From: a virus | Lineage: Duplodnaviria; Caudoviricetes | Length of the DNA: 64,000 nt | IMG/VR virus record: IMGVR_UViG_3300037484_000435 | Location: 224,001-288,000 of that record | Direction: 5' to 3' (one strand) | Shown here: positions 1-64,000 of the stretch, one piece after another | How the letters are laid out: each line of letters opens with the position of its first letter | Numbering within the stretch: position 1 is the first letter of the stretch | Notes under the pieces: generated by a model | What the model saw: the letters and a program-made list of their open reading frames with translations, nothing else | Told to the model about the DNA's origin: nothing | Database searches by the model: none | Program-made: the position numbers and the translations under genes

Positions 1-3000
1 TTGGTAGGACGCCCCGAAATCTAATGCTATAACTGGGTAATCATACATAGATAAGCCTTTATAGGAAAGATTATCGCTACTTGTCCACCCAGTCCCAGAA
101 ACACCCATAGGGGGAGGGTCTACCAACTTCATGTCACCTGCTATGTCAAAGAGTTGTTTGTTTCCATCAAGTATCTCGGTTGCTAATAACGCTTTACCTT
201 TTATTTTAGACATGTAAGGGTCTGGAATAAATTTAACAGAGTCTAATTCTACGTCTACATAAGGACTCTTACGAAATTTAAAATACGTAATCTCGTCTGG
301 TTTTTCCGATGTGAAATCCGTCAGATCGTCCGCGTTTGAATACTCGATATCAAGCCACTCGGTGCCTCGACCATAAGCATCTAATAAACAGATAGCAGGA
401 TCGAACTGTGCCACTAAATGAGTCGCGTCAACACTCGAAGTCCCAAACTGTATATAATCAAATAACACAACAGTATTTATATCTGAAGAAAAGGCGAACT
501 CCACAGGAGCAGTTTCAGACCAATCATAAAGAGACACTCCAGACAGTGTGTTAAAGTATGTCCCTTCATAGGAGTAGGACAAAGTAACCACACCATCAGC
601 CTTCCGCATTCTAAGCCACACGCCCGAAATTGTGGCCGCGGTATCTATACTCGTGAGGTGAGAAACATTATTCTCAGCGATCTCCAAAACACTATTAGAC
701 CTTACAGCAAATTTAACACTATTGGTGTGGGAGGAAGAGTCACGTATGAGCATACCTGCAGAGAACACCCCAGAGCTAGTTGCATTGTCCTCAAAATCTG
801 ATAACCGAAATACAACAGAACCATAGTCAGTTATAGAACCCCATTCAGCCGTAAGAGCTGGAGAAATTAAACGGTAATCAAAAAATCTGGCCTCGTTACT
901 TCGCTTCCAAGGTTTAATCCGTAGACCATCAGATGAGGTAGAAAGAGTAACGGCATCGTTAGCATTCAGAGCGGACCACGCACCATCTGTCGTCACTATA
1001 TCTGACAAATCGGAAACGTAACTAAAATTCTCCACTAGCTTATTACTAGACGCCTTATAGGAGACGTAGTCAATCTGTGAAGAAACTAAAACCCCTTGAG
1101 CCAGTCCCGCCACGGCCTCAGCCCCGCCATAAGTTCCTACTCGCAGGTCATCCGACCACCCCGATATGTCGTAAGCACTGCTAGTAGTCCACGAATCCCA
1201 AGGTAATCGGTACCTGACCTCCACCAAAGTTTTGCTTTTGTCCATTTTAAGTACCAGCGGGTATTCACCTCGTTGTATTGGGGTTATCTGTGGTAAGGTA
1301 CCGCTGGCAGAGTAAAATGCGTTATGGTCACCGCAGCGTACATAATCACCGAACGGTACCTCATACCTAATATTGTCATCACTAATATAACCCGACGCTG
1401 TAAGAATCCCATTACCAGTAAAACGTTCCACACGAAAATACCTAGACAAATCTGAGTTATCGTAAATTACTAAACCAGTAGACGTATCAACCCCAGTAGT
1501 AAAGGCGGAACTTAGTGGGATATTAATCTCAATTGATAAGAATGCTTCTTTATCAGTACTCATAAAGTACGTTGGGTTAAGCCATTTCTTTAGGTCATAA
1601 GGAAAGTGGTGTGCGGGTTGAGTAATAGTCAGGGTTCCACTATTTACTAACATCGAGTCAGCCTTACACCAACTAGATACTTTCCACGAATTATTAAATG
1701 GGTCCGTAGGTTCGTTCCAAGTAAATGCGTCTATAAAGGGACTACCAGAAGTTAAGGTCTGCCAAGTCTGCCCCTCATTCGTTGAGCTATGCCAATACAC
1801 AGGGACCTCGTCCAAGAGAGCATACGAACGGGCGTGGTAATTCACCCCACGATGGTTGCAAAGTGGTGAGTCCTGCGACCTAATTAGTTCTGCCGCACTC
1901 CCCCTATAAGGGTCTTCAACAGACTCCTCGGTATTAAGGTCACTCGCAAACACACACGCATTATCTATAGCTAGGGGGTCAGCCACACCTATCATCAAGT
2001 TGGCTAGATGACCCGTATCATTACAAACCTTGTAGGACTTCGTAGGTCCGTAAGTGAACTCAGAATCATCAGAGGGGGCACCCCAAGACAAGTTAGATAT
2101 TTCAGTAATAGGTTCATCACCATCGATCGTTCTAACTTGCACCGCTAAATGTTGGGGAATTAGTTTTATCTGTTTTATCTTAGCTGGAAAGGTTTTAAAA
2201 TCCAAGTCCAATTTACTCAGCGTGGTTCCGACAGGTGCAATAATTATAGATTCATCGTCCTCCAAGAAATCAAAAATTAAATCATACTTGTATTCAGTAG
2301 TTGTTGCTCTACTAATGTTACTTGAGTTCCATACCTGTCCTTGAGTATCAATCACGTTATATTTTTCTGTGTCAAATACTTGTGGCCCACTAAACCCTGC
2401 ACCATCAACCGCACGAATAATCGTATCCAGACTAGAAAACTTAGACCAAATCGAAACACCCGTAATCCTAGCACTGGTCCACTTCCAAACATACAACCTA
2501 ATACCGTGCGTGGGAAATGAGTTGTATGTATATTCTAACGTGTTCCAAAAAGTGCCATAAGCGGCTTGGCTCCTGTAGTATCGATAAGACTCGTTAAGTC
2601 CGGGGTAATAATCAAAAGGGTCATTCGTAACATAGCTCTGGGCAATATAGATTGAATTGTTATTATCTAATCCATTTAAGGTTGTGAGGATCGGTGGGTC
2701 TAAACGTACCCAACCAACTTCGCTACCTAAATAAGGGGCATCCGTGGAAAACGTATACTCCCCATCCCAACTAATACCTGTCCGCATATTCTCTTCAATA
2801 TAACCCTCTAATGCGAATCCTCTGATGTTTTCAGAATCTTCAAAAGTAAATTTTATTTTAAATATGTCATGTATAAAGCCGGGGAACCAAAAATCGAGCC
2901 ACCAAGCGTCTACCTCATCTGGATTAAAAGCTAACATTAAGTCAGCCTCGTGGGCCAACTGCAGTGCTCCCTGTCCCAAATTAGACGAAGCCCTTACTTG

Positions 3001-4713
3001 AGATACACCGGATTTAATCAGGTCCCATTCAAAAACATCCTCCTCCACCTCCCCCTTGATTGCCACATGGCTCACTCCATACTCCCAACGTAGCTCTGCC
3101 TCTATCCCTATCCCTGGAACCTTAGTATCCGAAAACCCATAGACTGGTAAACTTTGATAACCATAAAACTTTACATCATAAACATCATAATTGACGGTAG
3201 TTCCTACTGAAATATCTCGTACAAATTTCTCTATCCAAGAATATTTATAATACATCTCTGGCCAAGCCTTAGCATTTTCTTCTGTGGAAATAGCCGGAAG
3301 ACACATAAACAAGCCAAATACATCCCCCGGTTTAACTTCCCAATCCACCAGTAATTCATATAAGGACTCTTGTCCAGTTTTGGAATCCGATCCAGTAATT
3401 GGACTACTGTAAATAGTTTGAAACTGGGAATCTGATACTGGGCGTAAAAGTAAGATGGCACTCCGTGCAGTTAAATTACCTTTGTACCAAACTTTTGAAA
3501 TTGTACCATGGTAAGTAGCCCCACCAAAGGAATCAATAAATAAAGAACCTTCCACGTAGCCCTCATCCAGTAACTTTTCAATAGGAAATGAAAGGAGGTC
3601 ATTACGCCCAATTTCCACTGAAGGGCGTTGTGGGTCAAAATCTATAGTTGTAACATCTGCACTAGGAAGCCGGTAAAGTAAAGTTGCTGGTTGTTTTTGG
3701 TAACCTTCCACAAAACCATCTGCTGGATTTTTTCCGCCCTCGGTTCGGTAAGTGGCTTGGGAGGAGGAAGAGAAAAACCCCAGTCTCTCTGTAGCATCTT
3801 TTGTTCCGCCGTGGTAAATTTGGACCCCACCCAATCGTCCTCTAGTTCCTGTGTATATTGTGAAATTCTCGTCCACCTCATTATAGTAGCACTCAGCAAA
3901 TTTGTAACCACCAAATGATAAAGTATTCAACTTCAGTGTTATTTCTTGTGCGATAGACCAGCAATCTGTACAATGGCTTAAGTCTAAATCTATATACTTG
4001 GCTGGATAACCATCTAGCCCAACTCCGATTCTACAATTATTATCATCAATTAGGACACTCCGTTTACGAGTAATGCTGTAAGCCTTCGCGTAGGTGCCAG
4101 TCCCTTGACATATGTGCTTGTAGTGTCGATTATAAGCACACGGAGCATAGTTACATTTATAGTGTGTATTAGATGTAAAAGCCAACCGCTGAATAATGAT
4201 TTCTACATTAGGGTATCCATCTATAAATGGGTGAAGTTCTAAATAATTACAGTTACCAACCCACTTAGAATAAGTCAACATTGTAAATTTATACCGGTGC
4301 CACTCACCGTCGGGGTACACATCAAAATCAGCCTGTGCTTCGGCTGGGGTAACTGGATCGCTTTCAGTTCGCCAGACTAAACGAGCAGTCAACGACTCAG
4401 GGGTAGTTCGCCCTGTTACACTCTCATTACACCTGATCAGCATATCTAATTCTAAATCAGTAAAGAAGTCAGCTTCAAAAGGTGTGGTTAGGGTTTCGTC
4501 CAAAGATATGTAGCATGAAGAATCGGTACTTGTCCCCCAAAGAAAACGGCCTTCTGCCCAATGCCAATCTGCCCCGCCGTTATCACTAAACCCACAGTCT
4601 CCCCTACTGAAGATAGCCTCGAATCCACAATTGGTATCATGTATACAGCGGTCTTTGTTACGTATATATCTACAATCGTTTAGGAGGTTATACTCTCTAT
4701 CGATATTAAGCAT
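1..4713 (-). CDS. Large virion/fibre-like protein, >1571 aa, 3'-truncated by the window edge; CBM-like N-terminal domain plus two ConA/DUF1349-like domains (absent from the ORF track)
   Basis: The ATG at 4713-4711 overlaps the TAA of the 3403-aa gene (TAATG). Manual translation (MLNIDREYNLLNDCRYIRNK...ALDFGASYQ) stays open to position 1, and 4713 is divisible by 3. Motifs: DGEWHRYKFTMLTYSKWVGNCNYLELHP (CBM-like) and SAGMLIRD...GVWLRMRKADGVVTLSYS...LFDYIQF (ConA-like). Confidence 0.85.
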   Translation of the reverse strand, partial: MLNIDREYNLLNDCRYIRNKDRCIHDTNCGFEAIFSRGDCGFSDNGGADWHWAEGRFLWGTSTDSSCYISLDETLTTPFEADFFTDLELDMLIRCNESVTGRTTPESLTARLVWRTESDPVTPAEAQADFDVYPDGEWHRYKFTMLTYSKWVGNCNYLELHPFIDGYPNVEIIIQRLAFTSNTHYKCNYAPCAYNRHYKHICQGTGTYAKAYSITRKRSVLIDDNNCRIGVGLDGYPAKYIDLDLSHCTDCWSIAQEITLKLNTLSFGGYKFAECYYNEVDENFTIYTGTRGRLGGVQIYHGGTKDATERLGFFSSSSQATYRTEGGKNPADGFVEGYQKQPATLLYRLPSADVTTIDFDPQRPSVEIGRNDLLSFPIEKLLDEGYVEGSLFIDSFGGATYHGTISKVWYKGNLTARSAILLLRPVSDSQFQTIYSSPITGSDSKTGQESLYELLVDWEVKPGDVFGLFMCLPAISTEENAKAWPEMYYKYSWIEKFVRDISVGTTVNYDVYDVKFYGYQSLPVYGFSDTKVPGIGIEAELRWEYGVSHVAIKGEVEEDVFEWDLIKSGVSQVRASSNLGQGALQLAHEADLMLAFNPDEVDAWWLDFWFPGFIHDIFKIKFTFEDSENIRGFALEGYIEENMRTGISWDGEYTFSTDAPYLGSEVGWVRLDPPILTTLNGLDNNNSIYIAQSYVTNDPFDYYPGLNESYRYYRSQAAYGTFWNTLEYTYNSFPTHGIRLYVWKWTSARITGVSIWSKFSSLDTIIRAVDGAGFSGPQVFDTEKYNVIDTQGQVWNSSNISRATTTEYKYDLIFDFLEDDESIIIAPVGTTLSKLDLDFKTFPAKIKQIKLIPQHLAVQVRTIDGDEPITEISNLSWGAPSDDSEFTYGPTKSYKVCNDTGHLANLMIGVADPLAIDNACVFASDLNTEESVEDPYRGSAAELIRSQDSPLCNHRGVNYHARSYALLDEVPVYWHSSTNEGQTWQTLTSGSPFIDAFTWNEPTDPFNNSWKVSSWCKADSMLVNSGTLTITQPAHHFPYDLKKWLNPTYFMSTDKEAFLSIEINIPLSSAFTTGVDTSTGLVIYDNSDLSRYFRVERFTGNGILTASGYISDDNIRYEVPFGDYVRCGDHNAFYSASGTLPQITPIQRGEYPLVLKMDKSKTLVEVRYRLPWDSWTTSSAYDISGWSDDLRVGTYGGAEAVAGLAQGVLVSSQIDYVSYKASSNKLVENFSYVSDLSDIVTTDGAWSALNANDAVTLSTSSDGLRIKPWKRSNEARFFDYRLISPALTAEWGSITDYGSVVFRLSDFEDNATSSGVFSAGMLIRDSSSHTNSVKFAVRSNSVLEIAENNVSHLTSIDTAATISGVWLRMRKADGVVTLSYSYEGTYFNTLSGVSLYDWSETAPVEFAFSSDINTVVLFDYIQFGTSSVDATHLVAQFDPAICLLDAYGRGTEWLDIEYSNADDLTDFTSEKPDEITYFKFRKSPYVDVELDSVKFIPDPYMSKIKGKALLATEILDGNKQLFDIAGDMKLVDPPPMGVSGTGWTSSDNLSYKGLSMYDYPVIALDFGASYQ

Positions 4714-7700
4714 TAGAACCTCCACCATGGGTCAGGTCTATTCAAGGTACTACCTCCGTCACTACTAACAGCTCTTGGCCAACTAAGAACATCTTCTGGT
4801 TTCCATTTTTGTTTTAGGTCTTTGCATTCTGTACCACCAGAATCGTCGAAATGCTCTAAGTTTTGTCCTTCAGGAGAATCAGACTTTCGTTTACAATCTA
4901 TAGAAACTATCGTCGGAAAACCCCTTTTGACTGCAGCTCTACCCCTTTTCATAGCCTTGGCCCACTCCTCTCCCCATTTTGACCAAATCTTCCCCCCGTC
5001 TACCTCAGCGTCCTTGTGTGCCCATTTAGACCCACACCGCCTGACAAGAATAGTTTTCCAATCTGACCCAGACGAAGAATTGAGAGGGTATTTATTTTTT
5101 TCCTCACTTCTAAAAGAAAAACTACTAATCTCTTCCCAAGACCACTCTTTCCATTCCATAGAACAACCACTTTCTTTTTTACCTTCTAAATCCCGTGCTG
5201 TAATTGGCTTTAAACCACGCGATACAAATTTATTCTCTAATTGTAAATAATAACCCGTCATATCTAAAATCTCATTCCACTCATGGTAAGGAATAATCGC
5301 GGTAAATTTTATAGATGTTAGGCCATCATCTAATTTCTTTGCCTCATCCCACACTTTTTTCTGGTTTTCCTCTCGCTCCTTTATTTGAGTCCAGTTAACC
5401 TCATCAATCTTCATATTAATTTCATCTAAGAATACCCAAGTTCTCTGATCGTTAACTCTATAATTTTTAGCCGTTGCGTTAGAGTTAAGTATTCCGTCCA
5501 CAGCACTCTGCGCCATCTGGCTTGCATAATCATTACCAGGAACCGATATACCTTTATTTGATGCGTTGTAATTTTGTGCGTAGTTTACTCCGTATTCCCT
5601 AGCATTAGTAGCACTTCGGCGGTCTTCCGCAGTTGTTTGCTCAACTGTTTGTATAGTTCTTAATAAGGTATCAAAACCCCTAACTTCATACTTATAGGCA
5701 AATTCGTTTATCTTATCGTCCTTGTCCACACCACGTGCTTTGCCCTCGTTGATAACTTTTGACTCATCTTTGTATTGTGGGCCAAATTTGAAGTACCTCC
5801 CTTTCATAACAATATGTCCCTCTTCATAGGGCAGGGCGGGCCACCAAATCATGTCCCGTGTTGGATACTGGTCTGCCGTAACCCACTCTGGTCCAGCCAT
5901 TCGAGTAGTCCAGATACCACCCCACGCCCAGCCTTGGTCGCCATCTCTTTGTGGCCACTCATAGGGGTCCCTTGTGTCTGGGAGACTGTCCCAATTAAGA
6001 GCATTCCACGCATTAATCTTTAAACGAGAAGTTGGTAACTCGGGAAGTTCGGCACATACTCTGGGGAATATTTGTGCGGCGGGCTCTTTGCCCAAAGCAG
6101 AGCTTTTCTTTTTTCCTTGTGCATCATACAGACCACCAGTAGAAGTATCCTCTTCAGCCTCTCTAAGTTTCTTCCACATCTCTTCTTCTGCCTTCACCAT
6201 CCACTGTTCTGATACCCCAGCCTTACCAGCGTCTTCTGTTGTTAATCTTCCTGACTGTTTCCACCACCCTTCCTTACGCTCAGTACGCTTATCAAAATCT
6301 TCCCAATTAGGTTTATAAAGTTTTGAATCAGACTCGGTAAAAAAGTTGTAAAGGCGTTTTACGTCAGAATCGGGTCCCCGCGATACCCCAAACTTGGTCT
6401 CTTTAACGGTTACAACTTCTGCACACTTTCCAGGCATTAGCGACCCAAATTTAATAGTTTTTACAAGCTCATTTAAATAGCTATACTTAGACTCATCTGG
6501 TGTCTCTGTCCACCCAGTCTGCTCAGCATATGTTCTCTTTGTCTCAGGCATGGCTTTCCAAGGACCAAGGTTGAAATTATTTGGATCAGTCCTAATCCAC
6601 CAAGTAAATTCAACTATCATATTTGCAGTTACACCAAAATCACAATTATAAGTTAATGTCAACTCATCCACAGTAGGGCTCTTTTTTAATGGAAATGCAT
6701 TTATGAAAGTAGGTACTTTACTGGGGAAAGTATCTCCGCCTGGTATTGGGGAACCATAGACTTTAACTTCAACCGATAGCGAGTCGGATATATTTAAAAA
6801 GTAGTCATTTACATTTTGTTCCTTAAACCAATCGTCATAAGTTACTTCCACAAAAAGTAAATTAGCAAAGAAATTCTTTAACACAAAGGTGCCTGTAACT
6901 TTATGCTGATTAGTTCCCGCTATACTTTTCTGTTTAAGGAGTCTTATTTTCTTATACCATTCCACTGGTATTTCTTTCTCTAGATAAACTTTGCCTACGG
7001 TACGATGATTTATAATCCCTGTGGAAAATCCGGGGTAAAGACCAGATTCATTCTGCAATGATTTCGTGATGAGGTTAGCGTTTGGGGCCCATTGTTGAAT
7101 TAAAGTATCGGTTATCTTGCCTGTACTAAATGCTGTTTTATAATTAGGAAAACCCTTTTCATCTTTGCTGTCTTCATCTCCTTTGGCCAGAGTAACTGGA
7201 ACTAGAGACCCAGTAGTTGCTACACGGTGAACCATAATATCTGGTTTAGTAGGAACTTTAAAAGCACCTATATCTTGTATATCTGCGTTGTCCAGTTTCT
7301 CTATCCACATTAGAGGGGGACGTATCGTACCATCCTCATCTACCCGCTCCGACTCTACAATAATAGCAAAGGAAGTATCCTTATATGTTTTTTCCTTCTC
7401 ATTTTTAGACGAACTGGTTTTATCTTCGTCTAATTCAGGCCCGCCTGAAATATCGCGGCCATCATCCATATCTTCTGTCTTTTGGAAATATGGAGCACAT
7501 TGTAAAGTGGGTATCGCCCAAAGACCTTGGTCATTGACCGCATCAGTAAGATATTTTGGCTTTACTTCTTGAACCTGCGTTCCTGAGCTAGTGTCGGGCG
7601 GCAATAAGTCTAAATACCACCTAACTGTTTTCTTAGCTCGTATTAATGTGTCTCTCACATCAGACGGCCAAGCCCAACTAGGTGTAAACCCTTGTACGGT

Positions 7701-10700
7701 TTTGTAACCCACAAAAAATTTACCATGCTCGTAAGGACTAGTGAATCCGGGGTACCGTTGGCCAACATACATGTAGTCACCCGCGAGTACACTGAACCCT
7801 TTAATGGTAAGTCCATCTATATAGGGCTCTGGATAATCTTCATCTGGTTGCTTTCTTTGACTCTCCACTGGGTCTTTCATAGTTAACCCTGCTTGTGATA
7901 AATCTTGGCTGTCAATTACCGCGGGGCTGTCACAAGTTACATATATGGCTGACATGGAGGAGTCATCTGAGACTGTTAGGGTGAATCTCCCAACATCAGA
8001 CCTTATAGAAGGTTGGCCATATTTTCTCGTGTTGTGTTCAGTAACAATCCGCAGCTCCTTCACTGTGCTAGGATTAGAGAATATATTCCTCTCACCTACC
8101 CCAGGGTCTTGTATACTGGGAGCCTGTTCCGAGAATGGTGCGTCCGTGAACAGATAATTATAAAAAGGGTTATAGGGTTCAGACGATAAGGGAACTAATG
8201 CCCTTGTGCATTCATGAGGAGGTGACAACATGACTACCATTTCCCGAGCAGTACCATCTGGGTCACGAGAAGTCCACCAACTAGGGATGGTTGGAAAAGT
8301 AGATATAACGGAGGGCTTTTCTCGTGGGAGCCAAGAAATCGCCCCACCAATAGTACAAATCTCTACCACAAATAATTCTCGACCCATATTTCCAAACAAG
8401 GGAGGGGAGTCATACGGGCTCCACGGATAATTGTAACCGAAGGCAGTTTGTTGGTATTCATAATAACGCATACATTGTTTTTCTAATTTTTCTCTAGCTT
8501 TTTCCGTCTTCTTATTTAACTCATTCCTAGCCTGACCTCGGGCTGTTTTTGCGTTTAGCTGCTCTACCTTAGACCTTGCTTCACTGGCCTTACTCTCTGC
8601 TTCCGCCTTCTTTTGCTCCTGTTCCTGTACTTTATCATCTATAGATTGCACCTCGGTTTTATTTCCATACGTTTCCCCCGTCACAGGGTCCACAGCAGTG
8701 CTGTTTGGCTGCCCGTAGAGACTATCTTTGGTTCTCTTTAGGCTCTCCCTTTTCGCTTTAGCATCCTCATAAGCCTGTTTCTTATTGTTCACAGTAGTTT
8801 GTTGATCGGTCACTTTCTGTTCTTGTTCTGTTATGGCTCCGCTGGGGTCCGTCAGCTGGTCCACTTTACCATAAATCTTATCATCATCAAAACCACGATA
8901 CACTCTTTCTGGATTAAGGGCCATACTATCCTGAAAAGATTTGTAACCATTATAAGTATTTGTGGCACTATCAAAAGCGGCATTTAGTGCTGGGTCTGAG
9001 AAAGGTGGAACTGTCCCAGCGGCGGCTGCCTCCGCTGCATCTTTATCTGCAAGAGCTTGGCTAACCCTAACATCTATTGAAGAAATACTACCAATATTGG
9101 CGTATATCTTACCATCTGTAAAAGGCTTAGTAACAGTAGCGTCTGCTTGAACAGCTTTTTGTATTGCCTTCAGTGACTCTAAAACATCTTCATACTTCTT
9201 TAAGTCGGCATAAGCCTCGTCATATTCCGTCTTTTTGGTTTCTTCATCTACTATCGCGTTATTATAAGCCTCATCTATATTAGCAACATCCCCAGGTGTA
9301 CTCCCGCCGGACTGCTGAGCCCGCTGTGCTGATCCATATTGGGTACCATCGGAATAAGTAACAGTTGCGTTAGGGCTTTCTCGTATTATATTTTGGAAAC
9401 GTTGTAACTTTTTATACTCAGCATCCTGCTTTTCGGCCTCTCTTTCCGCAGCTCTAGCACGAGCCTCTAACTCTTGGTATTCAAATTCCCCGCGAGACGC
9501 TGGGTCAGACCCATAATAGGGAGTAACGCTTCCAGGAACATATTCGTCAGACAGTTGAAAGGCCCCCAAATCCAGACGTTTCTTATCCCCGTATTTATCA
9601 CATCCGGTCAACATATTAACTTGAGACTTCTGGGATAACTCCTTTACTCTTTGTGCTTCCGCACTGGTAGCCTGAGACTCTTCATCGTTAACAAACTTTA
9701 ATCCCGCGGTATAATCAACTATCCAACCCTTTATTTTACCACGAGCCTGCTCTCGTTTCAAACTCTCTAGGGATGATTCAGTTTTTGCATTTGTCCAAAA
9801 AGTATAAAGTTTAGTAACCCGCTCCTTCCACTCTTCGTATTTTTCAGTACTGGGGTCATCTGGAACAAAAGCTTTTAGTTCTTCCTCTGTAAGTTGCTCC
9901 TCCCCAGTTTGTAGTGTAACAGGTTCAGAATCAACGCGGTCTACTAAGTAAGTCCAATCAGCAGACCAAGCACTCTTCTTGGTAATAGTGCCTTTATCAA
10001 TGCCGCACAACGGACATGCTCCCCCACTAGCACACTTATCTCTCTTAAAGTAGCGGTTACACTCTGGACAATAGCACTGGTCCTCTGCGTAAGATGTGGT
10101 AGCTGCATAAGGTTTTAGAAAAACTGTTTTAGTAGGTAAATCAAAATATTCCCTATATTCTAGCTGGAAGACTGGTCCACGAGTCTTGGACCTCCCTAAG
10201 AACTTTGTTTCACGTTTAGTGTCATAAAACCAATGCCGAGACCATTGTCTAATCCTAACTACGTCTGTTCCTTTAACACACCAGTCATATGCCTGTAACC
10301 TAAAGCCACCAAGGTCCTTAGCCTCATCCGCTTTGTTTCTCCACCTATCTAAAAAATCCCACGTATACGTTTTATGCCGAGGGACATAGGCTGTTCCAGT
10401 CTCCCCCCTAGTATAGGGATAATAAAGAGAACCCACGTTATCAGGAGGAGAAAAAATTGTGTCAACATCTGTAGGAAAACCGTAGGTAGGATTTTTATTG
10501 GTGATATATTGTGCAGTTTTATCTTCAAAATTGGTGGACCACTCCGCCCGAGTAATGTGAAATCTAGGCGTTCCGCCTTGAACATTCCTAGATGTTGTTG
10601 TACTGTAACTTAATTTCGGTTGAAACTCAGTGCCTAAATCATGGTCCCCTTGGTCAGCCATAGTAAATTGGCGGTCCTTTCCCTTGGTCTTGTTATATGC

Positions 10701-13700
10701 ATAACCCGCAGCGTAGTTTGTCATCGTCCTGTTTTTCATGTTACCAGTACTTAATTCTTCGCCTTTATAATTATCCCGCCACACATAACTAATTTCGTAG
10801 TCTCGGCAAGCATAACGAGCATAGGGCCAAATGGTAGCTACAGTGTGTGCCCCAATTGGTGCGTAGCCGAAACCATCAATAGTTTGGTCACTGCTCGGAG
10901 TATATTTGAAGACTGTCCGCATTATTCCTGCTTTAGGGCTGGAAATTAATATACGTGTTTGCTTGTCTGAAGAATAACTTTTTTCCCAATCATAAGCTTC
11001 CGCTTCATTTTCGTCATACATCTCGCCAATATAAGCATACTCCATATAGAGGTCCATTTCAGTTTTATCAGGGATCGTGATTGGTATCGCAGCAGTAATT
11101 TGAGGGTACCACTCATTATTGTAGAACCGCCATTCCTTAACATTCACCTTCTCCTCAACAGGAGAAGCAAAGAATACCCAAGGATGTCGCCCAGTAACTT
11201 CTTTATCGAAGACCTCCACAAACTCAGATACTTCTACCTTGTTATACTCAATGCCATCCTCTTGAGTGGTTCCTATATACTTAGCAGTCTTACCTGTAGA
11301 ATAACCAGGGAATGGCCTAGTAATTTGTGAGTAGTTCATTGGCATAAACTTAATTTTCTTATCCTTTACTTGCCAATTACCGTCCGCGTCCTTATATTGT
11401 TGCTGTAGCATTGCCTCCATACTAAATATCATAAACTCGGTATTAGCGTTACAAATCTTTGGGTCAACCACAACGATTATAGTAGAAGCACAAGCGGAAC
11501 TTTTATACCATTTGATTAGTTTGCTATCCTTGCTAATTTTAGCCCCGCGTGGTTTAGTTGGGTCAGTAGTGGAAGCACCACCTTTATCAGACTCCCTAGT
11601 AGAGTAAACGACTACTTTTTTAAGAGCTTTCGGAGCAAAAGTTTTCCAAGGAATAATATCAGCTGATTCGCCCTGCCCCACAGATAAGTAATCCCATTTG
11701 ATAACACCAGAGTCATTCGGAATTGACAAAGTAATATCCTCATTCTTATTTGAACGGTCAATTGTGTTGTATTTTCCTATATCACGAAACTCAGTTCGAT
11801 CAGAATTTAAGAACGGTATATACAGACGGTTAACTGCGTCCTCTTTTGCTAGAGGAGTGGTTGTAGTAATAGCTGTCTCCTCCTTTACTACACCGCCTTC
11901 GTCCGTGTCAGTATCACCTTTTTTCGAGTACTTCTTTTTATCCTTGTAACTATACTTAGTCGTCGAAATCTTCTGGTCATTAGAAACGTCTGGGGGGTCT
12001 GGAATGTCTTCCCCTAGAGCCTCAGATTTTTTCTTCTCTAATGATTTTATCTTCTTATCAGCATCTTCAATTTGGGTAGTCAACGCGGCAGCCCTTTCGG
12101 TTTCTCCCAAAGAAACATACCGGTCACGTCTATTTTCTAAAGCACTCTTTTCTTCTTTAGCAATGGTTATCTTTTTATCTAATTCTTTAACTAGCTCCTC
12201 TTTGTCACTATCAGTGGACATACGTTTAATACTTTCAGCGTAAGCTGATTCCGACGCCTTAATCAACTGCTCCCGTAATGCGGATAATTGTGTTTGTTTC
12301 TGTGCTAAGGTTTTTTGCATTTCGGTAATATCTTCAGTGCTGGGACGTGGATTATCTCGCCTAAGTTGTGTGTTTAGTGTTTCGATTTCTCTCTCTAACC
12401 CGTAGATACTATCCTGTAGAGCTGATATTTCACTAACAAAATCCCCAGTAGCAGTAGAATAATACCACCCTCCCAATTGAATAACAGTACCACCTTTTTC
12501 TAAAGCACCCTTATCAACAGGTTTACTGATAGTGTCATACAAGTAACGTTCGTTTAAAAATACAGAGGGACGTCCGTTCCAGATAGCTTTCCAAGATGTT
12601 GTCAACTTGGTATTTTTCTGATACATCCACGCATGCCTAAATACAGGCTTTACCTTAACTATGTCAGCGTCGATATTTGCGGCAGAACTAAACCCAAATA
12701 CAATAATGTGATTCGGGTCATCTAGTAAACTTAACGGAACCGAAGGAAAAATAAACATACCCCTATAATCCAGATATGTTTTCAGAACCGTAAAGTTTTT
12801 TAGAACTGGGTCATTCCCTGCGATCTGTGCTTTGTTTACGTCTCTCCATAGATTATGTAGAATTTCCTGTGCTCTAGTCCCCGCGATTTCTTGATTTATA
12901 AGTAATGCTTCGAGCTCTTCTCTATACCTAGTCCAATCAAATTTTTCGCTTTTACCCTGCAGAAATGCAGTATTAATACAGTAAACTCCTGTTTGATACT
13001 GGCCCCGCATGGCCTGTCCCACCACGTTAGTGACTAATCCAGCACGGTTCCAAATTAATTTAGTGTAAACTTTTTTCTTCAAATTGATTAATTTTTCTTG
13101 ATACTTTTGTGTGTCTGTCACGGCAAGATTTAGGTCCGCCAAATCTGGACAAGGCCAAATAATCTTTATCTGTCCTGTGGGACGCAATTCTATTTTACGA
13201 ATCAACGAAGGGATATCAGGTACCTGTACACCATCTTCCATGGTCCTATCTTGTTTACGCTTGAACGCAGTAACCGAACCACCTGGAAGTTTCCTCATGG
13301 GCTTCAACTCTATTTTACCTGTTTTAGGGTCAATCACCGTTTTACGAGAATAAACCTCGTACTCGTGGTGCCAAAAACCCTCTACTTGTGTACCGTTTTC
13401 ATCTGTAAAATATTTAGTCTGTTTAAACACTGGATTGAATGGCACAGTAGTCCATATGTAGGGGTTAAGCCAAGTGCTTTTCCATTCTTCTTCTGTCCAC
13501 GGTAAACCCCCTTTGGACATCCACATAATTTCCAGCATAGAAGCAGCCGTTACAGAATCCCCTGGGTACATATTCTGTAATTTAGAATAACGCTTCTCAG
13601 TATCTTTATCCCCCATCAAAGGGTTCTGGTAATAAGGACATGCTCGCCCATCAACTAGGCTGAAGGCACCACCACCATTACACACATGACCCCAAGTGTA

Positions 13701-14924
13701 TTTCGCTTCGCAACCGGGGTAAGAACAATTCCTCGGACTTAGGGGGCTCCACGCTTTCCAGTTAAACCACACTGGCTGACAGCCGTTTTCTTTATCTTCA
13801 GGTAAAACCCCGAAAGTGGGCAAGACATGGGTAGCTTTTAAAATATATATAACCCTTTTGTTGTTACCACACTCAGGAAGGGTCCAATCATAATTCCTTC
13901 CAAACATTGCGTTTAAAGTATAGGCGTCTTCATATGTTAATACCTTTTCTGTGCCATCTACCTTCTCAATCGCCATTCCCTTATAAAAGTAATCACCTAC
14001 CTCATAAGTATAATTAGCACGATCACTGCGACCGTCCTGTGTAATCGCAGGCATGTTATCAATGTTAGGTATAGCACCAGGAAATTTCTTTTTGATGGTC
14101 TCCATAGCCACAGCAAGGTCTACTACTTTAAAATCTGAGGGTTTATAAATGTAAGGCTCGGTCCCCACCCACCAACAGCATGTGGCCACCAAAGCCCTAG
14201 CATTAATCATCATTTGGTTGATAGTTAACTTAGGGTCAAACGCTAGTTTGTCACTTAAATTATCCGGTACATATTTAGGAATACCTCCAGCATAAGCAGG
14301 AGGAGTTCCAGCGGCGGGGTCCTTGTAGGTATTCCACACGTTATACACATTTTGAAACTCTTTAGTTTTATCTGGGTCATTCGGGTCAGGAACATATCCT
14401 GTGGCAAGATGACCTTGTACAGCCCCATCAAAGACAGATATGGCCAAACCACCCCGAGGGGTATAACAATTGCACATAGGAAATTCAACAAACTCTTCAC
14501 CAGCAATACCGTGTTTAGTGGCTTCCGCTGTGCTACTATTACAATACTTACAAACAAAAAAGTCCCTCCGGATAATAGAGTCTTCGGCGTAGCCCTCTAA
14601 AGCGTTAGCCCCAGAAACTCGGGCCTCGGCCTCTCCTGTTTGGGTACCACCCTGCACTCTAGTATTAGACGCCACCAGTTGGTAGTACATTGTCCAGCGC
14701 TTTATACCACAAAGATATATCCAATTCATCTCTCCGCTTGAGTTATCAGCGGAAACTTTAGTAATAAAAGCACATGTAGATGGTTTTATATTTTTATCGG
14801 AGTCAGTAAGATACCCAGTATCAACAAGTTCTTTATACCTATCCTCAGGTATGTTCTCCTTGTCGAACATAGATAATTTTGAAACAGAGGCACACTTGAT
14901 ACGATATTTAAGATTGGAAGGCAT
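4713..14924 (-). CDS. Giant 3403-aa protein of unknown function with Cys-rich Zn-ribbon-like motifs and two coiled-coil regions; probable virion protein
   Basis: Long ORF with SD AGGAGG 7 nt upstream of the ATG. Cys motifs: CKYC, CSYPGC...HVC...C and CPEC...CPLC. Heptad-rich segments lie at about 12000-12430 and 8480-9480. Confidence 0.85.
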   Translation of the reverse strand: MPSNLKYRIKCASVSKLSMFDKENIPEDRYKELVDTGYLTDSDKNIKPSTCAFITKVSADNSSGEMNWIYLCGIKRWTMYYQLVASNTRVQGGTQTGEAEARVSGANALEGYAEDSIIRRDFFVCKYCNSSTAEATKHGIAGEEFVEFPMCNCYTPRGGLAISVFDGAVQGHLATGYVPDPNDPDKTKEFQNVYNVWNTYKDPAAGTPPAYAGGIPKYVPDNLSDKLAFDPKLTINQMMINARALVATCCWWVGTEPYIYKPSDFKVVDLAVAMETIKKKFPGAIPNIDNMPAITQDGRSDRANYTYEVGDYFYKGMAIEKVDGTEKVLTYEDAYTLNAMFGRNYDWTLPECGNNKRVIYILKATHVLPTFGVLPEDKENGCQPVWFNWKAWSPLSPRNCSYPGCEAKYTWGHVCNGGGAFSLVDGRACPYYQNPLMGDKDTEKRYSKLQNMYPGDSVTAASMLEIMWMSKGGLPWTEEEWKSTWLNPYIWTTVPFNPVFKQTKYFTDENGTQVEGFWHHEYEVYSRKTVIDPKTGKIELKPMRKLPGGSVTAFKRKQDRTMEDGVQVPDIPSLIRKIELRPTGQIKIIWPCPDLADLNLAVTDTQKYQEKLINLKKKVYTKLIWNRAGLVTNVVGQAMRGQYQTGVYCINTAFLQGKSEKFDWTRYREELEALLINQEIAGTRAQEILHNLWRDVNKAQIAGNDPVLKNFTVLKTYLDYRGMFIFPSVPLSLLDDPNHIIVFGFSSAANIDADIVKVKPVFRHAWMYQKNTKLTTSWKAIWNGRPSVFLNERYLYDTISKPVDKGALEKGGTVIQLGGWYYSTATGDFVSEISALQDSIYGLEREIETLNTQLRRDNPRPSTEDITEMQKTLAQKQTQLSALREQLIKASESAYAESIKRMSTDSDKEELVKELDKKITIAKEEKSALENRRDRYVSLGETERAAALTTQIEDADKKIKSLEKKKSEALGEDIPDPPDVSNDQKISTTKYSYKDKKKYSKKGDTDTDEGGVVKEETAITTTTPLAKEDAVNRLYIPFLNSDRTEFRDIGKYNTIDRSNKNEDITLSIPNDSGVIKWDYLSVGQGESADIIPWKTFAPKALKKVVVYSTRESDKGGASTTDPTKPRGAKISKDSKLIKWYKSSACASTIIVVVDPKICNANTEFMIFSMEAMLQQQYKDADGNWQVKDKKIKFMPMNYSQITRPFPGYSTGKTAKYIGTTQEDGIEYNKVEVSEFVEVFDKEVTGRHPWVFFASPVEEKVNVKEWRFYNNEWYPQITAAIPITIPDKTEMDLYMEYAYIGEMYDENEAEAYDWEKSYSSDKQTRILISSPKAGIMRTVFKYTPSSDQTIDGFGYAPIGAHTVATIWPYARYACRDYEISYVWRDNYKGEELSTGNMKNRTMTNYAAGYAYNKTKGKDRQFTMADQGDHDLGTEFQPKLSYSTTTSRNVQGGTPRFHITRAEWSTNFEDKTAQYITNKNPTYGFPTDVDTIFSPPDNVGSLYYPYTRGETGTAYVPRHKTYTWDFLDRWRNKADEAKDLGGFRLQAYDWCVKGTDVVRIRQWSRHWFYDTKRETKFLGRSKTRGPVFQLEYREYFDLPTKTVFLKPYAATTSYAEDQCYCPECNRYFKRDKCASGGACPLCGIDKGTITKKSAWSADWTYLVDRVDSEPVTLQTGEEQLTEEELKAFVPDDPSTEKYEEWKERVTKLYTFWTNAKTESSLESLKREQARGKIKGWIVDYTAGLKFVNDEESQATSAEAQRVKELSQKSQVNMLTGCDKYGDKKRLDLGAFQLSDEYVPGSVTPYYGSDPASRGEFEYQELEARARAAEREAEKQDAEYKKLQRFQNIIRESPNATVTYSDGTQYGSAQRAQQSGGSTPGDVANIDEAYNNAIVDEETKKTEYDEAYADLKKYEDVLESLKAIQKAVQADATVTKPFTDGKIYANIGSISSIDVRVSQALADKDAAEAAAAGTVPPFSDPALNAAFDSATNTYNGYKSFQDSMALNPERVYRGFDDDKIYGKVDQLTDPSGAITEQEQKVTDQQTTVNNKKQAYEDAKAKRESLKRTKDSLYGQPNSTAVDPVTGETYGNKTEVQSIDDKVQEQEQKKAEAESKASEARSKVEQLNAKTARGQARNELNKKTEKAREKLEKQCMRYYEYQQTAFGYNYPWSPYDSPPLFGNMGRELFVVEICTIGGAISWLPREKPSVISTFPTIPSWWTSRDPDGTAREMVVMLSPPHECTRALVPLSSEPYNPFYNYLFTDAPFSEQAPSIQDPGVGERNIFSNPSTVKELRIVTEHNTRKYGQPSIRSDVGRFTLTVSDDSSMSAIYVTCDSPAVIDSQDLSQAGLTMKDPVESQRKQPDEDYPEPYIDGLTIKGFSVLAGDYMYVGQRYPGFTSPYEHGKFFVGYKTVQGFTPSWAWPSDVRDTLIRAKKTVRWYLDLLPPDTSSGTQVQEVKPKYLTDAVNDQGLWAIPTLQCAPYFQKTEDMDDGRDISGGPELDEDKTSSSKNEKEKTYKDTSFAIIVESERVDEDGTIRPPLMWIEKLDNADIQDIGAFKVPTKPDIMVHRVATTGSLVPVTLAKGDEDSKDEKGFPNYKTAFSTGKITDTLIQQWAPNANLITKSLQNESGLYPGFSTGIINHRTVGKVYLEKEIPVEWYKKIRLLKQKSIAGTNQHKVTGTFVLKNFFANLLFVEVTYDDWFKEQNVNDYFLNISDSLSVEVKVYGSPIPGGDTFPSKVPTFINAFPLKKSPTVDELTLTYNCDFGVTANMIVEFTWWIRTDPNNFNLGPWKAMPETKRTYAEQTGWTETPDESKYSYLNELVKTIKFGSLMPGKCAEVVTVKETKFGVSRGPDSDVKRLYNFFTESDSKLYKPNWEDFDKRTERKEGWWKQSGRLTTEDAGKAGVSEQWMVKAEEEMWKKLREAEEDTSTGGLYDAQGKKKSSALGKEPAAQIFPRVCAELPELPTSRLKINAWNALNWDSLPDTRDPYEWPQRDGDQGWAWGGIWTTRMAGPEWVTADQYPTRDMIWWPALPYEEGHIVMKGRYFKFGPQYKDESKVINEGKARGVDKDDKINEFAYKYEVRGFDTLLRTIQTVEQTTAEDRRSATNAREYGVNYAQNYNASNKGISVPGNDYASQMAQSAVDGILNSNATAKNYRVNDQRTWVFLDEINMKIDEVNWTQIKEREENQKKVWDEAKKLDDGLTSIKFTAIIPYHEWNEILDMTGYYLQLENKFVSRGLKPITARDLEGKKESGCSMEWKEWSWEEISSFSFRSEEKNKYPLNSSSGSDWKTILVRRCGSKWAHKDAEVDGGKIWSKWGEEWAKAMKRGRAAVKRGFPTIVSIDCKRKSDSPEGQNLEHFDDSGGTECKDLKQKWKPEDVLSWPRAVSSDGGSTLNRPDPWWRF

Positions 14925-14927
14925 GGA

Positions 14928-15260
14928 TTACCTCCTATCTTCATATGGACCGCTCATTTCCCCTGTGTGTTCGTTGACAGTATATTTAACTCTAACATTG
15001 AGGTCCGTATCCCAATAGCCTACGGAACGACTTTCGATTTGAGGACCACCCAAAAAGCCTCCCCCAACCCCACAGATGATAGACTCACTCTTTTGAGCAA
15101 AGTAATGTTGTTTATCAGGTATGACCCAGTGTCTATTTTCCCATACGATAGCCACAGCCTGAATATCATTTTGGTCTGGTAATTGACTGAACGGTTTTTG
15201 GAAATCCCACTCGGTAACTACTTTATCGTCTTTATATCTTACAACCCATCCTCTAGCCAT
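14928..15260 (-). CDS. Hypothetical protein (110 aa)
   Basis: The ORF fits the operon. SD GGAGG precedes the ATG, and its last codons (AGG AGG TAA) supply the SD for the next gene. Confidence 0.8.
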   Translation of the reverse strand: MARGWVVRYKDDKVVTEWDFQKPFSQLPDQNDIQAVAIVWENRHWVIPDKQHYFAQKSESIICGVGGGFLGGPQIESRSVGYWDTDLNVRVKYTVNEHTGEMSGPYEDRR

Positions 15261-15269
15261 AGGTTCCTC

Positions 15270-15914
15270 CTATTCTATTCGTATACCAGTTGATGCCAAC
15301 TTTTTGGTACAATTTAGCTCAATTAAATAGTCCAGTTCTTTCTGTAAACTTCTAAGCAGTTCTCCGTAAGGGTCTGATGTGTTAGAGACTGTTCGTCGGT
15401 AACTGGTATTTTTATCTGTAACTTCTTTAGAGGTGTATAATGAATCAATATTACTAACTCTAATAGAGGGAATTAAGTCGATCGCTGCTTTTAGTATTTC
15501 CATTTCTGGTGTTACACAATCAGGGTTATTTACATATGTACTTAAATCAACGCTCAGGTAAGCTGTCCAAATCTCATAATCAGAAAGCTTAAAAGATTCA
15601 ACCCAAAAGTCTATACCGGACGCAGACAGATTAGTAGAATCTTCAAACACCATATAGTGATAGTTTACAACATGGGGATTATAGATGCCTGAGCACACAG
15701 TACTTCCCACCTTTATATGATATGGCCAGAACCTTGCTTCCTCACTAAAAAAGGTAGCGGGGTCAGCGGGGACATACTCTGTGAAGTCCCCACCAACACC
15801 AACGTAATAACGTTTTAATTCAGCCTTATCGCCTATCTTGTCTCTCACAGCACTAATAATTAAATCATCACAACCATAAATGCTGCACTCTGAAGGATAA
15901 GTTCTATTCAGCAT
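15270..15914 (-). CDS. Putative head-tail adaptor/neck-like protein (214 aa)
   Basis: The pattern IISAVRDKIGD...SDYEIW...LKAAIDL...SYRR...YGELLRSLQKELDYLI resembles helical head-completion (SPP1 gp15-like) adaptors. This is by-eye similarity only. Confidence 0.45.
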   Translation of the reverse strand: MLNRTYPSECSIYGCDDLIISAVRDKIGDKAELKRYYVGVGGDFTEYVPADPATFFSEEARFWPYHIKVGSTVCSGIYNPHVVNYHYMVFEDSTNLSASGIDFWVESFKLSDYEIWTAYLSVDLSTYVNNPDCVTPEMEILKAAIDLIPSIRVSNIDSLYTSKEVTDKNTSYRRTVSNTSDPYGELLRSLQKELDYLIELNCTKKLASTGIRIE

Positions 15915-15923
15915 TGTAAATCC

Positions 15924-17555
15924 TTATTCGGTATAATCGTAATAACAACGGTAAATTACAGTTTTCTGTCCTGACTCATCAGCCCCTAGTTGGATAGCAT
16001 TAAATATGTAATCTGATATTAAGGCGTCGAATGGGTCAATTCCTATAGTCTTGGAATCATCCGCCGTAGAAACGACCGTCAAGTTTGAATCGATAGCATA
16101 CAAATAACTCGGTTTAGGAGTTACCAAATCTTGGGTAACTACTTGATTCCACCACTCAACATCATAATCAGTACTCGTGGCTTTCTGGCCGGGTCCCACT
16201 GTGCCCCATCTGAAAGCAGTATTAACACCGTCGTGATAACCCATACCTCCGTTATTAAGTAAGCTGAACTTTACGTTCGTTAATTCGGTGGCCCCACCGT
16301 AAAGGTCAAACCGCATACAGAAAACTCTCGATGAGGTTGTAACCGTAATGTTCCCTAAGTTAACAGATGTTACATCATATCTGTAGGGAATCGGTCCGGG
16401 CATTCTAATTCTGATTGTGTCACCAGGAGCCACATTGTAATCCTGATTAGCAGTCATAAAGATTCCTTTACGCCCTATTCGAAAATAATTACCGAAAGTA
16501 GCGGTAGACTGTTGAGTCCACTGTGTGTCGCCTTTTATTGAACTCCAAATAACTTTACGCATAGCAGAGCCCCACTGATAATCATAGCCCTCTGGAGTAA
16601 CAATACCGCTCGCAGAAATTTGCCATGAGTCGCCAGGATAAGAAAATGGTGCGTTGGAGAATTTAATCCAAAGGCCCTTATTTCCCAAAGGATAGGGATG
16701 ATTAGGATAAAGAAGTTCAATATAACCAGAATCAACACCAGACATAGTGGTATCTCCCCCAGTTCCATACCAAGTCATACGAGGAACGGCGTCTTTTACC
16801 CCATTCATATAAGAAGCAGAACCACTAACAGTTACTTGAATATGGTAAGTTGAACCTTCAGTATAATTATAAACACCACCTAAAGTTACTGTTCCAGGAT
16901 AGGTCCCGCTAGCATGTGTGGTTATTGAGGCAGTACCTTGGCCTTCGCCCGCGTCGGAGTTAACCGCAACAATTGTGTATTCGTCCCAAGACCCAGCAAA
17001 GGAAGTTCCACTGACAGTAATAGAGCCGCTCCAAGTATTAGTTGTTTTATTTCCAGCAGCAATTCCCCCACCATAGAGACGGTCGTTATCCGCTCCATAA
17101 GCAGTAACCCCGTGAGTAAAACCCAATTTACTAGCAGCACTATTGGCAGTATAATCCACAGCAATAGAGGCATTATGCCCGCAGATTCCACTTCGGATTT
17201 CAAAAGCATTATACCACCATAAGCAATACGCCTGTGTCCATATAGGATGGTTTACTGGGTACTCTCGGTGCATTTTATCAGTAATATCACGAGCGATAAC
17301 TCGTGGGTCTAGATTATTTCCACTTGCTAAGGTGAAAGTTTTGGATGTGGCTGTTGTGCCGTCATTCATTGTTATCATTAAATCAGCCTCAGATGATGTT
17401 AATGATATTGGAATGTTAGTAGGTGTGTCCCCTCTTAACGCAGCTGGGGTTCCACGTCCATACATATAATCATGTGTATGACCAGCATTAAGATATGAAG
17501 AGAGGCCGACACCACTAGAATTTGTGTACATTTCTATCCAGCGGGGTAATGCCAT
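15924..17555 (-). CDS. Virion structural protein (543 aa), Gly/Ser/Thr-rich, beta-rich
   Basis: ORF with SD GGAGG. It contains the ITMND...IARDIT...FEIRSG...ASKLGF module shared with two other genes here, and a beta-sandwich-like C-terminus. Confidence 0.7.
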   Translation of the reverse strand: MALPRWIEMYTNSSGVGLSSYLNAGHTHDYMYGRGTPAALRGDTPTNIPISLTSSEADLMITMNDGTTATSKTFTLASGNNLDPRVIARDITDKMHREYPVNHPIWTQAYCLWWYNAFEIRSGICGHNASIAVDYTANSAASKLGFTHGVTAYGADNDRLYGGGIAAGNKTTNTWSGSITVSGTSFAGSWDEYTIVAVNSDAGEGQGTASITTHASGTYPGTVTLGGVYNYTEGSTYHIQVTVSGSASYMNGVKDAVPRMTWYGTGGDTTMSGVDSGYIELLYPNHPYPLGNKGLWIKFSNAPFSYPGDSWQISASGIVTPEGYDYQWGSAMRKVIWSSIKGDTQWTQQSTATFGNYFRIGRKGIFMTANQDYNVAPGDTIRIRMPGPIPYRYDVTSVNLGNITVTTSSRVFCMRFDLYGGATELTNVKFSLLNNGGMGYHDGVNTAFRWGTVGPGQKATSTDYDVEWWNQVVTQDLVTPKPSYLYAIDSNLTVVSTADDSKTIGIDPFDALISDYIFNAIQLGADESGQKTVIYRCYYDYTE

Positions 17556-17584
17556 AGTTTTTGTCCTCCAAAGTAAAAAGGTCT

Positions 17585-17603
17585 CTGCTAGATATACTAG
17601 CAG
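17585..17603 (-). terminator. Hairpin (CTGCTAG-TATAT-CTAGCAG) followed by AGACCTTTTT; possible weak intrinsic terminator or processing site
   Basis: A perfect 7-bp inverted repeat directly after the stop of the 2539-aa gene, in one of only two sizeable intergenic gaps. The U-tract is offset by 5 nt. Confidence 0.35.
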
Positions 17604-17608
17604 GTTAG

Positions 17609-20600
17609 TTATTCAGGTTGATCCTCGGTTCTAAACGCCCACGTGTAGACTAACTCATTACCATCCAAGTCTTTGCAAGCCACTTCCACCTCGACGTCTT
17701 CACTATATTGCAGATACTGGCTCTGTGCCAATATTCCAACTTTTAAGTCTTCCTTAGGTATGGGCTTGGGTTTTATGTAGACTGGAAGGTCGCAAGTATA
17801 CCCAGGAGAAGACCAAAGCATATAAGACTTACTGCTTCGGGATGGTGCGAAATCATAGGTCTTCACACTAACAAAGATAGGAAACTTGGTGTTAAATTCA
17901 AATGGTGGTATTTGATTAGGAACCGCTTGGTGCCACCAGTTTAATTGCCACCCATAAAAAAGAATATATTCTTCACGGTTATAAACGTCACACGTAGGGT
18001 CATTATTGTGGGATTCCACAGTCAAGTGTACAGCCCTATTACCTATCCAATCCCAGTGGTTCCCTGGGTCCCAGTGCATCCTATGGAAATAAACATCTTC
18101 CCCAGAAGCTGTGACTCCAGTCCACGTCGTAAACCAAGCACCAGAACAAGTAAAGTTATTTACCCCATCTGTCCAAGTTATGGAGCATTCGTCCTCTACA
18201 ATATCAGTAACAGGATAATTCGAGTCAAACAGGTCTACCCAAAAATGGACACCCCTCGCCTCCATTTCATCCACACGCATAGAGTGACCAGTATGCATAA
18301 ACACATCATCGTAACGAATATTATCATTAGGTATAAAATCAAAATAATATTGCCCACTAAAAGTGTTGGGGAATTTATCATCAAATCGAGATAAGAAACC
18401 AATACTATCAGTACCTGTAATAGTAATGGTCATCCGACTTCCAAAGTAACCAATCTCCGTTGCTTCAGGAACATAGTAAGTAAACCTGCGGCCCCACGCT
18501 CCGCTCCCACTATACACGGTACCAGGCGGATATAATATCCTGTTGATACCCGCTGTGTAATCTATACCAGAAGCAGACAGCTGAATGTTTTCCCACTCTC
18601 CCGCAACTTTACCTAAATCGTCATACACCAAAGTTCCTCGGTCATCGAACCATTCGGTCATATTGTTACCACCTGACCATACGGTAATGTCATTCATCTT
18701 GATTAAGACTTCAGTCCACTTAACCCCAGAGTAATCATCTAATATTTCAAACTCAATACCTGAAGAGGGGCAAATTAATTGGTCATAAGGCAGCGGGGCT
18801 TTGGGTATAATAACCGGAGACTCTGTATCGAGCCCTACATCCACATTCACAGTAAGGTCATGTTGACCAACTACATTAAAGCTGATTATTTGGTCTAGCA
18901 TGTTAGAATAAATTAAGGTATTATTCCACGGGGCCTCTTTCTGGAAGAACATCGAATCCAAGGAACCAGAAAAGGTTGATCCACCTATGTATATACTGGT
19001 TCCAGTAGAAGTTGTTAATGGAGTAGAACCCGTAAAAACCGAGGAAAAAGACTTTGTACCATTCATATAAGTGGCTATCCAGCCATCTTTTTTAGTAATA
19101 CCTAAGTGGTTCCAACCAGCAGAAACATTAAAAGGACCACTCCTGCCAAGCAGCGTATCTCCTAGGGAAGCATTTAAATAGCTCCCTGAAAGTGATGTCA
19201 ATAAACCGAATCCCGAGGGCGGAACAAAAGATAATATGTTTCCGTCAATATACGGAGAATAGAGCCACGTATGAAATGTCCAATCACAGGTCGAGAGGTC
19301 TTGTGGCAAATTCTCTGTGAATAGTTGGCTTCCTTGGCTGAAGTTGATACTACCAGTACCATAATATTTATTTGCTGTAGATACCCTTAAACGATTAGCA
19401 TAAATATCTTGTAATTCCTCCACAAGTTCCATACTGACCACACCTATATAAATGCTATTATGGCTCGCAGTAATGTACCATCTGTAATAACGATAAGGCA
19501 TCGGGGGTGTAAAAGTGTACCATTCGCTCCAAGCCCCACCTGAAACATACACAGAACTAGAAACCGTATGCACCGTGGTCCACGTAGACCCGTCATTGCT
19601 ACCTTGAAATACCCAAGTTCTAGGCCAATCTGCATACTGAGTTCGGCTTTGTATTCGGTACTTATTAATATATTTGAAATTATTATACCCAAAATCTATG
19701 ACTGTGTAATAAGGAAAGCTGGTATTATTGTACCAAAGTGTCGTGCTGTTCTTATCGAATAGTTGCCAAGAGGGGTTACCCGCTAAATATACGTTTTCTG
19801 TTACCCTTACTCCCGATGTAGTAATGCCAGACATCGTAGGGACACAACTAACCGTTGAGCTGTTAAGGGACCCATTTTGCATCGATACAGCCCTACTAAA
19901 AACTCTATAAGCATGGGGAGATTCATCAAGAGTGTAATAACCGGACGCAGTTGCTCCTACGTTGCTGTCTATCAGAAGGCTTTCTGGACCAGATACAGGT
20001 ACATATAGAAGAACTCCAGAACTTAACGTATAAGATATTTTGAAACTCGGGGCGTCTTGAGCTTGAAATCTTAAATAGACTTGTTCTCCTGGTTGAAATC
20101 CTGATTTCAGGGCGTACTTAAACTGTGAAGTGTAGTCGGTTAATTTATCGTAATAAGCAATCCCAGAATTTTTCTCAGAGTTCAGGGCAGATACCCCATC
20201 ATAAAGCAACTCCCAAGTATCACCCCCGCTCGTCGTTGCTATACCACTAGGAGTATAATACCTAAAGTAATCAAAGTATGAATCTATCCAACCATCAATA
20301 TTCTTTACAGGAACCGCGGCATTGGTGCCTGACAGCACGGTCCCTTCTATATAGAAGTCGCGAAGCCCTAAGTCAGTAGGCATTGTATACAGACTATCTA
20401 CGTAACGATAGTACCGGTAATAATTAGGGCTAACTACATTAAAATAGAGAGTGTATGAATTTCCATACCGTGGTTGATACATTCGTGTGTCAACCGTTTC
20501 CCAAAAAATATAATCATCTGAGCCTTGCAACATAAAGTGAACAGGCCCCTGATACACATCGTTACTAAAACCATGTCCACCCGTCCAATACCCGTATCTT

Positions 20601-23600
20601 TGTATCCGCATTTTATTGCCCGAACCACAATCTATGCTAAACCACCCAGGATAGTCATTATAAAGGGCTTGAGGTGCTGCACTATTAAATCGATGAGGTA
20701 GATAATAACGAGAACCTGTATCAGAATCAAATAACCGAAAAACATTAGGGTCTATACTAGACCAAGGTGTATATGTAGTCCACGGAGACGGGGCCGCATT
20801 AGAGGTCATATAAGCTGGTTTTCGATTCCACACAGAGTCAAGGTCTAGCGTTTCCTGCAGAGTTATTAATCCAACGTTCACAATCCCTGTGGCTAGTGAA
20901 TTTCCGTGGTATCTATCCCCATCCCACTGCACTTTTCTTAATCTGGCAGATGTTCCCCAACTAAATATAGTATCAGTGCTGGTATAGTATGACAACATCG
21001 CCCCTTTCAGGGTAGTCAATCTGTAGTATTGGTAGGGTTGGGGGTTATCAATGTAAAAGTAAGTTCCAGCAGAACCAGAACCGGGGTCCAAGACCAATCC
21101 CCTATAGTCAATGGTATTCCACGTTTGGTCATCAATGCTAGCATCCAAACTTATTTGACAAGGGAATGACCGAACCATGTAATCCGAGTCCAGAGAAGCA
21201 ACTAGACGATAACGAGTCATAATTTCAGGCTGAGCAGATTTCCATTTTATCCAATGGCTAAGCCCGACCCCGCTTGCAGATTGCCAACCAGTCGATCCCA
21301 AATAGGATGCTTTCCAAGGTTCCCAGCTCGACTGATTGCTCGAAGATGTCCACGCATGACCACTAGTAGTTGTCCCAGACATGGTAATGTTTAGTTCCAC
21401 AGGAGTGCTTTGAATATTAACCCCAGACCAAGTAGTACCATCTAATGACCAGTAAGCCCTGTAATAAGGCATAGTTGGTTTTCGTTGTACCTTTAACCAA
21501 ACCCAATTTCCCTCAGTAAATCCGATTCCGCTGTAGGTAGTCTGGCTTAAAAAATCCAGCTTCGTATGGTCCCGCGCACAAATTCCAGAAGCATTAGCAA
21601 GAACCTGAATATATTGGGAACTATCACTTTGGTCAAATACTATCAGACCTGAACTTTGGGAGCTACGGGGCCCATTACCGAATATCTTGACTTTTGTGGA
21701 AATCTCCCAATCATCTTGTGTAATCCCGGGCCAGTACATTAGTGGGGCAGATTGTTGTGTGGAATCCCAAATGCCGCTTGACGTCGTTACCTGCAGTGTG
21801 TTTGTACCATCTACATTACAAGATGGATTACAGTGGAAAGAACCTATCCTCATGGTCTCAAGTGAGATATCTAGACCCGAAGTAGTTAAAGTTTGATGCA
21901 CCCCCGATAGAGTAGCAGAGAAGTCAAGGTCCACCGTACTAGTAAACCCCTTGTTAATCTTGAACGCAGAGCTATTGTTAAGATTTTTAATAGACCATTG
22001 AACTGGTATAGAGGGTGTGGTTGATGTTTTTAAATCAGCCTCATAAAAACTAAAATTGTCCATATATACATAGGAATTGTAACCCATATCCCGCCGTTTT
22101 ATCCACAGACGAGAATCACTACTTCTAAACAAGCTTCCATAATCACGTAAAGTGTAAATCAGAGCATTCGAAGCTGTCCAATCTAGGTCAGCATCTACCA
22201 TACGAGTATTATTCGCAGGGGACTCTGTGTATATCTGCGGGGATTGAAAATCGTAAGTTTGTTCTCGGAATTCCGCGGTTAACGTGTTGGTGGGTATCAA
22301 CAAATTATAGGATTCTAAAGACATTGTCCTAGGTATCTGTATTTCCCATAAATCAAATCTATTTGCCCCTAGGGCATATACCGAGATTTGTTCCATCACC
22401 AAGCATTGGCACCTACTATCCGTTCCAGTAGCGGCGGTCATACATCCAAAACAGCCCATTTGATTAGCCAGCCAACCACTGGAACACCTAGCAATATTCA
22501 CTACAACAGGGTTAATCTCCCACGCAACTACAGATAAATCTCTCTGTATTCGGTAACTTATGCTCTGGAATTTTATTTCTAGTGAGCTCGGGCTAGCACA
22601 TTGGTACTGCCCATAATAATAGAAGGCTAAGTCCTTCTGAATACTGCGGGAAGCGATAGAACCAGAAATACTAATCAGGTCCTCATAAACATTTACATTA
22701 GAAGACTTGTAACCTTCTGTACATAACCATTGTACTTGTGAAACCTTATTTATTAATTTTAGACTTTCTTCCGCCGTCAACCACCGTGACCAATGAGAGA
22801 CTTCATCCAAAACAAATGCCCCACTAGTCGTAGGCGGTAAACCGTTATCAAAATAACTAACACCACTGCTAGTTAAAAAAGTAGACCCGATAGTGTTACC
22901 AGACCCTACCGTTAAGCCCCTTTCTTGTTGTGCATTTACCCACCAACAGTAATCCCCGTTTGACTTAACCCCAGCTTGCAGGAGATACCAAGTATTGGAA
23001 TCCCAGTCATGCGTAGCCGTTCCATAAGCCAATCCGTCTCGTTTGGTCTCCAACCATATTCTCCCGTCGTCACGTGGGCCGACCGCACCAGACACACCAG
23101 TTTCATTATAGGAAACAACAAATCTACCAGGCTCCTCCAAGTCACCTAACTCTGGGGGCTTCTTACCTTTGGTGAAGGCAACATAGTCGAATTGTACTTC
23201 AGGAGAAGCCCCTAAGGTATTACGACTTTGTAAACCAAAAGCCATATTACTCCCCCACAAAGATACATCCACTTCATAGATGGTATCTTGCCAACCAGCA
23301 GTAGAGGGGTCCCAAAACTTAAACTTAATTAAGTTATCTTTTTTTAACATCCTAAGTTTGTAATCGGTTGCGGTGGTAGGACCAGTAATATCCTCACGAG
23401 CTGTATAGGAGAACGTGCTAGTTTGAACAAGAACATCAAGATTGCCGGGCTCATAAACAGAGGAGGCCAATTCTATCTCTCCTATCCAAACATAAGTATT
23501 AGAGGAAACAGCAGTAGTTTTTAATCTGTAATGGGTATAATTTCCCGGTGTATCTATATCAAACCAAGCCGTCCACGTCCCAGTTCCTGGGCGGGAAATA

Positions 23601-25228
23601 CCTACTTGAAAATCGACCTGCGCCCAATGAGACTCATTACTTATACTGGGACTGGAAACTGTGTTACCGTAGAGAGTGAAATCTTTGGGAAATCCACTGG
23701 TATCAGTAGTATTGGGGCTTCTTAATCGATACCTAGTTATGTTATAAGCAGAAGAGCCAAACCCATAAACAATAGATTGTGGTAATCCACTAGCGGTTAA
23801 TGAGCACCAACCATAGGCGTCATTCACATGATCGAAAGCCTTATACGCTGGGTAACCCACATTATATATAGTGGTGGCTTCGACCGTGAAAGGGCTCGGG
23901 GCAGTATTAGAAGTCATCGCTACGGTCTGGTCCGTATCCGCTGAGGCCCCACCAGTATTTTTAAATTGAATTGAGGCGTAATTTAGGTAGGAACTAAGGT
24001 TGAAAAATATAATTCCCGCTGCCTGACCATCCGAGAGGGTACTCAAACGAAATTTAGTCTCAATCTCCCAATCGGTATTTTTAGGTATTTTGAAATAAAG
24101 AGTAGAAGCCGTCCATGTACCCCCAAACCAGTTAGTACTGGGGTTACCCTTTAACCTGAGGTTAGTTACATCGCTTGGAAGGGAATACACCACCTTAATG
24201 GCCCCATTAATAGTAGCACTAGACAACAATTGGTTAGTCCCTGTTACATTACCAGCCGCGTAATACGCGGTCCCAGTGGTTATCCCGTTTGTCATATTTG
24301 CTGTGATGTAAAGTCCCAAATAGTAGGTATCGGACGTAGGAACGACATAAGGAGTAGACAAAGTAAAAGTTTGTGCTCCTCCCCCCGCATGAGAGAAGGT
24401 TTCTATATTAACAATATCGTATCTATTGGAACCTAAACTTTTACAACTCTTCCATGTTATGGTTGTTGCAGTAGTGGAATAAGCAGTGATAGTTAAGATG
24501 GTGGAACCAGGAACTAAAGAATAGGCTAACTCAACTATGGTATTATTTCCACCCCAATAAGAACTACCAGCAGAGGAGGTCCCTAAGAATAACGGATCCG
24601 AGGCCTTACATATTTGTGTATTGTTGAGTAAGTACCAACCCTTATACGGAGAATAGGCAGTATAATCCCAATAGGTTGCAAAATTATCACCGCAAAACGG
24701 GTCGGAAGATAGAATTCTAAAACTTTGGCTATTACCAGAAGTTAATGTATTTGATGGTTTAAACCAAAAGGCACACATATATTCCGTAAGCCCAGACGGC
24801 ATCGTGGGAACATGAACATAACCATTGGGGCCCTCAGCTACAGCACACCCATACCCACGCTTAGCAAGTGCTGGAACTGTACCATGGTTGATCGCGTAGT
24901 AATTATTGTTGGACCAATCATCAAAGTAATCCCCCGTCTCAGCAAACGTGTGCCAAGCTATAAGATCGCCCTTTAAATCCAGAGGACTTAATCCAATAGC
25001 CTCTCCTACATCTTGTGTATAGACCATAAGATTGCTATCAACATAATTACCATCACACAGCGAGTAAATCCCGCTAGGCAGAATTATATCAGCACATACA
25101 TATGAACCACTCAGGGAGGGTAAAATATAAGAGTATGAGTAGTTTACATAGTGACTCCCAGAAACGAGAGTAGTACCTGATAAGGTGGTACCAGATGCTG
25201 TTATAACTCCGCTTACGGTCAAACTCAT
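17609..25228 (-). CDS. Giant modular lectin/adhesin-like fibre protein (2539 aa): LamG, DUF1349-like ConA, DUF4082-like, four F5/8C discoidin-like and Ig-like modules
   Basis: LamG motifs: AWHTF..., EYMCAFWFKP, LDEVSHWSRWLT, and a second WTFHTWLY...WNHLGIT. Discoidin repeats: MTSNxAPSP...YRL...FTLxG...YRL...IGEIEL. An Ig-like DTESPVI...FEILDDYSGV segment lies near the C-terminus. Confidence 0.8.
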   Translation of the reverse strand: MSLTVSGVITASGTTLSGTTLVSGSHYVNYSYSYILPSLSGSYVCADIILPSGIYSLCDGNYVDSNLMVYTQDVGEAIGLSPLDLKGDLIAWHTFAETGDYFDDWSNNNYYAINHGTVPALAKRGYGCAVAEGPNGYVHVPTMPSGLTEYMCAFWFKPSNTLTSGNSQSFRILSSDPFCGDNFATYWDYTAYSPYKGWYLLNNTQICKASDPLFLGTSSAGSSYWGGNNTIVELAYSLVPGSTILTITAYSTTATTITWKSCKSLGSNRYDIVNIETFSHAGGGAQTFTLSTPYVVPTSDTYYLGLYITANMTNGITTGTAYYAAGNVTGTNQLLSSATINGAIKVVYSLPSDVTNLRLKGNPSTNWFGGTWTASTLYFKIPKNTDWEIETKFRLSTLSDGQAAGIIFFNLSSYLNYASIQFKNTGGASADTDQTVAMTSNTAPSPFTVEATTIYNVGYPAYKAFDHVNDAYGWCSLTASGLPQSIVYGFGSSAYNITRYRLRSPNTTDTSGFPKDFTLYGNTVSSPSISNESHWAQVDFQVGISRPGTGTWTAWFDIDTPGNYTHYRLKTTAVSSNTYVWIGEIELASSVYEPGNLDVLVQTSTFSYTAREDITGPTTATDYKLRMLKKDNLIKFKFWDPSTAGWQDTIYEVDVSLWGSNMAFGLQSRNTLGASPEVQFDYVAFTKGKKPPELGDLEEPGRFVVSYNETGVSGAVGPRDDGRIWLETKRDGLAYGTATHDWDSNTWYLLQAGVKSNGDYCWWVNAQQERGLTVGSGNTIGSTFLTSSGVSYFDNGLPPTTSGAFVLDEVSHWSRWLTAEESLKLINKVSQVQWLCTEGYKSSNVNVYEDLISISGSIASRSIQKDLAFYYYGQYQCASPSSLEIKFQSISYRIQRDLSVVAWEINPVVVNIARCSSGWLANQMGCFGCMTAATGTDSRCQCLVMEQISVYALGANRFDLWEIQIPRTMSLESYNLLIPTNTLTAEFREQTYDFQSPQIYTESPANNTRMVDADLDWTASNALIYTLRDYGSLFRSSDSRLWIKRRDMGYNSYVYMDNFSFYEADLKTSTTPSIPVQWSIKNLNNSSAFKINKGFTSTVDLDFSATLSGVHQTLTTSGLDISLETMRIGSFHCNPSCNVDGTNTLQVTTSSGIWDSTQQSAPLMYWPGITQDDWEISTKVKIFGNGPRSSQSSGLIVFDQSDSSQYIQVLANASGICARDHTKLDFLSQTTYSGIGFTEGNWVWLKVQRKPTMPYYRAYWSLDGTTWSGVNIQSTPVELNITMSGTTTSGHAWTSSSNQSSWEPWKASYLGSTGWQSASGVGLSHWIKWKSAQPEIMTRYRLVASLDSDYMVRSFPCQISLDASIDDQTWNTIDYRGLVLDPGSGSAGTYFYIDNPQPYQYYRLTTLKGAMLSYYTSTDTIFSWGTSARLRKVQWDGDRYHGNSLATGIVNVGLITLQETLDLDSVWNRKPAYMTSNAAPSPWTTYTPWSSIDPNVFRLFDSDTGSRYYLPHRFNSAAPQALYNDYPGWFSIDCGSGNKMRIQRYGYWTGGHGFSNDVYQGPVHFMLQGSDDYIFWETVDTRMYQPRYGNSYTLYFNVVSPNYYRYYRYVDSLYTMPTDLGLRDFYIEGTVLSGTNAAVPVKNIDGWIDSYFDYFRYYTPSGIATTSGGDTWELLYDGVSALNSEKNSGIAYYDKLTDYTSQFKYALKSGFQPGEQVYLRFQAQDAPSFKISYTLSSGVLLYVPVSGPESLLIDSNVGATASGYYTLDESPHAYRVFSRAVSMQNGSLNSSTVSCVPTMSGITTSGVRVTENVYLAGNPSWQLFDKNSTTLWYNNTSFPYYTVIDFGYNNFKYINKYRIQSRTQYADWPRTWVFQGSNDGSTWTTVHTVSSSVYVSGGAWSEWYTFTPPMPYRYYRWYITASHNSIYIGVVSMELVEELQDIYANRLRVSTANKYYGTGSINFSQGSQLFTENLPQDLSTCDWTFHTWLYSPYIDGNILSFVPPSGFGLLTSLSGSYLNASLGDTLLGRSGPFNVSAGWNHLGITKKDGWIATYMNGTKSFSSVFTGSTPLTTSTGTSIYIGGSTFSGSLDSMFFQKEAPWNNTLIYSNMLDQIISFNVVGQHDLTVNVDVGLDTESPVIIPKAPLPYDQLICPSSGIEFEILDDYSGVKWTEVLIKMNDITVWSGGNNMTEWFDDRGTLVYDDLGKVAGEWENIQLSASGIDYTAGINRILYPPGTVYSGSGAWGRRFTYYVPEATEIGYFGSRMTITITGTDSIGFLSRFDDKFPNTFSGQYYFDFIPNDNIRYDDVFMHTGHSMRVDEMEARGVHFWVDLFDSNYPVTDIVEDECSITWTDGVNNFTCSGAWFTTWTGVTASGEDVYFHRMHWDPGNHWDWIGNRAVHLTVESHNNDPTCDVYNREEYILFYGWQLNWWHQAVPNQIPPFEFNTKFPIFVSVKTYDFAPSRSSKSYMLWSSPGYTCDLPVYIKPKPIPKEDLKVGILAQSQYLQYSEDVEVEVACKDLDGNELVYTWAFRTEDQPE

Positions 25229-25230
25229 TA

Positions 25231-26433
25231 TTAAATCTCATTCACAACTACGGCCACATTACTGATACCAACATTAGCTCCTGTCGTAAATACTGTTTGG
25301 GCTGTTCCAGTTTCATCAGTATAATCCCAAGTTGGATTAACTCCGCCGTCACCACTTGACACCCAGAACTGAACCAATTTACCTGATAAAGTAGTGCCCC
25401 AGCAATTAGCAACAACCGCTATAATGTCTGCTTGGGCCCCAATACCTGCGGGCATAACTGTATCTGAGGAGTTCACGTTCAAAAAAGCAGCCAAACTATC
25501 ATCAATATTGAACACACCTAAGTAGGCTGTTGCATTGTTTGCCCTGTATTCTGTAGTTATACCGCTTGCACTATTAACACCAGTCACTGTTGCTGAAGTA
25601 TAAGAATAGGGTTTGATAATATGTAGAGAATCATAATCCAGTTGATTGAGGAATAGGGGTTCCCTACAATAGGCGTAATCAGGTACATTTAGCATCGACC
25701 ACCGGTCAGAAACATAAGCCATAGTTGAAGCATCTATTGATCGAAGGTACAGTGCGTCAAGTGACGTGTCATACCAACTATATAAGAGGTAACCAGAGCC
25801 AGTTACTCCCGGCTGGAATGCTAAATTCCTACATCCAACACCGTTACCATAATGAAAAGAATTTGTAGTTTTTGGGACCGACGAACTCACAGAGGCCCAA
25901 GCACCCGTTAGACCTTCTCTAAACTTGTAGAGATTAGAACCAACCTTTACAAATATATCAGTATCGGTCGCAGCTATTCCTACATACCCACTAGTTACTG
26001 CCGTGTACCAATTGGCCCATTGCCCGTCGGCATCAAAACCAGAAATCAACAATTCGGGGTTAGCCCCGTCTGGCCCACACTTATATATGTTGTAGGTATT
26101 TCCAGATACTAAACTCGCATCCATGGTAATGTAGGCAAACTTCTGTTCGTCGTCAATCCACGTGATGTCAAGAATATTCTTATAAGGAATACCACCCGAG
26201 CCAATTGTAAACTGAGCAGCTTCGGTACCATCCATATTCCAATACTTGATTGAGGCTGTAGGAGTTCCCCCCGCAGACCCATCTCTGTGTTGAACACGAA
26301 TTATTTGTTGTTTATTGTGTATGACCCTGTGTGAATAGTAAAAGTAACCAGACCCAGTGGTTCCAATCATCCCTGAATAGAACCCTGGAAAGTTCTTCTG
26401 TAGGTCATAATAATTAATTCTTCCTACCTGCAT
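25231..26433 (-). CDS. Beta-propeller-like protein with C-terminal Big_1 (invasin/intimin Ig-like) domain (400 aa)
   Basis: The C-terminus IIAVVANCWGTTLSGKLVQF...TDETGTAQTVFTTG matches the Big_1 pattern. SD GAGGAGG. Confidence 0.6.
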   Translation of the reverse strand: MQVGRINYYDLQKNFPGFYSGMIGTTGSGYFYYSHRVIHNKQQIIRVQHRDGSAGGTPTASIKYWNMDGTEAAQFTIGSGGIPYKNILDITWIDDEQKFAYITMDASLVSGNTYNIYKCGPDGANPELLISGFDADGQWANWYTAVTSGYVGIAATDTDIFVKVGSNLYKFREGLTGAWASVSSSVPKTTNSFHYGNGVGCRNLAFQPGVTGSGYLLYSWYDTSLDALYLRSIDASTMAYVSDRWSMLNVPDYAYCREPLFLNQLDYDSLHIIKPYSYTSATVTGVNSASGITTEYRANNATAYLGVFNIDDSLAAFLNVNSSDTVMPAGIGAQADIIAVVANCWGTTLSGKLVQFWVSSGDGGVNPTWDYTDETGTAQTVFTTGANVGISNVAVVVNEI

Positions 26434-26450
26434 AATATTTAACCCTCCTC

Positions 26451-28433
26451 TTATTTAAACCGATATATCTTTGGATATGTAGACGGAATATATTTCTTCT
26501 GGTCTACTGTAAATACTAGGGAACTCAAATTAATACCTCCCCCACGACCATATACATCTACTTGGATATCATCCTTTAGATGGACTGGAAAAGTTCCACA
26601 ACTAGGCGATGCATTCATTATGATGGGCACCTCAGATTCCCCCGTTTGGAATGACCAAATAGCATATCCTCGATTTTGTGCACTGGAACGATCAGCCACA
26701 GTAGCAAAACACTCTACTGTAGAATTATAATAAAACGGATAGGGAGGTGTATAAATCACTTGGTACCAATTATCACTGTACTTATAGATATCTGGGATAA
26801 CTACTAGGTTGTTCACAGTAAAAGTTAATGTACTTATATCTATACCTAAGCCCTCGTCTTGTATTTCGAATCTTATCCAGTGCCTATGGTCCACATTAGT
26901 CATGCCATTATAAGGATACATGTTAAATATCTCAGGGGGATAAAAGTCATCTACAATATCAAACCAGTAGTTTAACTCTAAAGGATAATCAGTGTAGGTA
27001 TATTGGATGGTGTCCCCCTCCAAATACTCATAAGTTGTTGGTTCTACCAGTAATGTATCTACCCCCACAATAGCTAGCAGTTCTCGGGATTCACTTTCCC
27101 CTCCTGGATTCGGCCCCAACTCTAACATACCACCTGGTTGGAACATTGAGAGATCGCCATCGACCTGTATATATCGTGTATCTACAGATGCACTAGCCGC
27201 AAATGTCCTAGTCAGGGTTGGGGAGGCTGAAACATAGACATAAACCCACACCCTGCTATTTAATGGAAAATCTTGTGGCGGATTATAGAACAATTCGGCC
27301 CCACCTGGTATAAGAGTTATTTGAACTTGGTCAGTTACCTCCACCCCATTAACCTTATAGACCAATGTAGACCAGTTCATGGGGATAGAGGGATTAGATA
27401 ATCTTTGCCATATGTTTGTATAGGGTGGATTTCTTATAGAATAGGGGGTAGGAACTGCCCACGGAATAGGAATAAAAGTTTCTATTACTGTGAAGGTCTC
27501 AAGCCCACCTTTTACTCCAACCGAGAGTTCTGTCCCTTTACCTCCGCTTTGAGTGGTATACCCAGCGATTTCATAATCACCAGAACCTCCTGGAACAGGA
27601 ATATCAATGGTTTTCTTTACTTCAGAATCTTTATAGGTAATTGGGTCTCCGTTAAGAAATGTGTAATCCATTGGAGTTATCTGTAATCTATCGCTTCCTA
27701 AAATAGACACGACTGTCGACACACCCGAAGCTCCTTGTATGTTAGGCCCAAAATATAGGGTCGCCCCGACATCCATTACATCAGTAGTCAAATAAAATCC
27801 TGTAGTACCACTAGAGTTAGTATCGATCCACGGCATAGTCATTGTTAAGGTTGTTGTCCCGCTCGTCAAAGTACCGTAGACTTTTAAATCTGAATTTTCA
27901 TAGTATGCAATTGGGCTGGAAATAGTTAAATGACTTTCGTATTCGGGGAGCGTCCTAACAATAAAGTACCCACCAGGATTACAAATACCTGGAAGGGAGG
28001 GGTCTTCAAACAAAAAATAAGCGAAGTTTAAACCGTAAAAAACTGCACAATTTGGCTTACCACCCTCCGACCCCACATCCAAATATTCGGAAAGATGTTG
28101 TGCAATATAATTTCTTTCCTCATCAGTTAAATGTGGTAAAGCACCTTTCATCAAAGGAATACTAATGTTAGCGTCCCCGCTACCAGAAGCGGTAGCTGAA
28201 TCTTTATAGGGTGAGCCATAATGTCGAACAAAAATATCTACAGAAGAGTCTAAGGGACCACCCACAACAGCAATTCTGCCAAGAGCATCCGTACGGTACC
28301 AATCGTACAGACCATTATTATCTGGGTCCAACCATAATTGTTGAGTTCCCCACGTGTGGCCCCACTGATAAGTGTAAATATTTAGGTAGGAGCTACGTGA
28401 GCTAGCTCCTACCAACAGTGTGCTTTTTTGCAT
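26451..28433 (-). CDS. Virion protein with repeated Ig-like (SbsA/Big_5-like) domains and two GPN modules (660 aa)
   Basis: Ig-like pattern PPEIFNMYP...IRFEIQDEGLGIDISTLTFTVN...YTPPYPF. Internal repeats LYFGPN...GDPITY and LELGPN...GDTIQY. The start overlaps the upstream stop (TAATG). Confidence 0.65.
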   Translation of the reverse strand: MQKSTLLVGASSRSSYLNIYTYQWGHTWGTQQLWLDPDNNGLYDWYRTDALGRIAVVGGPLDSSVDIFVRHYGSPYKDSATASGSGDANISIPLMKGALPHLTDEERNYIAQHLSEYLDVGSEGGKPNCAVFYGLNFAYFLFEDPSLPGICNPGGYFIVRTLPEYESHLTISSPIAYYENSDLKVYGTLTSGTTTLTMTMPWIDTNSSGTTGFYLTTDVMDVGATLYFGPNIQGASGVSTVVSILGSDRLQITPMDYTFLNGDPITYKDSEVKKTIDIPVPGGSGDYEIAGYTTQSGGKGTELSVGVKGGLETFTVIETFIPIPWAVPTPYSIRNPPYTNIWQRLSNPSIPMNWSTLVYKVNGVEVTDQVQITLIPGGAELFYNPPQDFPLNSRVWVYVYVSASPTLTRTFAASASVDTRYIQVDGDLSMFQPGGMLELGPNPGGESESRELLAIVGVDTLLVEPTTYEYLEGDTIQYTYTDYPLELNYWFDIVDDFYPPEIFNMYPYNGMTNVDHRHWIRFEIQDEGLGIDISTLTFTVNNLVVIPDIYKYSDNWYQVIYTPPYPFYYNSTVECFATVADRSSAQNRGYAIWSFQTGESEVPIIMNASPSCGTFPVHLKDDIQVDVYGRGGGINLSSLVFTVDQKKYIPSTYPKIYRFK

Positions 28434-29977
28434 TACGGTTGCACTATAGCTAAGACGGTAATCAAACCTGCCTTAGTACCAGCCCTCCATTCTATTACTG
28501 CTTGCCCCTTTCGTGCTGGGGGTCCCCCCGGATAGGACGACTGGCTTCCAGTAATTATTTCGGCCTGTGCGTGCGGCGTACCATCAAGCCAAGTAAAGGA
28601 ACCTTCAACACACTCAGATATATCTTCAGGACAAAGGAAATAACCCTTAGTTTGAGTATCAGTCGCACTGAGGCCAAACACTACACGTTTGTAATTCAAC
28701 GCGGCCCCATACTGGTCTCGCACAGTAGCATAAATCAACGCCTTGTCGACACCGTTGGCCACGACTAATGCCGGTTCAGCAGTAAGTGCTATTGATGTAA
28801 CCATGGGCTTCATGACGGAAACTACGTAGTTATAGGGTCCAGAAGAGAAACTACCTTCGATCGCACCATAAGTATACCCAGTTTGTAATCTGTAGATGTT
28901 TACAGTTTTACACTCTGTTGGGTGCACTGAAGAAGCCAAATCATAAATAGACCAAAGAGTAACTCTATCATTCTTAATAGCATTATCCATAATCATCGAA
29001 GCCATATTTTCTCGGAACTCTATATTACTACCAACGTAATCAAACCCAGTAGTAATCACACCATCGGCGTTGGGACCTGGATAATTGAATCCCCCGCCCG
29101 GCATATTGGGCCGTTTTAACAAAAGTTGTTGTCCACGTACATAGGCAATCAATCCTGTGTAATAACCTTGATTTATGCCGTCAAGCCCTGAAGCCGTAAT
29201 AAAAGTTGCGGCTTGTGTCTGCTCATACATGCCGCTATCATGGCAACCTTTATAAGTTAATTCATTGAGAGCTGTTGGGTCTGCCGCAGTAATATGAGGT
29301 ATGGCATACCAATATACCGCCGCACTGGCGTCACCCAAAGAGGGAGATGCGTTGTTAAAAAAATAAAGGTCTCTACGCAGATTAACTGGGTCTCCAGGAT
29401 AGTAAACTCTTTGAATCGGTTGAGCAGTAGTCACTGTATAGTTGTTGAGGATGGTCGCCACTGGGACATCTTCTTCGTACCCTTGAGTAGCTGAACGCAA
29501 ATGAAACTGGTCTGTAACATGGAAGAAAGATGAATGAGGATGTGTTAATTTAATCCGGTCGAGATTACTTGTTCCAGGACCGCAAGCTTCACTTAAAATA
29601 TTATAGTAATTCTCTATCGCGAAAGCCTTACCATTAATATTTTCCGAAATTCCTTGTGCCCTTAATCTCCAAGAGTCCTTCAGAACACACATAAAACTCT
29701 CGATTCTCCAACGACGGAGAATTCTTTCCTTCTCTAAATTACCACTCACATTCCTCTTCTCAAGTGACCAGAAGTTTATACCGTCATACTGCAAGGACAA
29801 AAAAGATGTCCCTGCACTAGAAAGATTAATCTCGTGACTGAAAGGGTAAGTCATAACGGGGTCACCGTAACTCGTCTTCTGGATTAACATGTTTGTAGGT
29901 GCTGGTTTCATAATATAGAAATAATCTCCAGCAGCACAGAATCCAGGCGTATCCGCTCGTATGTTTTCGTAAGCCAT
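28433..29977 (-). CDS. Propeller-like protein with C-terminal Big_1 domain (514 aa); paralog of 29987-31354
   Basis: Motif SLQYDGINFWS...LRRWRI is shared with the neighbour. The C-terminus ALTAEPALVVANGVDKALIYATVRDQYG is Big_1-like. Confidence 0.65.
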   Translation of the reverse strand: MAYENIRADTPGFCAAGDYFYIMKPAPTNMLIQKTSYGDPVMTYPFSHEINLSSAGTSFLSLQYDGINFWSLEKRNVSGNLEKERILRRWRIESFMCVLKDSWRLRAQGISENINGKAFAIENYYNILSEACGPGTSNLDRIKLTHPHSSFFHVTDQFHLRSATQGYEEDVPVATILNNYTVTTAQPIQRVYYPGDPVNLRRDLYFFNNASPSLGDASAAVYWYAIPHITAADPTALNELTYKGCHDSGMYEQTQAATFITASGLDGINQGYYTGLIAYVRGQQLLLKRPNMPGGGFNYPGPNADGVITTGFDYVGSNIEFRENMASMIMDNAIKNDRVTLWSIYDLASSVHPTECKTVNIYRLQTGYTYGAIEGSFSSGPYNYVVSVMKPMVTSIALTAEPALVVANGVDKALIYATVRDQYGAALNYKRVVFGLSATDTQTKGYFLCPEDISECVEGSFTWLDGTPHAQAEIITGSQSSYPGGPPARKGQAVIEWRAGTKAGLITVLAIVQP

Positions 29978-29986
29978 ATTTCCTCC

Positions 29987-31354
29987 TTAAAATGTTGTTG
30001 TCATTGCTGTAATATACGTGGGGAATGGAATCGTACCAGCACCACTAAATGTTGCATATGCTATCCCACTAGCATTCGTCATCGTGCCTGTCGCTGTAAT
30101 AAACTGCCCTGCGTTTGTGGGAGATACACTCCAGTATATGGGTACATCCCTAATCGGAAATCGATAATCATCTAGGACTGTGCAACTACACGCTACCAAC
30201 CCACTGGGTAAAATAAATTGCGGCTCGACGCTCACAACCATGAAAGAGGCTTGGGCCTCTAACTTGTGTGTTACATAATTAAATGCTGGCCATGTTGCAA
30301 CACTGGTTTCATGTGATTCTCGGTAATCACGCTGTAACATAAAAAACTGCGGGTGATTGTTGATATCTTCAGGGTCATCATTTCTCACCCGTAATTCATG
30401 GATAGGTAAAAATGTATTCCCACCCGTATAATAATTCAACGGAATAGACTGGGCCGTCACGTACAAATCCAGAGTAGTTACATTGAGACAATAAACTGCA
30501 TAACCAGCAACAAAGAATAAGGATTGCGTTCTATTACCTATATTGATTGCCGGAACATTCTTTACAACACTAAAAGCAGCGGTAGTCACATTTTGGTATA
30601 TAGCGTCTTGTCTACTCTGAATCACCTGATAATTAATTGGGTCTATTTCTGATAATGTCCCGCCCGAATCAAATACGTAAATCCTAGTCTCTATAAAACA
30701 ATTATGACCCGCCACATAACTCGTATTGAAGTTAGTAGAAAAGTCTATCTCATATCTTATGACTGGCCATCTAGGGTCATCAGGAATTGTCCTGATATCT
30801 GTTATGATTCCCTCATAAATTTCATCTTGAATGTTGGGCCCTATTTTTACTTGTTGGCCAATCCTCAATCTCTCAATTAAGTAACCGTAATTTGGGTGAA
30901 TCCTCGCGGTATACTTTGAAGGGTCAATTCCCTCATTAAGCGGAAAATTATAATACTCTATGGCCACAGCAGTAGGTTTAGAGAATCCAGGATATGTAGC
31001 AAACCCAACACACTCGAAACCATATTGACTACTATTTATCCTCCATTTCCGTAAAGCTATTCCTGGGTAGTAAGGGGTATCGTTAATTGCTTGCACAGAC
31101 CAAAAGTACTCCCCATCGTAATCGAGACTTTCTGCCCGAGTTTGCAATTCTATCATGGTAGGATAAGCAGTTAATGGAATATTTCCATTATCGTAACGCA
31201 CTAAAAGGAAATTCTCATAACCCCCAAAACCTACTTGGCCTCCTGGGGGAGGGTTAGTCTGATAGCCTCCAAAAATCAAGTTATAAAACTTAAGTTCGTG
31301 GTTAGACAAAAACATAGCCATGTTGGGCTCTATCAATCTAACGTTCTGATCCAT
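29987..31354 (-). CDS. Propeller-like protein with C-terminal Big_1 domain (455 aa); paralog of 28433-29977
   Basis: Motif SLDYDGEYFWS...LRKWRI. The C-terminus CTVLDDYRFPIRDVPIYWSV...TNASGIAYATF is Big_1-like. Confidence 0.65.
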   Translation of the reverse strand: MDQNVRLIEPNMAMFLSNHELKFYNLIFGGYQTNPPPGGQVGFGGYENFLLVRYDNGNIPLTAYPTMIELQTRAESLDYDGEYFWSVQAINDTPYYPGIALRKWRINSSQYGFECVGFATYPGFSKPTAVAIEYYNFPLNEGIDPSKYTARIHPNYGYLIERLRIGQQVKIGPNIQDEIYEGIITDIRTIPDDPRWPVIRYEIDFSTNFNTSYVAGHNCFIETRIYVFDSGGTLSEIDPINYQVIQSRQDAIYQNVTTAAFSVVKNVPAINIGNRTQSLFFVAGYAVYCLNVTTLDLYVTAQSIPLNYYTGGNTFLPIHELRVRNDDPEDINNHPQFFMLQRDYRESHETSVATWPAFNYVTHKLEAQASFMVVSVEPQFILPSGLVACSCTVLDDYRFPIRDVPIYWSVSPTNAGQFITATGTMTNASGIAYATFSGAGTIPFPTYITAMTTTF

Positions 31355-31868
31355 TTGCGAAGTCCTCGTTTACAGCAGATTGGTATCTAGTACCGGGCGT
31401 TATATACACAGAACAAGAGCTGATATCCCCTTTAATAGTCACCTGGTCAGTTAAGTCGAATCCTTTAACTTTTACTTTTATACTACTAATATCTAAGCCA
31501 GAAGATGGTAATTGTTCTCCGATATTTACCACAATTTCCGAATCCACAGGAATTCCTGTATCGTTCTGCATAGGCCAGTGACTTGTAATTTCAGGTGGAG
31601 TAGTGTCTGGTTCATAAGTCCAGTTTACCTTCTTACACAAAGTATCGATAAGCTCGTTAACATCATCTGAGAATGTGGTTTGATTAGACGTCCACTTGTA
31701 TGTAGGTGCTATAGGATTCCCATCAGCATCCAACTCTTTAGTTGATGCTTGAATAGCCCACATCTGTGTGCCTGTGCCATCTTGCGTTACTATAACTCTC
31801 TTAATCGTAACCATAATACCAACCCTTTGAGAAGGGTCTCTAAGGTTCTGGACAAATACCTCAGCCAT
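31338..31868 (-). CDS. Small virion protein with Ig-like (Big_5-like) domain (176 aa; start revised to MAEVFVQ)
   Basis: The ATG at 31868 has SD GAGGAG upstream and overlaps the TGA of the 1155-aa gene, whereas the track start at 31922 lies inside that gene. DTTPPEITSHWP...SGLDISSIKVKV is Ig-like. Confidence 0.7.
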   Translation of the reverse strand: MAEVFVQNLRDPSQRVGIMVTIKRVIVTQDGTGTQMWAIQASTKELDADGNPIAPTYKWTSNQTTFSDDVNELIDTLCKKVNWTYEPDTTPPEITSHWPMQNDTGIPVDSEIVVNIGEQLPSSGLDISSIKVKVKGFDLTDQVTIKGDISSCSVYITPGTRYQSAVNEDFANGSER

Positions 31869-34800
31869 AATAAAACTCCTCGTCAAACCACCACACCAAT
31901 AGGTTTGTATTAAATATTCCAAATGTTTTGGCTCGGTTAAATACCGTTTTTATAGCCACTTGTCTGGTCTGTAACTTGTCTAGAGGTTCTAATGTGATGG
32001 GAAAGGGGAGCCTCAATCTCTGGACACTGGGTGTGGTCTTCGTAAGCGAAGGCCTTGACAAAGTTAATCTAAATTGCGAATAACGTCCTCGTGGCAATAG
32101 GTCCGTATTACTAATAGTATACCAACCTCCAGCGTTCAGCCCCCAAATAGAATCTGCAGACCTTGTTCGGTAATAATTTGTAAATGTTGTACCTGTAAAA
32201 TTAACACATCTTTTATAGGTAGAAGACAAAAATCCGGGAACAGCACAAACAAATTTTGAATGGGCCCCGACACTCTGGCCCGCACTTACCATATGAATAG
32301 TATCTTGGTCGGGATTCTCAATAGATTCAGAGCAAAGCACATAAGCTAGCTCTGAAGTGGGGTGGGGAAAAACATTTATTATCCCGCTTATATAATTGTC
32401 AAAATCCACGGGGTTCGGGTCATTCAGGTCTAAAGAACGTTTAAGATTTACCCGCATAAGCCTCTCAGCGTCTAAATCAACTAACCATAGATTACCCAAA
32501 GAATCACAAGCCCCTTGGTGCAAATCCACGAAGGAGCCACTTATAATGGTGCCCGCTTCTATCTGTCTTACATTATCCAAGGATGGCGTTTCGTTTGTGT
32601 ATTCCTCTTTAAATAAATGTACGCCCGAAGCGGTAAACGCCCAAAACCCACTGAAATCTCTATTTGGTATCGACACAATATGCTTGTAATCCGATTCAAT
32701 ATCTAGGTAATATAAATAACTATAGTATTCACAATTATCTAATGGGTCTTGGCTAGTCGTTAGTTCCCCCGCACCAAAAACTCTAATGGTATTAAAGCTA
32801 CCAACATCTGTCTTATAAACCCTCCCGATAGACCCACCAAGATATATCCACCACCCATTATTAGCATAATCTTCAACAACATCATAGTAGTCAGTAGCCC
32901 CCAACTTAACCCCGCGGTAAGTTATAATAGGGAACGCCATCATAACCTGCCCATTATTATAAAACCCCATATTTACCTGAGTACGCACATCTGCTGTGAG
33001 TTCCTGTGAAGTGCTGGTGCTAATAGCCGAAAAGAATACACCGTCAGAACTCTCCAGAGGAAAAGTCTTTGTATAGATAACTGACTTGGTGGGGCCCCAC
33101 TCAAAACCGGATACAGAGGTTCCCGTGTTCCATAGACTAGTATCATCTAATTTACAAACACATAGATTATACCACTGTAAAGGGTCTAGAGCTTCTTGAA
33201 CGGGGTCAATATCGCCACACGTAGTATATCCAGGTGCCATGAAAGATGCGGTTCCTCGGCTATTCACTGCCCCATAATAATTCAAGGGCTGACCCGCAAA
33301 AGTGTAATCCGCCATCCTCCAAATTTTATTTCCTACTTGTGGTGAATTGCACTCCACCCTACTAATTACGTAACCATTGGAATCCAATACAATCCTTTTA
33401 TGTTTATACATCAGTTTCTCATGAGTATTCTCTGTAGTTATGATTGAGAAAATAGCTTCCGCAGGTTGAGTATCCGCGGACTTCACCTCAATCTGAGGGT
33501 AAACGCCGCCAGTGGGATAAACATATAAACGCACTGGATTACGTTCCGTATCAAACACGGGAGAAAGCCAACTACCACTGTAGGAAGTATCTGGGAGTTG
33601 CAAATTTCTACGGTAAACCACAGAGCCACTCAAAGTACCCAACTCCCAAGGGTACTGTTCAGGAATTAAAAATCCTCCGGAATCCAGCCCCTCCCAATGG
33701 GCCTCTTCTTTATCGTATTGAGTGGAGTAATCAGTTGAAATAAATATATTTCTATCTACCTCATAATTCCCAGTATAAGATAAACTTAAACGTGGGAACG
33801 CTGAACCACTTCCAGTATTTTTAATGTCAAGAAACTGTGGATCCGTGTCGCTAAAAGTATAACGAAGTGTGGGCAAGGTTCCAGACATCGTAATTTCATC
33901 TGTTCCCCTAACCATAATAGATACCCCACTAACCGTAAGAGGAGAAGACCCAGAATTACCAAAAAACAATCTAATCCTATCTAAGCCTTTCTCTGGACTA
34001 AAAGTAACTTGATGGTGAGCTCCTGAAGATGTTACCCAGTTCCCTGGATACCAAGAATAGGTGGGATAAGAATAAATCTGGTCAGCCTCTATCAACTTTA
34101 ACTCACCAATACAAACATAGTAGTAACTGACAGCTTGATTATTTCTCGCAGTTATCCGTAATCGATAACGGGAATAGGCTTGGGCATTATTAAAATTGAA
34201 GATAGAACTCCACGCATTTTGTCCTGGATCACTAATACTGGTCCGTGTATCAAGGCTCGCCCAATAAGCATCATTATAGGCCACTGCTCTAGTATCATTA
34301 GTTCCCTGCAATACCCAATCACGAGGAGCACCTCTGAGAGAAGCATTACTGTCATTCCGAGTTAAAATCTGATACCTATTAATAACCTTACCCGTGCCAC
34401 TAAATGTAAACATTAGGCAGTGAGGGGCAGTACCCGACATCTGAGTATTTGCAGATTGCCAACTATCACCTGTTGTAGCATTAGTTTGTGTGAAAGCTTC
34501 ATAAGGCCAATATCCTGCGACTTCAGATGAAGCACTAGCTCTATAACCAGCAGGCTCATCATGATAAGTCATCTTTGGTGTAGCATATCCAGTATTGTTA
34601 TTGTATACCCCATCAGAGGATAACTGGTCACCAGCAAATTGGGCATAATCTATTTTCATTATACCTGAAGGAGTTGGACTAGTAGTAATCATAATTTCTG
34701 AGCATTGTATCTCAGATTGACTTTGGAATTCTAAACCCACGTAAGTTCCACTAGTTAAAGTTATTGGGAAAGATAATTTGGAACCTTGGGAGGGCAACTC

Positions 34801-35328
34801 TACTATAGTTGCGATGTGGGCCTTTATAAAATAATACCTGTCATCAAAAGAAAAACCAGATGCGTAGCCAGTTATATTGGTGGACTTCATATAACTTGTT
34901 CCAATGCTAGGCAGGTTAACTCTGCTAATGTTATTGGATCCAGAAAGCCCAGAAGCGAAGTAAAGAGATAAATAGTAGAGGGGATAGTCTGAGGGTACCC
35001 GCTTAGGAGTAAAGTAGAAGTACTGATAACCTGTGCTTCCCGAAACTGTAACAGTGGCCACATCTATTATACGCCAATTTATACGATCTGCAGTACCCGC
35101 TATCTTAACAACAAATGTGGCTGGTATATTACATCGTATGCTCACCCCAGCCAATACCGAATTTGGAGGAAGGGACACGTTAGTATCAATAATAGTAGTA
35201 TTGGAATCAGCCCCGTAATCATTTCCACCAGTCGGCCAAGATGTTGGTAAAGTATAATACCAAGACCCAGTTTGTTGTATTCCCGAAGTACATGTTGTAT
35301 AGAATAAATCATTAACTATGTTATACAT
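31861..35328 (-). CDS. Fibre/appendage protein, paralog family member (1155 aa): DUF4082-like and discoidin modules plus the conserved C-terminal core
   Basis: Shares SGSWLSPV, GNLWLVD, PHP, LPRGRYSQFRLTL and LLVWW with the 851-aa and 5054-aa genes. Confidence 0.8.
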   Translation of the reverse strand: MYNIVNDLFYTTCTSGIQQTGSWYYTLPTSWPTGGNDYGADSNTTIIDTNVSLPPNSVLAGVSIRCNIPATFVVKIAGTADRINWRIIDVATVTVSGSTGYQYFYFTPKRVPSDYPLYYLSLYFASGLSGSNNISRVNLPSIGTSYMKSTNITGYASGFSFDDRYYFIKAHIATIVELPSQGSKLSFPITLTSGTYVGLEFQSQSEIQCSEIMITTSPTPSGIMKIDYAQFAGDQLSSDGVYNNNTGYATPKMTYHDEPAGYRASASSEVAGYWPYEAFTQTNATTGDSWQSANTQMSGTAPHCLMFTFSGTGKVINRYQILTRNDSNASLRGAPRDWVLQGTNDTRAVAYNDAYWASLDTRTSISDPGQNAWSSIFNFNNAQAYSRYRLRITARNNQAVSYYYVCIGELKLIEADQIYSYPTYSWYPGNWVTSSGAHHQVTFSPEKGLDRIRLFFGNSGSSPLTVSGVSIMVRGTDEITMSGTLPTLRYTFSDTDPQFLDIKNTGSGSAFPRLSLSYTGNYEVDRNIFISTDYSTQYDKEEAHWEGLDSGGFLIPEQYPWELGTLSGSVVYRRNLQLPDTSYSGSWLSPVFDTERNPVRLYVYPTGGVYPQIEVKSADTQPAEAIFSIITTENTHEKLMYKHKRIVLDSNGYVISRVECNSPQVGNKIWRMADYTFAGQPLNYYGAVNSRGTASFMAPGYTTCGDIDPVQEALDPLQWYNLCVCKLDDTSLWNTGTSVSGFEWGPTKSVIYTKTFPLESSDGVFFSAISTSTSQELTADVRTQVNMGFYNNGQVMMAFPIITYRGVKLGATDYYDVVEDYANNGWWIYLGGSIGRVYKTDVGSFNTIRVFGAGELTTSQDPLDNCEYYSYLYYLDIESDYKHIVSIPNRDFSGFWAFTASGVHLFKEEYTNETPSLDNVRQIEAGTIISGSFVDLHQGACDSLGNLWLVDLDAERLMRVNLKRSLDLNDPNPVDFDNYISGIINVFPHPTSELAYVLCSESIENPDQDTIHMVSAGQSVGAHSKFVCAVPGFLSSTYKRCVNFTGTTFTNYYRTRSADSIWGLNAGGWYTISNTDLLPRGRYSQFRLTLSRPSLTKTTPSVQRLRLPFPITLEPLDKLQTRQVAIKTVFNRAKTFGIFNTNLLVWWFDEEFYYG

Positions 35329-35329
35329 A

Positions 35330-37885
35330 TTAATGCTCCCACCACGTTAACAAGTCCATGTTAAAATTACCAGTTTCTATATCATATCGTAGATGCGGAT
35401 TCACATAAAACTTATCACTACTCCCATAGGGAACGTTGTTAAGAACTAGCGGCAATGGTATCCTAACTTGATTTACCCGAGGAGAATCAATACTAGTTAA
35501 ATCTCGCCTAAATGTCAACCTAAACTGCTTATATTTTCCAGGGGGAATAGTAAGACTAGTGTTCACGTAAGGTTTCCACTCCAGCGTAACTCTATCGTCT
35601 GAACCAAAAATAGGGTCATTAACTCCAGGACTTATGTAAGAACCAGATAATTTGCCAGTGAACTGCGCCCCGCTCCAATCTGATAAAGGCAAGGAGGGGA
35701 CTTCTGTAACTACTTCTTCTGTCTGATAGGGGTCATCTACCCATACCCTTTTTATGACGGGCGTAAAGGAGTCCGAGTGAAACCCTATATAGACAAACGC
35801 CGACCCATCGGTCGGGTGGGGCCATACTCCCATGGCGTATGGTATGTGGTTCGTGTAATCTACAGACCGTGTGGCTAGGTTTATCCTATAGACTGTTGCT
35901 GTATCTCTGTCTACCACCCAGAGATTACCAACTTCATCAACATCCCCAGCCTGTAGGTATTGAAATAAAGTAGACTCAACCTTAAATTGAACATCTAATG
36001 TGGGAGTAGTAGGTGCTGTATTTTCTTTATAATAAAAAACACCATCATTTCTTATTGCCCACAAACACCCCGCTTCGGGGGATTCTCGTAAAGCATTATA
36101 CCCGCGTTTAACAGCGTAATCTGTCACTAAAAATCCATCGCCTGTATACTTTCCTATAGTATTTGTGCTGTAACCAACATGCATCCAAAAACCACCTTCA
36201 TCGTCATCTGCAGAACTGCAAGAACAGACAGCATAGCCCTCATCTGCAGGGGCTTGACCGACACCATATATACCCAAAAGCTTACTTTCAGAAGTCCAGC
36301 CATTACGCACATTTAGTAAATAAAGACACATATATTTTTCGGCCCCTGCATCACAGGGATACATAATCGCAGTAACCACAATCCACTCATTGGGATGTTT
36401 AGGTTTAGGGATAGTGGTTGACCCTATATATTCAAAATACACTGGGTCATTTGCCAACCCTATTCCGCCCATAAAAGCGTGTGACTTAAAAGGATAAATC
36501 TGCTTAAGGTAGTCCGTTCCCACATCTTTACCTTGGTCCCACAACGCGGTGTTATAGGGAGTTGTATAGGTTAATCTATTGTAAAGAGGGTTCACAGGTA
36601 CCTCAATAGTACAATATCCGAAGTCTTCCCCTAACAACCCAAAAAAAGTTGCGGCATTCCAATATTTATTTATAGCCCCAAAATTTTTGTAAGGAATGCC
36701 GGTCCAATAATCTCGGGCCCCCATTTGATTAATATCTGGAGATGCTTGAGCTATAATTGTGCCGTCTCCTTTCATATAAATCCTATCTGAACGCCCAAAA
36801 ATATAAGGGCAAGGAGCAACAACTGTTGCATAAGCACACCCTATTTCCGAGAGTTGTCGCATCCAATATTCGCTTGTAGGAGCATACCCCTCTTGTGTGG
36901 TCGATGTGACTTGGCGTTTGTCAGGAGCTGAGAAACTATCTACCCCAACACGACCCTCGTCATCTGCTAAGGTATGAAGTTTATAAGTCCATTGGTTTAT
37001 AAGAAAATTTGGCAGGGGAGTCTCGTCAGAGGCTCTGATTTCCAATACTTTATCTATGGATAACCAGTCCCTTTCCACACCTGACCTATCCCCTTCATTT
37101 TCAGAGTATACATACAAGGACATATAATTGGGGTCAGACACATAAATGACTGGAGATATCCAACTTCCAGAAGTAACAGTTCCTGAAAGAGTAAGAGACC
37201 TACCACTTACCATGGTATTAGCAAAAACACCTCCATCCCAAGGAACATGCTCGGGAAGATTGATTCCCCTATCTACATGATATTTATCGACGTCAGCCTT
37301 ACCACTGGCCGTTAATACAAAAACTCTATCACGATTATAGTCTCCGCTATAGATGGGCATCACTCTTATATCTTGCTCGGTTCCTTGAATTGAATTGTTA
37401 GTAACATCTATCTCAGCATTGCCGTAACTGGACGCGGCAATAGAAAATTCTTGGTAGTTGTAGTCTATAGGGTAATCTACAGTATTTAGAGACAGGGAAC
37501 TTATCCCCAATAAAGAATTCCCGTAGTTCCACAAACTGACTTGTAGTTTGGAAATTAGCTGTGCTTGGTCAGGGAGAACACTAGTAAAATTGGTACGAAA
37601 AACATCCCCATCTTGTGTAGCCTCCACAGAAAAGCACTCCCCATTACCGGGATCGATTAATAACGATACATCCAAGGATGCCCCAGATATAACAGTTCTC
37701 AATTCAAAATCAGTACAGTAGAACCCAGTACCTAGAGAAAATTGTAAGGTGGCGTTTCCCAAAATGGGTAAATAAACGCCGCTGGACAAAGTAATACCCG
37801 CCAAGGATTTCATTTCGGACCTAGTAAAAAGCCGACCCCCAGCCCCGTTTGTTATATTAGCATATCTAAGAATATTTACAGACAT
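35330..37885 (-). CDS. Fibre/appendage protein, shortest paralog (851 aa; start revised to MSVNILRY)
   Basis: The ATG at 37885 lies 2 nt after the upstream TAA and has SD GGGAG. The conserved core reads SGSWISPV...GNLWVVD...PHP...IPPGKYKQFRLT...LLTWW. Confidence 0.8.
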   Translation of the reverse strand: MSVNILRYANITNGAGGRLFTRSEMKSLAGITLSSGVYLPILGNATLQFSLGTGFYCTDFELRTVISGASLDVSLLIDPGNGECFSVEATQDGDVFRTNFTSVLPDQAQLISKLQVSLWNYGNSLLGISSLSLNTVDYPIDYNYQEFSIAASSYGNAEIDVTNNSIQGTEQDIRVMPIYSGDYNRDRVFVLTASGKADVDKYHVDRGINLPEHVPWDGGVFANTMVSGRSLTLSGTVTSGSWISPVIYVSDPNYMSLYVYSENEGDRSGVERDWLSIDKVLEIRASDETPLPNFLINQWTYKLHTLADDEGRVGVDSFSAPDKRQVTSTTQEGYAPTSEYWMRQLSEIGCAYATVVAPCPYIFGRSDRIYMKGDGTIIAQASPDINQMGARDYWTGIPYKNFGAINKYWNAATFFGLLGEDFGYCTIEVPVNPLYNRLTYTTPYNTALWDQGKDVGTDYLKQIYPFKSHAFMGGIGLANDPVYFEYIGSTTIPKPKHPNEWIVVTAIMYPCDAGAEKYMCLYLLNVRNGWTSESKLLGIYGVGQAPADEGYAVCSCSSADDDEGGFWMHVGYSTNTIGKYTGDGFLVTDYAVKRGYNALRESPEAGCLWAIRNDGVFYYKENTAPTTPTLDVQFKVESTLFQYLQAGDVDEVGNLWVVDRDTATVYRINLATRSVDYTNHIPYAMGVWPHPTDGSAFVYIGFHSDSFTPVIKRVWVDDPYQTEEVVTEVPSLPLSDWSGAQFTGKLSGSYISPGVNDPIFGSDDRVTLEWKPYVNTSLTIPPGKYKQFRLTFRRDLTSIDSPRVNQVRIPLPLVLNNVPYGSSDKFYVNPHLRYDIETGNFNMDLLTWWEH

Positions 37886-37887
37886 CG

Positions 37888-40800
37888 TTACTCCCGCGGC
37901 CACCAAATCAATAAGTCTAAAGTGTAATCACCTGAAGCCAAATCTATATCTTCATCCTGTGAGAGGGTATCAATAAACAAATCTCGGTAACCATGCCAAG
38001 GAATTTTATTCAGCAACGCTGGTTTTGGGATTCTAATATACCTTACCCGCGGAGACGCAGAGGCCAAATCCCTCCTCCGTAAAGTTACCTTCAATTGTTT
38101 ATAATGACCCTTTGGTAAGGTGGGGCTCCCCGCACTATATCGCTCCCATTGAGTATCATCATTCCAGAAAACATCTTGTGGTAAAACAGTATAATAACCC
38201 TGTGGTGTAGTAGACCTACCATACAGATTAACATTGTAGGACTCAATTAAAGAAACTCCCGGTACTACACAAACCGTCTCAGGAACTATATAGTCATAAT
38301 CTCCCACATGAACTATTTTAACACAATCGTTTGTAGGAAATTCTGGGTCTCTAATAACATAAACATAAGCAGAACCATCATACGGATCGGGATAGACACT
38401 GCTGGCCCCATCAATAGCCCTACTATAGTCTACAGGTTGGTTACCTGCCTGCAGGTCTTCAAAGTTAATACGAATTACTCGTTCGGTCATTAAATCTACA
38501 AACCACAAGTTGTTATTATAATCTATATTACCAAAGGTAATTAGTTTAAATTCCTTGCCCAAAGAATCAGAAGATACTGAGTACCTTACAGACAGAGCCC
38601 CGCCCTCGTATTCTAACCAATAAACAGCTCGCTCAGCTAACCCCCAAAAACCACGTGGGGCGTCATGTGCCCCCTCCAACACGTAATTAAATTTTAACTC
38701 TATGTTGGTGAACTCCTTCTCCACCCGTTCATCAGTCACTAATAAAGTTCTATAGTAATTGTTATTATCATATTCGTGAGCATAATGTACCCAATAACTA
38801 AATGAGTCGCTGTGATTATCTAGACAAGACCCAAAGCGTACACCGTCAGTATATAAAGCATCAATTAGACCGGGAAAACTGTAGAGATAATCAATCTCAG
38901 TGTTGGACTCAGGCGTAGAAGCACTACCTTGAAACGAATAAAGGTTCCGTAAATGAAATAAAGTATCAGCATAATAGTACTCTTGGAATCTTTCATAGAA
39001 AGGTTGGGTTCGTAATATGGCGTCCACAAAATGAAACGCTCCCTTATTTACTCCGCCCTCAGCCCTTGTTGTGTAACGGAGGGCCTTATTAAAAATAGGA
39101 TACAGAAAAGCATTAGTACGTGGATATATATGTAGATTTTGGGAAGAAGCTGGGTCTGTTGAAGGAATAGCAACTCCTTGTGGCCAGACATAATATGCTC
39201 GATACCAATCTTCATTTCTATTAGACCCGTCTTCAGTAATATCAAAATTGCCACCGTATTCTTGCCCCAAGGATATCGCCCCACGTCGATTAGCGTCTAG
39301 GAAGCCATAAAATTGCCATAAAGGTAAACGAGACGAATAAGGCCACATGCGTCGGGGAGAGCTATTCGCGGCTGTTAAACTTCCACGTTCCAATCTAGCT
39401 GGGTCATACATACCCCTAGCGGGCCAAGATGAATCCGAACCATTAGAATCAAAAGCTACCATTTTCCATGGATATTGCAGACCATCAGTAGGGGAAGTAT
39501 CTACACCAGTCACTAGAAATGAGTGTATAGGTTTGGTATTGGACGATCGTACCTCTACTATATTCATACCAGATTGAAAGTCCTTGGTAATATAACTTTC
39601 ATCGTGAGCAATATTTTCGCAATAGACATAACATGCTGTACTAGAGGGGTCTAGTATTTCAATCACAGGGGAAATCCAGTGACCAGAGGTAGTATTAGAA
39701 TTAAGTTCAATGGCCCCATCGTAAGCCAAATTCGTCCCCTCAAACTCTCCTATACCAAAGGAATAATCCTCCGGAAGATTGGTCCCCACATCGACATGTG
39801 ACCAATTTACTTGGTCCTCAGATATCAAGACTACACGGTCCAGATGATAGTTATTAGAAAACCTAGGTAAAACTCTAGCATTGGCGTATGTCCCCGTGCG
39901 GTTATTATTATAAACCTTGATTTGTTCATACCTCGCGTAAATTGTAGGTAAATCTGCGACACCGATCCCGCTACCTGTAGCCCCAAAGGCAACATCCTCT
40001 CCAGTATTTATAAGCTGTATCGCTCTCAACCATCGAATCGAATTATAACCACCACTGGCTGATGCCGTATTCGAACAAAAGACTTTAGTTGCTGTAATAG
40101 TTTCGGTATCAAAAGGACTATAAAAATAACCAGCCCCGCTCCATGTTAAATTCCGCTGTGTCCAATCAACTGAACCAGATACTTGTGTATATAAACTCGC
40201 GTTAAGGTTCTGGTTACTATCCACGTACAATCTAAATTCTTTAGATTTAGCACTAAAACGATTAAGATTAGACTCAACACCTACATATCTATTTGGGAAC
40301 AACGGAATAGCCCCAGAGATGGACGTATTAAATAAGCGTTCGAGATGCGGAGTGGACAACTCTTGTTGAGCACCCTGTACATTAGTCCAAGCGTCACTCT
40401 GGTAGTCAAGTTCCAAAGACCTGAATTTGTAACCAGCACTATCCGTAAAGACAATTCTGTAATATCTGTAAAAATTAGGCTTTACTATATAGTAATAAGA
40501 AGTCCACGTAGCCTCAGCAGGCCTGACCGCGTTATCCACAGAATCCAGTAAATCCCAACCAACCAAGTCATTAGAACCTTCAACAACCCACGACTTACAC
40601 CAAGCAGAAGCGTCCGTCAAAACAAATGTGGGCTTAAGTCTGTATTTAAAGATACGGTGAGAAGTCGATTCTGGTCCAGTCTCAATCATGCACCATCTCG
40701 GAAAACTAAAGTTCTCCGGCATCCACCATGTCGAATCAGAGTAATCAAACATTCTCCACGGTTCATACGAGGCACCGTAATCAGCATTACTGTACACTTT

Positions 40801-43800
40801 GTAAGGTGAAGGAGTCGTATATGACGTCATAGGAACAGGCGGCATTCTAATAACACCACTCACGGTGGCATTAACAACATTTTTATTATCTGCAGATTCT
40901 AAATGATTAAAGACATCAGGAACGTTCCACCCCCCATCAAAATCTAGCGGAAAAATAGCCAACTCATTAACCCTTACTATTCCGCTACCCACAGGATTAT
41001 TGTTACCAACTCTAACCGCTATAGTAGCCAGCGGGTGTCCAGACCAGAAATATATTGAGTAATGGTCATCATTTAATTCTCGGTAAGGGAGTATGACTAA
41101 CCCAGACGTAGAAGTTGGAATAAAAGATGTTCCAGAGGCGGTTCCTGAAAGGTGTGTAACTTCTGGGGCCACACTAAGGACGTTAGGTGCGTCTAATCCT
41201 TTAGTAAAGTAAACTCTTAGTTCTCCATAGAATAGGCCTAGGTCATCCGGTATCTCTCGTATCTCATAATCAACAGCAGTATTCTCAGGAATAATTATCC
41301 CACCAGTCCTTACATGCTCATCATGTAATTCTGGAATTTGTACACCAGAAGACATGATGGGGGCTAAATGAGTTGGATATGTAAATGGTTCCGTATAATA
41401 AGGATGGTCAGGTAACTGAACATCCAACACTGCCAACTCAGATACGGGCACGCCGGAAGCCGAAGGATTTGCGAGATAAAGTCTAAACTTACTAGTTTCC
41501 ACCCTTCCATAAATAGTTTCGTAACCACTATCAATTCGGTATGGAATATCAATTTTCTTTGTAACACCACTCTGAGTAGCAACAGTATACCCGTAGCCAG
41601 AAGGAACTAAGGACCCTAACCACGACACATCGTTTCCCCCAGAACGTGTTATATGATGTAGATGATAACCGTAGAGAACAGGAGAATAAGGGTTCTGGCC
41701 TTTAAAGTATTGAATAAAACCTAACGTACCAGCATTTGCTGCTGCCCCCGCCCCGTGCCACTCTGATTCCTCTACCTGCTCTAACTCAACCGATGGGAAT
41801 CTATAACTACCTGCATCGATTATGGAACGGAGAGCAGAGAATTTTGTATTTTGTGGGGGAGTCATCCAAGATGTATCATAATATTCCCATTGCCCTGCAT
41901 TATCTCGTATGACGGGTCTCCAATAATCAGTATCAAAAACTTTATAAGTTATTCCTTGGTCAAAAGTAACCGCATGATATAATGCTGTCCCAGAAGGCTC
42001 AGAACTATCTACATCAATTCTTGCTATACGTCCTAAGTAATTATAGACCCAATCAGTACCAGATGATGTGGCCGAACAAGCCACACCAGAAGACAATGAT
42101 AATCTGTTAGTAAATTGTAATTCCCTTAATTGTACTTGGTTATCAAACTTAAACGCATAATATCTATAGTCGGAGTCTAGGTCAAATACTGACGTCCAAG
42201 TATAATCAGATGGGATAACACTAAAATTACCACTAATACTAGTCCAGTAAGGAATAGTGGTTGCCCCGTATACGGACCACCCCCAACCCGAAACAGTTTC
42301 TCCTGGAAAAAACCGGTAACCATCAAATTTACCCGATTCCCCCAAATCAACCACAACATCTGATAAAACAACCGAGTCTTCTGACAAGCCGTCCAAAACC
42401 TTATAAATATTTTTCTTTTTTGTGATGGTAACTTTTAGGTTAATTGCCTTCAGGGTATCGCCTTGAAAATACATGTATATGTCTCTCGGAATAGAATAAG
42501 GACCTGCGGGACCTTGCTGAGCCACTTGTGTTCCACTAGCTGCTGTAAACTTCGGAACAAAAAAATCCTGATGACTACTATCATAGCCCACCGAGAAGGT
42601 AGCCCTGTAACCAGCCTGTATAGCTAATTTACTATTACTCCAAACAGCCAAACTGCTGTATGTTGGATTCGAGCTTATAGGATAACCATAAAAATTAACA
42701 CTATCCCCGTAGTAAAGTGAAGAGCCTACGGAAGTATGGATGCTCTTCTGTAAAGGTGCATCCTGATAGGTACGCGAAACAGCAATCCTGAATCTCCAAT
42801 GTTTTTCTGGAACTACAAAAGTTTCTGGTAAGTCAAAATAATTTAAACCGTTACCTAAGTGAGTACCCGTTACCAACGTCTTGTAATAAGCTATAGGTAA
42901 ACCTGGTGTATTAAAACAATCCTCGTAAATTAAAAAAACGAGAGGCACCGCGGAAGTCGTATAAAAACCTATACGAGTGAGCTCCTTATTTTCACCCAAC
43001 ACGAGGGAACCATCCACATAAGTCTGCCCATTTACACCATCTACATCACCAGCGGATACATCGCCATCAAACTGATAAGCGTCTCTTGCTGGGTCTATAA
43101 TCTCGACGCCCACACTATCTATAATTGTACCAGGGGTTATTGTCATTAACTTATAAGGAAAATCGGTTTTCTCAGTAATGATAAATGTTAATTCCTCCAC
43201 ATCATTGTAATCAGTATGGACTGAATATGGTGCTGGGTCAGTATTAGAAGTCATCCCCAAAGAATCCAGTTTAAATGCCTGACCTCCAACCATATCATCA
43301 AATCCTTTATTAAAGGCTAGGGCCACCCCGCTAGATTGAGAGACCAGATTGTGGATCGATTGTATAGCTTGGCTACCGCGAACATCACTTACGATAGTTT
43401 GATATTCTGAGCTACTTTCCACTGTTGCTCCGCTTTGTGTGGTAAAAGATAACTCGTTCCCTAACAAGCTGCTGGGACAAGGTACAATTCTCCTCAGAAA
43501 AGACCCACCAGATAATGAGGTGGAATAGAGGGGTGCGGATAGACTAATACGATTACCACTTGCTGCAGTTAAAACAAAAACCCCTGAATAAGTTGCATCT
43601 GTGATATCTACTAAACCCCCGCTAGACAAAGTATCTGTTACTACAGGAATAGAAATTGAGTCATTAAATCTACCTGTGGTATAGGTCAATATATTTATAC
43701 CACTAGGGGTGTATTCTCCGCCAGTCAGCAAGTTGTAGGTTTCACCAGAATCTTGCAAATAACCGCTCGGGGATTCGGGTGACCAACTAACTTTCCCCGT

Positions 43801-46800
43801 AATAATATCCAGAATGACCATATCCCATTGATTCCCAGATGTAGTATAGTTAATATAATCCGAATCGCTTGAAGTCTGTAATGGAACTACTACACTCGGG
43901 TTACCGCCGAAAGTTACTACGGACGGTGTACAGAGTAGAGACCAATCCGTAATCCCCACATGATAAGGGTAAACTTTTATTCCACTAACAGAGGGTGAAC
44001 TCCTAAATGTGTGGGCTATAGAAAGGTCACCGGAACCCACAGATTGAAAATCTCCATGAGTGAGTGATTCCACACCACTTGCACTAACAGAGGTCCACGA
44101 AAACTGGTCATCCCGTGAAAGAGATGTGTCTACAAATTCTTCTTGTTCAATGAATGTCCTTATATAAGGTATATATTTTCCAACAGTGTATATCCCAGAG
44201 ATTGTGGTGCTGTAGTTCCCTGATACTGAAGGAATTACGGGCACGTCTGAGAAATGTAAACTAGATATATTTATGCCTGTAGCACAAGTAGTTGACCCAT
44301 AAATATTAATACCATAATATTGGTACGCTTTGGTATTCAACAAATTATTCCACATTACTTCAGGGACCTCGTCCTTCTCGTAATAAACTATCCGGACTCG
44401 AACCACCCCTTGTGTATCTGGTACAATTGCATTGGTGCCAAGATATAAATCAAGATTAGCAAAATTATTTGTTCCTGACCAACTCATCACTATACCGCTA
44501 CCAGCAAATTGTGAAGATACTAGGGAGTTTCCGTCTCCCAACAAGGAATACGTAGGAGAACTTCTAAAAGCTATTTTCGGCTCATTAACTATACCAGGTG
44601 AATTTGGAATTGATATCCTGTCACCAACCTGATTTCCTAATCGATAGTACACCCCATATTGTCTTTGTGTATTTCCTGCGAAACCGACAAGAGTTTGACC
44701 AGTACCCAAATATAAACCGGGTTCCCAAAAAGCCCCAGAAGCAGGGATTAAATAAGGTTCAGGTAAATGGTACCAGTAGTTTCCTGTGCCTGGATGTGTA
44801 ATACCAGAGCAAATATTAAATATACTGTTTACTGAGGCATCCCAATGAAATACTGCTTTATAGGTAATACCTGTAATTGGGACTGAACTATACATCCCTA
44901 TATCAGAAATATAAGTTCCCCCCGGAATGCCCGTAGGATTGCCCTGAAATACATATGTGTAATCCCCGCTAATCCAATAGTTAGCAAACCCCCAAGTAGT
45001 AGGGATATCTAATTGCTTACTATACCATCCACCTTTACAAGGGCTATCTACACCCAAGTAAACTTCTAAACGTTCAATACTATCTCTAAGGGTAAAGAGT
45101 TTCCTAGGAAAGGTTCCACTAATAGTAATTAAGAACTCTTCCTCTTTTCTAATAAGTGGAGCAGAGGGTGGCGGAACATAATCATATACCTCTGATAATA
45201 TTTTCCATCCCTCCTCTGGGTCCAAAGCATCTAAACCATACTTAACTTCTGGTCCCAGCAACGGGGTATCTACGGATGACCTTATACCGAAACGAGTAAG
45301 ACAAACTCGTCTTCCAAAATCAACAACTATTTTTCCCGGTGCTTCCAAAGTGGTTGCTTTAGCAAAGTATAGACCGTCCTGATTAAGGGTAGGATACTTT
45401 AACCGATACATATTAAACACTTCTTCATCAGTCAAATACTTATTAAAATGCATTACATTATCTAAAGAGAATTCCCCCTTAACTCCATCAGAACCCTTAA
45501 GAGGTAAACCAAAATACATACAGTTTGCTTGGTCACGCTCAGTATAGTGTATGTCTGTGGGGTCTACCATAATAACCGAGTCGGAAGGATAAACATCTGA
45601 ATAGAGATTACTAGAGTATATATCAGGAGCACCATCCACCCATACTTTCATACTACCATCAGATTTAAAAGCATAGGCTATATGATGCCACACCTGATTG
45701 GGCCAACGATAACGACCAGTGACAATTGCTTTACCATAATTCCCAAAAACTAAACGACTCTGATAATAGCACTCTTTAGGCTGTAAATACGGATAGGGAG
45801 AATCATTAAATAATAAGTCTTGATAATAAGAAATATGCCAAACTCCTGGTATGGCCCCATAGGAAACCCAGCCACCCATAATATCATAATAAGCAGTATA
45901 TCCTACATCTACAGTATGACCTGGCTTAAACCAAAACGCTACTGTATATTCGGTCAACCGAGAGGGCAATGTAAATCGTATGTTTCGTTCTTCATCTGAA
46001 TTATCATCACTAATATACGCACACCTTCCAACCTTTCCCACATTACTAAGAACTGGCCCCACCCTAGTAGCTATTACATTATTCCCAGATAAATCATCAT
46101 AATCCCCCTCTTCCTCATCTAACGTATGCCAAGCCATTATATTAGAGTTACCCAACTCCACGACAGTAAAGGGTATATCTTCTGGATTCTCTGGGTCATA
46201 TTTAAAAATAACTTCTGGCGTTGGGCACACAGTATTTAGATTATTCTCCCCATGGTAAAAGTAGGAACCAGGAGAAGGCTCGCTCGCACCATAAGAAGTA
46301 AAAGTATTATATATTTCCTTTACTGCCCTGTGCACACCAGGATGATAAAGCATCTCTATTGAGGCTGGGTCTATCCCACTCCCGACAATCCTCTGTATAA
46401 CATTATAAGGTTCTTCCACAATATGATAAGATTGATAAGATTTATTTATCAATAATTCCATCTCAGCTAAACTTGAATATCCTGTAGCAAAATTAGAGTG
46501 GCACGGGTCAAAACGAAAGTATCTATAGCTATCAACGTAATCGTCAAAATAAACCCAAGGCAACTTCGTAGCATTCGTTCTTGGTGCAAGAAAACCATCA
46601 TCAAAATACAATTCGTCCCACCCATCAGAAGATAATAGGTTCCGAGGAGAATTAGAACCACCTATCGTAATCATCGTGGGAAAATGTTCTAGATAGTAGT
46701 TGTAGCTACTTCCGGTCTGAAAACGAAAAGCATTAATATAGGAGGGCTCGTCAAAGCGAAGCATAAAGTAAAGGTGTTGTGTTTCATCCAGTTTACGATA

Positions 46801-49800
46801 GCTATAGAAAAAGGTACTTGGGTCCCCATCCATCAAATGCTGAGCAAAGTGGGTAGCTTCAAAACTGGCGGACCCTGAAATAGTATAGGGCCAAGCATTA
46901 TAAGTGTCACCACGAGAATCCTCAAAATAAAAAGTATAGGTAGTAATACCTTGTGTATCTGGGACTATTGGTGTCGCGGGGCGGTACAGGTAAACTGCAC
47001 TCGCTGTTGTGAACGGTCCTAAAGTTGTTCCCCCGACATACTGGTGGCCATCAGTCCCAGGACTAAACGCAGGATACATGATATCATGGTCTGTATCTGT
47101 ACCGACTGTGAAGTAAGTAGAATAACGAACAGCCAAATGGGGGCGTTGTGTACTATGCAGGGGTAAATTTATATTGGTTCCAGTGTAATCACCGTATTGA
47201 TATGAAACTAACTGAGCACCAGTATAATCACCCATCATTCTAGGAAAGTTAGGTTGATACCAACCCAGATGATAAGTAGCCCCATCACTAGGAATTTCGT
47301 AGGGGTTAGTAAGTTTAAACCAGCGGAAGCCACCACCAGAATGTGTAAAAGTCGCGATGTCCCATATGTCATACCACTCCCCACCCACATTCCTGTCTTT
47401 AAAGATACGAAAGGAAATATTACTGGCTAGGTCGGAATCAACTCCCACATAAGCAATAGCCTTACCATTATCAAGATTCCAGTGGCGGTCAACAATCGTC
47501 CAAAAACTATTAGAGTAGGTCCCAGAAGCGGTATCAGGATTACCATCAACCTCAACATACCCACCCTGAGTTCCTGACACAGATGTAATCACCATCCCTG
47601 TAACTTGGTAATATGCAGGTAAGTCTAACAACTTAACAGGATAAGATGCCTCGGAATAGGTTACGGTTTCGGTATAGGAATTCCCCTCAGCAGTCTCGAT
47701 AGACATACCAGAGAGTTCCATATTGTAGGTAGACCCTCCCCAAACGGAAGAAACTTGTAGGCGATAATTCAAGGCTGAACTAGGAAGGTCATCAAAAGCC
47801 ATATATTGAACTACAAGCGGTAAAATTAAATCAGTTCTATAACTTCCCAAAGTCACCGTACCCGTTGGTCCGGGGGAAGGTATAACACCTAAATTTGCGT
47901 ATCGAAAATTTTTACCAGAAGACGTCCGTTGCAGAGAGGATAAGCTAGAGACACCTCTCCAAATCCCAACATAGTAATTACCAACCGCAGGCACCTTAAG
48001 TGGGGCTGAAAGAGTAGTCCAATGCAAACCATCACTCGGATGATTAATTGGGCCAATATCACTAACTTCCCACGTTAAGTCATTAATATTTTTACATAGT
48101 TTAAACCTAGCTTCCCCAGGGGTCCCAAGACAGTTTAGCCCTATCTTGTCAATCACATAACCATTATCTAGTGGTATTGTAAGGTCCACAAATAATACAT
48201 TATTGTCACTTATTGCGTTAGTATTCCCAGCAACAAGATTACCCTCTATCCGTCTTACACTATCCTCGGGAGAATAAGGTATAGTAATTGTTGGACCAGT
48301 TACGGCCTCACCACCACTAGGTAGGTCCCCTCCAGGTTTGTCGTAATCTACTTGTGTTAACTTTATCCAATCCGCATCAACATCCAAACGCGGAGTTCCC
48401 GATGTAGAAGCCCACAACGATACTGTTTTTGGGGATACTAGCCTGTGTGCTAAATTTTGACTCCCCACAGTTACAGAGTCTTTCACAGCGGTCAAATTGA
48501 ACGCAGTTATCTGAACAGGTTTAGACCTATAATCAATCCCTATGTTGACCACCCCAGAAGACATGGGGTATTTACTTACATATTGTGAGTAAGTAGTCCC
48601 GTCAAATAAGTAACGGGCATCAAAACCTTGTTTAGCTTCCAGTATGGTAAATCCTATGTTGGAGCCAGAATCATCGGAAAACTCCAATTTACCCAGACGG
48701 ACACAGCAAGTGTTGTCTCCGTAGATTGAATTTACTTTTAGTCGGTAGTGGTAGTAAGCTCCAGACGCCGTAATCCCCATAAAGTCAGAATATCTATTGG
48801 GTGCAATTGGCAATACACAAACACCAGAAGTCAAAAATGTCCAGTGGGATTCATTTTCTAAAGAAGGGCTCGTAAGGTTTGAAGCAGAAACTTCTACATT
48901 GTGTGGAAATTCTATGTCCCAATAATAATAGTTAGACGAAGACTTGATGCGGAGTTTATTAAAGGTACGTTGCTCCGTCATACCCAAACCTATTATAACT
49001 GGGCCTTTATCTATAGGCCTACCACTGTGAAATTCTACAGAAGAGTCAATATCAAAAGCATAGGTTGCTTCCTTCCCTGGTTGGCACGTATTCTCTGTCA
49101 CCCAATATAAGCCACTTGGGGCTGTTTCCATGTAATTAGTAGTGAGGTAATAGCTGGGCTCAGAAAACTCTACCACAGAGCCTACCTGCACATCTGGGGC
49201 ATAACTCGTGGGAGTGTTAACTGTAATCAATTGTGTAGCATAAGCATCAGGGGAAACTATTTCGACCGTATGTTTTTCTGTCACGCCAAAGAAATCTGGT
49301 AAAGCATATTTAACATTGTAAAGTTTATTATAGAAACTTGTTCCTGTGAGAGTAACCCAGTCACTAATTTGTAAACCATTATTGGTGGCTGGAAAAATAA
49401 CTAAGTCAGACTTACGCACCTCTATGTTCTTTAATAAAACCACACCAGATTGAGAAGTAAAATCGCTCACCACTACAGTCTGTTCGTCATATGATGCAAA
49501 TTTAGGTAGTTCAAAATATCTATAATCTGTGTAGCCACTTAACCTAGAAAGTGCTCCCGAACTCTCGTCTATATCAGAAGCAATTAGGATATCTAGGTCT
49601 GCTGGAACTGTAACATTCAACCAGTCTGAAGTTAAAATGTTGTATCCACCTGAGATGGTGCACCCTCGTTGACCATCAAATAAGAACTCTTGCGGTGTTG
49701 CTGTACCAACAGGATTATAAGCAATACCCTTAATTGTTATTCCTTCTAACAGCGATTCTATCACACCATTGGAGACCAGCCCCACCCCAAATTGTGGGTA

Positions 49801-52800
49801 ACAACCACTAACCATTAAAGTCAAGTAGTCGGCTTGCGGAATACTTTGTAACTGGGTGGATGTCATTCTATTAGACCCTGCTGAAAAAGCATGCCACAAT
49901 GCCTTTCTGGCATTATTCTCGTCCGCAGTTCGCCAAAACTCTCTGTAGTATTTCCATACCCCACCGTCGTTCTTCGCTATCGTTTTCCAATGGTCCTGCT
50001 CATAGATCGACCAAGTCAAGCCACCGTCAAATGAGAGGGAATAATAAGCAGTAGAATTTTCACGCATGTGCTCGTTAGGAAGCACTTGGTGCACCTTATC
50101 AAAGAATATTGTAGAGTTCACTATGGCTGGGAATAAGCCGGGGGAAGTTCTGTGCTCACAAAAATCCAACTCGCAAATATGAGTGGATTCTGTACCGACA
50201 GGGGAACACATTTTGTTGTAGACATAAGGTTTTACCCAGACGTCATAAACTAGCAATCTGTAATAACGATAAAGCTCTAAAGTAGGATAATCAAACCAAT
50301 CTCCCACCGCACACGTTCCTGGGATTTGTCTATCTGGAGGATACTGGGAGGGGGCAAACAAATCAGGGTCATAATCAATAACTTGTTCTAGAGTTACCCA
50401 ACTAGATTCAACGTCTGGAGTATTCGATGCTTGGAATTTCCAACTCTTTGGTTTAGAACACGCGGGGTCCGGACACCCATAAGTGCCGCACAATACTGTT
50501 TGAACCCACATCCTATACTTACTGAATACTTTGGGACTCCCCAAATCAAACCCAAATTTCACAGGCATAGGACCACGATAGCATAAATCAATCCACGGAC
50601 ATTCATCTTTGATTAAACACTCCCATGGCTGAGACATACGGCGATCGAAGAATTTAGCTGTGCCTTCCCAACCAGTCCAGTCACCTTCGAATTCTGGGTC
50701 TTGTGCTTCACATACCACGAAGAAACTCCCAGCCCATTTCTCTGACGATCTAGTAACATACGCCCGCCCAGGGTCATCTAACTCATACCCAAGATTCATA
50801 AATCCCAAAATTGAGGTTCTGGATTTAAATACTAAATTGCCAGAAGAAAAGTCGGGCATACTAGACTCATACTCTGGGGTAATAGAGGGACCGGGAGTAC
50901 TGCTTAAATAACCTGACTCGTCATAAAGAACATCATATATGGATGTTATTTCTGTGTTCTCTTCTATAATGGAAAGTTCAACACTTCCGTAACCTTTACC
51001 ATAGCTATTGTAATCAATTATGTAACCTGTGTGCCCGTTGAGAAAATTAATCTGAGTATACGCAACAACATCACGAGCATCTTGTTTGGCACCATAATCA
51101 TCTATCTGAGGTCCAATAGATATAATCTTTCGAATCTTCGCTGATGGTGTAAAAGTCTCTTCATCATAAATACCCCACACCACTACTATATGTGCCGTAC
51201 TAAAAGTTAACACAATATACTGGCCATCGTAAAATTCGGTACCCTCAACTGTAATATAATCCCCCGGAACTAAGCCGTGATTGGTACAACGAAACCCAAT
51301 AACATTCGCGTCATACATGATGGCCTCTTGCCCGTCATCAAAGTCCACCTCTGGCCCCTCAAAATGCCCGTAATGTTGTGACTTCTCAATTACTAAATTA
51401 TCTATCAAGTCTATATCGGTGGGGGTTATATTCTGGAGATTAACGCCGGTAACAATACCATCATTTTTCCACCTAACAATAGGTCCTTTTATATTCCTTT
51501 GTTCAAAAGAAGAATTAGTCTGAAAGTCTAAAGTTACTACAGTGGACGTCGCGGGCATATAAGACATATTACGAATGACAATATCTTCATCCGTACTCTG
51601 CAGGGTAACTCGAATACCATCGTTGGTAGAGGTTACCTCGGTTCCAGGTATAAGTTGTCTAATTGCGTAACCTTGCTTATTCGTAATAGGGTCTGGTGTA
51701 CCGACACCTGCCCACACCTCGTCTTGAATCCATGTGCCCGAGATTGTTTGACCAACATCTAACAGGATTGGGTCTCCCTCAAAGTGTCCGCATTTACCTA
51801 TATCTGAAACCCAATGGCGTATATCTCCCCTTACAGCATGGTCTTGTACATGGTCTGAATCAAAAAGTGTGGAAGAAACAGTAATGTTTATCGGAGCAAT
51901 AGACACGTGTGAAAGAGAGACGGGTCCGTCCTGTGCCCCAGAAAGAGTTAGACTAACATGGCTTGTTTCTGGTAAACCAGAAGGTTGTCTAATAATCTGT
52001 CTAATAGATTGATTTGTTAAATCTCTGCTTTCTGGCAAACTTATTTCAGGAGTAGTGTGATAATCGGCTGATACTAAATTAACCGTCTCAGCAGTCAACA
52101 GAGGAATAGGTTCGGACTCAAAGTAGCCGATATTTCCTTCTAGTTGCTCCCAATAAGCAATTACACCTTTTACATCTTCCCGTTCTATTCGTGCTACATC
52201 ATCAAAGTAAACTGTATGAGGAATCTGCTCTTTTGTGAAACTAGGAAAAGTTATTGCTTCTACATATTCTATTTTTTCTAGATTTATGTAATTAGCCCAC
52301 CCTGCTAAAATATCAAACAAATAATAACGGTAACGCTGGTCATTGTAAAAAGTAAACCAAATAGACCAGACACCATCAAAATTGGGAGCACCCAACCAGT
52401 ATTGATCATTTCTTATATCCAAATCAACCCAATTAATATTATCATTACTGGCCCGCAATACCCAACTTCGAATAGGACGGTTGGGATTCCACCAAGTTTT
52501 ATATCTATACTTATTAATACACTTAGGGTTATTTACTCCACAATCTACTTTAATCCACCCAGTGTAGTCTTGGGGATCCCACCCAGCTGGCATTGCTGGT
52601 TGACTAAAAATCTGATAGTCTAAGGAATGATTCCTACTAGTGCTTACTACATAAGGTGCAGGAGCAGTGTTACTAGTCATAGTAGGAACCGCTCTAGTAG
52701 TGCTGGTATTCTTTGACCCGTCTCCCATAAAAACACCAGTGACAGTAGTTAATAAATAGGTAGGCTGTTCAATTGCAAGGCCCGTAAGAAGATAGTTAGT

Positions 52801-53052
52801 ATTAGTATTACCAAAGTAACATCTTAGGGCCCCTAAAAAAACAGAACCGCTCACTGTGACCTCTAGGCAAGTATATTGCCCAGAAGCCAGAGTAAAAGCG
52901 GTTACATCGTAGTTATTATTTTTGAGAGCATTAAGCTCATCTGTAGTTAGTGATTTATAGGTATAGAAACTCCAGTAAGGCCATGGAGCATAAGCATCGT
53001 TACCTGGTATACATGTTAAAGTTCCACTTTCGGTTAAATAATTTCGTAACAT
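37888..53052 (-). CDS. Giant modular fibre/adhesin protein (5054 aa): multiple discoidin, DUF4082-like, LamG and FCCH-like modules plus the conserved C-terminal core
   Basis: A 15.2-kb ORF. It has an intact LamG (AWHTLDE...EYTVAFWFKP...WHHIAY...LDNVMHFNKYLT), about 6 discoidin-like repeats, and a C-terminal core ending LLIWWPRE. Confidence 0.85.
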   Translation of the reverse strand: MLRNYLTESGTLTCIPGNDAYAPWPYWSFYTYKSLTTDELNALKNNNYDVTAFTLASGQYTCLEVTVSGSVFLGALRCYFGNTNTNYLLTGLAIEQPTYLLTTVTGVFMGDGSKNTSTTRAVPTMTSNTAPAPYVVSTSRNHSLDYQIFSQPAMPAGWDPQDYTGWIKVDCGVNNPKCINKYRYKTWWNPNRPIRSWVLRASNDNINWVDLDIRNDQYWLGAPNFDGVWSIWFTFYNDQRYRYYLFDILAGWANYINLEKIEYVEAITFPSFTKEQIPHTVYFDDVARIEREDVKGVIAYWEQLEGNIGYFESEPIPLLTAETVNLVSADYHTTPEISLPESRDLTNQSIRQIIRQPSGLPETSHVSLTLSGAQDGPVSLSHVSIAPINITVSSTLFDSDHVQDHAVRGDIRHWVSDIGKCGHFEGDPILLDVGQTISGTWIQDEVWAGVGTPDPITNKQGYAIRQLIPGTEVTSTNDGIRVTLQSTDEDIVIRNMSYMPATSTVVTLDFQTNSSFEQRNIKGPIVRWKNDGIVTGVNLQNITPTDIDLIDNLVIEKSQHYGHFEGPEVDFDDGQEAIMYDANVIGFRCTNHGLVPGDYITVEGTEFYDGQYIVLTFSTAHIVVVWGIYDEETFTPSAKIRKIISIGPQIDDYGAKQDARDVVAYTQINFLNGHTGYIIDYNSYGKGYGSVELSIIEENTEITSIYDVLYDESGYLSSTPGPSITPEYESSMPDFSSGNLVFKSRTSILGFMNLGYELDDPGRAYVTRSSEKWAGSFFVVCEAQDPEFEGDWTGWEGTAKFFDRRMSQPWECLIKDECPWIDLCYRGPMPVKFGFDLGSPKVFSKYRMWVQTVLCGTYGCPDPACSKPKSWKFQASNTPDVESSWVTLEQVIDYDPDLFAPSQYPPDRQIPGTCAVGDWFDYPTLELYRYYRLLVYDVWVKPYVYNKMCSPVGTESTHICELDFCEHRTSPGLFPAIVNSTIFFDKVHQVLPNEHMRENSTAYYSLSFDGGLTWSIYEQDHWKTIAKNDGGVWKYYREFWRTADENNARKALWHAFSAGSNRMTSTQLQSIPQADYLTLMVSGCYPQFGVGLVSNGVIESLLEGITIKGIAYNPVGTATPQEFLFDGQRGCTISGGYNILTSDWLNVTVPADLDILIASDIDESSGALSRLSGYTDYRYFELPKFASYDEQTVVVSDFTSQSGVVLLKNIEVRKSDLVIFPATNNGLQISDWVTLTGTSFYNKLYNVKYALPDFFGVTEKHTVEIVSPDAYATQLITVNTPTSYAPDVQVGSVVEFSEPSYYLTTNYMETAPSGLYWVTENTCQPGKEATYAFDIDSSVEFHSGRPIDKGPVIIGLGMTEQRTFNKLRIKSSSNYYYWDIEFPHNVEVSASNLTSPSLENESHWTFLTSGVCVLPIAPNRYSDFMGITASGAYYHYRLKVNSIYGDNTCCVRLGKLEFSDDSGSNIGFTILEAKQGFDARYLFDGTTYSQYVSKYPMSSGVVNIGIDYRSKPVQITAFNLTAVKDSVTVGSQNLAHRLVSPKTVSLWASTSGTPRLDVDADWIKLTQVDYDKPGGDLPSGGEAVTGPTITIPYSPEDSVRRIEGNLVAGNTNAISDNNVLFVDLTIPLDNGYVIDKIGLNCLGTPGEARFKLCKNINDLTWEVSDIGPINHPSDGLHWTTLSAPLKVPAVGNYYVGIWRGVSSLSSLQRTSSGKNFRYANLGVIPSPGPTGTVTLGSYRTDLILPLVVQYMAFDDLPSSALNYRLQVSSVWGGSTYNMELSGMSIETAEGNSYTETVTYSEASYPVKLLDLPAYYQVTGMVITSVSGTQGGYVEVDGNPDTASGTYSNSFWTIVDRHWNLDNGKAIAYVGVDSDLASNISFRIFKDRNVGGEWYDIWDIATFTHSGGGFRWFKLTNPYEIPSDGATYHLGWYQPNFPRMMGDYTGAQLVSYQYGDYTGTNINLPLHSTQRPHLAVRYSTYFTVGTDTDHDIMYPAFSPGTDGHQYVGGTTLGPFTTASAVYLYRPATPIVPDTQGITTYTFYFEDSRGDTYNAWPYTISGSASFEATHFAQHLMDGDPSTFFYSYRKLDETQHLYFMLRFDEPSYINAFRFQTGSSYNYYLEHFPTMITIGGSNSPRNLLSSDGWDELYFDDGFLAPRTNATKLPWVYFDDYVDSYRYFRFDPCHSNFATGYSSLAEMELLINKSYQSYHIVEEPYNVIQRIVGSGIDPASIEMLYHPGVHRAVKEIYNTFTSYGASEPSPGSYFYHGENNLNTVCPTPEVIFKYDPENPEDIPFTVVELGNSNIMAWHTLDEEEGDYDDLSGNNVIATRVGPVLSNVGKVGRCAYISDDNSDEERNIRFTLPSRLTEYTVAFWFKPGHTVDVGYTAYYDIMGGWVSYGAIPGVWHISYYQDLLFNDSPYPYLQPKECYYQSRLVFGNYGKAIVTGRYRWPNQVWHHIAYAFKSDGSMKVWVDGAPDIYSSNLYSDVYPSDSVIMVDPTDIHYTERDQANCMYFGLPLKGSDGVKGEFSLDNVMHFNKYLTDEEVFNMYRLKYPTLNQDGLYFAKATTLEAPGKIVVDFGRRVCLTRFGIRSSVDTPLLGPEVKYGLDALDPEEGWKILSEVYDYVPPPSAPLIRKEEEFLITISGTFPRKLFTLRDSIERLEVYLGVDSPCKGGWYSKQLDIPTTWGFANYWISGDYTYVFQGNPTGIPGGTYISDIGMYSSVPITGITYKAVFHWDASVNSIFNICSGITHPGTGNYWYHLPEPYLIPASGAFWEPGLYLGTGQTLVGFAGNTQRQYGVYYRLGNQVGDRISIPNSPGIVNEPKIAFRSSPTYSLLGDGNSLVSSQFAGSGIVMSWSGTNNFANLDLYLGTNAIVPDTQGVVRVRIVYYEKDEVPEVMWNNLLNTKAYQYYGINIYGSTTCATGINISSLHFSDVPVIPSVSGNYSTTISGIYTVGKYIPYIRTFIEQEEFVDTSLSRDDQFSWTSVSASGVESLTHGDFQSVGSGDLSIAHTFRSSPSVSGIKVYPYHVGITDWSLLCTPSVVTFGGNPSVVVPLQTSSDSDYINYTTSGNQWDMVILDIITGKVSWSPESPSGYLQDSGETYNLLTGGEYTPSGINILTYTTGRFNDSISIPVVTDTLSSGGLVDITDATYSGVFVLTAASGNRISLSAPLYSTSLSGGSFLRRIVPCPSSLLGNELSFTTQSGATVESSSEYQTIVSDVRGSQAIQSIHNLVSQSSGVALAFNKGFDDMVGGQAFKLDSLGMTSNTDPAPYSVHTDYNDVEELTFIITEKTDFPYKLMTITPGTIIDSVGVEIIDPARDAYQFDGDVSAGDVDGVNGQTYVDGSLVLGENKELTRIGFYTTSAVPLVFLIYEDCFNTPGLPIAYYKTLVTGTHLGNGLNYFDLPETFVVPEKHWRFRIAVSRTYQDAPLQKSIHTSVGSSLYYGDSVNFYGYPISSNPTYSSLAVWSNSKLAIQAGYRATFSVGYDSSHQDFFVPKFTAASGTQVAQQGPAGPYSIPRDIYMYFQGDTLKAINLKVTITKKKNIYKVLDGLSEDSVVLSDVVVDLGESGKFDGYRFFPGETVSGWGWSVYGATTIPYWTSISGNFSVIPSDYTWTSVFDLDSDYRYYAFKFDNQVQLRELQFTNRLSLSSGVACSATSSGTDWVYNYLGRIARIDVDSSEPSGTALYHAVTFDQGITYKVFDTDYWRPVIRDNAGQWEYYDTSWMTPPQNTKFSALRSIIDAGSYRFPSVELEQVEESEWHGAGAAANAGTLGFIQYFKGQNPYSPVLYGYHLHHITRSGGNDVSWLGSLVPSGYGYTVATQSGVTKKIDIPYRIDSGYETIYGRVETSKFRLYLANPSASGVPVSELAVLDVQLPDHPYYTEPFTYPTHLAPIMSSGVQIPELHDEHVRTGGIIIPENTAVDYEIREIPDDLGLFYGELRVYFTKGLDAPNVLSVAPEVTHLSGTASGTSFIPTSTSGLVILPYRELNDDHYSIYFWSGHPLATIAVRVGNNNPVGSGIVRVNELAIFPLDFDGGWNVPDVFNHLESADNKNVVNATVSGVIRMPPVPMTSYTTPSPYKVYSNADYGASYEPWRMFDYSDSTWWMPENFSFPRWCMIETGPESTSHRIFKYRLKPTFVLTDASAWCKSWVVEGSNDLVGWDLLDSVDNAVRPAEATWTSYYYIVKPNFYRYYRIVFTDSAGYKFRSLELDYQSDAWTNVQGAQQELSTPHLERLFNTSISGAIPLFPNRYVGVESNLNRFSAKSKEFRLYVDSNQNLNASLYTQVSGSVDWTQRNLTWSGAGYFYSPFDTETITATKVFCSNTASASGGYNSIRWLRAIQLINTGEDVAFGATGSGIGVADLPTIYARYEQIKVYNNNRTGTYANARVLPRFSNNYHLDRVVLISEDQVNWSHVDVGTNLPEDYSFGIGEFEGTNLAYDGAIELNSNTTSGHWISPVIEILDPSSTACYVYCENIAHDESYITKDFQSGMNIVEVRSSNTKPIHSFLVTGVDTSPTDGLQYPWKMVAFDSNGSDSSWPARGMYDPARLERGSLTAANSSPRRMWPYSSRLPLWQFYGFLDANRRGAISLGQEYGGNFDITEDGSNRNEDWYRAYYVWPQGVAIPSTDPASSQNLHIYPRTNAFLYPIFNKALRYTTRAEGGVNKGAFHFVDAILRTQPFYERFQEYYYADTLFHLRNLYSFQGSASTPESNTEIDYLYSFPGLIDALYTDGVRFGSCLDNHSDSFSYWVHYAHEYDNNNYYRTLLVTDERVEKEFTNIELKFNYVLEGAHDAPRGFWGLAERAVYWLEYEGGALSVRYSVSSDSLGKEFKLITFGNIDYNNNLWFVDLMTERVIRINFEDLQAGNQPVDYSRAIDGASSVYPDPYDGSAYVYVIRDPEFPTNDCVKIVHVGDYDYIVPETVCVVPGVSLIESYNVNLYGRSTTPQGYYTVLPQDVFWNDDTQWERYSAGSPTLPKGHYKQLKVTLRRRDLASASPRVRYIRIPKPALLNKIPWHGYRDLFIDTLSQDEDIDLASGDYTLDLLIWWPRE

Positions 53053-53080
53053 CCATTCCTGCCATTACCTTTCCATAAAG

Positions 53081-53776
53081 TTATCCACTAAAATCAATGT
53101 TGTTAGTAATACACATCAGGGCCCACTTAATGGCGTCATCCACTGAGACATGGGCCGACGCTGGGCCATGGAGTTCTCCTGAAGCGGTGGTTGCTAAGTC
53201 ATAAGAATTAGGATAACCAGTTGTAAAACCGAGTGTCTCAGCACCAGTACCACCTGTAACTTTCGCACTAGATGTGTCACCCCAACTACTTGAGTTAAAA
53301 GACTTCTTAGTAGAACCTGACAGAATAAGAAATTTTCCATCCTCATACTTTACTTGAGCGTTTCGATAACTCAATATATTAGAAGCAGTAGATTTTACAC
53401 CAGATGCAGTTAGCTGTAATTGTGTTTGTAGGTTATCAGCCAAAATACTACCAGCAAAAGTACCGGTGGCCGTAGTCAATGTGACGGCCCCAGAATCTGC
53501 CTCATCTAGAGCAACCGTTAAGGTGTACCCCGAAACAGTAACGGGGGAGTTCACAGAAAAGGACTGTGCCCATCCACGCCTCATATCCGAAATAAATATC
53601 GGAGGTACTGCTGTTCTTGCTGTCACATTAGAATATACTGTTGAGGCAGCATACACATAGAGGATGTATCTTTCATCCCCATCTTCCCCCGCAGGTACAC
53701 GTGAAACTATATCTACATATACAGTTTTGGTATTGCTGGGGTAATTATCATCATATACAGTTACATTGTAAGCCAT
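53081..53776 (-). CDS. Virion structural protein (231 aa)
   Basis: Contains the shared LTVALD...LADNLQ...GKFLILSG...ETLGF module. Its termini resemble the N-terminal domain of the 176-aa gene. Confidence 0.7.
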   Translation of the reverse strand: MAYNVTVYDDNYPSNTKTVYVDIVSRVPAGEDGDERYILYVYAASTVYSNVTARTAVPPIFISDMRRGWAQSFSVNSPVTVSGYTLTVALDEADSGAVTLTTATGTFAGSILADNLQTQLQLTASGVKSTASNILSYRNAQVKYEDGKFLILSGSTKKSFNSSSWGDTSSAKVTGGTGAETLGFTTGYPNSYDLATTASGELHGPASAHVSVDDAIKWALMCITNNIDFSG

Positions 53777-53777
53777 A

Positions 53778-54140
53778 TTAAGTCTCCCTATATTTCATTC
53801 CACTAACTACTGTGGTAAAATAATAGCAGTTTGGATCTTCGCATTGCCAACCGGGTGGATTCGCAGCTTGTATAAGCCGACCACTAGTTGTGGTATGTAA
53901 CGAACATGGATAACTGCTGTAATCTAGTCCAAAAAAGGACCGATCAGTAGAATTCCCAGCCACGAAAATGCCCTCTATATAGGTAGCTTGTCCTGCGGAC
54001 ATGCCAGTATAGAGGCGACCTTCGTACTTGTACTTATCCCTATACTCAGAACTATACGGGCAAAGTTTATAAGAATAACCCCGTTTCCGCTTGTCTTCCC
54101 CCAAGTCATCATAAAAGGGGTAATGCCTAGCCCAACTCAT
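53778..54140 (-). CDS. Hypothetical protein with Cys/His cluster (120 aa)
   Basis: In-operon ORF with motifs LCPY...PCSLH...CEDPNC. Confidence 0.7.
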   Translation of the reverse strand: MSWARHYPFYDDLGEDKRKRGYSYKLCPYSSEYRDKYKYEGRLYTGMSAGQATYIEGIFVAGNSTDRSFFGLDYSSYPCSLHTTTSGRLIQAANPPGWQCEDPNCYYFTTVVSGMKYRET

Positions 54141-54150
54141 AAACTATCCT

Positions 54151-54381
54151 TTAGGGTTCGGGTATCGCAGATTTGCTAATTCTCAGCCCAATTTTGGTCT
54201 GAGAGTTCCAAGGATTCAGATTAGGGTCAATAACCTCACCAGTTATAAGACTGATATACTCAAGTGTAATACCTGACCCATTAATAACTGGAATTTGACC
54301 ATTAACAAAGAAGAAGCCTGTATCTTCATTCTTCGAGGTCCTAGACCCTCCCAGTCCTGTTTGCCCTATTGCGTCTAACAT
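54151..54381 (-). CDS. Small hypothetical protein, tandem duplicate copy (76 aa)
   Basis: Shares GQTGLGGSRTSKNE and LNPWNSQTKIGL with its neighbour. SD GGGGGAG. Confidence 0.8.
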   Translation of the reverse strand: MLDAIGQTGLGGSRTSKNEDTGFFFVNGQIPVINGSGITLEYISLITGEVIDPNLNPWNSQTKIGLRISKSAIPEP

Positions 54382-54417
54382 TTATGTCTCCCCCTACGAT
54401 CATTGTAGTTACGTGAT

Positions 54418-54636
54418 TTATTCAACGCTAATCTTCAAGCCAATCTTGGTCTGTGAGTTCCAAGGATTCAGCATAGGATCGATTACCATCCCCGTAACCA
54501 AATCATAATACTCAATTGCTATGCCACTACCGGCAAGAATTGGAATATTGCCATTCAAATAGAAATGGCCCTTAACTTCGTTCTTTGAGGTCCTAGACCC
54601 GCCAAGACCCGTTTGTCCAGTTGCATCTAATGCCAT
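54418..54636 (-). CDS. Small hypothetical protein, tandem duplicate copy (72 aa)
   Basis: Paralog of 54151-54381. SD AGGAGGAG. Confidence 0.8.
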   Translation of the reverse strand: MALDATGQTGLGGSRTSKNEVKGHFYLNGNIPILAGSGIAIEYYDLVTGMVIDPMLNPWNSQTKIGLKISVE

Positions 54637-54648
54637 TGTAGACTCCTC

Positions 54649-55062
54649 CTAATTAATTATGTCCTCTGGGTTTAGAACCCATGCCGGATAAACCAGCATT
54701 TTGTGGTGTATTCGTTCGTCGTGCCCCGAACAATCTATTAAAAACCGTAGCCCATTTTTAAGCTCTTTCAATGAACCAGATTTATTGTGTAACAAAACAC
54801 ACCCTTTTAAAATAACATCATCGTCTTTATACTCAACCTCTTTCCACTGTAACCTAGCAATATAAAAATTACTAGGTAAAAATAATTTAGTGCCTAGATT
54901 TTGTCGAGTAAAATCCAAATCCATATAAGTATCTGGATTAATCTTCGCAGCAATCTTCAAAACTGGCCCACTAAACCAAGCCTTCTTAAAAGTTGCTACG
55001 TCCCCGTTATACTTTAAACCCTTCCACTGTAAGAACAGTTGATATATTTCCTTAACTTGCAT
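54649..55062 (-). CDS. Hypothetical protein (137 aa)
   Basis: In-operon ORF with SD AGGAGG. Confidence 0.75.
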   Translation of the reverse strand: MQVKEIYQLFLQWKGLKYNGDVATFKKAWFSGPVLKIAAKINPDTYMDLDFTRQNLGTKLFLPSNFYIARLQWKEVEYKDDDVILKGCVLLHNKSGSLKELKNGLRFLIDCSGHDERIHHKMLVYPAWVLNPEDIIN

Positions 55063-55087
55063 ACCCCTCCTGTTGTGTTAAACCACC

Positions 55088-55819
55088 TTACGAAGGTAGA
55101 TAAATAGGTTGCAACGTGATTGTCACACTAGCACTTGCTTTAACACCGGGGGCCCAAAACCTACTGTGCCCCACATAAGAGAAGTTACCAAAATAAGTGG
55201 TATCGTATTCTCCAATAGAAAGTGCTTGTGCTTGTACATTTCCTTTTTCACCCTCAGTTGTTATACTATCGAGTGCTATAATCGCCCCCGTAGTAGTTTC
55301 TAAATTTGCTTGAGTATCATCCCCCACCAAGGTGCCTTCAGCAGTTCCCATGGCTAAAACACTGGGGAGAGGTTCAGCATACACTTTTCCACTATAACCC
55401 GCCACGTCCGCCAATAAATAGGAATTGCCCTGCCAAGTTTCCACCCCTTGGTTAGTACGATCCTTTGTATAACTATAACTGGTCACATAAAACTCACTGC
55501 TAAAAGGCTCAATAGTAGCTGAGGTTCCACATATAGCAGGAGTGATATTTATAATACCTTTAGCAGGAGACTCGGGGCACGGTTCGGCCTGGGATATCGT
55601 AATTTCTAATGAAATAGATGGTGTGATATCCCCATATACAGAAAAACTAACCGTGTTCTGGGCTGGAATTATTGCCGCGTAAGGGCTCCTTGACCCCAAG
55701 GTCCACAACTTATTCGGTTGTCCTCCTTTCGACCAATCTACAGATGTAATACCCTCATTCACTGGGGAGCCCGCCAAAGTAACAGAAACAACGCTCGCAT
55801 TTCCTATTATTACCGCCAT
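55088..55819 (-). CDS. Putative tail-tube-fold protein (tube or tube-initiator-like, 243 aa)
   Basis: The pattern ITSVDWS...LWTLGSRSPY...TVSFSVY...FYVTSYSYT...ETW follows the strand order of phage tube proteins. By-eye call. Confidence 0.45.
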   Translation of the reverse strand: MAVIIGNASVVSVTLAGSPVNEGITSVDWSKGGQPNKLWTLGSRSPYAAIIPAQNTVSFSVYGDITPSISLEITISQAEPCPESPAKGIINITPAICGTSATIEPFSSEFYVTSYSYTKDRTNQGVETWQGNSYLLADVAGYSGKVYAEPLPSVLAMGTAEGTLVGDDTQANLETTTGAIIALDSITTEGEKGNVQAQALSIGEYDTTYFGNFSYVGHSRFWAPGVKASASVTITLQPIYLPS

Positions 55820-56646
55820 TATAGTAGTCCCCCCTTAAGAAACTTTTCATTTTTACGTTCTAAAAATATTGTCGCATCCTTATATAACCATTGGCCAAAT
55901 TTTTGTAATTGCTTTACCCCTGTAAGCCCCCAATTACTGTAAGTTTCTTTTGGTGTAGTTATATAACCACCGACCCCAAGAATAGAAGAAATATTATACT
56001 TAAGCCATTGACAAAAAGATAATTTCCCAGTTATTTGTGCTTGAACTTTTTTTCCCTTAACACAAATACACCCATCTCCATCAAAAACACCCCGTATATA
56101 ATGATGAAAAAATTCACTAGAAACATCTCTTGGAAATATATCACTATAGGTTTTTCTAGGAACAATTCCATGACTGACTAAATCGTTAAACATTTTACTA
56201 GAATGAAAACTAATAACTACTCGGTCTAGGGTTGTATCGCGTATTGGTTTAGTCATCTGGGTTTCTTTACACAACAGTTCTAATATTTTTTTGTCTTTCT
56301 TATTAATCATAATCTGCATAACATATTTATTAGGAATATAATTATGGATACAACCATCAGCATAAATAAAACCTAAGAAATAAGCCTTTGCTTCGGTATC
56401 AATACGGTTGAAAAAATCCTCATCAAAAGTATACAATTTTTTTGGACGTAAATTTTTAGAACCATTTCTTATACGCATACTATCTATAAACTCTTGGGTT
56501 TTTAACAGGCCCATCTTAAATCCCATAGTATTAACGGATATTACTGTCCTTCCCAAAGCTTTGGCAATGTCTTCATTATAGTGTGTGGAAAACATATCAA
56601 CCAGAGTATATTTCTCTTCTTGTGTCCACAATTTACCGCCTGCCAT
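55819..56646 (-). CDS. Free-standing LAGLIDADG homing-endonuclease-like protein with one N-terminal WTxEE HTH repeat (275 aa)
   Basis: IDTEAKAYFLGFIYADG and HYIRGVFDGDG, with both acidic catalytic positions present. C-terminal WLYKDATIFLERK. Confidence 0.85.
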   Translation of the reverse strand: MAGGKLWTQEEKYTLVDMFSTHYNEDIAKALGRTVISVNTMGFKMGLLKTQEFIDSMRIRNGSKNLRPKKLYTFDEDFFNRIDTEAKAYFLGFIYADGCIHNYIPNKYVMQIMINKKDKKILELLCKETQMTKPIRDTTLDRVVISFHSSKMFNDLVSHGIVPRKTYSDIFPRDVSSEFFHHYIRGVFDGDGCICVKGKKVQAQITGKLSFCQWLKYNISSILGVGGYITTPKETYSNWGLTGVKQLQKFGQWLYKDATIFLERKNEKFLKGGLL

Positions 56647-56716
56647 TACATAATTCCTCCAACTAGTATACTGCTTTAATCAACAGGTTACTTAATTTGT
56701 GTGTCCCAACAACTGA

Positions 56717-56974
56717 CTAGACCCTCTTACCTATAGCTACTGCTGTAACTTTGTACTCGTTGTAGTCTGTTTCACTCGCAGGTGCTAGACTTTGTTCTAG
56801 TATGTACCCTTTGAAATGAATGCCCCCAGCCGTAAGTTCTAAACCAGGACCACCGGGAGAATAGGGTGCCCCAGTACCAACCTTAGAGTAAACTGTCATT
56901 GAAATGTTTGCTAATCCATTACTCTGGTAAGAAATACTAAGAGTAGAACAATCAAGAAACGATTCGTCGGCCAT
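56717..56974 (-). CDS. Small beta-rich tail/hub-like protein (85 aa)
   Basis: LSISY...ANISMTVY...FKGYI...EYKVTAV suggests a minimal tube/hub barrel. The start is coupled to the upstream stop (TAATG). Confidence 0.55.
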   Translation of the reverse strand: MADESFLDCSTLSISYQSNGLANISMTVYSKVGTGAPYSPGGPGLELTAGGIHFKGYILEQSLAPASETDYNEYKVTAVAIGKRV

Positions 56975-57900
56975 TAGATTAACTCCGCTAGGTAAAATTT
57001 TTCATATTTCCTCAACAGAAAAAATCCACTACTTGAGTAAAGCCATCTAGCAAAATCTTTTAATTGGTTTCTGCCTCGAAGTTCCCACCTATAGTGGTTC
57101 CGAACTTTATAGATATTTCCCGAGATGTCTATACTCTCTTTCAAAGTTTTCTTTACCCATTCACAAGTATTTTGATGGCCGACAATTGCCACTGTAGACT
57201 GCCCTATATTTTGGTGTATATAAACACATCCATCCGAATCAAATAACCCCCTTAACAGGTCACGTTTATACTGTGTATCTGGGATTGTCATATTATGGGT
57301 TTTATTTGTAACAACACCACACTTAATTAAATCAGCCATAAGGAGTTCTGAGTGCAATACCAATTCGACATAATTTTTTCGAGAGCAATATATTCTTCCA
57401 GAAAAGGACATAATATTTTTTGTAAAATCTAATAATTCAATATCCCGCTTGTGCAATAAAATTCTTAATGATTGGTTCTTATAATTACAACCGTCACCTA
57501 GAATAAAACCTAGTAAATACGCCCTGTTCTCCGTATTTATTTCTCTGAAAAAATTTTGGTCAAACGTGTTCTTTCGCCGTATTGCACTTACAATCTGAAA
57601 AGTAGTTTTTGGGTCTCTCTTAATTCCGAGACGTTGGGCCTTATCTTTGATCGACGGCCAATGTCGGGGACTAAAAATTTCTATTAGATCCGCTCTACTT
57701 TTAAATGGGTACATCTTATACAACAATGAAACTTCATCTTGAGTCCACGCAACCTGTTCGGATTGGGGACGTAAACCAAGCACACCTAATTTATTACTAA
57801 CAGCCCTCTTAGATTTTCCAAGATACTCTGATAAGTAATTACGAGTATGAAAAAGGTAATTATCTGATAACCACGTTATTTCTTTATCTGCCCACTTCAT
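56974..57900 (-). CDS. Free-standing LAGLIDADG endonuclease-like protein with two HTH repeats (308 aa)
   Basis: INTENRAYLLGFILGDG and LLRGLFDSDG. N-terminal repeats WADKE...LGL and WTQDE...LGI. Confidence 0.85.
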   Translation of the reverse strand: MKWADKEITWLSDNYLFHTRNYLSEYLGKSKRAVSNKLGVLGLRPQSEQVAWTQDEVSLLYKMYPFKSRADLIEIFSPRHWPSIKDKAQRLGIKRDPKTTFQIVSAIRRKNTFDQNFFREINTENRAYLLGFILGDGCNYKNQSLRILLHKRDIELLDFTKNIMSFSGRIYCSRKNYVELVLHSELLMADLIKCGVVTNKTHNMTIPDTQYKRDLLRGLFDSDGCVYIHQNIGQSTVAIVGHQNTCEWVKKTLKESIDISGNIYKVRNHYRWELRGRNQLKDFARWLYSSSGFFLLRKYEKFYLAELI

Positions 57901-57912
57901 AAAATTTCTCCA

Positions 57913-58266
57913 TTAAAAACTAAAATCCTTTACTCCAGGAATTTCGTCCTCATCGACGAAAGTTGGTATCTTTCTCTCTTGGCCTGTAAAAACTATGTTA
58001 CCTTCCGCATCTACGTATTGCGAGGCGTTATACTGTGCAGTCTCAAAACTGGCTTCAGGGTTCAACCCTATAAAATCTTCCGACTCCAATAGTTGAGACG
58101 TAGCCCTATAATTCCTTGTAACTCTTACTTCCCCACCAAAAGACTGCAGGATATAATTAATAGACCCCTTAGCCATAGTACAGGGACAACTATTACAGAC
58201 AGGAGCAGGAGCCCCAGCACGTAATTTATAACTCACACCAGCTATACAAGATTCTAAATTAGCCAT
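57913..58266 (-). CDS. Hypothetical protein with Cys cluster (117 aa)
   Basis: ORF with the start coupled to the upstream stop (TAATG). Motif C...CNSCPC. Confidence 0.7.
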   Translation of the reverse strand: MANLESCIAGVSYKLRAGAPAPVCNSCPCTMAKGSINYILQSFGGEVRVTRNYRATSQLLESEDFIGLNPEASFETAQYNASQYVDAEGNIVFTGQERKIPTFVDEDEIPGVKDFSF

Positions 58267-59246
58267 TATATTAACCCCAATTCCGTAAATTTATTATGTT
58301 TTCTAAATAAATAGAAAGTTGCATCTTTATATAACCATTGAGCAAGTTTGGAGAGCTGATGCTTACCACTTAAAACCCAATAATTTGTATTTGAGTTTTT
58401 CTTAACATAAACACCACCACCAACCTCAAGATGTTTTTTCGTAATATACAGAGCCCACTCGCACGTCTTTAAAGACCCAGCAGCAATGCACGCGTGACCA
58501 GTGAACAGCCCTTGGTTAGACACCTTGCCAGTTATACATCCATCTCCATCAAATAGTCCTCTAAAAAAGTGCCGAATAAGAACATCAGGTAACTCAGGTA
58601 AATCGAGATCTAGGTAAGTCTTATTTGGTACAATGTTATACTTAGATAAGTCGTTGACTATCTTTCTTGAAGATACACATAATGTATATGTATTTTGACA
58701 CGAATTCTCAATTAGGTGTGTCAACTTATACACAGACTGCAACTCTTCTTGCAAAGAATCAAGAATATGTTTATCCCTCTCAATTAATTTAAGCATAACA
58801 TTTTTTCTGTGTCTAGGAATCCCACCATCCGCCCACAATAAGCCAAGAAAGTAAGCCTTTCCCTCAGTATCAATTGTTCTAAAATAATTTTCATTGTCAA
58901 TCTTCCTTGTAAGAGATTTACTAATTGACTCATTAATAACACTCTGACACTGTGAAAGCCCTAGACATCTTGCCTTCGTCTTTATTGCTGCCTTCGAGTG
59001 GCCACACATTCTTTCTAAATCACTTAGCGAAGTTGTAGTATATAGTCTAAATAAAAGGTCCACCTCTTTATCAGTCCAAAATTTTCCCTTTGGTCGGTTA
59101 AATTTACATAACCCTAATCTATTTGCTTTTTCCCTGATTGTCTTTGCTTCTCTTCCTAATACCTTAGAGATCTCTTCATTACTTACATCGGAGTAAAGAA
59201 CCTTTAATGTTATAATTTCATCGTCAGACCATCTTAAACCACCCAT
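58266..59246 (-). CDS. Free-standing LAGLIDADG endonuclease-like protein with two HTH repeats (326 aa)
   Basis: IDTEGKAYFLGLLWADG and HFFRGLFDGDG. Repeats WSDDE...ANRLGL and WTDKE...ARCLGL. Confidence 0.85.
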   Translation of the reverse strand: MGGLRWSDDEIITLKVLYSDVSNEEISKVLGREAKTIREKANRLGLCKFNRPKGKFWTDKEVDLLFRLYTTTSLSDLERMCGHSKAAIKTKARCLGLSQCQSVINESISKSLTRKIDNENYFRTIDTEGKAYFLGLLWADGGIPRHRKNVMLKLIERDKHILDSLQEELQSVYKLTHLIENSCQNTYTLCVSSRKIVNDLSKYNIVPNKTYLDLDLPELPDVLIRHFFRGLFDGDGCITGKVSNQGLFTGHACIAAGSLKTCEWALYITKKHLEVGGGVYVKKNSNTNYWVLSGKHQLSKLAQWLYKDATFYLFRKHNKFTELGLI

Positions 59247-59257
59247 CTACTTTTCTC

Positions 59258-59980
59258 CTAACACGTTCCAGGACATATAGAAAAAGGTGTCTCCATACTA
59301 TAAGTAATAGTGGGAGCTTGGGGACTATTATAAGAAAGAGTAAACCCAGTCAAATAGGCATCTACATTGCTAAAACCGCCACAACCAGCCTGTGCTGTGA
59401 CACTCAGTTTAAATGTTGTATCTATTTCGTCTGTATCAAAATTAATTGGCCCGCCAGTATACTTCAAATGATTGTATTGAGTTGTAACTTGTGCCTTATA
59501 GGCAGCAAACTGATTAGCTTGAATATTAAATTTTGGTGCTGAAACCCCGCAGCCATCAACTATGAATTTTGAGTTTCCTTCGAGATCACCAGTAACAGTC
59601 ACCTGCTTCTTTTTCAGCGGGATCATAACCCAACGCCCCTTCTTTTTACCGAGACCACCATCAGCTAGGAGGCAGTCAGAATCAAGCCTACAGTCATAAA
59701 TTAGTTTCCAAGGCACATTTAGAGACAAGTTAACATCACATATCAACCCACACGTATAATCTTCTGGCGGTACAAACGGATAAGCCGTAATCTGTATTGT
59801 AGTTTTTCCAGGACCATACAAGTACAACCATTCATTAGGCAAAGGTATACAGTCGTTTGATTTGGGCTCCCTCTGTATATCAGGGGCGGTATCAACGGAA
59901 ATACTATTTACTCTGCCGCTAATATCCTCATTATTAACAAGAATTCTAACCGCGGTGGTATTACAACAAGGACACGCCAT
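59258..59980 (-). CDS. Cys-rich putative tube-fold/baseplate protein (240 aa)
   Basis: VNSISVD...TTIQITAY...AYLTGFTLSY...TITYSM gives a tube-like strand pattern. Termini are MACPCC and ICPGTC. Confidence 0.45.
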   Translation of the reverse strand: MACPCCNTTAVRILVNNEDISGRVNSISVDTAPDIQREPKSNDCIPLPNEWLYLYGPGKTTIQITAYPFVPPEDYTCGLICDVNLSLNVPWKLIYDCRLDSDCLLADGGLGKKKGRWVMIPLKKKQVTVTGDLEGNSKFIVDGCGVSAPKFNIQANQFAAYKAQVTTQYNHLKYTGGPINFDTDEIDTTFKLSVTAQAGCGGFSNVDAYLTGFTLSYNSPQAPTITYSMETPFSICPGTC

Positions 59981-59984
59981 TTAG

Positions 59985-60797
59985 TTATTCCTCCAATAAA
60001 CCTGCTTCAACAAACTTATCATACTTCCTTGATAGAAAAAAGGGAGCATCTTGATAGAGCCATTGAGCGAATTTCGAAACCTTGGTTCTGCCTTGTAACT
60101 CGTAGATGGAAGAGCCATCATATTTGTGAACCATTTGACAGACACCAGCTTGTCTGGTAACTACTTCACTAACTGCCCAGAGAGCGTCACCGTTTCCCCT
60201 TATATTACACCTAGCTTTGTTAAATCCTAGGCTAACAGACCCATCAGCATCAAACAACCCTCTAATTAAGTGAGAGTATAAATCCTCTCTAATTTCAGGT
60301 ATCTTTAATATGTGTGCTTTCTTGGGAACCATTCCCCATTTAGCCAAATCATTAATCAATTTATAAGAAGAGATACGAAGCACAATCATTTCTTTGCGAC
60401 TTTGAGAGTTTCGTGCTATAGGAGAACTTGATTTCAATTGTTCTTTTATATAGTCGAGAACTTCTTGGTCTCTCTCGTGAATATGTATCGTAAGTCTAAA
60501 AAAGTCTTTGTCCACGTTTCCGTCCCCCAACAAAAATCCTAATATATATGCTTTGTCTGGAGCATCAATACTCTCGAAGTAACTTTCGTCAACTGTGTAT
60601 TTCCGTAAAGCATCACTGTTTATTCTCCGAAGGGACTCTTTCTCTTTGACAAGACCCAGTCGATTTGCTTTACGCCTTACAGACTGTCTAGTTCTACCTA
60701 ATAAGTCGGATAAATAAACATTACTATGAAAAGGGTATATCTTTTTTAATTGTTGCTCATCTTCTTCTGTCCATAAATTACTTGAAGTTTTTATCAT
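59985..60797 (-). CDS. Free-standing LAGLIDADG endonuclease-like protein with one HTH repeat (270 aa)
   Basis: IDAPDKAYILGFLLGDG and HLIRGLFDADG. N-terminal repeat WTEEDE...ANRLGL. Confidence 0.85.
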   Translation of the reverse strand: MIKTSSNLWTEEDEQQLKKIYPFHSNVYLSDLLGRTRQSVRRKANRLGLVKEKESLRRINSDALRKYTVDESYFESIDAPDKAYILGFLLGDGNVDKDFFRLTIHIHERDQEVLDYIKEQLKSSSPIARNSQSRKEMIVLRISSYKLINDLAKWGMVPKKAHILKIPEIREDLYSHLIRGLFDADGSVSLGFNKARCNIRGNGDALWAVSEVVTRQAGVCQMVHKYDGSSIYELQGRTKVSKFAQWLYQDAPFFLSRKYDKFVEAGLLEE

Positions 60798-60814
60798 AGA
60801 TACCTCTTTTTATT

Positions 60815-61879
60815 TTAAATTTGGAACACGTCGTATGAACCCACAGCAGGGCCCCCGCGGGCGATGTCGCGGTGATCGTGGGGCGGTATGATGTCAAATT
60901 TTATTGAACAAGTTTGCCCTGTTCTCGGATGTACAAATGTCACCTGTGCCGGATAGTCACCTGTAATGGTAAACTCATACCCTTTAGCACTGGGGTCCGC
61001 AGGAGTTCCTATATTAACTGAAACCGGAAATGCCTTTTCTCCTACAGTCATACCAGATTTCTTATTTCCACGCGAGCCGGAAAAAGACTTAGGTGCTGGA
61101 TTACAATGGCAACAACAAGCAGCCATAGCCTCACACTGTGCTACATCTATAAGTCTCCCACTCTCTACTTCCATAATCTGCACAAATATACGCATCCCCG
61201 CACTGACCCAAGCAGAGGGAGGTTCCATCCGCAAAGGAACCTTAGAGGCATCACTTTCACGGCCAGAAGAACTTGGTGCAGGACTGCCTTTAGGAGACTT
61301 TCCCTGCGGGTCTGGTGTTTTTATAAGGGGGCTGTGTTCACTTCCTAAGGAAGACCCAGAACTCACATCAGAAATCCCTTTTTTACCAGCAGCAACTTTA
61401 TGGGCCCGCGTCATTTCACCCGCTTGTCTGCGGTGACCAGTCGTAATGACAGCAAAAGCATCCTCAGTCATTTTAAAACGTCTAGTAAACTTAGGGCCAA
61501 CACGCATCTTTACAAAAACATCTTCCGCCACGTAATCGATCAGAATCCTACGAGAGTCACTCCAATGTGGGCGGGTTTTCATACCAGTAACATACCCAGT
61601 AAACAGGGTGGGCAAATTACCTAAATCTGTACCCACACCAGCCTTTACTTCAATCTTATCTCCTAGGTTGTTGTTAATCGCTACATTTCCACTCATGAAC
61701 TTAGGGTCAATCCAAGCGGAAAGGGAGCAACTAAGTTGGGCAGTGGGACTTGTTCTATTTCTAGTGATAGAGAAAGTCATTATATCCCCAGAGGACGACT
61801 CCATCCTACTAGGAGTGCTGAATACATATGCCCCTATCTGAATAACCGCCGATACTTTTTCTAGGTCTAACGTAGCCAT
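60815..61879 (-). CDS. Putative baseplate hub (gp27/gpD/XkdQ-like N-terminal half) protein (354 aa)
   Basis: FSITRNRT...AQLSCSL...LGDKIEVKAG...TLFTGYV...IDYVAEDVF matches the hub domain-I pattern. SD AGGAGGGG. Confidence 0.55.
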   Translation of the reverse strand: MATLDLEKVSAVIQIGAYVFSTPSRMESSSGDIMTFSITRNRTSPTAQLSCSLSAWIDPKFMSGNVAINNNLGDKIEVKAGVGTDLGNLPTLFTGYVTGMKTRPHWSDSRRILIDYVAEDVFVKMRVGPKFTRRFKMTEDAFAVITTGHRRQAGEMTRAHKVAAGKKGISDVSSGSSLGSEHSPLIKTPDPQGKSPKGSPAPSSSGRESDASKVPLRMEPPSAWVSAGMRIFVQIMEVESGRLIDVAQCEAMAACCCHCNPAPKSFSGSRGNKKSGMTVGEKAFPVSVNIGTPADPSAKGYEFTITGDYPAQVTFVHPRTGQTCSIKFDIIPPHDHRDIARGGPAVGSYDVFQI

Positions 61880-61889
61880 ATACCCCTCC

Positions 61890-64000
61890 TTAAATCTCCA
61901 TTGGATTATTATACAATTGGACTTTTACTTTATCGCCTACTTCCCACGGCCAAGGTTGTACATTCCATGCATTAACAATACCTATCCCTTGCACCTTTAC
62001 TTTAAACAAACTCCCGTAATCATGGCTAACGATACGCCCATCAACCTCTTCTGTTTTAGCCCGTTTACTTTTCAACCCGCCAGCGGATGCTTGATTAATC
62101 GTTATCGGCCCCACCTCAACCGTCATATTAAAAACTGAACTGTCTGTGTACTGAAAAGTAATAATGTTGATGGTGCGGGGGCCATAAGGAGTAGTAACTG
62201 TTTTGCCTAAAGAAGGTACCTCTTCTTGTGTCCTAGGAGGACCACATACATAGGTCATATGTCTATTAGGCTCGTCACGAAAACTATCAAAGTAGCCAAA
62301 TAAGTTTCTAGCAATCTCGTGACAAGTATTCCCTATACTGTCAAAAGAAGCACGCAGGTTAGCTGGATCCACTCCGTCTCCACCACCTCCACCGGTCGAA
62401 AAACTCGGGAAAAGAAACGGTAAGCTCAATTCAAGGTTAACTCCTGTAGATGCTTCTTGCAATTTTTCTGTATCCCCGACTCTATTTTCTACAGTACAAT
62501 ACATATTATCCCACACGTCAGTGTCTGGGTCGACAACCTTGTCAAACCCAGTGTTACCGCACGCAGCTACAGGGGGAGGCATATCAACTAAATAGATAGG
62601 CATAACTCTAACTTTTATTCCAGACAGGAAGGATTCTACATCTCTTCCTTTTCCCTGCACTATTAATCCTGGACGGGAAAGATTCAATTTAGCCCACCAA
62701 GTATCCACCGTAAACATACTATCACCACTAAGACCAAATAAATACCCAGGACGCTTTAAAGACAACTCGTTAACGATCCACGCATAATTACCATATCCTG
62801 CCATAGACCCCAACCCATTGGCCCAACTGTGTGAAACCCGCTTCATCATAAGGAACGCCCAGTGGTTTAACCATTCTACAGAATCTCCACCACATGCAGT
62901 AGAGTCTGGGCCCCAACCCCAAATTCTTCCACCAAACCCAAAACCATCTTCCATTGTACAGTAAGTACCGCAGTTCGGGGCCTGGGCACGTATAGCATAG
63001 CTTATTCTGCCCTCTGCCGATACACTCCCAGCTGGTATTTCCACGTAGCTGGAGTGGGGGATATCGAAAGTCTGTGATTCCTTTTGTATGCCAATAAAGA
63101 TAGGAGTAGTCGGACCTATACTAATGTTACGTGCCCGAAATTTCTCAAAACCCATTAGAGCAGCACCATTTCCAACCATTGCTGATGTGGATTCATACAT
63201 ATTATCCTCTTGGCTGTCGTAACAAATATTTGAACCAACATCCCATTTACTTATGTCAGAAAAATCAATCTGCGAGATAAGGCTCCCATAACCAAAAAAA
63301 GAAGGTATTGTATGTTCTGACCATTGAATACTAGGCTTCTTTTTGGCATCATCAGAGGCTTTACTGACACTCTCACAACTATCACTAGTAGAGGAGGAAT
63401 CTAAGCTACCCATATCCAGTAGAAGAGAGGGAGTGCTTCCAGGACCAGTGTGACAACTAGGACCAAAATAACTTTCTAGACCGTTACCCCCTCCCACCGA
63501 TAGTAAGGCAGGGAACTCCGAACTTTTAACAAACTGTATATTGTAATGACGTAATAAATTGTCATCCTCCGTACCAAAGTCTACGTCCGTCATCCAGAAT
63601 AATATACTCATATGGGGACCGACCTCAAATAAATCATTAATACCGTCCCTATAACCACCCTTTTTTTCGTACTCTGGATAAATAATTCCACCATGTTGAC
63701 TAAAAATACCATGGGAACATGTAGGGTCATCCCCGGGGTTATTTCCCTCGGAACTTACTTGGCCCCAAGTGAACTTAGTTCCCTGAACAGGCGGGGCAAA
63801 CCTACTGCTCTCGATACTCATATTCTTAGCACCCATATTTGGAACCAAATGGTTCATCAGAGGGCCAGACAAATCTGCAATCTTGATTATCGACCCCGCA
63901 CCTCCATCAATTATCTGCATCCAGTCACCGCATTGACGAAAGGGAGGGGGATCAGCAGCTCGAACCACCACCATATCAACAAGAGAATTAAACTGAACAC
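61890..64000 (-). CDS. Putative hub/spike-like protein, probably 5'-truncated (>=694 aa); C-terminal hub barrel followed by an OB-fold-like end
   Basis: The frame stays open from the track start at 63974 to the window edge (VQFNSLVD-M) with no SD. C-terminal MTYVCGP...PSLGKTV...FNMTVEVGP is followed by VDGRIVS...FKVKV...VGDKVKV. Confidence 0.5.
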   Translation of the reverse strand, partial: VQFNSLVDMVVVRAADPPPFRQCGDWMQIIDGGAGSIIKIADLSGPLMNHLVPNMGAKNMSIESSRFAPPVQGTKFTWGQVSSEGNNPGDDPTCSHGIFSQHGGIIYPEYEKKGGYRDGINDLFEVGPHMSILFWMTDVDFGTEDDNLLRHYNIQFVKSSEFPALLSVGGGNGLESYFGPSCHTGPGSTPSLLLDMGSLDSSSTSDSCESVSKASDDAKKKPSIQWSEHTIPSFFGYGSLISQIDFSDISKWDVGSNICYDSQEDNMYESTSAMVGNGAALMGFEKFRARNISIGPTTPIFIGIQKESQTFDIPHSSYVEIPAGSVSAEGRISYAIRAQAPNCGTYCTMEDGFGFGGRIWGWGPDSTACGGDSVEWLNHWAFLMMKRVSHSWANGLGSMAGYGNYAWIVNELSLKRPGYLFGLSGDSMFTVDTWWAKLNLSRPGLIVQGKGRDVESFLSGIKVRVMPIYLVDMPPPVAACGNTGFDKVVDPDTDVWDNMYCTVENRVGDTEKLQEASTGVNLELSLPFLFPSFSTGGGGGDGVDPANLRASFDSIGNTCHEIARNLFGYFDSFRDEPNRHMTYVCGPPRTQEEVPSLGKTVTTPYGPRTINIITFQYTDSSVFNMTVEVGPITINQASAGGLKSKRAKTEEVDGRIVSHDYGSLFKVKVQGIGIVNAWNVQPWPWEVGDKVKVQLYNNPMEI

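Follow-up and report, generated by a model that had tools for sequence, protein, structure and literature searches.

The window analyzed in the present study is a stretch of 64,000 bases, corresponding to bases 224001-288000 of a virus record (IMGVR_UViG_3300037484_000435) that comprises 545,322 bases and is rated complete. The large genes of the window all lie on the minus strand, and one of them, P0001, identified from the list of open reading frames and its translation, encodes a protein of 2539 aa with an unusual arrangement of domains near its N-terminus. The database gene call for the same gene (P0153, 2472 aa) places the start 67 aa downstream. The gene order around this locus is the same as that around the orthologues P0004 and P0154. 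When ten neighbouring genes were compared with PHROGs, a 1155-aa protein matched a tail family, and no family match was obtained for the others. A blastn comparison of the window with a phage collection matched nothing, a sequence search of the PDB with aa 60-900 of the 2539-aa protein gave no meaningful match, and BFVD yielded domain-level matches only (TM by query <=0.23), with no match to the whole nested region. Domains in serial arrangement are also observed in the 2539-aa protein, namely a discoidin domain at aa 1819-1925 and a contiguous Laminin_G_3 domain at aa 1973-2091.

Anatomy of the nested region

An outer jelly roll of the LamG/ConA type is split into two halves separated by 519 aa, close to the distance of about 520 aa in the original prediction, which was made from the DNA letters without database searches. 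The intervening segment is a second ConA-like jelly roll of the GH43_C2/DUF1349 type, and it is itself divided into three pieces by a DUF4082-like module (hereafter cassette C) and a discoidin/CBM32 module (cassette E). The outer LamG host comprises 236 aa, and its insert measures 519 aa with its cargo and approximately 208 aa when bare. The boundaries listed in Table 1 were refined with the help of orthologues without the respective insert, in which it appears as a gap. This refinement moved the edges of the DUF4082-like module, earlier placed at 24190-24555, and of the discoidin, earlier placed at 23455-23940, and shifted the end of the LamG C-half from 22770.

Table 1. Coordinates of the nested domains, the gene that encodes them and the uninterrupted reference domain
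Feature	Residues (aa)	Position in window	Strand	Evidence
P0001, gene of the 2539-aa protein		17609..25228	-	ORF list and translation; nest near the N-terminus
LamG N-half	76-177	24698..25003	-	BLASTP to contiguous paralogue; VIA-align and Atlas matches; interlock with C-half in complex prediction
ConA piece 1	178-210	24599..24697	-	Colinear with P0011; GH43 C-terminal domain matches start at aa 178
Cassette C, DUF4082-like beta module	211-351	24176..24598	-	In the inner hairpin turn, between CxAG and YxGTYL
ConA piece 2	352-426	23951..24175	-	Pfam GH43_C2, 20.6 bits; colinear with P0011
Cassette E, discoidin/CBM32-type	427-596	23441..23950	-	In the second hairpin of the inner jelly roll
ConA piece 3	597-696	23141..23440	-	Closing strand VQFDYVAF and conserved linker; colinear with P0011; GH43-type matches end here
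LamG C-half	697-830	22739..23140	-	Pfam Laminin_G_3, 19.4 bits; BLASTP to paralogue; structural matches end here
Contiguous LamG paralogue in the 5054-aa gene	~2303-2549	45406..46146	-	Pfam Laminin_G_3, 29.0 bits; uninterrupted reference

All of the motifs quoted in the original prediction were found at the expected places in the 2539-aa open reading frame. In the N-half these are IAWHTFAETG at aa 90, EYMCAFWFKP at aa 149 and RILSSDP at aa 171-177, and in the C-half PGRFVVSY at aa 700, WDSNTWYLL at aa 742 and LDEVSHWSRWLTAEE at aa 807-821. Cassette E lies between a strand of the inner jelly roll ending in KNTG and a strand containing DVLVQT, and the linker that follows ConA piece 3 is conserved in all orthologues.

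Sequence evidence for the split domains

The LamG paralogue in the 5054-aa gene, which had been put forward as evidence that the two halves are normally contiguous, matches both of them in BLASTP comparisons, with E values of 1e-11 against the N-half (aa 76-173) and 1e-5 against the C-half (aa 732-825). The two matches are separated by approximately 48 aa in the paralogue compared with 559 aa in the 2539-aa protein, and the paralogue has a turn of 7 aa exactly at the position of the insert. When aa 76-177 and 697-830 were joined, a single HSP to the paralogue was obtained (E 1.3e-16), and when the rejoined halves of 22 orthologue rows were made into an HMM, it matched the contiguous paralogue in one envelope that bridges the junction, with an E value of 8e-20 over positions 12-232 of 236. 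The inner domain behaved in the same way: its three pieces (residues 178-210, 352-426 and 597-696), once joined, matched the contiguous domain P0011:158-375 in a single HSP with 42% identity (E 1.7e-55). Thus, the rejoined halves of the LamG domain and the rejoined pieces of the ConA-like domain each score as a single domain, as the original prediction required.

In Pfam, the uninterrupted versions of both domains pass the family thresholds, the LamG paralogue with 29.0 bits for Laminin_G_3 (PF13385, cut-off 27.6) and P0011:158-375 with 28.9 bits for GH43_C2 (PF17851, cut-off 22.7). The corresponding segments of the window are below these values: the LamG C-half alone scores 19.4 bits over profile positions 42-149 of 151, the N-half alone has no Laminin_G_3 match, and the inner domain reaches 20.6 bits, with a match confined to aa 348-426. 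The inner domain had been described as a DUF1349-like ConA domain; its ConA-like nature was borne out and the GH43_C2/DUF1349 type describes it better, while PF07081 (DUF1349) itself was absent from the matches of the window and of the orthologues at E values up to 10. Cassette E scores 18.8 bits for F5_F8_type_C (PF00754, cut-off 28.2), and the discoidin of the nearest orthologue, P0154, 26.7 bits. Cassette C of the window has no match to Pfam DUF4082 (PF13313, gathering score 28.4 bits), 10 of the 20 aligned members of its family match that profile weakly (best E 1.1e-4), no meaningful match was obtained when the PDB was searched with a C-type family profile, and an Atlas cluster with 55% DUF4082 members scores 0.90 for the cassette. 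The division of the inner domain by two modules stands, with clean gaps in the orthologues, and the name DUF4082-like reflects weak sequence similarity. Stand-alone proteins homologous to the cassettes were also observed, namely phage proteins of approximately 157 aa for cassette C and proteins of 160-180 aa for cassette E. Taken as A1-B1-C-B2-D-B3-A2, the region has the properties of a nested insertion, i.e. the host pieces make up one domain, the inserts occur as stand-alone proteins, and homologues without the insert exist.

Predicted structures

Prediction of aa 80-830 with AlphaFold2 from the single sequence gave a pLDDT of 30.8. With a checked alignment of 42 rows, in which short DUF4082-like rows were trimmed to their core, the model of aa 76-830 reached a pLDDT of 85.9 and a pTM of 0.74. 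Low confidence was confined to the edges of cassette C (model residues 140-157 and 236-277), and the core strands of this cassette had pLDDT values of 74-85. In VIA-align, the matches to solved chains fell into three classes, and the list was taken up by the domains other than cassette C; each split domain of the model superposes on a contiguous solved domain. Matches of the LamG type (VIA-align and Atlas) begin at model residue 2 or 9 and extend to 753-755, and matches to GH43 C-terminal domains in VIA-align extend from model residue 103 (aa 178) to 613-614. ESM-Atlas clusters consisting to 100% of Laminin_G_3 members gave TM values by match of 0.61-0.71, with 206-214 residues aligned over model residues 2-754. 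These aligned lengths exceed any single piece, and thus all the pieces of each split domain join one predicted sandwich. In the predicted model, therefore, both LamG halves form a single jelly roll and the inner domain has a whole-domain match of the GH43_C2 type; cassette E is predicted as a beta sandwich resembling galactose-binding domains. The fold of the inner domain also matches the small proteins 3mep and 3o12, which we take to be members of the DUF1349 family, and this likeness is suggestive.

The excised LamG halves were also folded as two separate chains without the 519-aa insert. The resulting score was 0.88, compared with 0.02 for the best control; among 80 solved complexes 58 attain this value, and among 110 mismatched pairs 2 do. 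The two-chain runs share at least 90% of their contacts, and the pLDDT of the partner is 86. The halves are predicted to interdigitate rather than to fold apart, with the N-half strand YMCAFWF flanked by YLLQAGV and VSHW of the C-half, and FRIL pairing with VVSY to form the hairpin whose turn bears the insert. Because the halves belong to a known fold, this result, which demonstrates a resemblance and is no measurement, may reflect their likeness to solved LamG domains.

Cassette variation among orthologues

Exhaustive and word-index searches identified 21 full-length orthologues from independent metagenomes, and the LamG-around-ConA scaffold is kept in all 21. Over the 22 rows formed by the window and these orthologues, 3 carry cassette C and 15 carry cassette E, and the absences are clean gaps at fixed hairpin turns; for cassette C, a single clean gap is observed in 19 of the 21 orthologues. 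The two cassettes occur together in the window only. Cassette E without C is found in P0154-6, P0003, P0159, P0008, P0010, P0160, P0012 and P0013, as well as in P0157/P0158 and P0006/P0007, in which E carries a further insert; C without E is found in P0004 and P0005; and neither is found in P0009, P0161, P0011, P0014 and P0015. Of these orthologues, P0159 measures 1892 aa and is encoded on a contig of 211,229 bases. Homologues without the inserts, which the original prediction had suggested looking for, thus exist, and the inner domains are clean cassettes at exact hairpin turns.

A maximum likelihood tree of 444 scaffold columns groups the window (100/99) with the E-only orthologues P0154-6. 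Cassette C appears at three separate places on this tree, and at least three changes are required for C and likewise for E; the tree is unrooted with four open forks, and these changes may be gains or losses. The C cassettes of the window and P0004 are 75.2% identical and their scaffolds 45.7% identical (binomial 1e-12), and the C cassette of P0005 is 31-32% identical to either of the other two. These values indicate that the same turn has received at least two types of cassette and that one of them moved between lineages. A donor of cassette C within its own genome was considered and rejected, as the four other C-type modules of this genome are only 28-37% identical to it and none can be a recent donor. 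No close relative of cassette C was found in a scan of viral contigs, and no direct or inverted repeats, and hence no sign of a recombination signal, were found at the cassette boundaries. Alignment with the DNA of the nearest orthologue (L001) gave no information on the C junction, as the two sequences have diverged too far to reveal how the insertions arose.

Some relatives appear to be nested more deeply. In P0157 and P0158, a complete discoidin (P0157 394-550) seems to lie inside the discoidin of cassette E, and the alignment of this segment with stand-alone discoidins of 160-170 aa (E 3e-29) runs from end to end. A tandem duplication was rejected as the origin of this arrangement, as the inner discoidin is complete and the Pfam register fits nesting. 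In P0006 and P0007, a module of approximately 160 aa from another family appears to occupy a different loop of E, and in P0018 (831 aa) a discoidin (Pfam 46.8 bits) is apparently placed directly in the LamG hairpin. Judged from these sequences, the orthologue family probably spans two to four levels of nesting.

Discussion

Several findings of the present study bear on how a giant adhesin of a megaphage might be built. It is highly probable that the N-terminal third of the 2539-aa protein, a protein of the tail region, is a compact nested cluster of four lectin-type beta-sandwiches, in which an old scaffold carries exchanged cassettes and which would act as a glycan-binding head. We propose that the LamG-type jelly roll is the sole domain on the main path of the chain. 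In the predicted fold, the second, ConA-like jelly roll sits in a beta-hairpin turn of this domain that is flanked by the strands FRILSS and RFVVSY, and two hairpin turns of the second jelly roll each bear an autonomous module, one DUF4082-like and the other discoidin/CBM32-like. The N- and C-termini of the inserted folds lie side by side, and insertion into a tight turn could thereby occur without disturbing the sheet of the host. The LamG-around-ConA scaffold, which is fixed across the orthologue family, is presumably old; at the two inner sockets cassettes may be gained, lost and swapped between phages, and the discoidin of some relatives would host a fourth-level insert. A fibre shape and sugar binding are suggested by the families to which the folds belong and by the tail context, and the cluster might serve as a multivalent glycan-binding head on a protein for host adhesion, with a role in adsorption. 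Its binding repertoire would be changeable cassette by cassette, which may be of adaptive value, while the length and register of the remaining protein would be kept.

The original prediction held that the fibre grew by repeated insertion of whole domains into surface loops rather than by tandem addition in the manner of beads on a string. Growth by insertion is supported by the cassettes of the orthologues, with at least three changes for each of them. The exclusive part of the claim did not stand: serial Laminin_G_3 and discoidin domains are present in the same protein, and insertion thus adds to tandem addition and does not replace it.

The nested arrangement rests on split domains, and other explanations of the split have been weighed. 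The segments might be small beta domains in series, with the LamG halves completing their sheets in trans, by strand or domain swapping with another copy or another protein. The predictions would fit such an oligomer, as they do not separate pairing in cis from pairing in trans. Nevertheless, the single-chain model puts both halves into one jelly roll at high confidence, the hairpin strands that flank the insert pair with each other, the contiguous paralogue has its short turn exactly at the insertion site, and linker lengths are conserved; pairing in trans is therefore considered very unlikely. It might also be argued that the nesting is an artefact of prediction or alignment, the likeness to LamG arising by chance or from low complexity and the model being drawn into nesting by the alignment supplied to it. 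The individual pieces of the window are indeed below the Pfam thresholds, and the prediction from the single sequence failed (pLDDT 31). Against this, two different predictors agree, strong E values were obtained in the pairwise comparisons (1e-16 to 1e-55) and with the profile (8e-20), the inner domain is contiguous and passes Pfam in orthologues without the inner cassettes, and the controls of the complex test did not exceed 0.02. This objection has already been largely refuted, and we give it very little credence.

The same polymorphism that identifies the cassettes invites a further explanation, that they are selfish or spliced-out elements, resembling inteins or introns, with no functional part in the mature protein. 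Patchy presence and absence at fixed sites and the signature of transfer between phages would be expected of such elements, and yet we consider it extremely improbable that the cassettes are of this kind. A nested cluster of lectin-type domains is the preferred reading. A bolder version of it, which we regard as speculative and rather doubtful, treats the two hairpin turns as dedicated sockets, by which co-infecting megaphages would swap ready-made lectin cassettes and so switch host range by whole domains. Such sockets, should they exist, would leave the length and assembly of the adhesin unaltered; it is conceivable, with equal reserve, that the LamG hairpin also takes other folds, as in P0018 with its discoidin, and that the discoidin takes further cassettes.

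The principle of nested insertion, and that of inserting carbohydrate-binding modules into phage tail proteins, has been described previously. In the 'evolved' Dit proteins, CBM insertion into the loops of the galectin domain decorates the adhesion devices of phages (PMC7291167). Like the decorated Tal proteins, which also belong to siphophages that infect lactic acid bacteria (PMC7291167; PMC6669499), they resemble the present case in that modules are inserted into the loops of a lectin-like beta-sandwich. One or two CBMs are inserted in evolved Dit proteins, in some phages and not in their close relatives, where they are accessory modules for host binding. In contrast, the host domain described herein is a LamG/ConA jelly roll and not a galectin domain, and the Pfam scans of the 2539-aa protein listed no Dit family, nor was a ring domain of Dit found. 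Moreover, the first insert is a full jelly roll of approximately the size of its host and hosts two further modules. The depth is three here and apparently four in relatives, compared with one in Dit, the phage is an uncultured megaphage of 545 kb, and binding by its modules is putative. We do not claim membership of the Dit family, and a mode of working like that of evolved Dit is proposed by analogy.

Domain insertion occurs in approximately 20% of multidomain proteins, and nesting of up to six levels is known from the Si3 region of the beta' subunit of cyanobacterial RNA polymerase (PMC13114784), which shares with the present case the recursive topology, the adjacent termini and the autonomous folds of the inserts. 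Inserts are typically smaller than their hosts in the survey of nested insertions, with medians of 115 and 199 residues, respectively (Protein Sci 2026, PMC13114784). Here, by comparison, an insert of 519 aa lies in a host of 236 aa and is nearly as large as the host even when bare, the domains are of lectin type, and close relatives differ from one another at the inner levels. Two further families differ from the window in their setting. The ConA-like C-terminal domain of GH43 beta-xylosidases (PF17851; PDB 5z5d, 5joz, 2exh) accompanies a catalytic propeller, whereas no GH43 propeller is present here and the domain is interrupted twice; with approximately 11-16% identity to the GH43-type domains, an enzymatic role is not supported. 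Compared with CBM32 or F5/8 type C modules, such as the CBM32s of Clostridium perfringens, the chitosan-binding DD1/DD2 and domain 1 of galactose oxidase, the module of the window sits in a loop and is not appended, and its Pfam score is below threshold. The present case differs from these precedents in the domain families involved, a host-sized insert from the superfamily of the host itself, the depth of the nesting, and the variation in cassettes from one megaphage orthologue to another.

The orthologue family can be regarded as a natural series, in which one scaffold carries 0, 1, 2 or deeper nested inserts at exactly defined hairpin turns, and from this series it can be read at which turns a LamG, ConA-like or discoidin sandwich tolerates the insertion of whole domains. 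The results suggest that megaphages vary the glycan-binding repertoire of their giant adhesins through the gain, loss and exchange of cassettes, which would extend the principle of the 'evolved' Dit of small siphophages to these viruses.

Extent of domain nesting

As read from the protein sequences, nesting reaches a fourth level in P0157, P0158, P0006 and P0007, orthologues of the 2539-aa protein in which the discoidin cassette carries an extra insert of its own. This cassette hosts its inserts at two different loops, one in P0157 and P0158 and the other in P0006 and P0007, and the module family found in the latter pair is also present in P0055 and P0029. The outer LamG hairpin is likewise variable: in the region aa 349-722 of P0018, an 831-aa relative, it holds a discoidin directly (Pfam F5_F8_type_C, 46.8 bits) in place of the ConA-like domain, and thus the hairpin takes different folds.

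An HMM made for the rejoined inner domain matches again farther along the 2539-aa protein, at aa about 1141-1237 (E 1.4e-6), marking another ConA-like domain. This domain also looks nested, because, judged by eye, its closing strand, IDSYFDYFRYY, is reached only beyond two discoidin-like stretches. The same protein contains an uninterrupted Laminin_G_3 and an uninterrupted discoidin, indicating that nested and serial layouts coexist there. In addition, four further DUF4082-like modules of the same genome are 28-37% identical to cassette C, the DUF4082-like module of the nest.

Domains and inserts located in the window and in orthologues
Feature	Window position	Protein or gene	Basis or type
Insert within discoidin cassette		P0157, cassette with insert at aa 296-614; also P0158	complete discoidin
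Insert within discoidin cassette		P0006, cassette with insert at aa about 280-600; also P0007	~160-aa module, another family
Second ConA-like domain	20265-21830	2539-aa protein, aa about 1141-1755	HMM match and inspection by eye
Laminin_G_3, uninterrupted	18956-19312	2539-aa protein, aa 1973-2091	27.6 bits, exactly the cut-off
Discoidin, uninterrupted	19454-19774	2539-aa protein, aa 1819-1925	31.7 bits
DUF4082-like module	47164-47529	5054-aa gene	
DUF4082-like module	47947-48189	5054-aa gene	
DUF4082-like module	44620-44988	5054-aa gene	
DUF4082-like module	34867-35232	1155-aa gene	

Gene start and divergence

The database gene call P0153 (2472 aa) begins at Met68 of the 2539-aa protein, a difference concerning 25027-25228. 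The longer form is more likely, since the ATG at 25228 lies immediately next to the stop codon of the 400-aa gene upstream, and in most orthologues the LamG domain is preceded by 60-77 residues. Identity to P0154, the nearest orthologue, is 71% over the nested head but falls to only about 52% over the other 2,200 residues, suggesting a mosaic history along the length of this gene.
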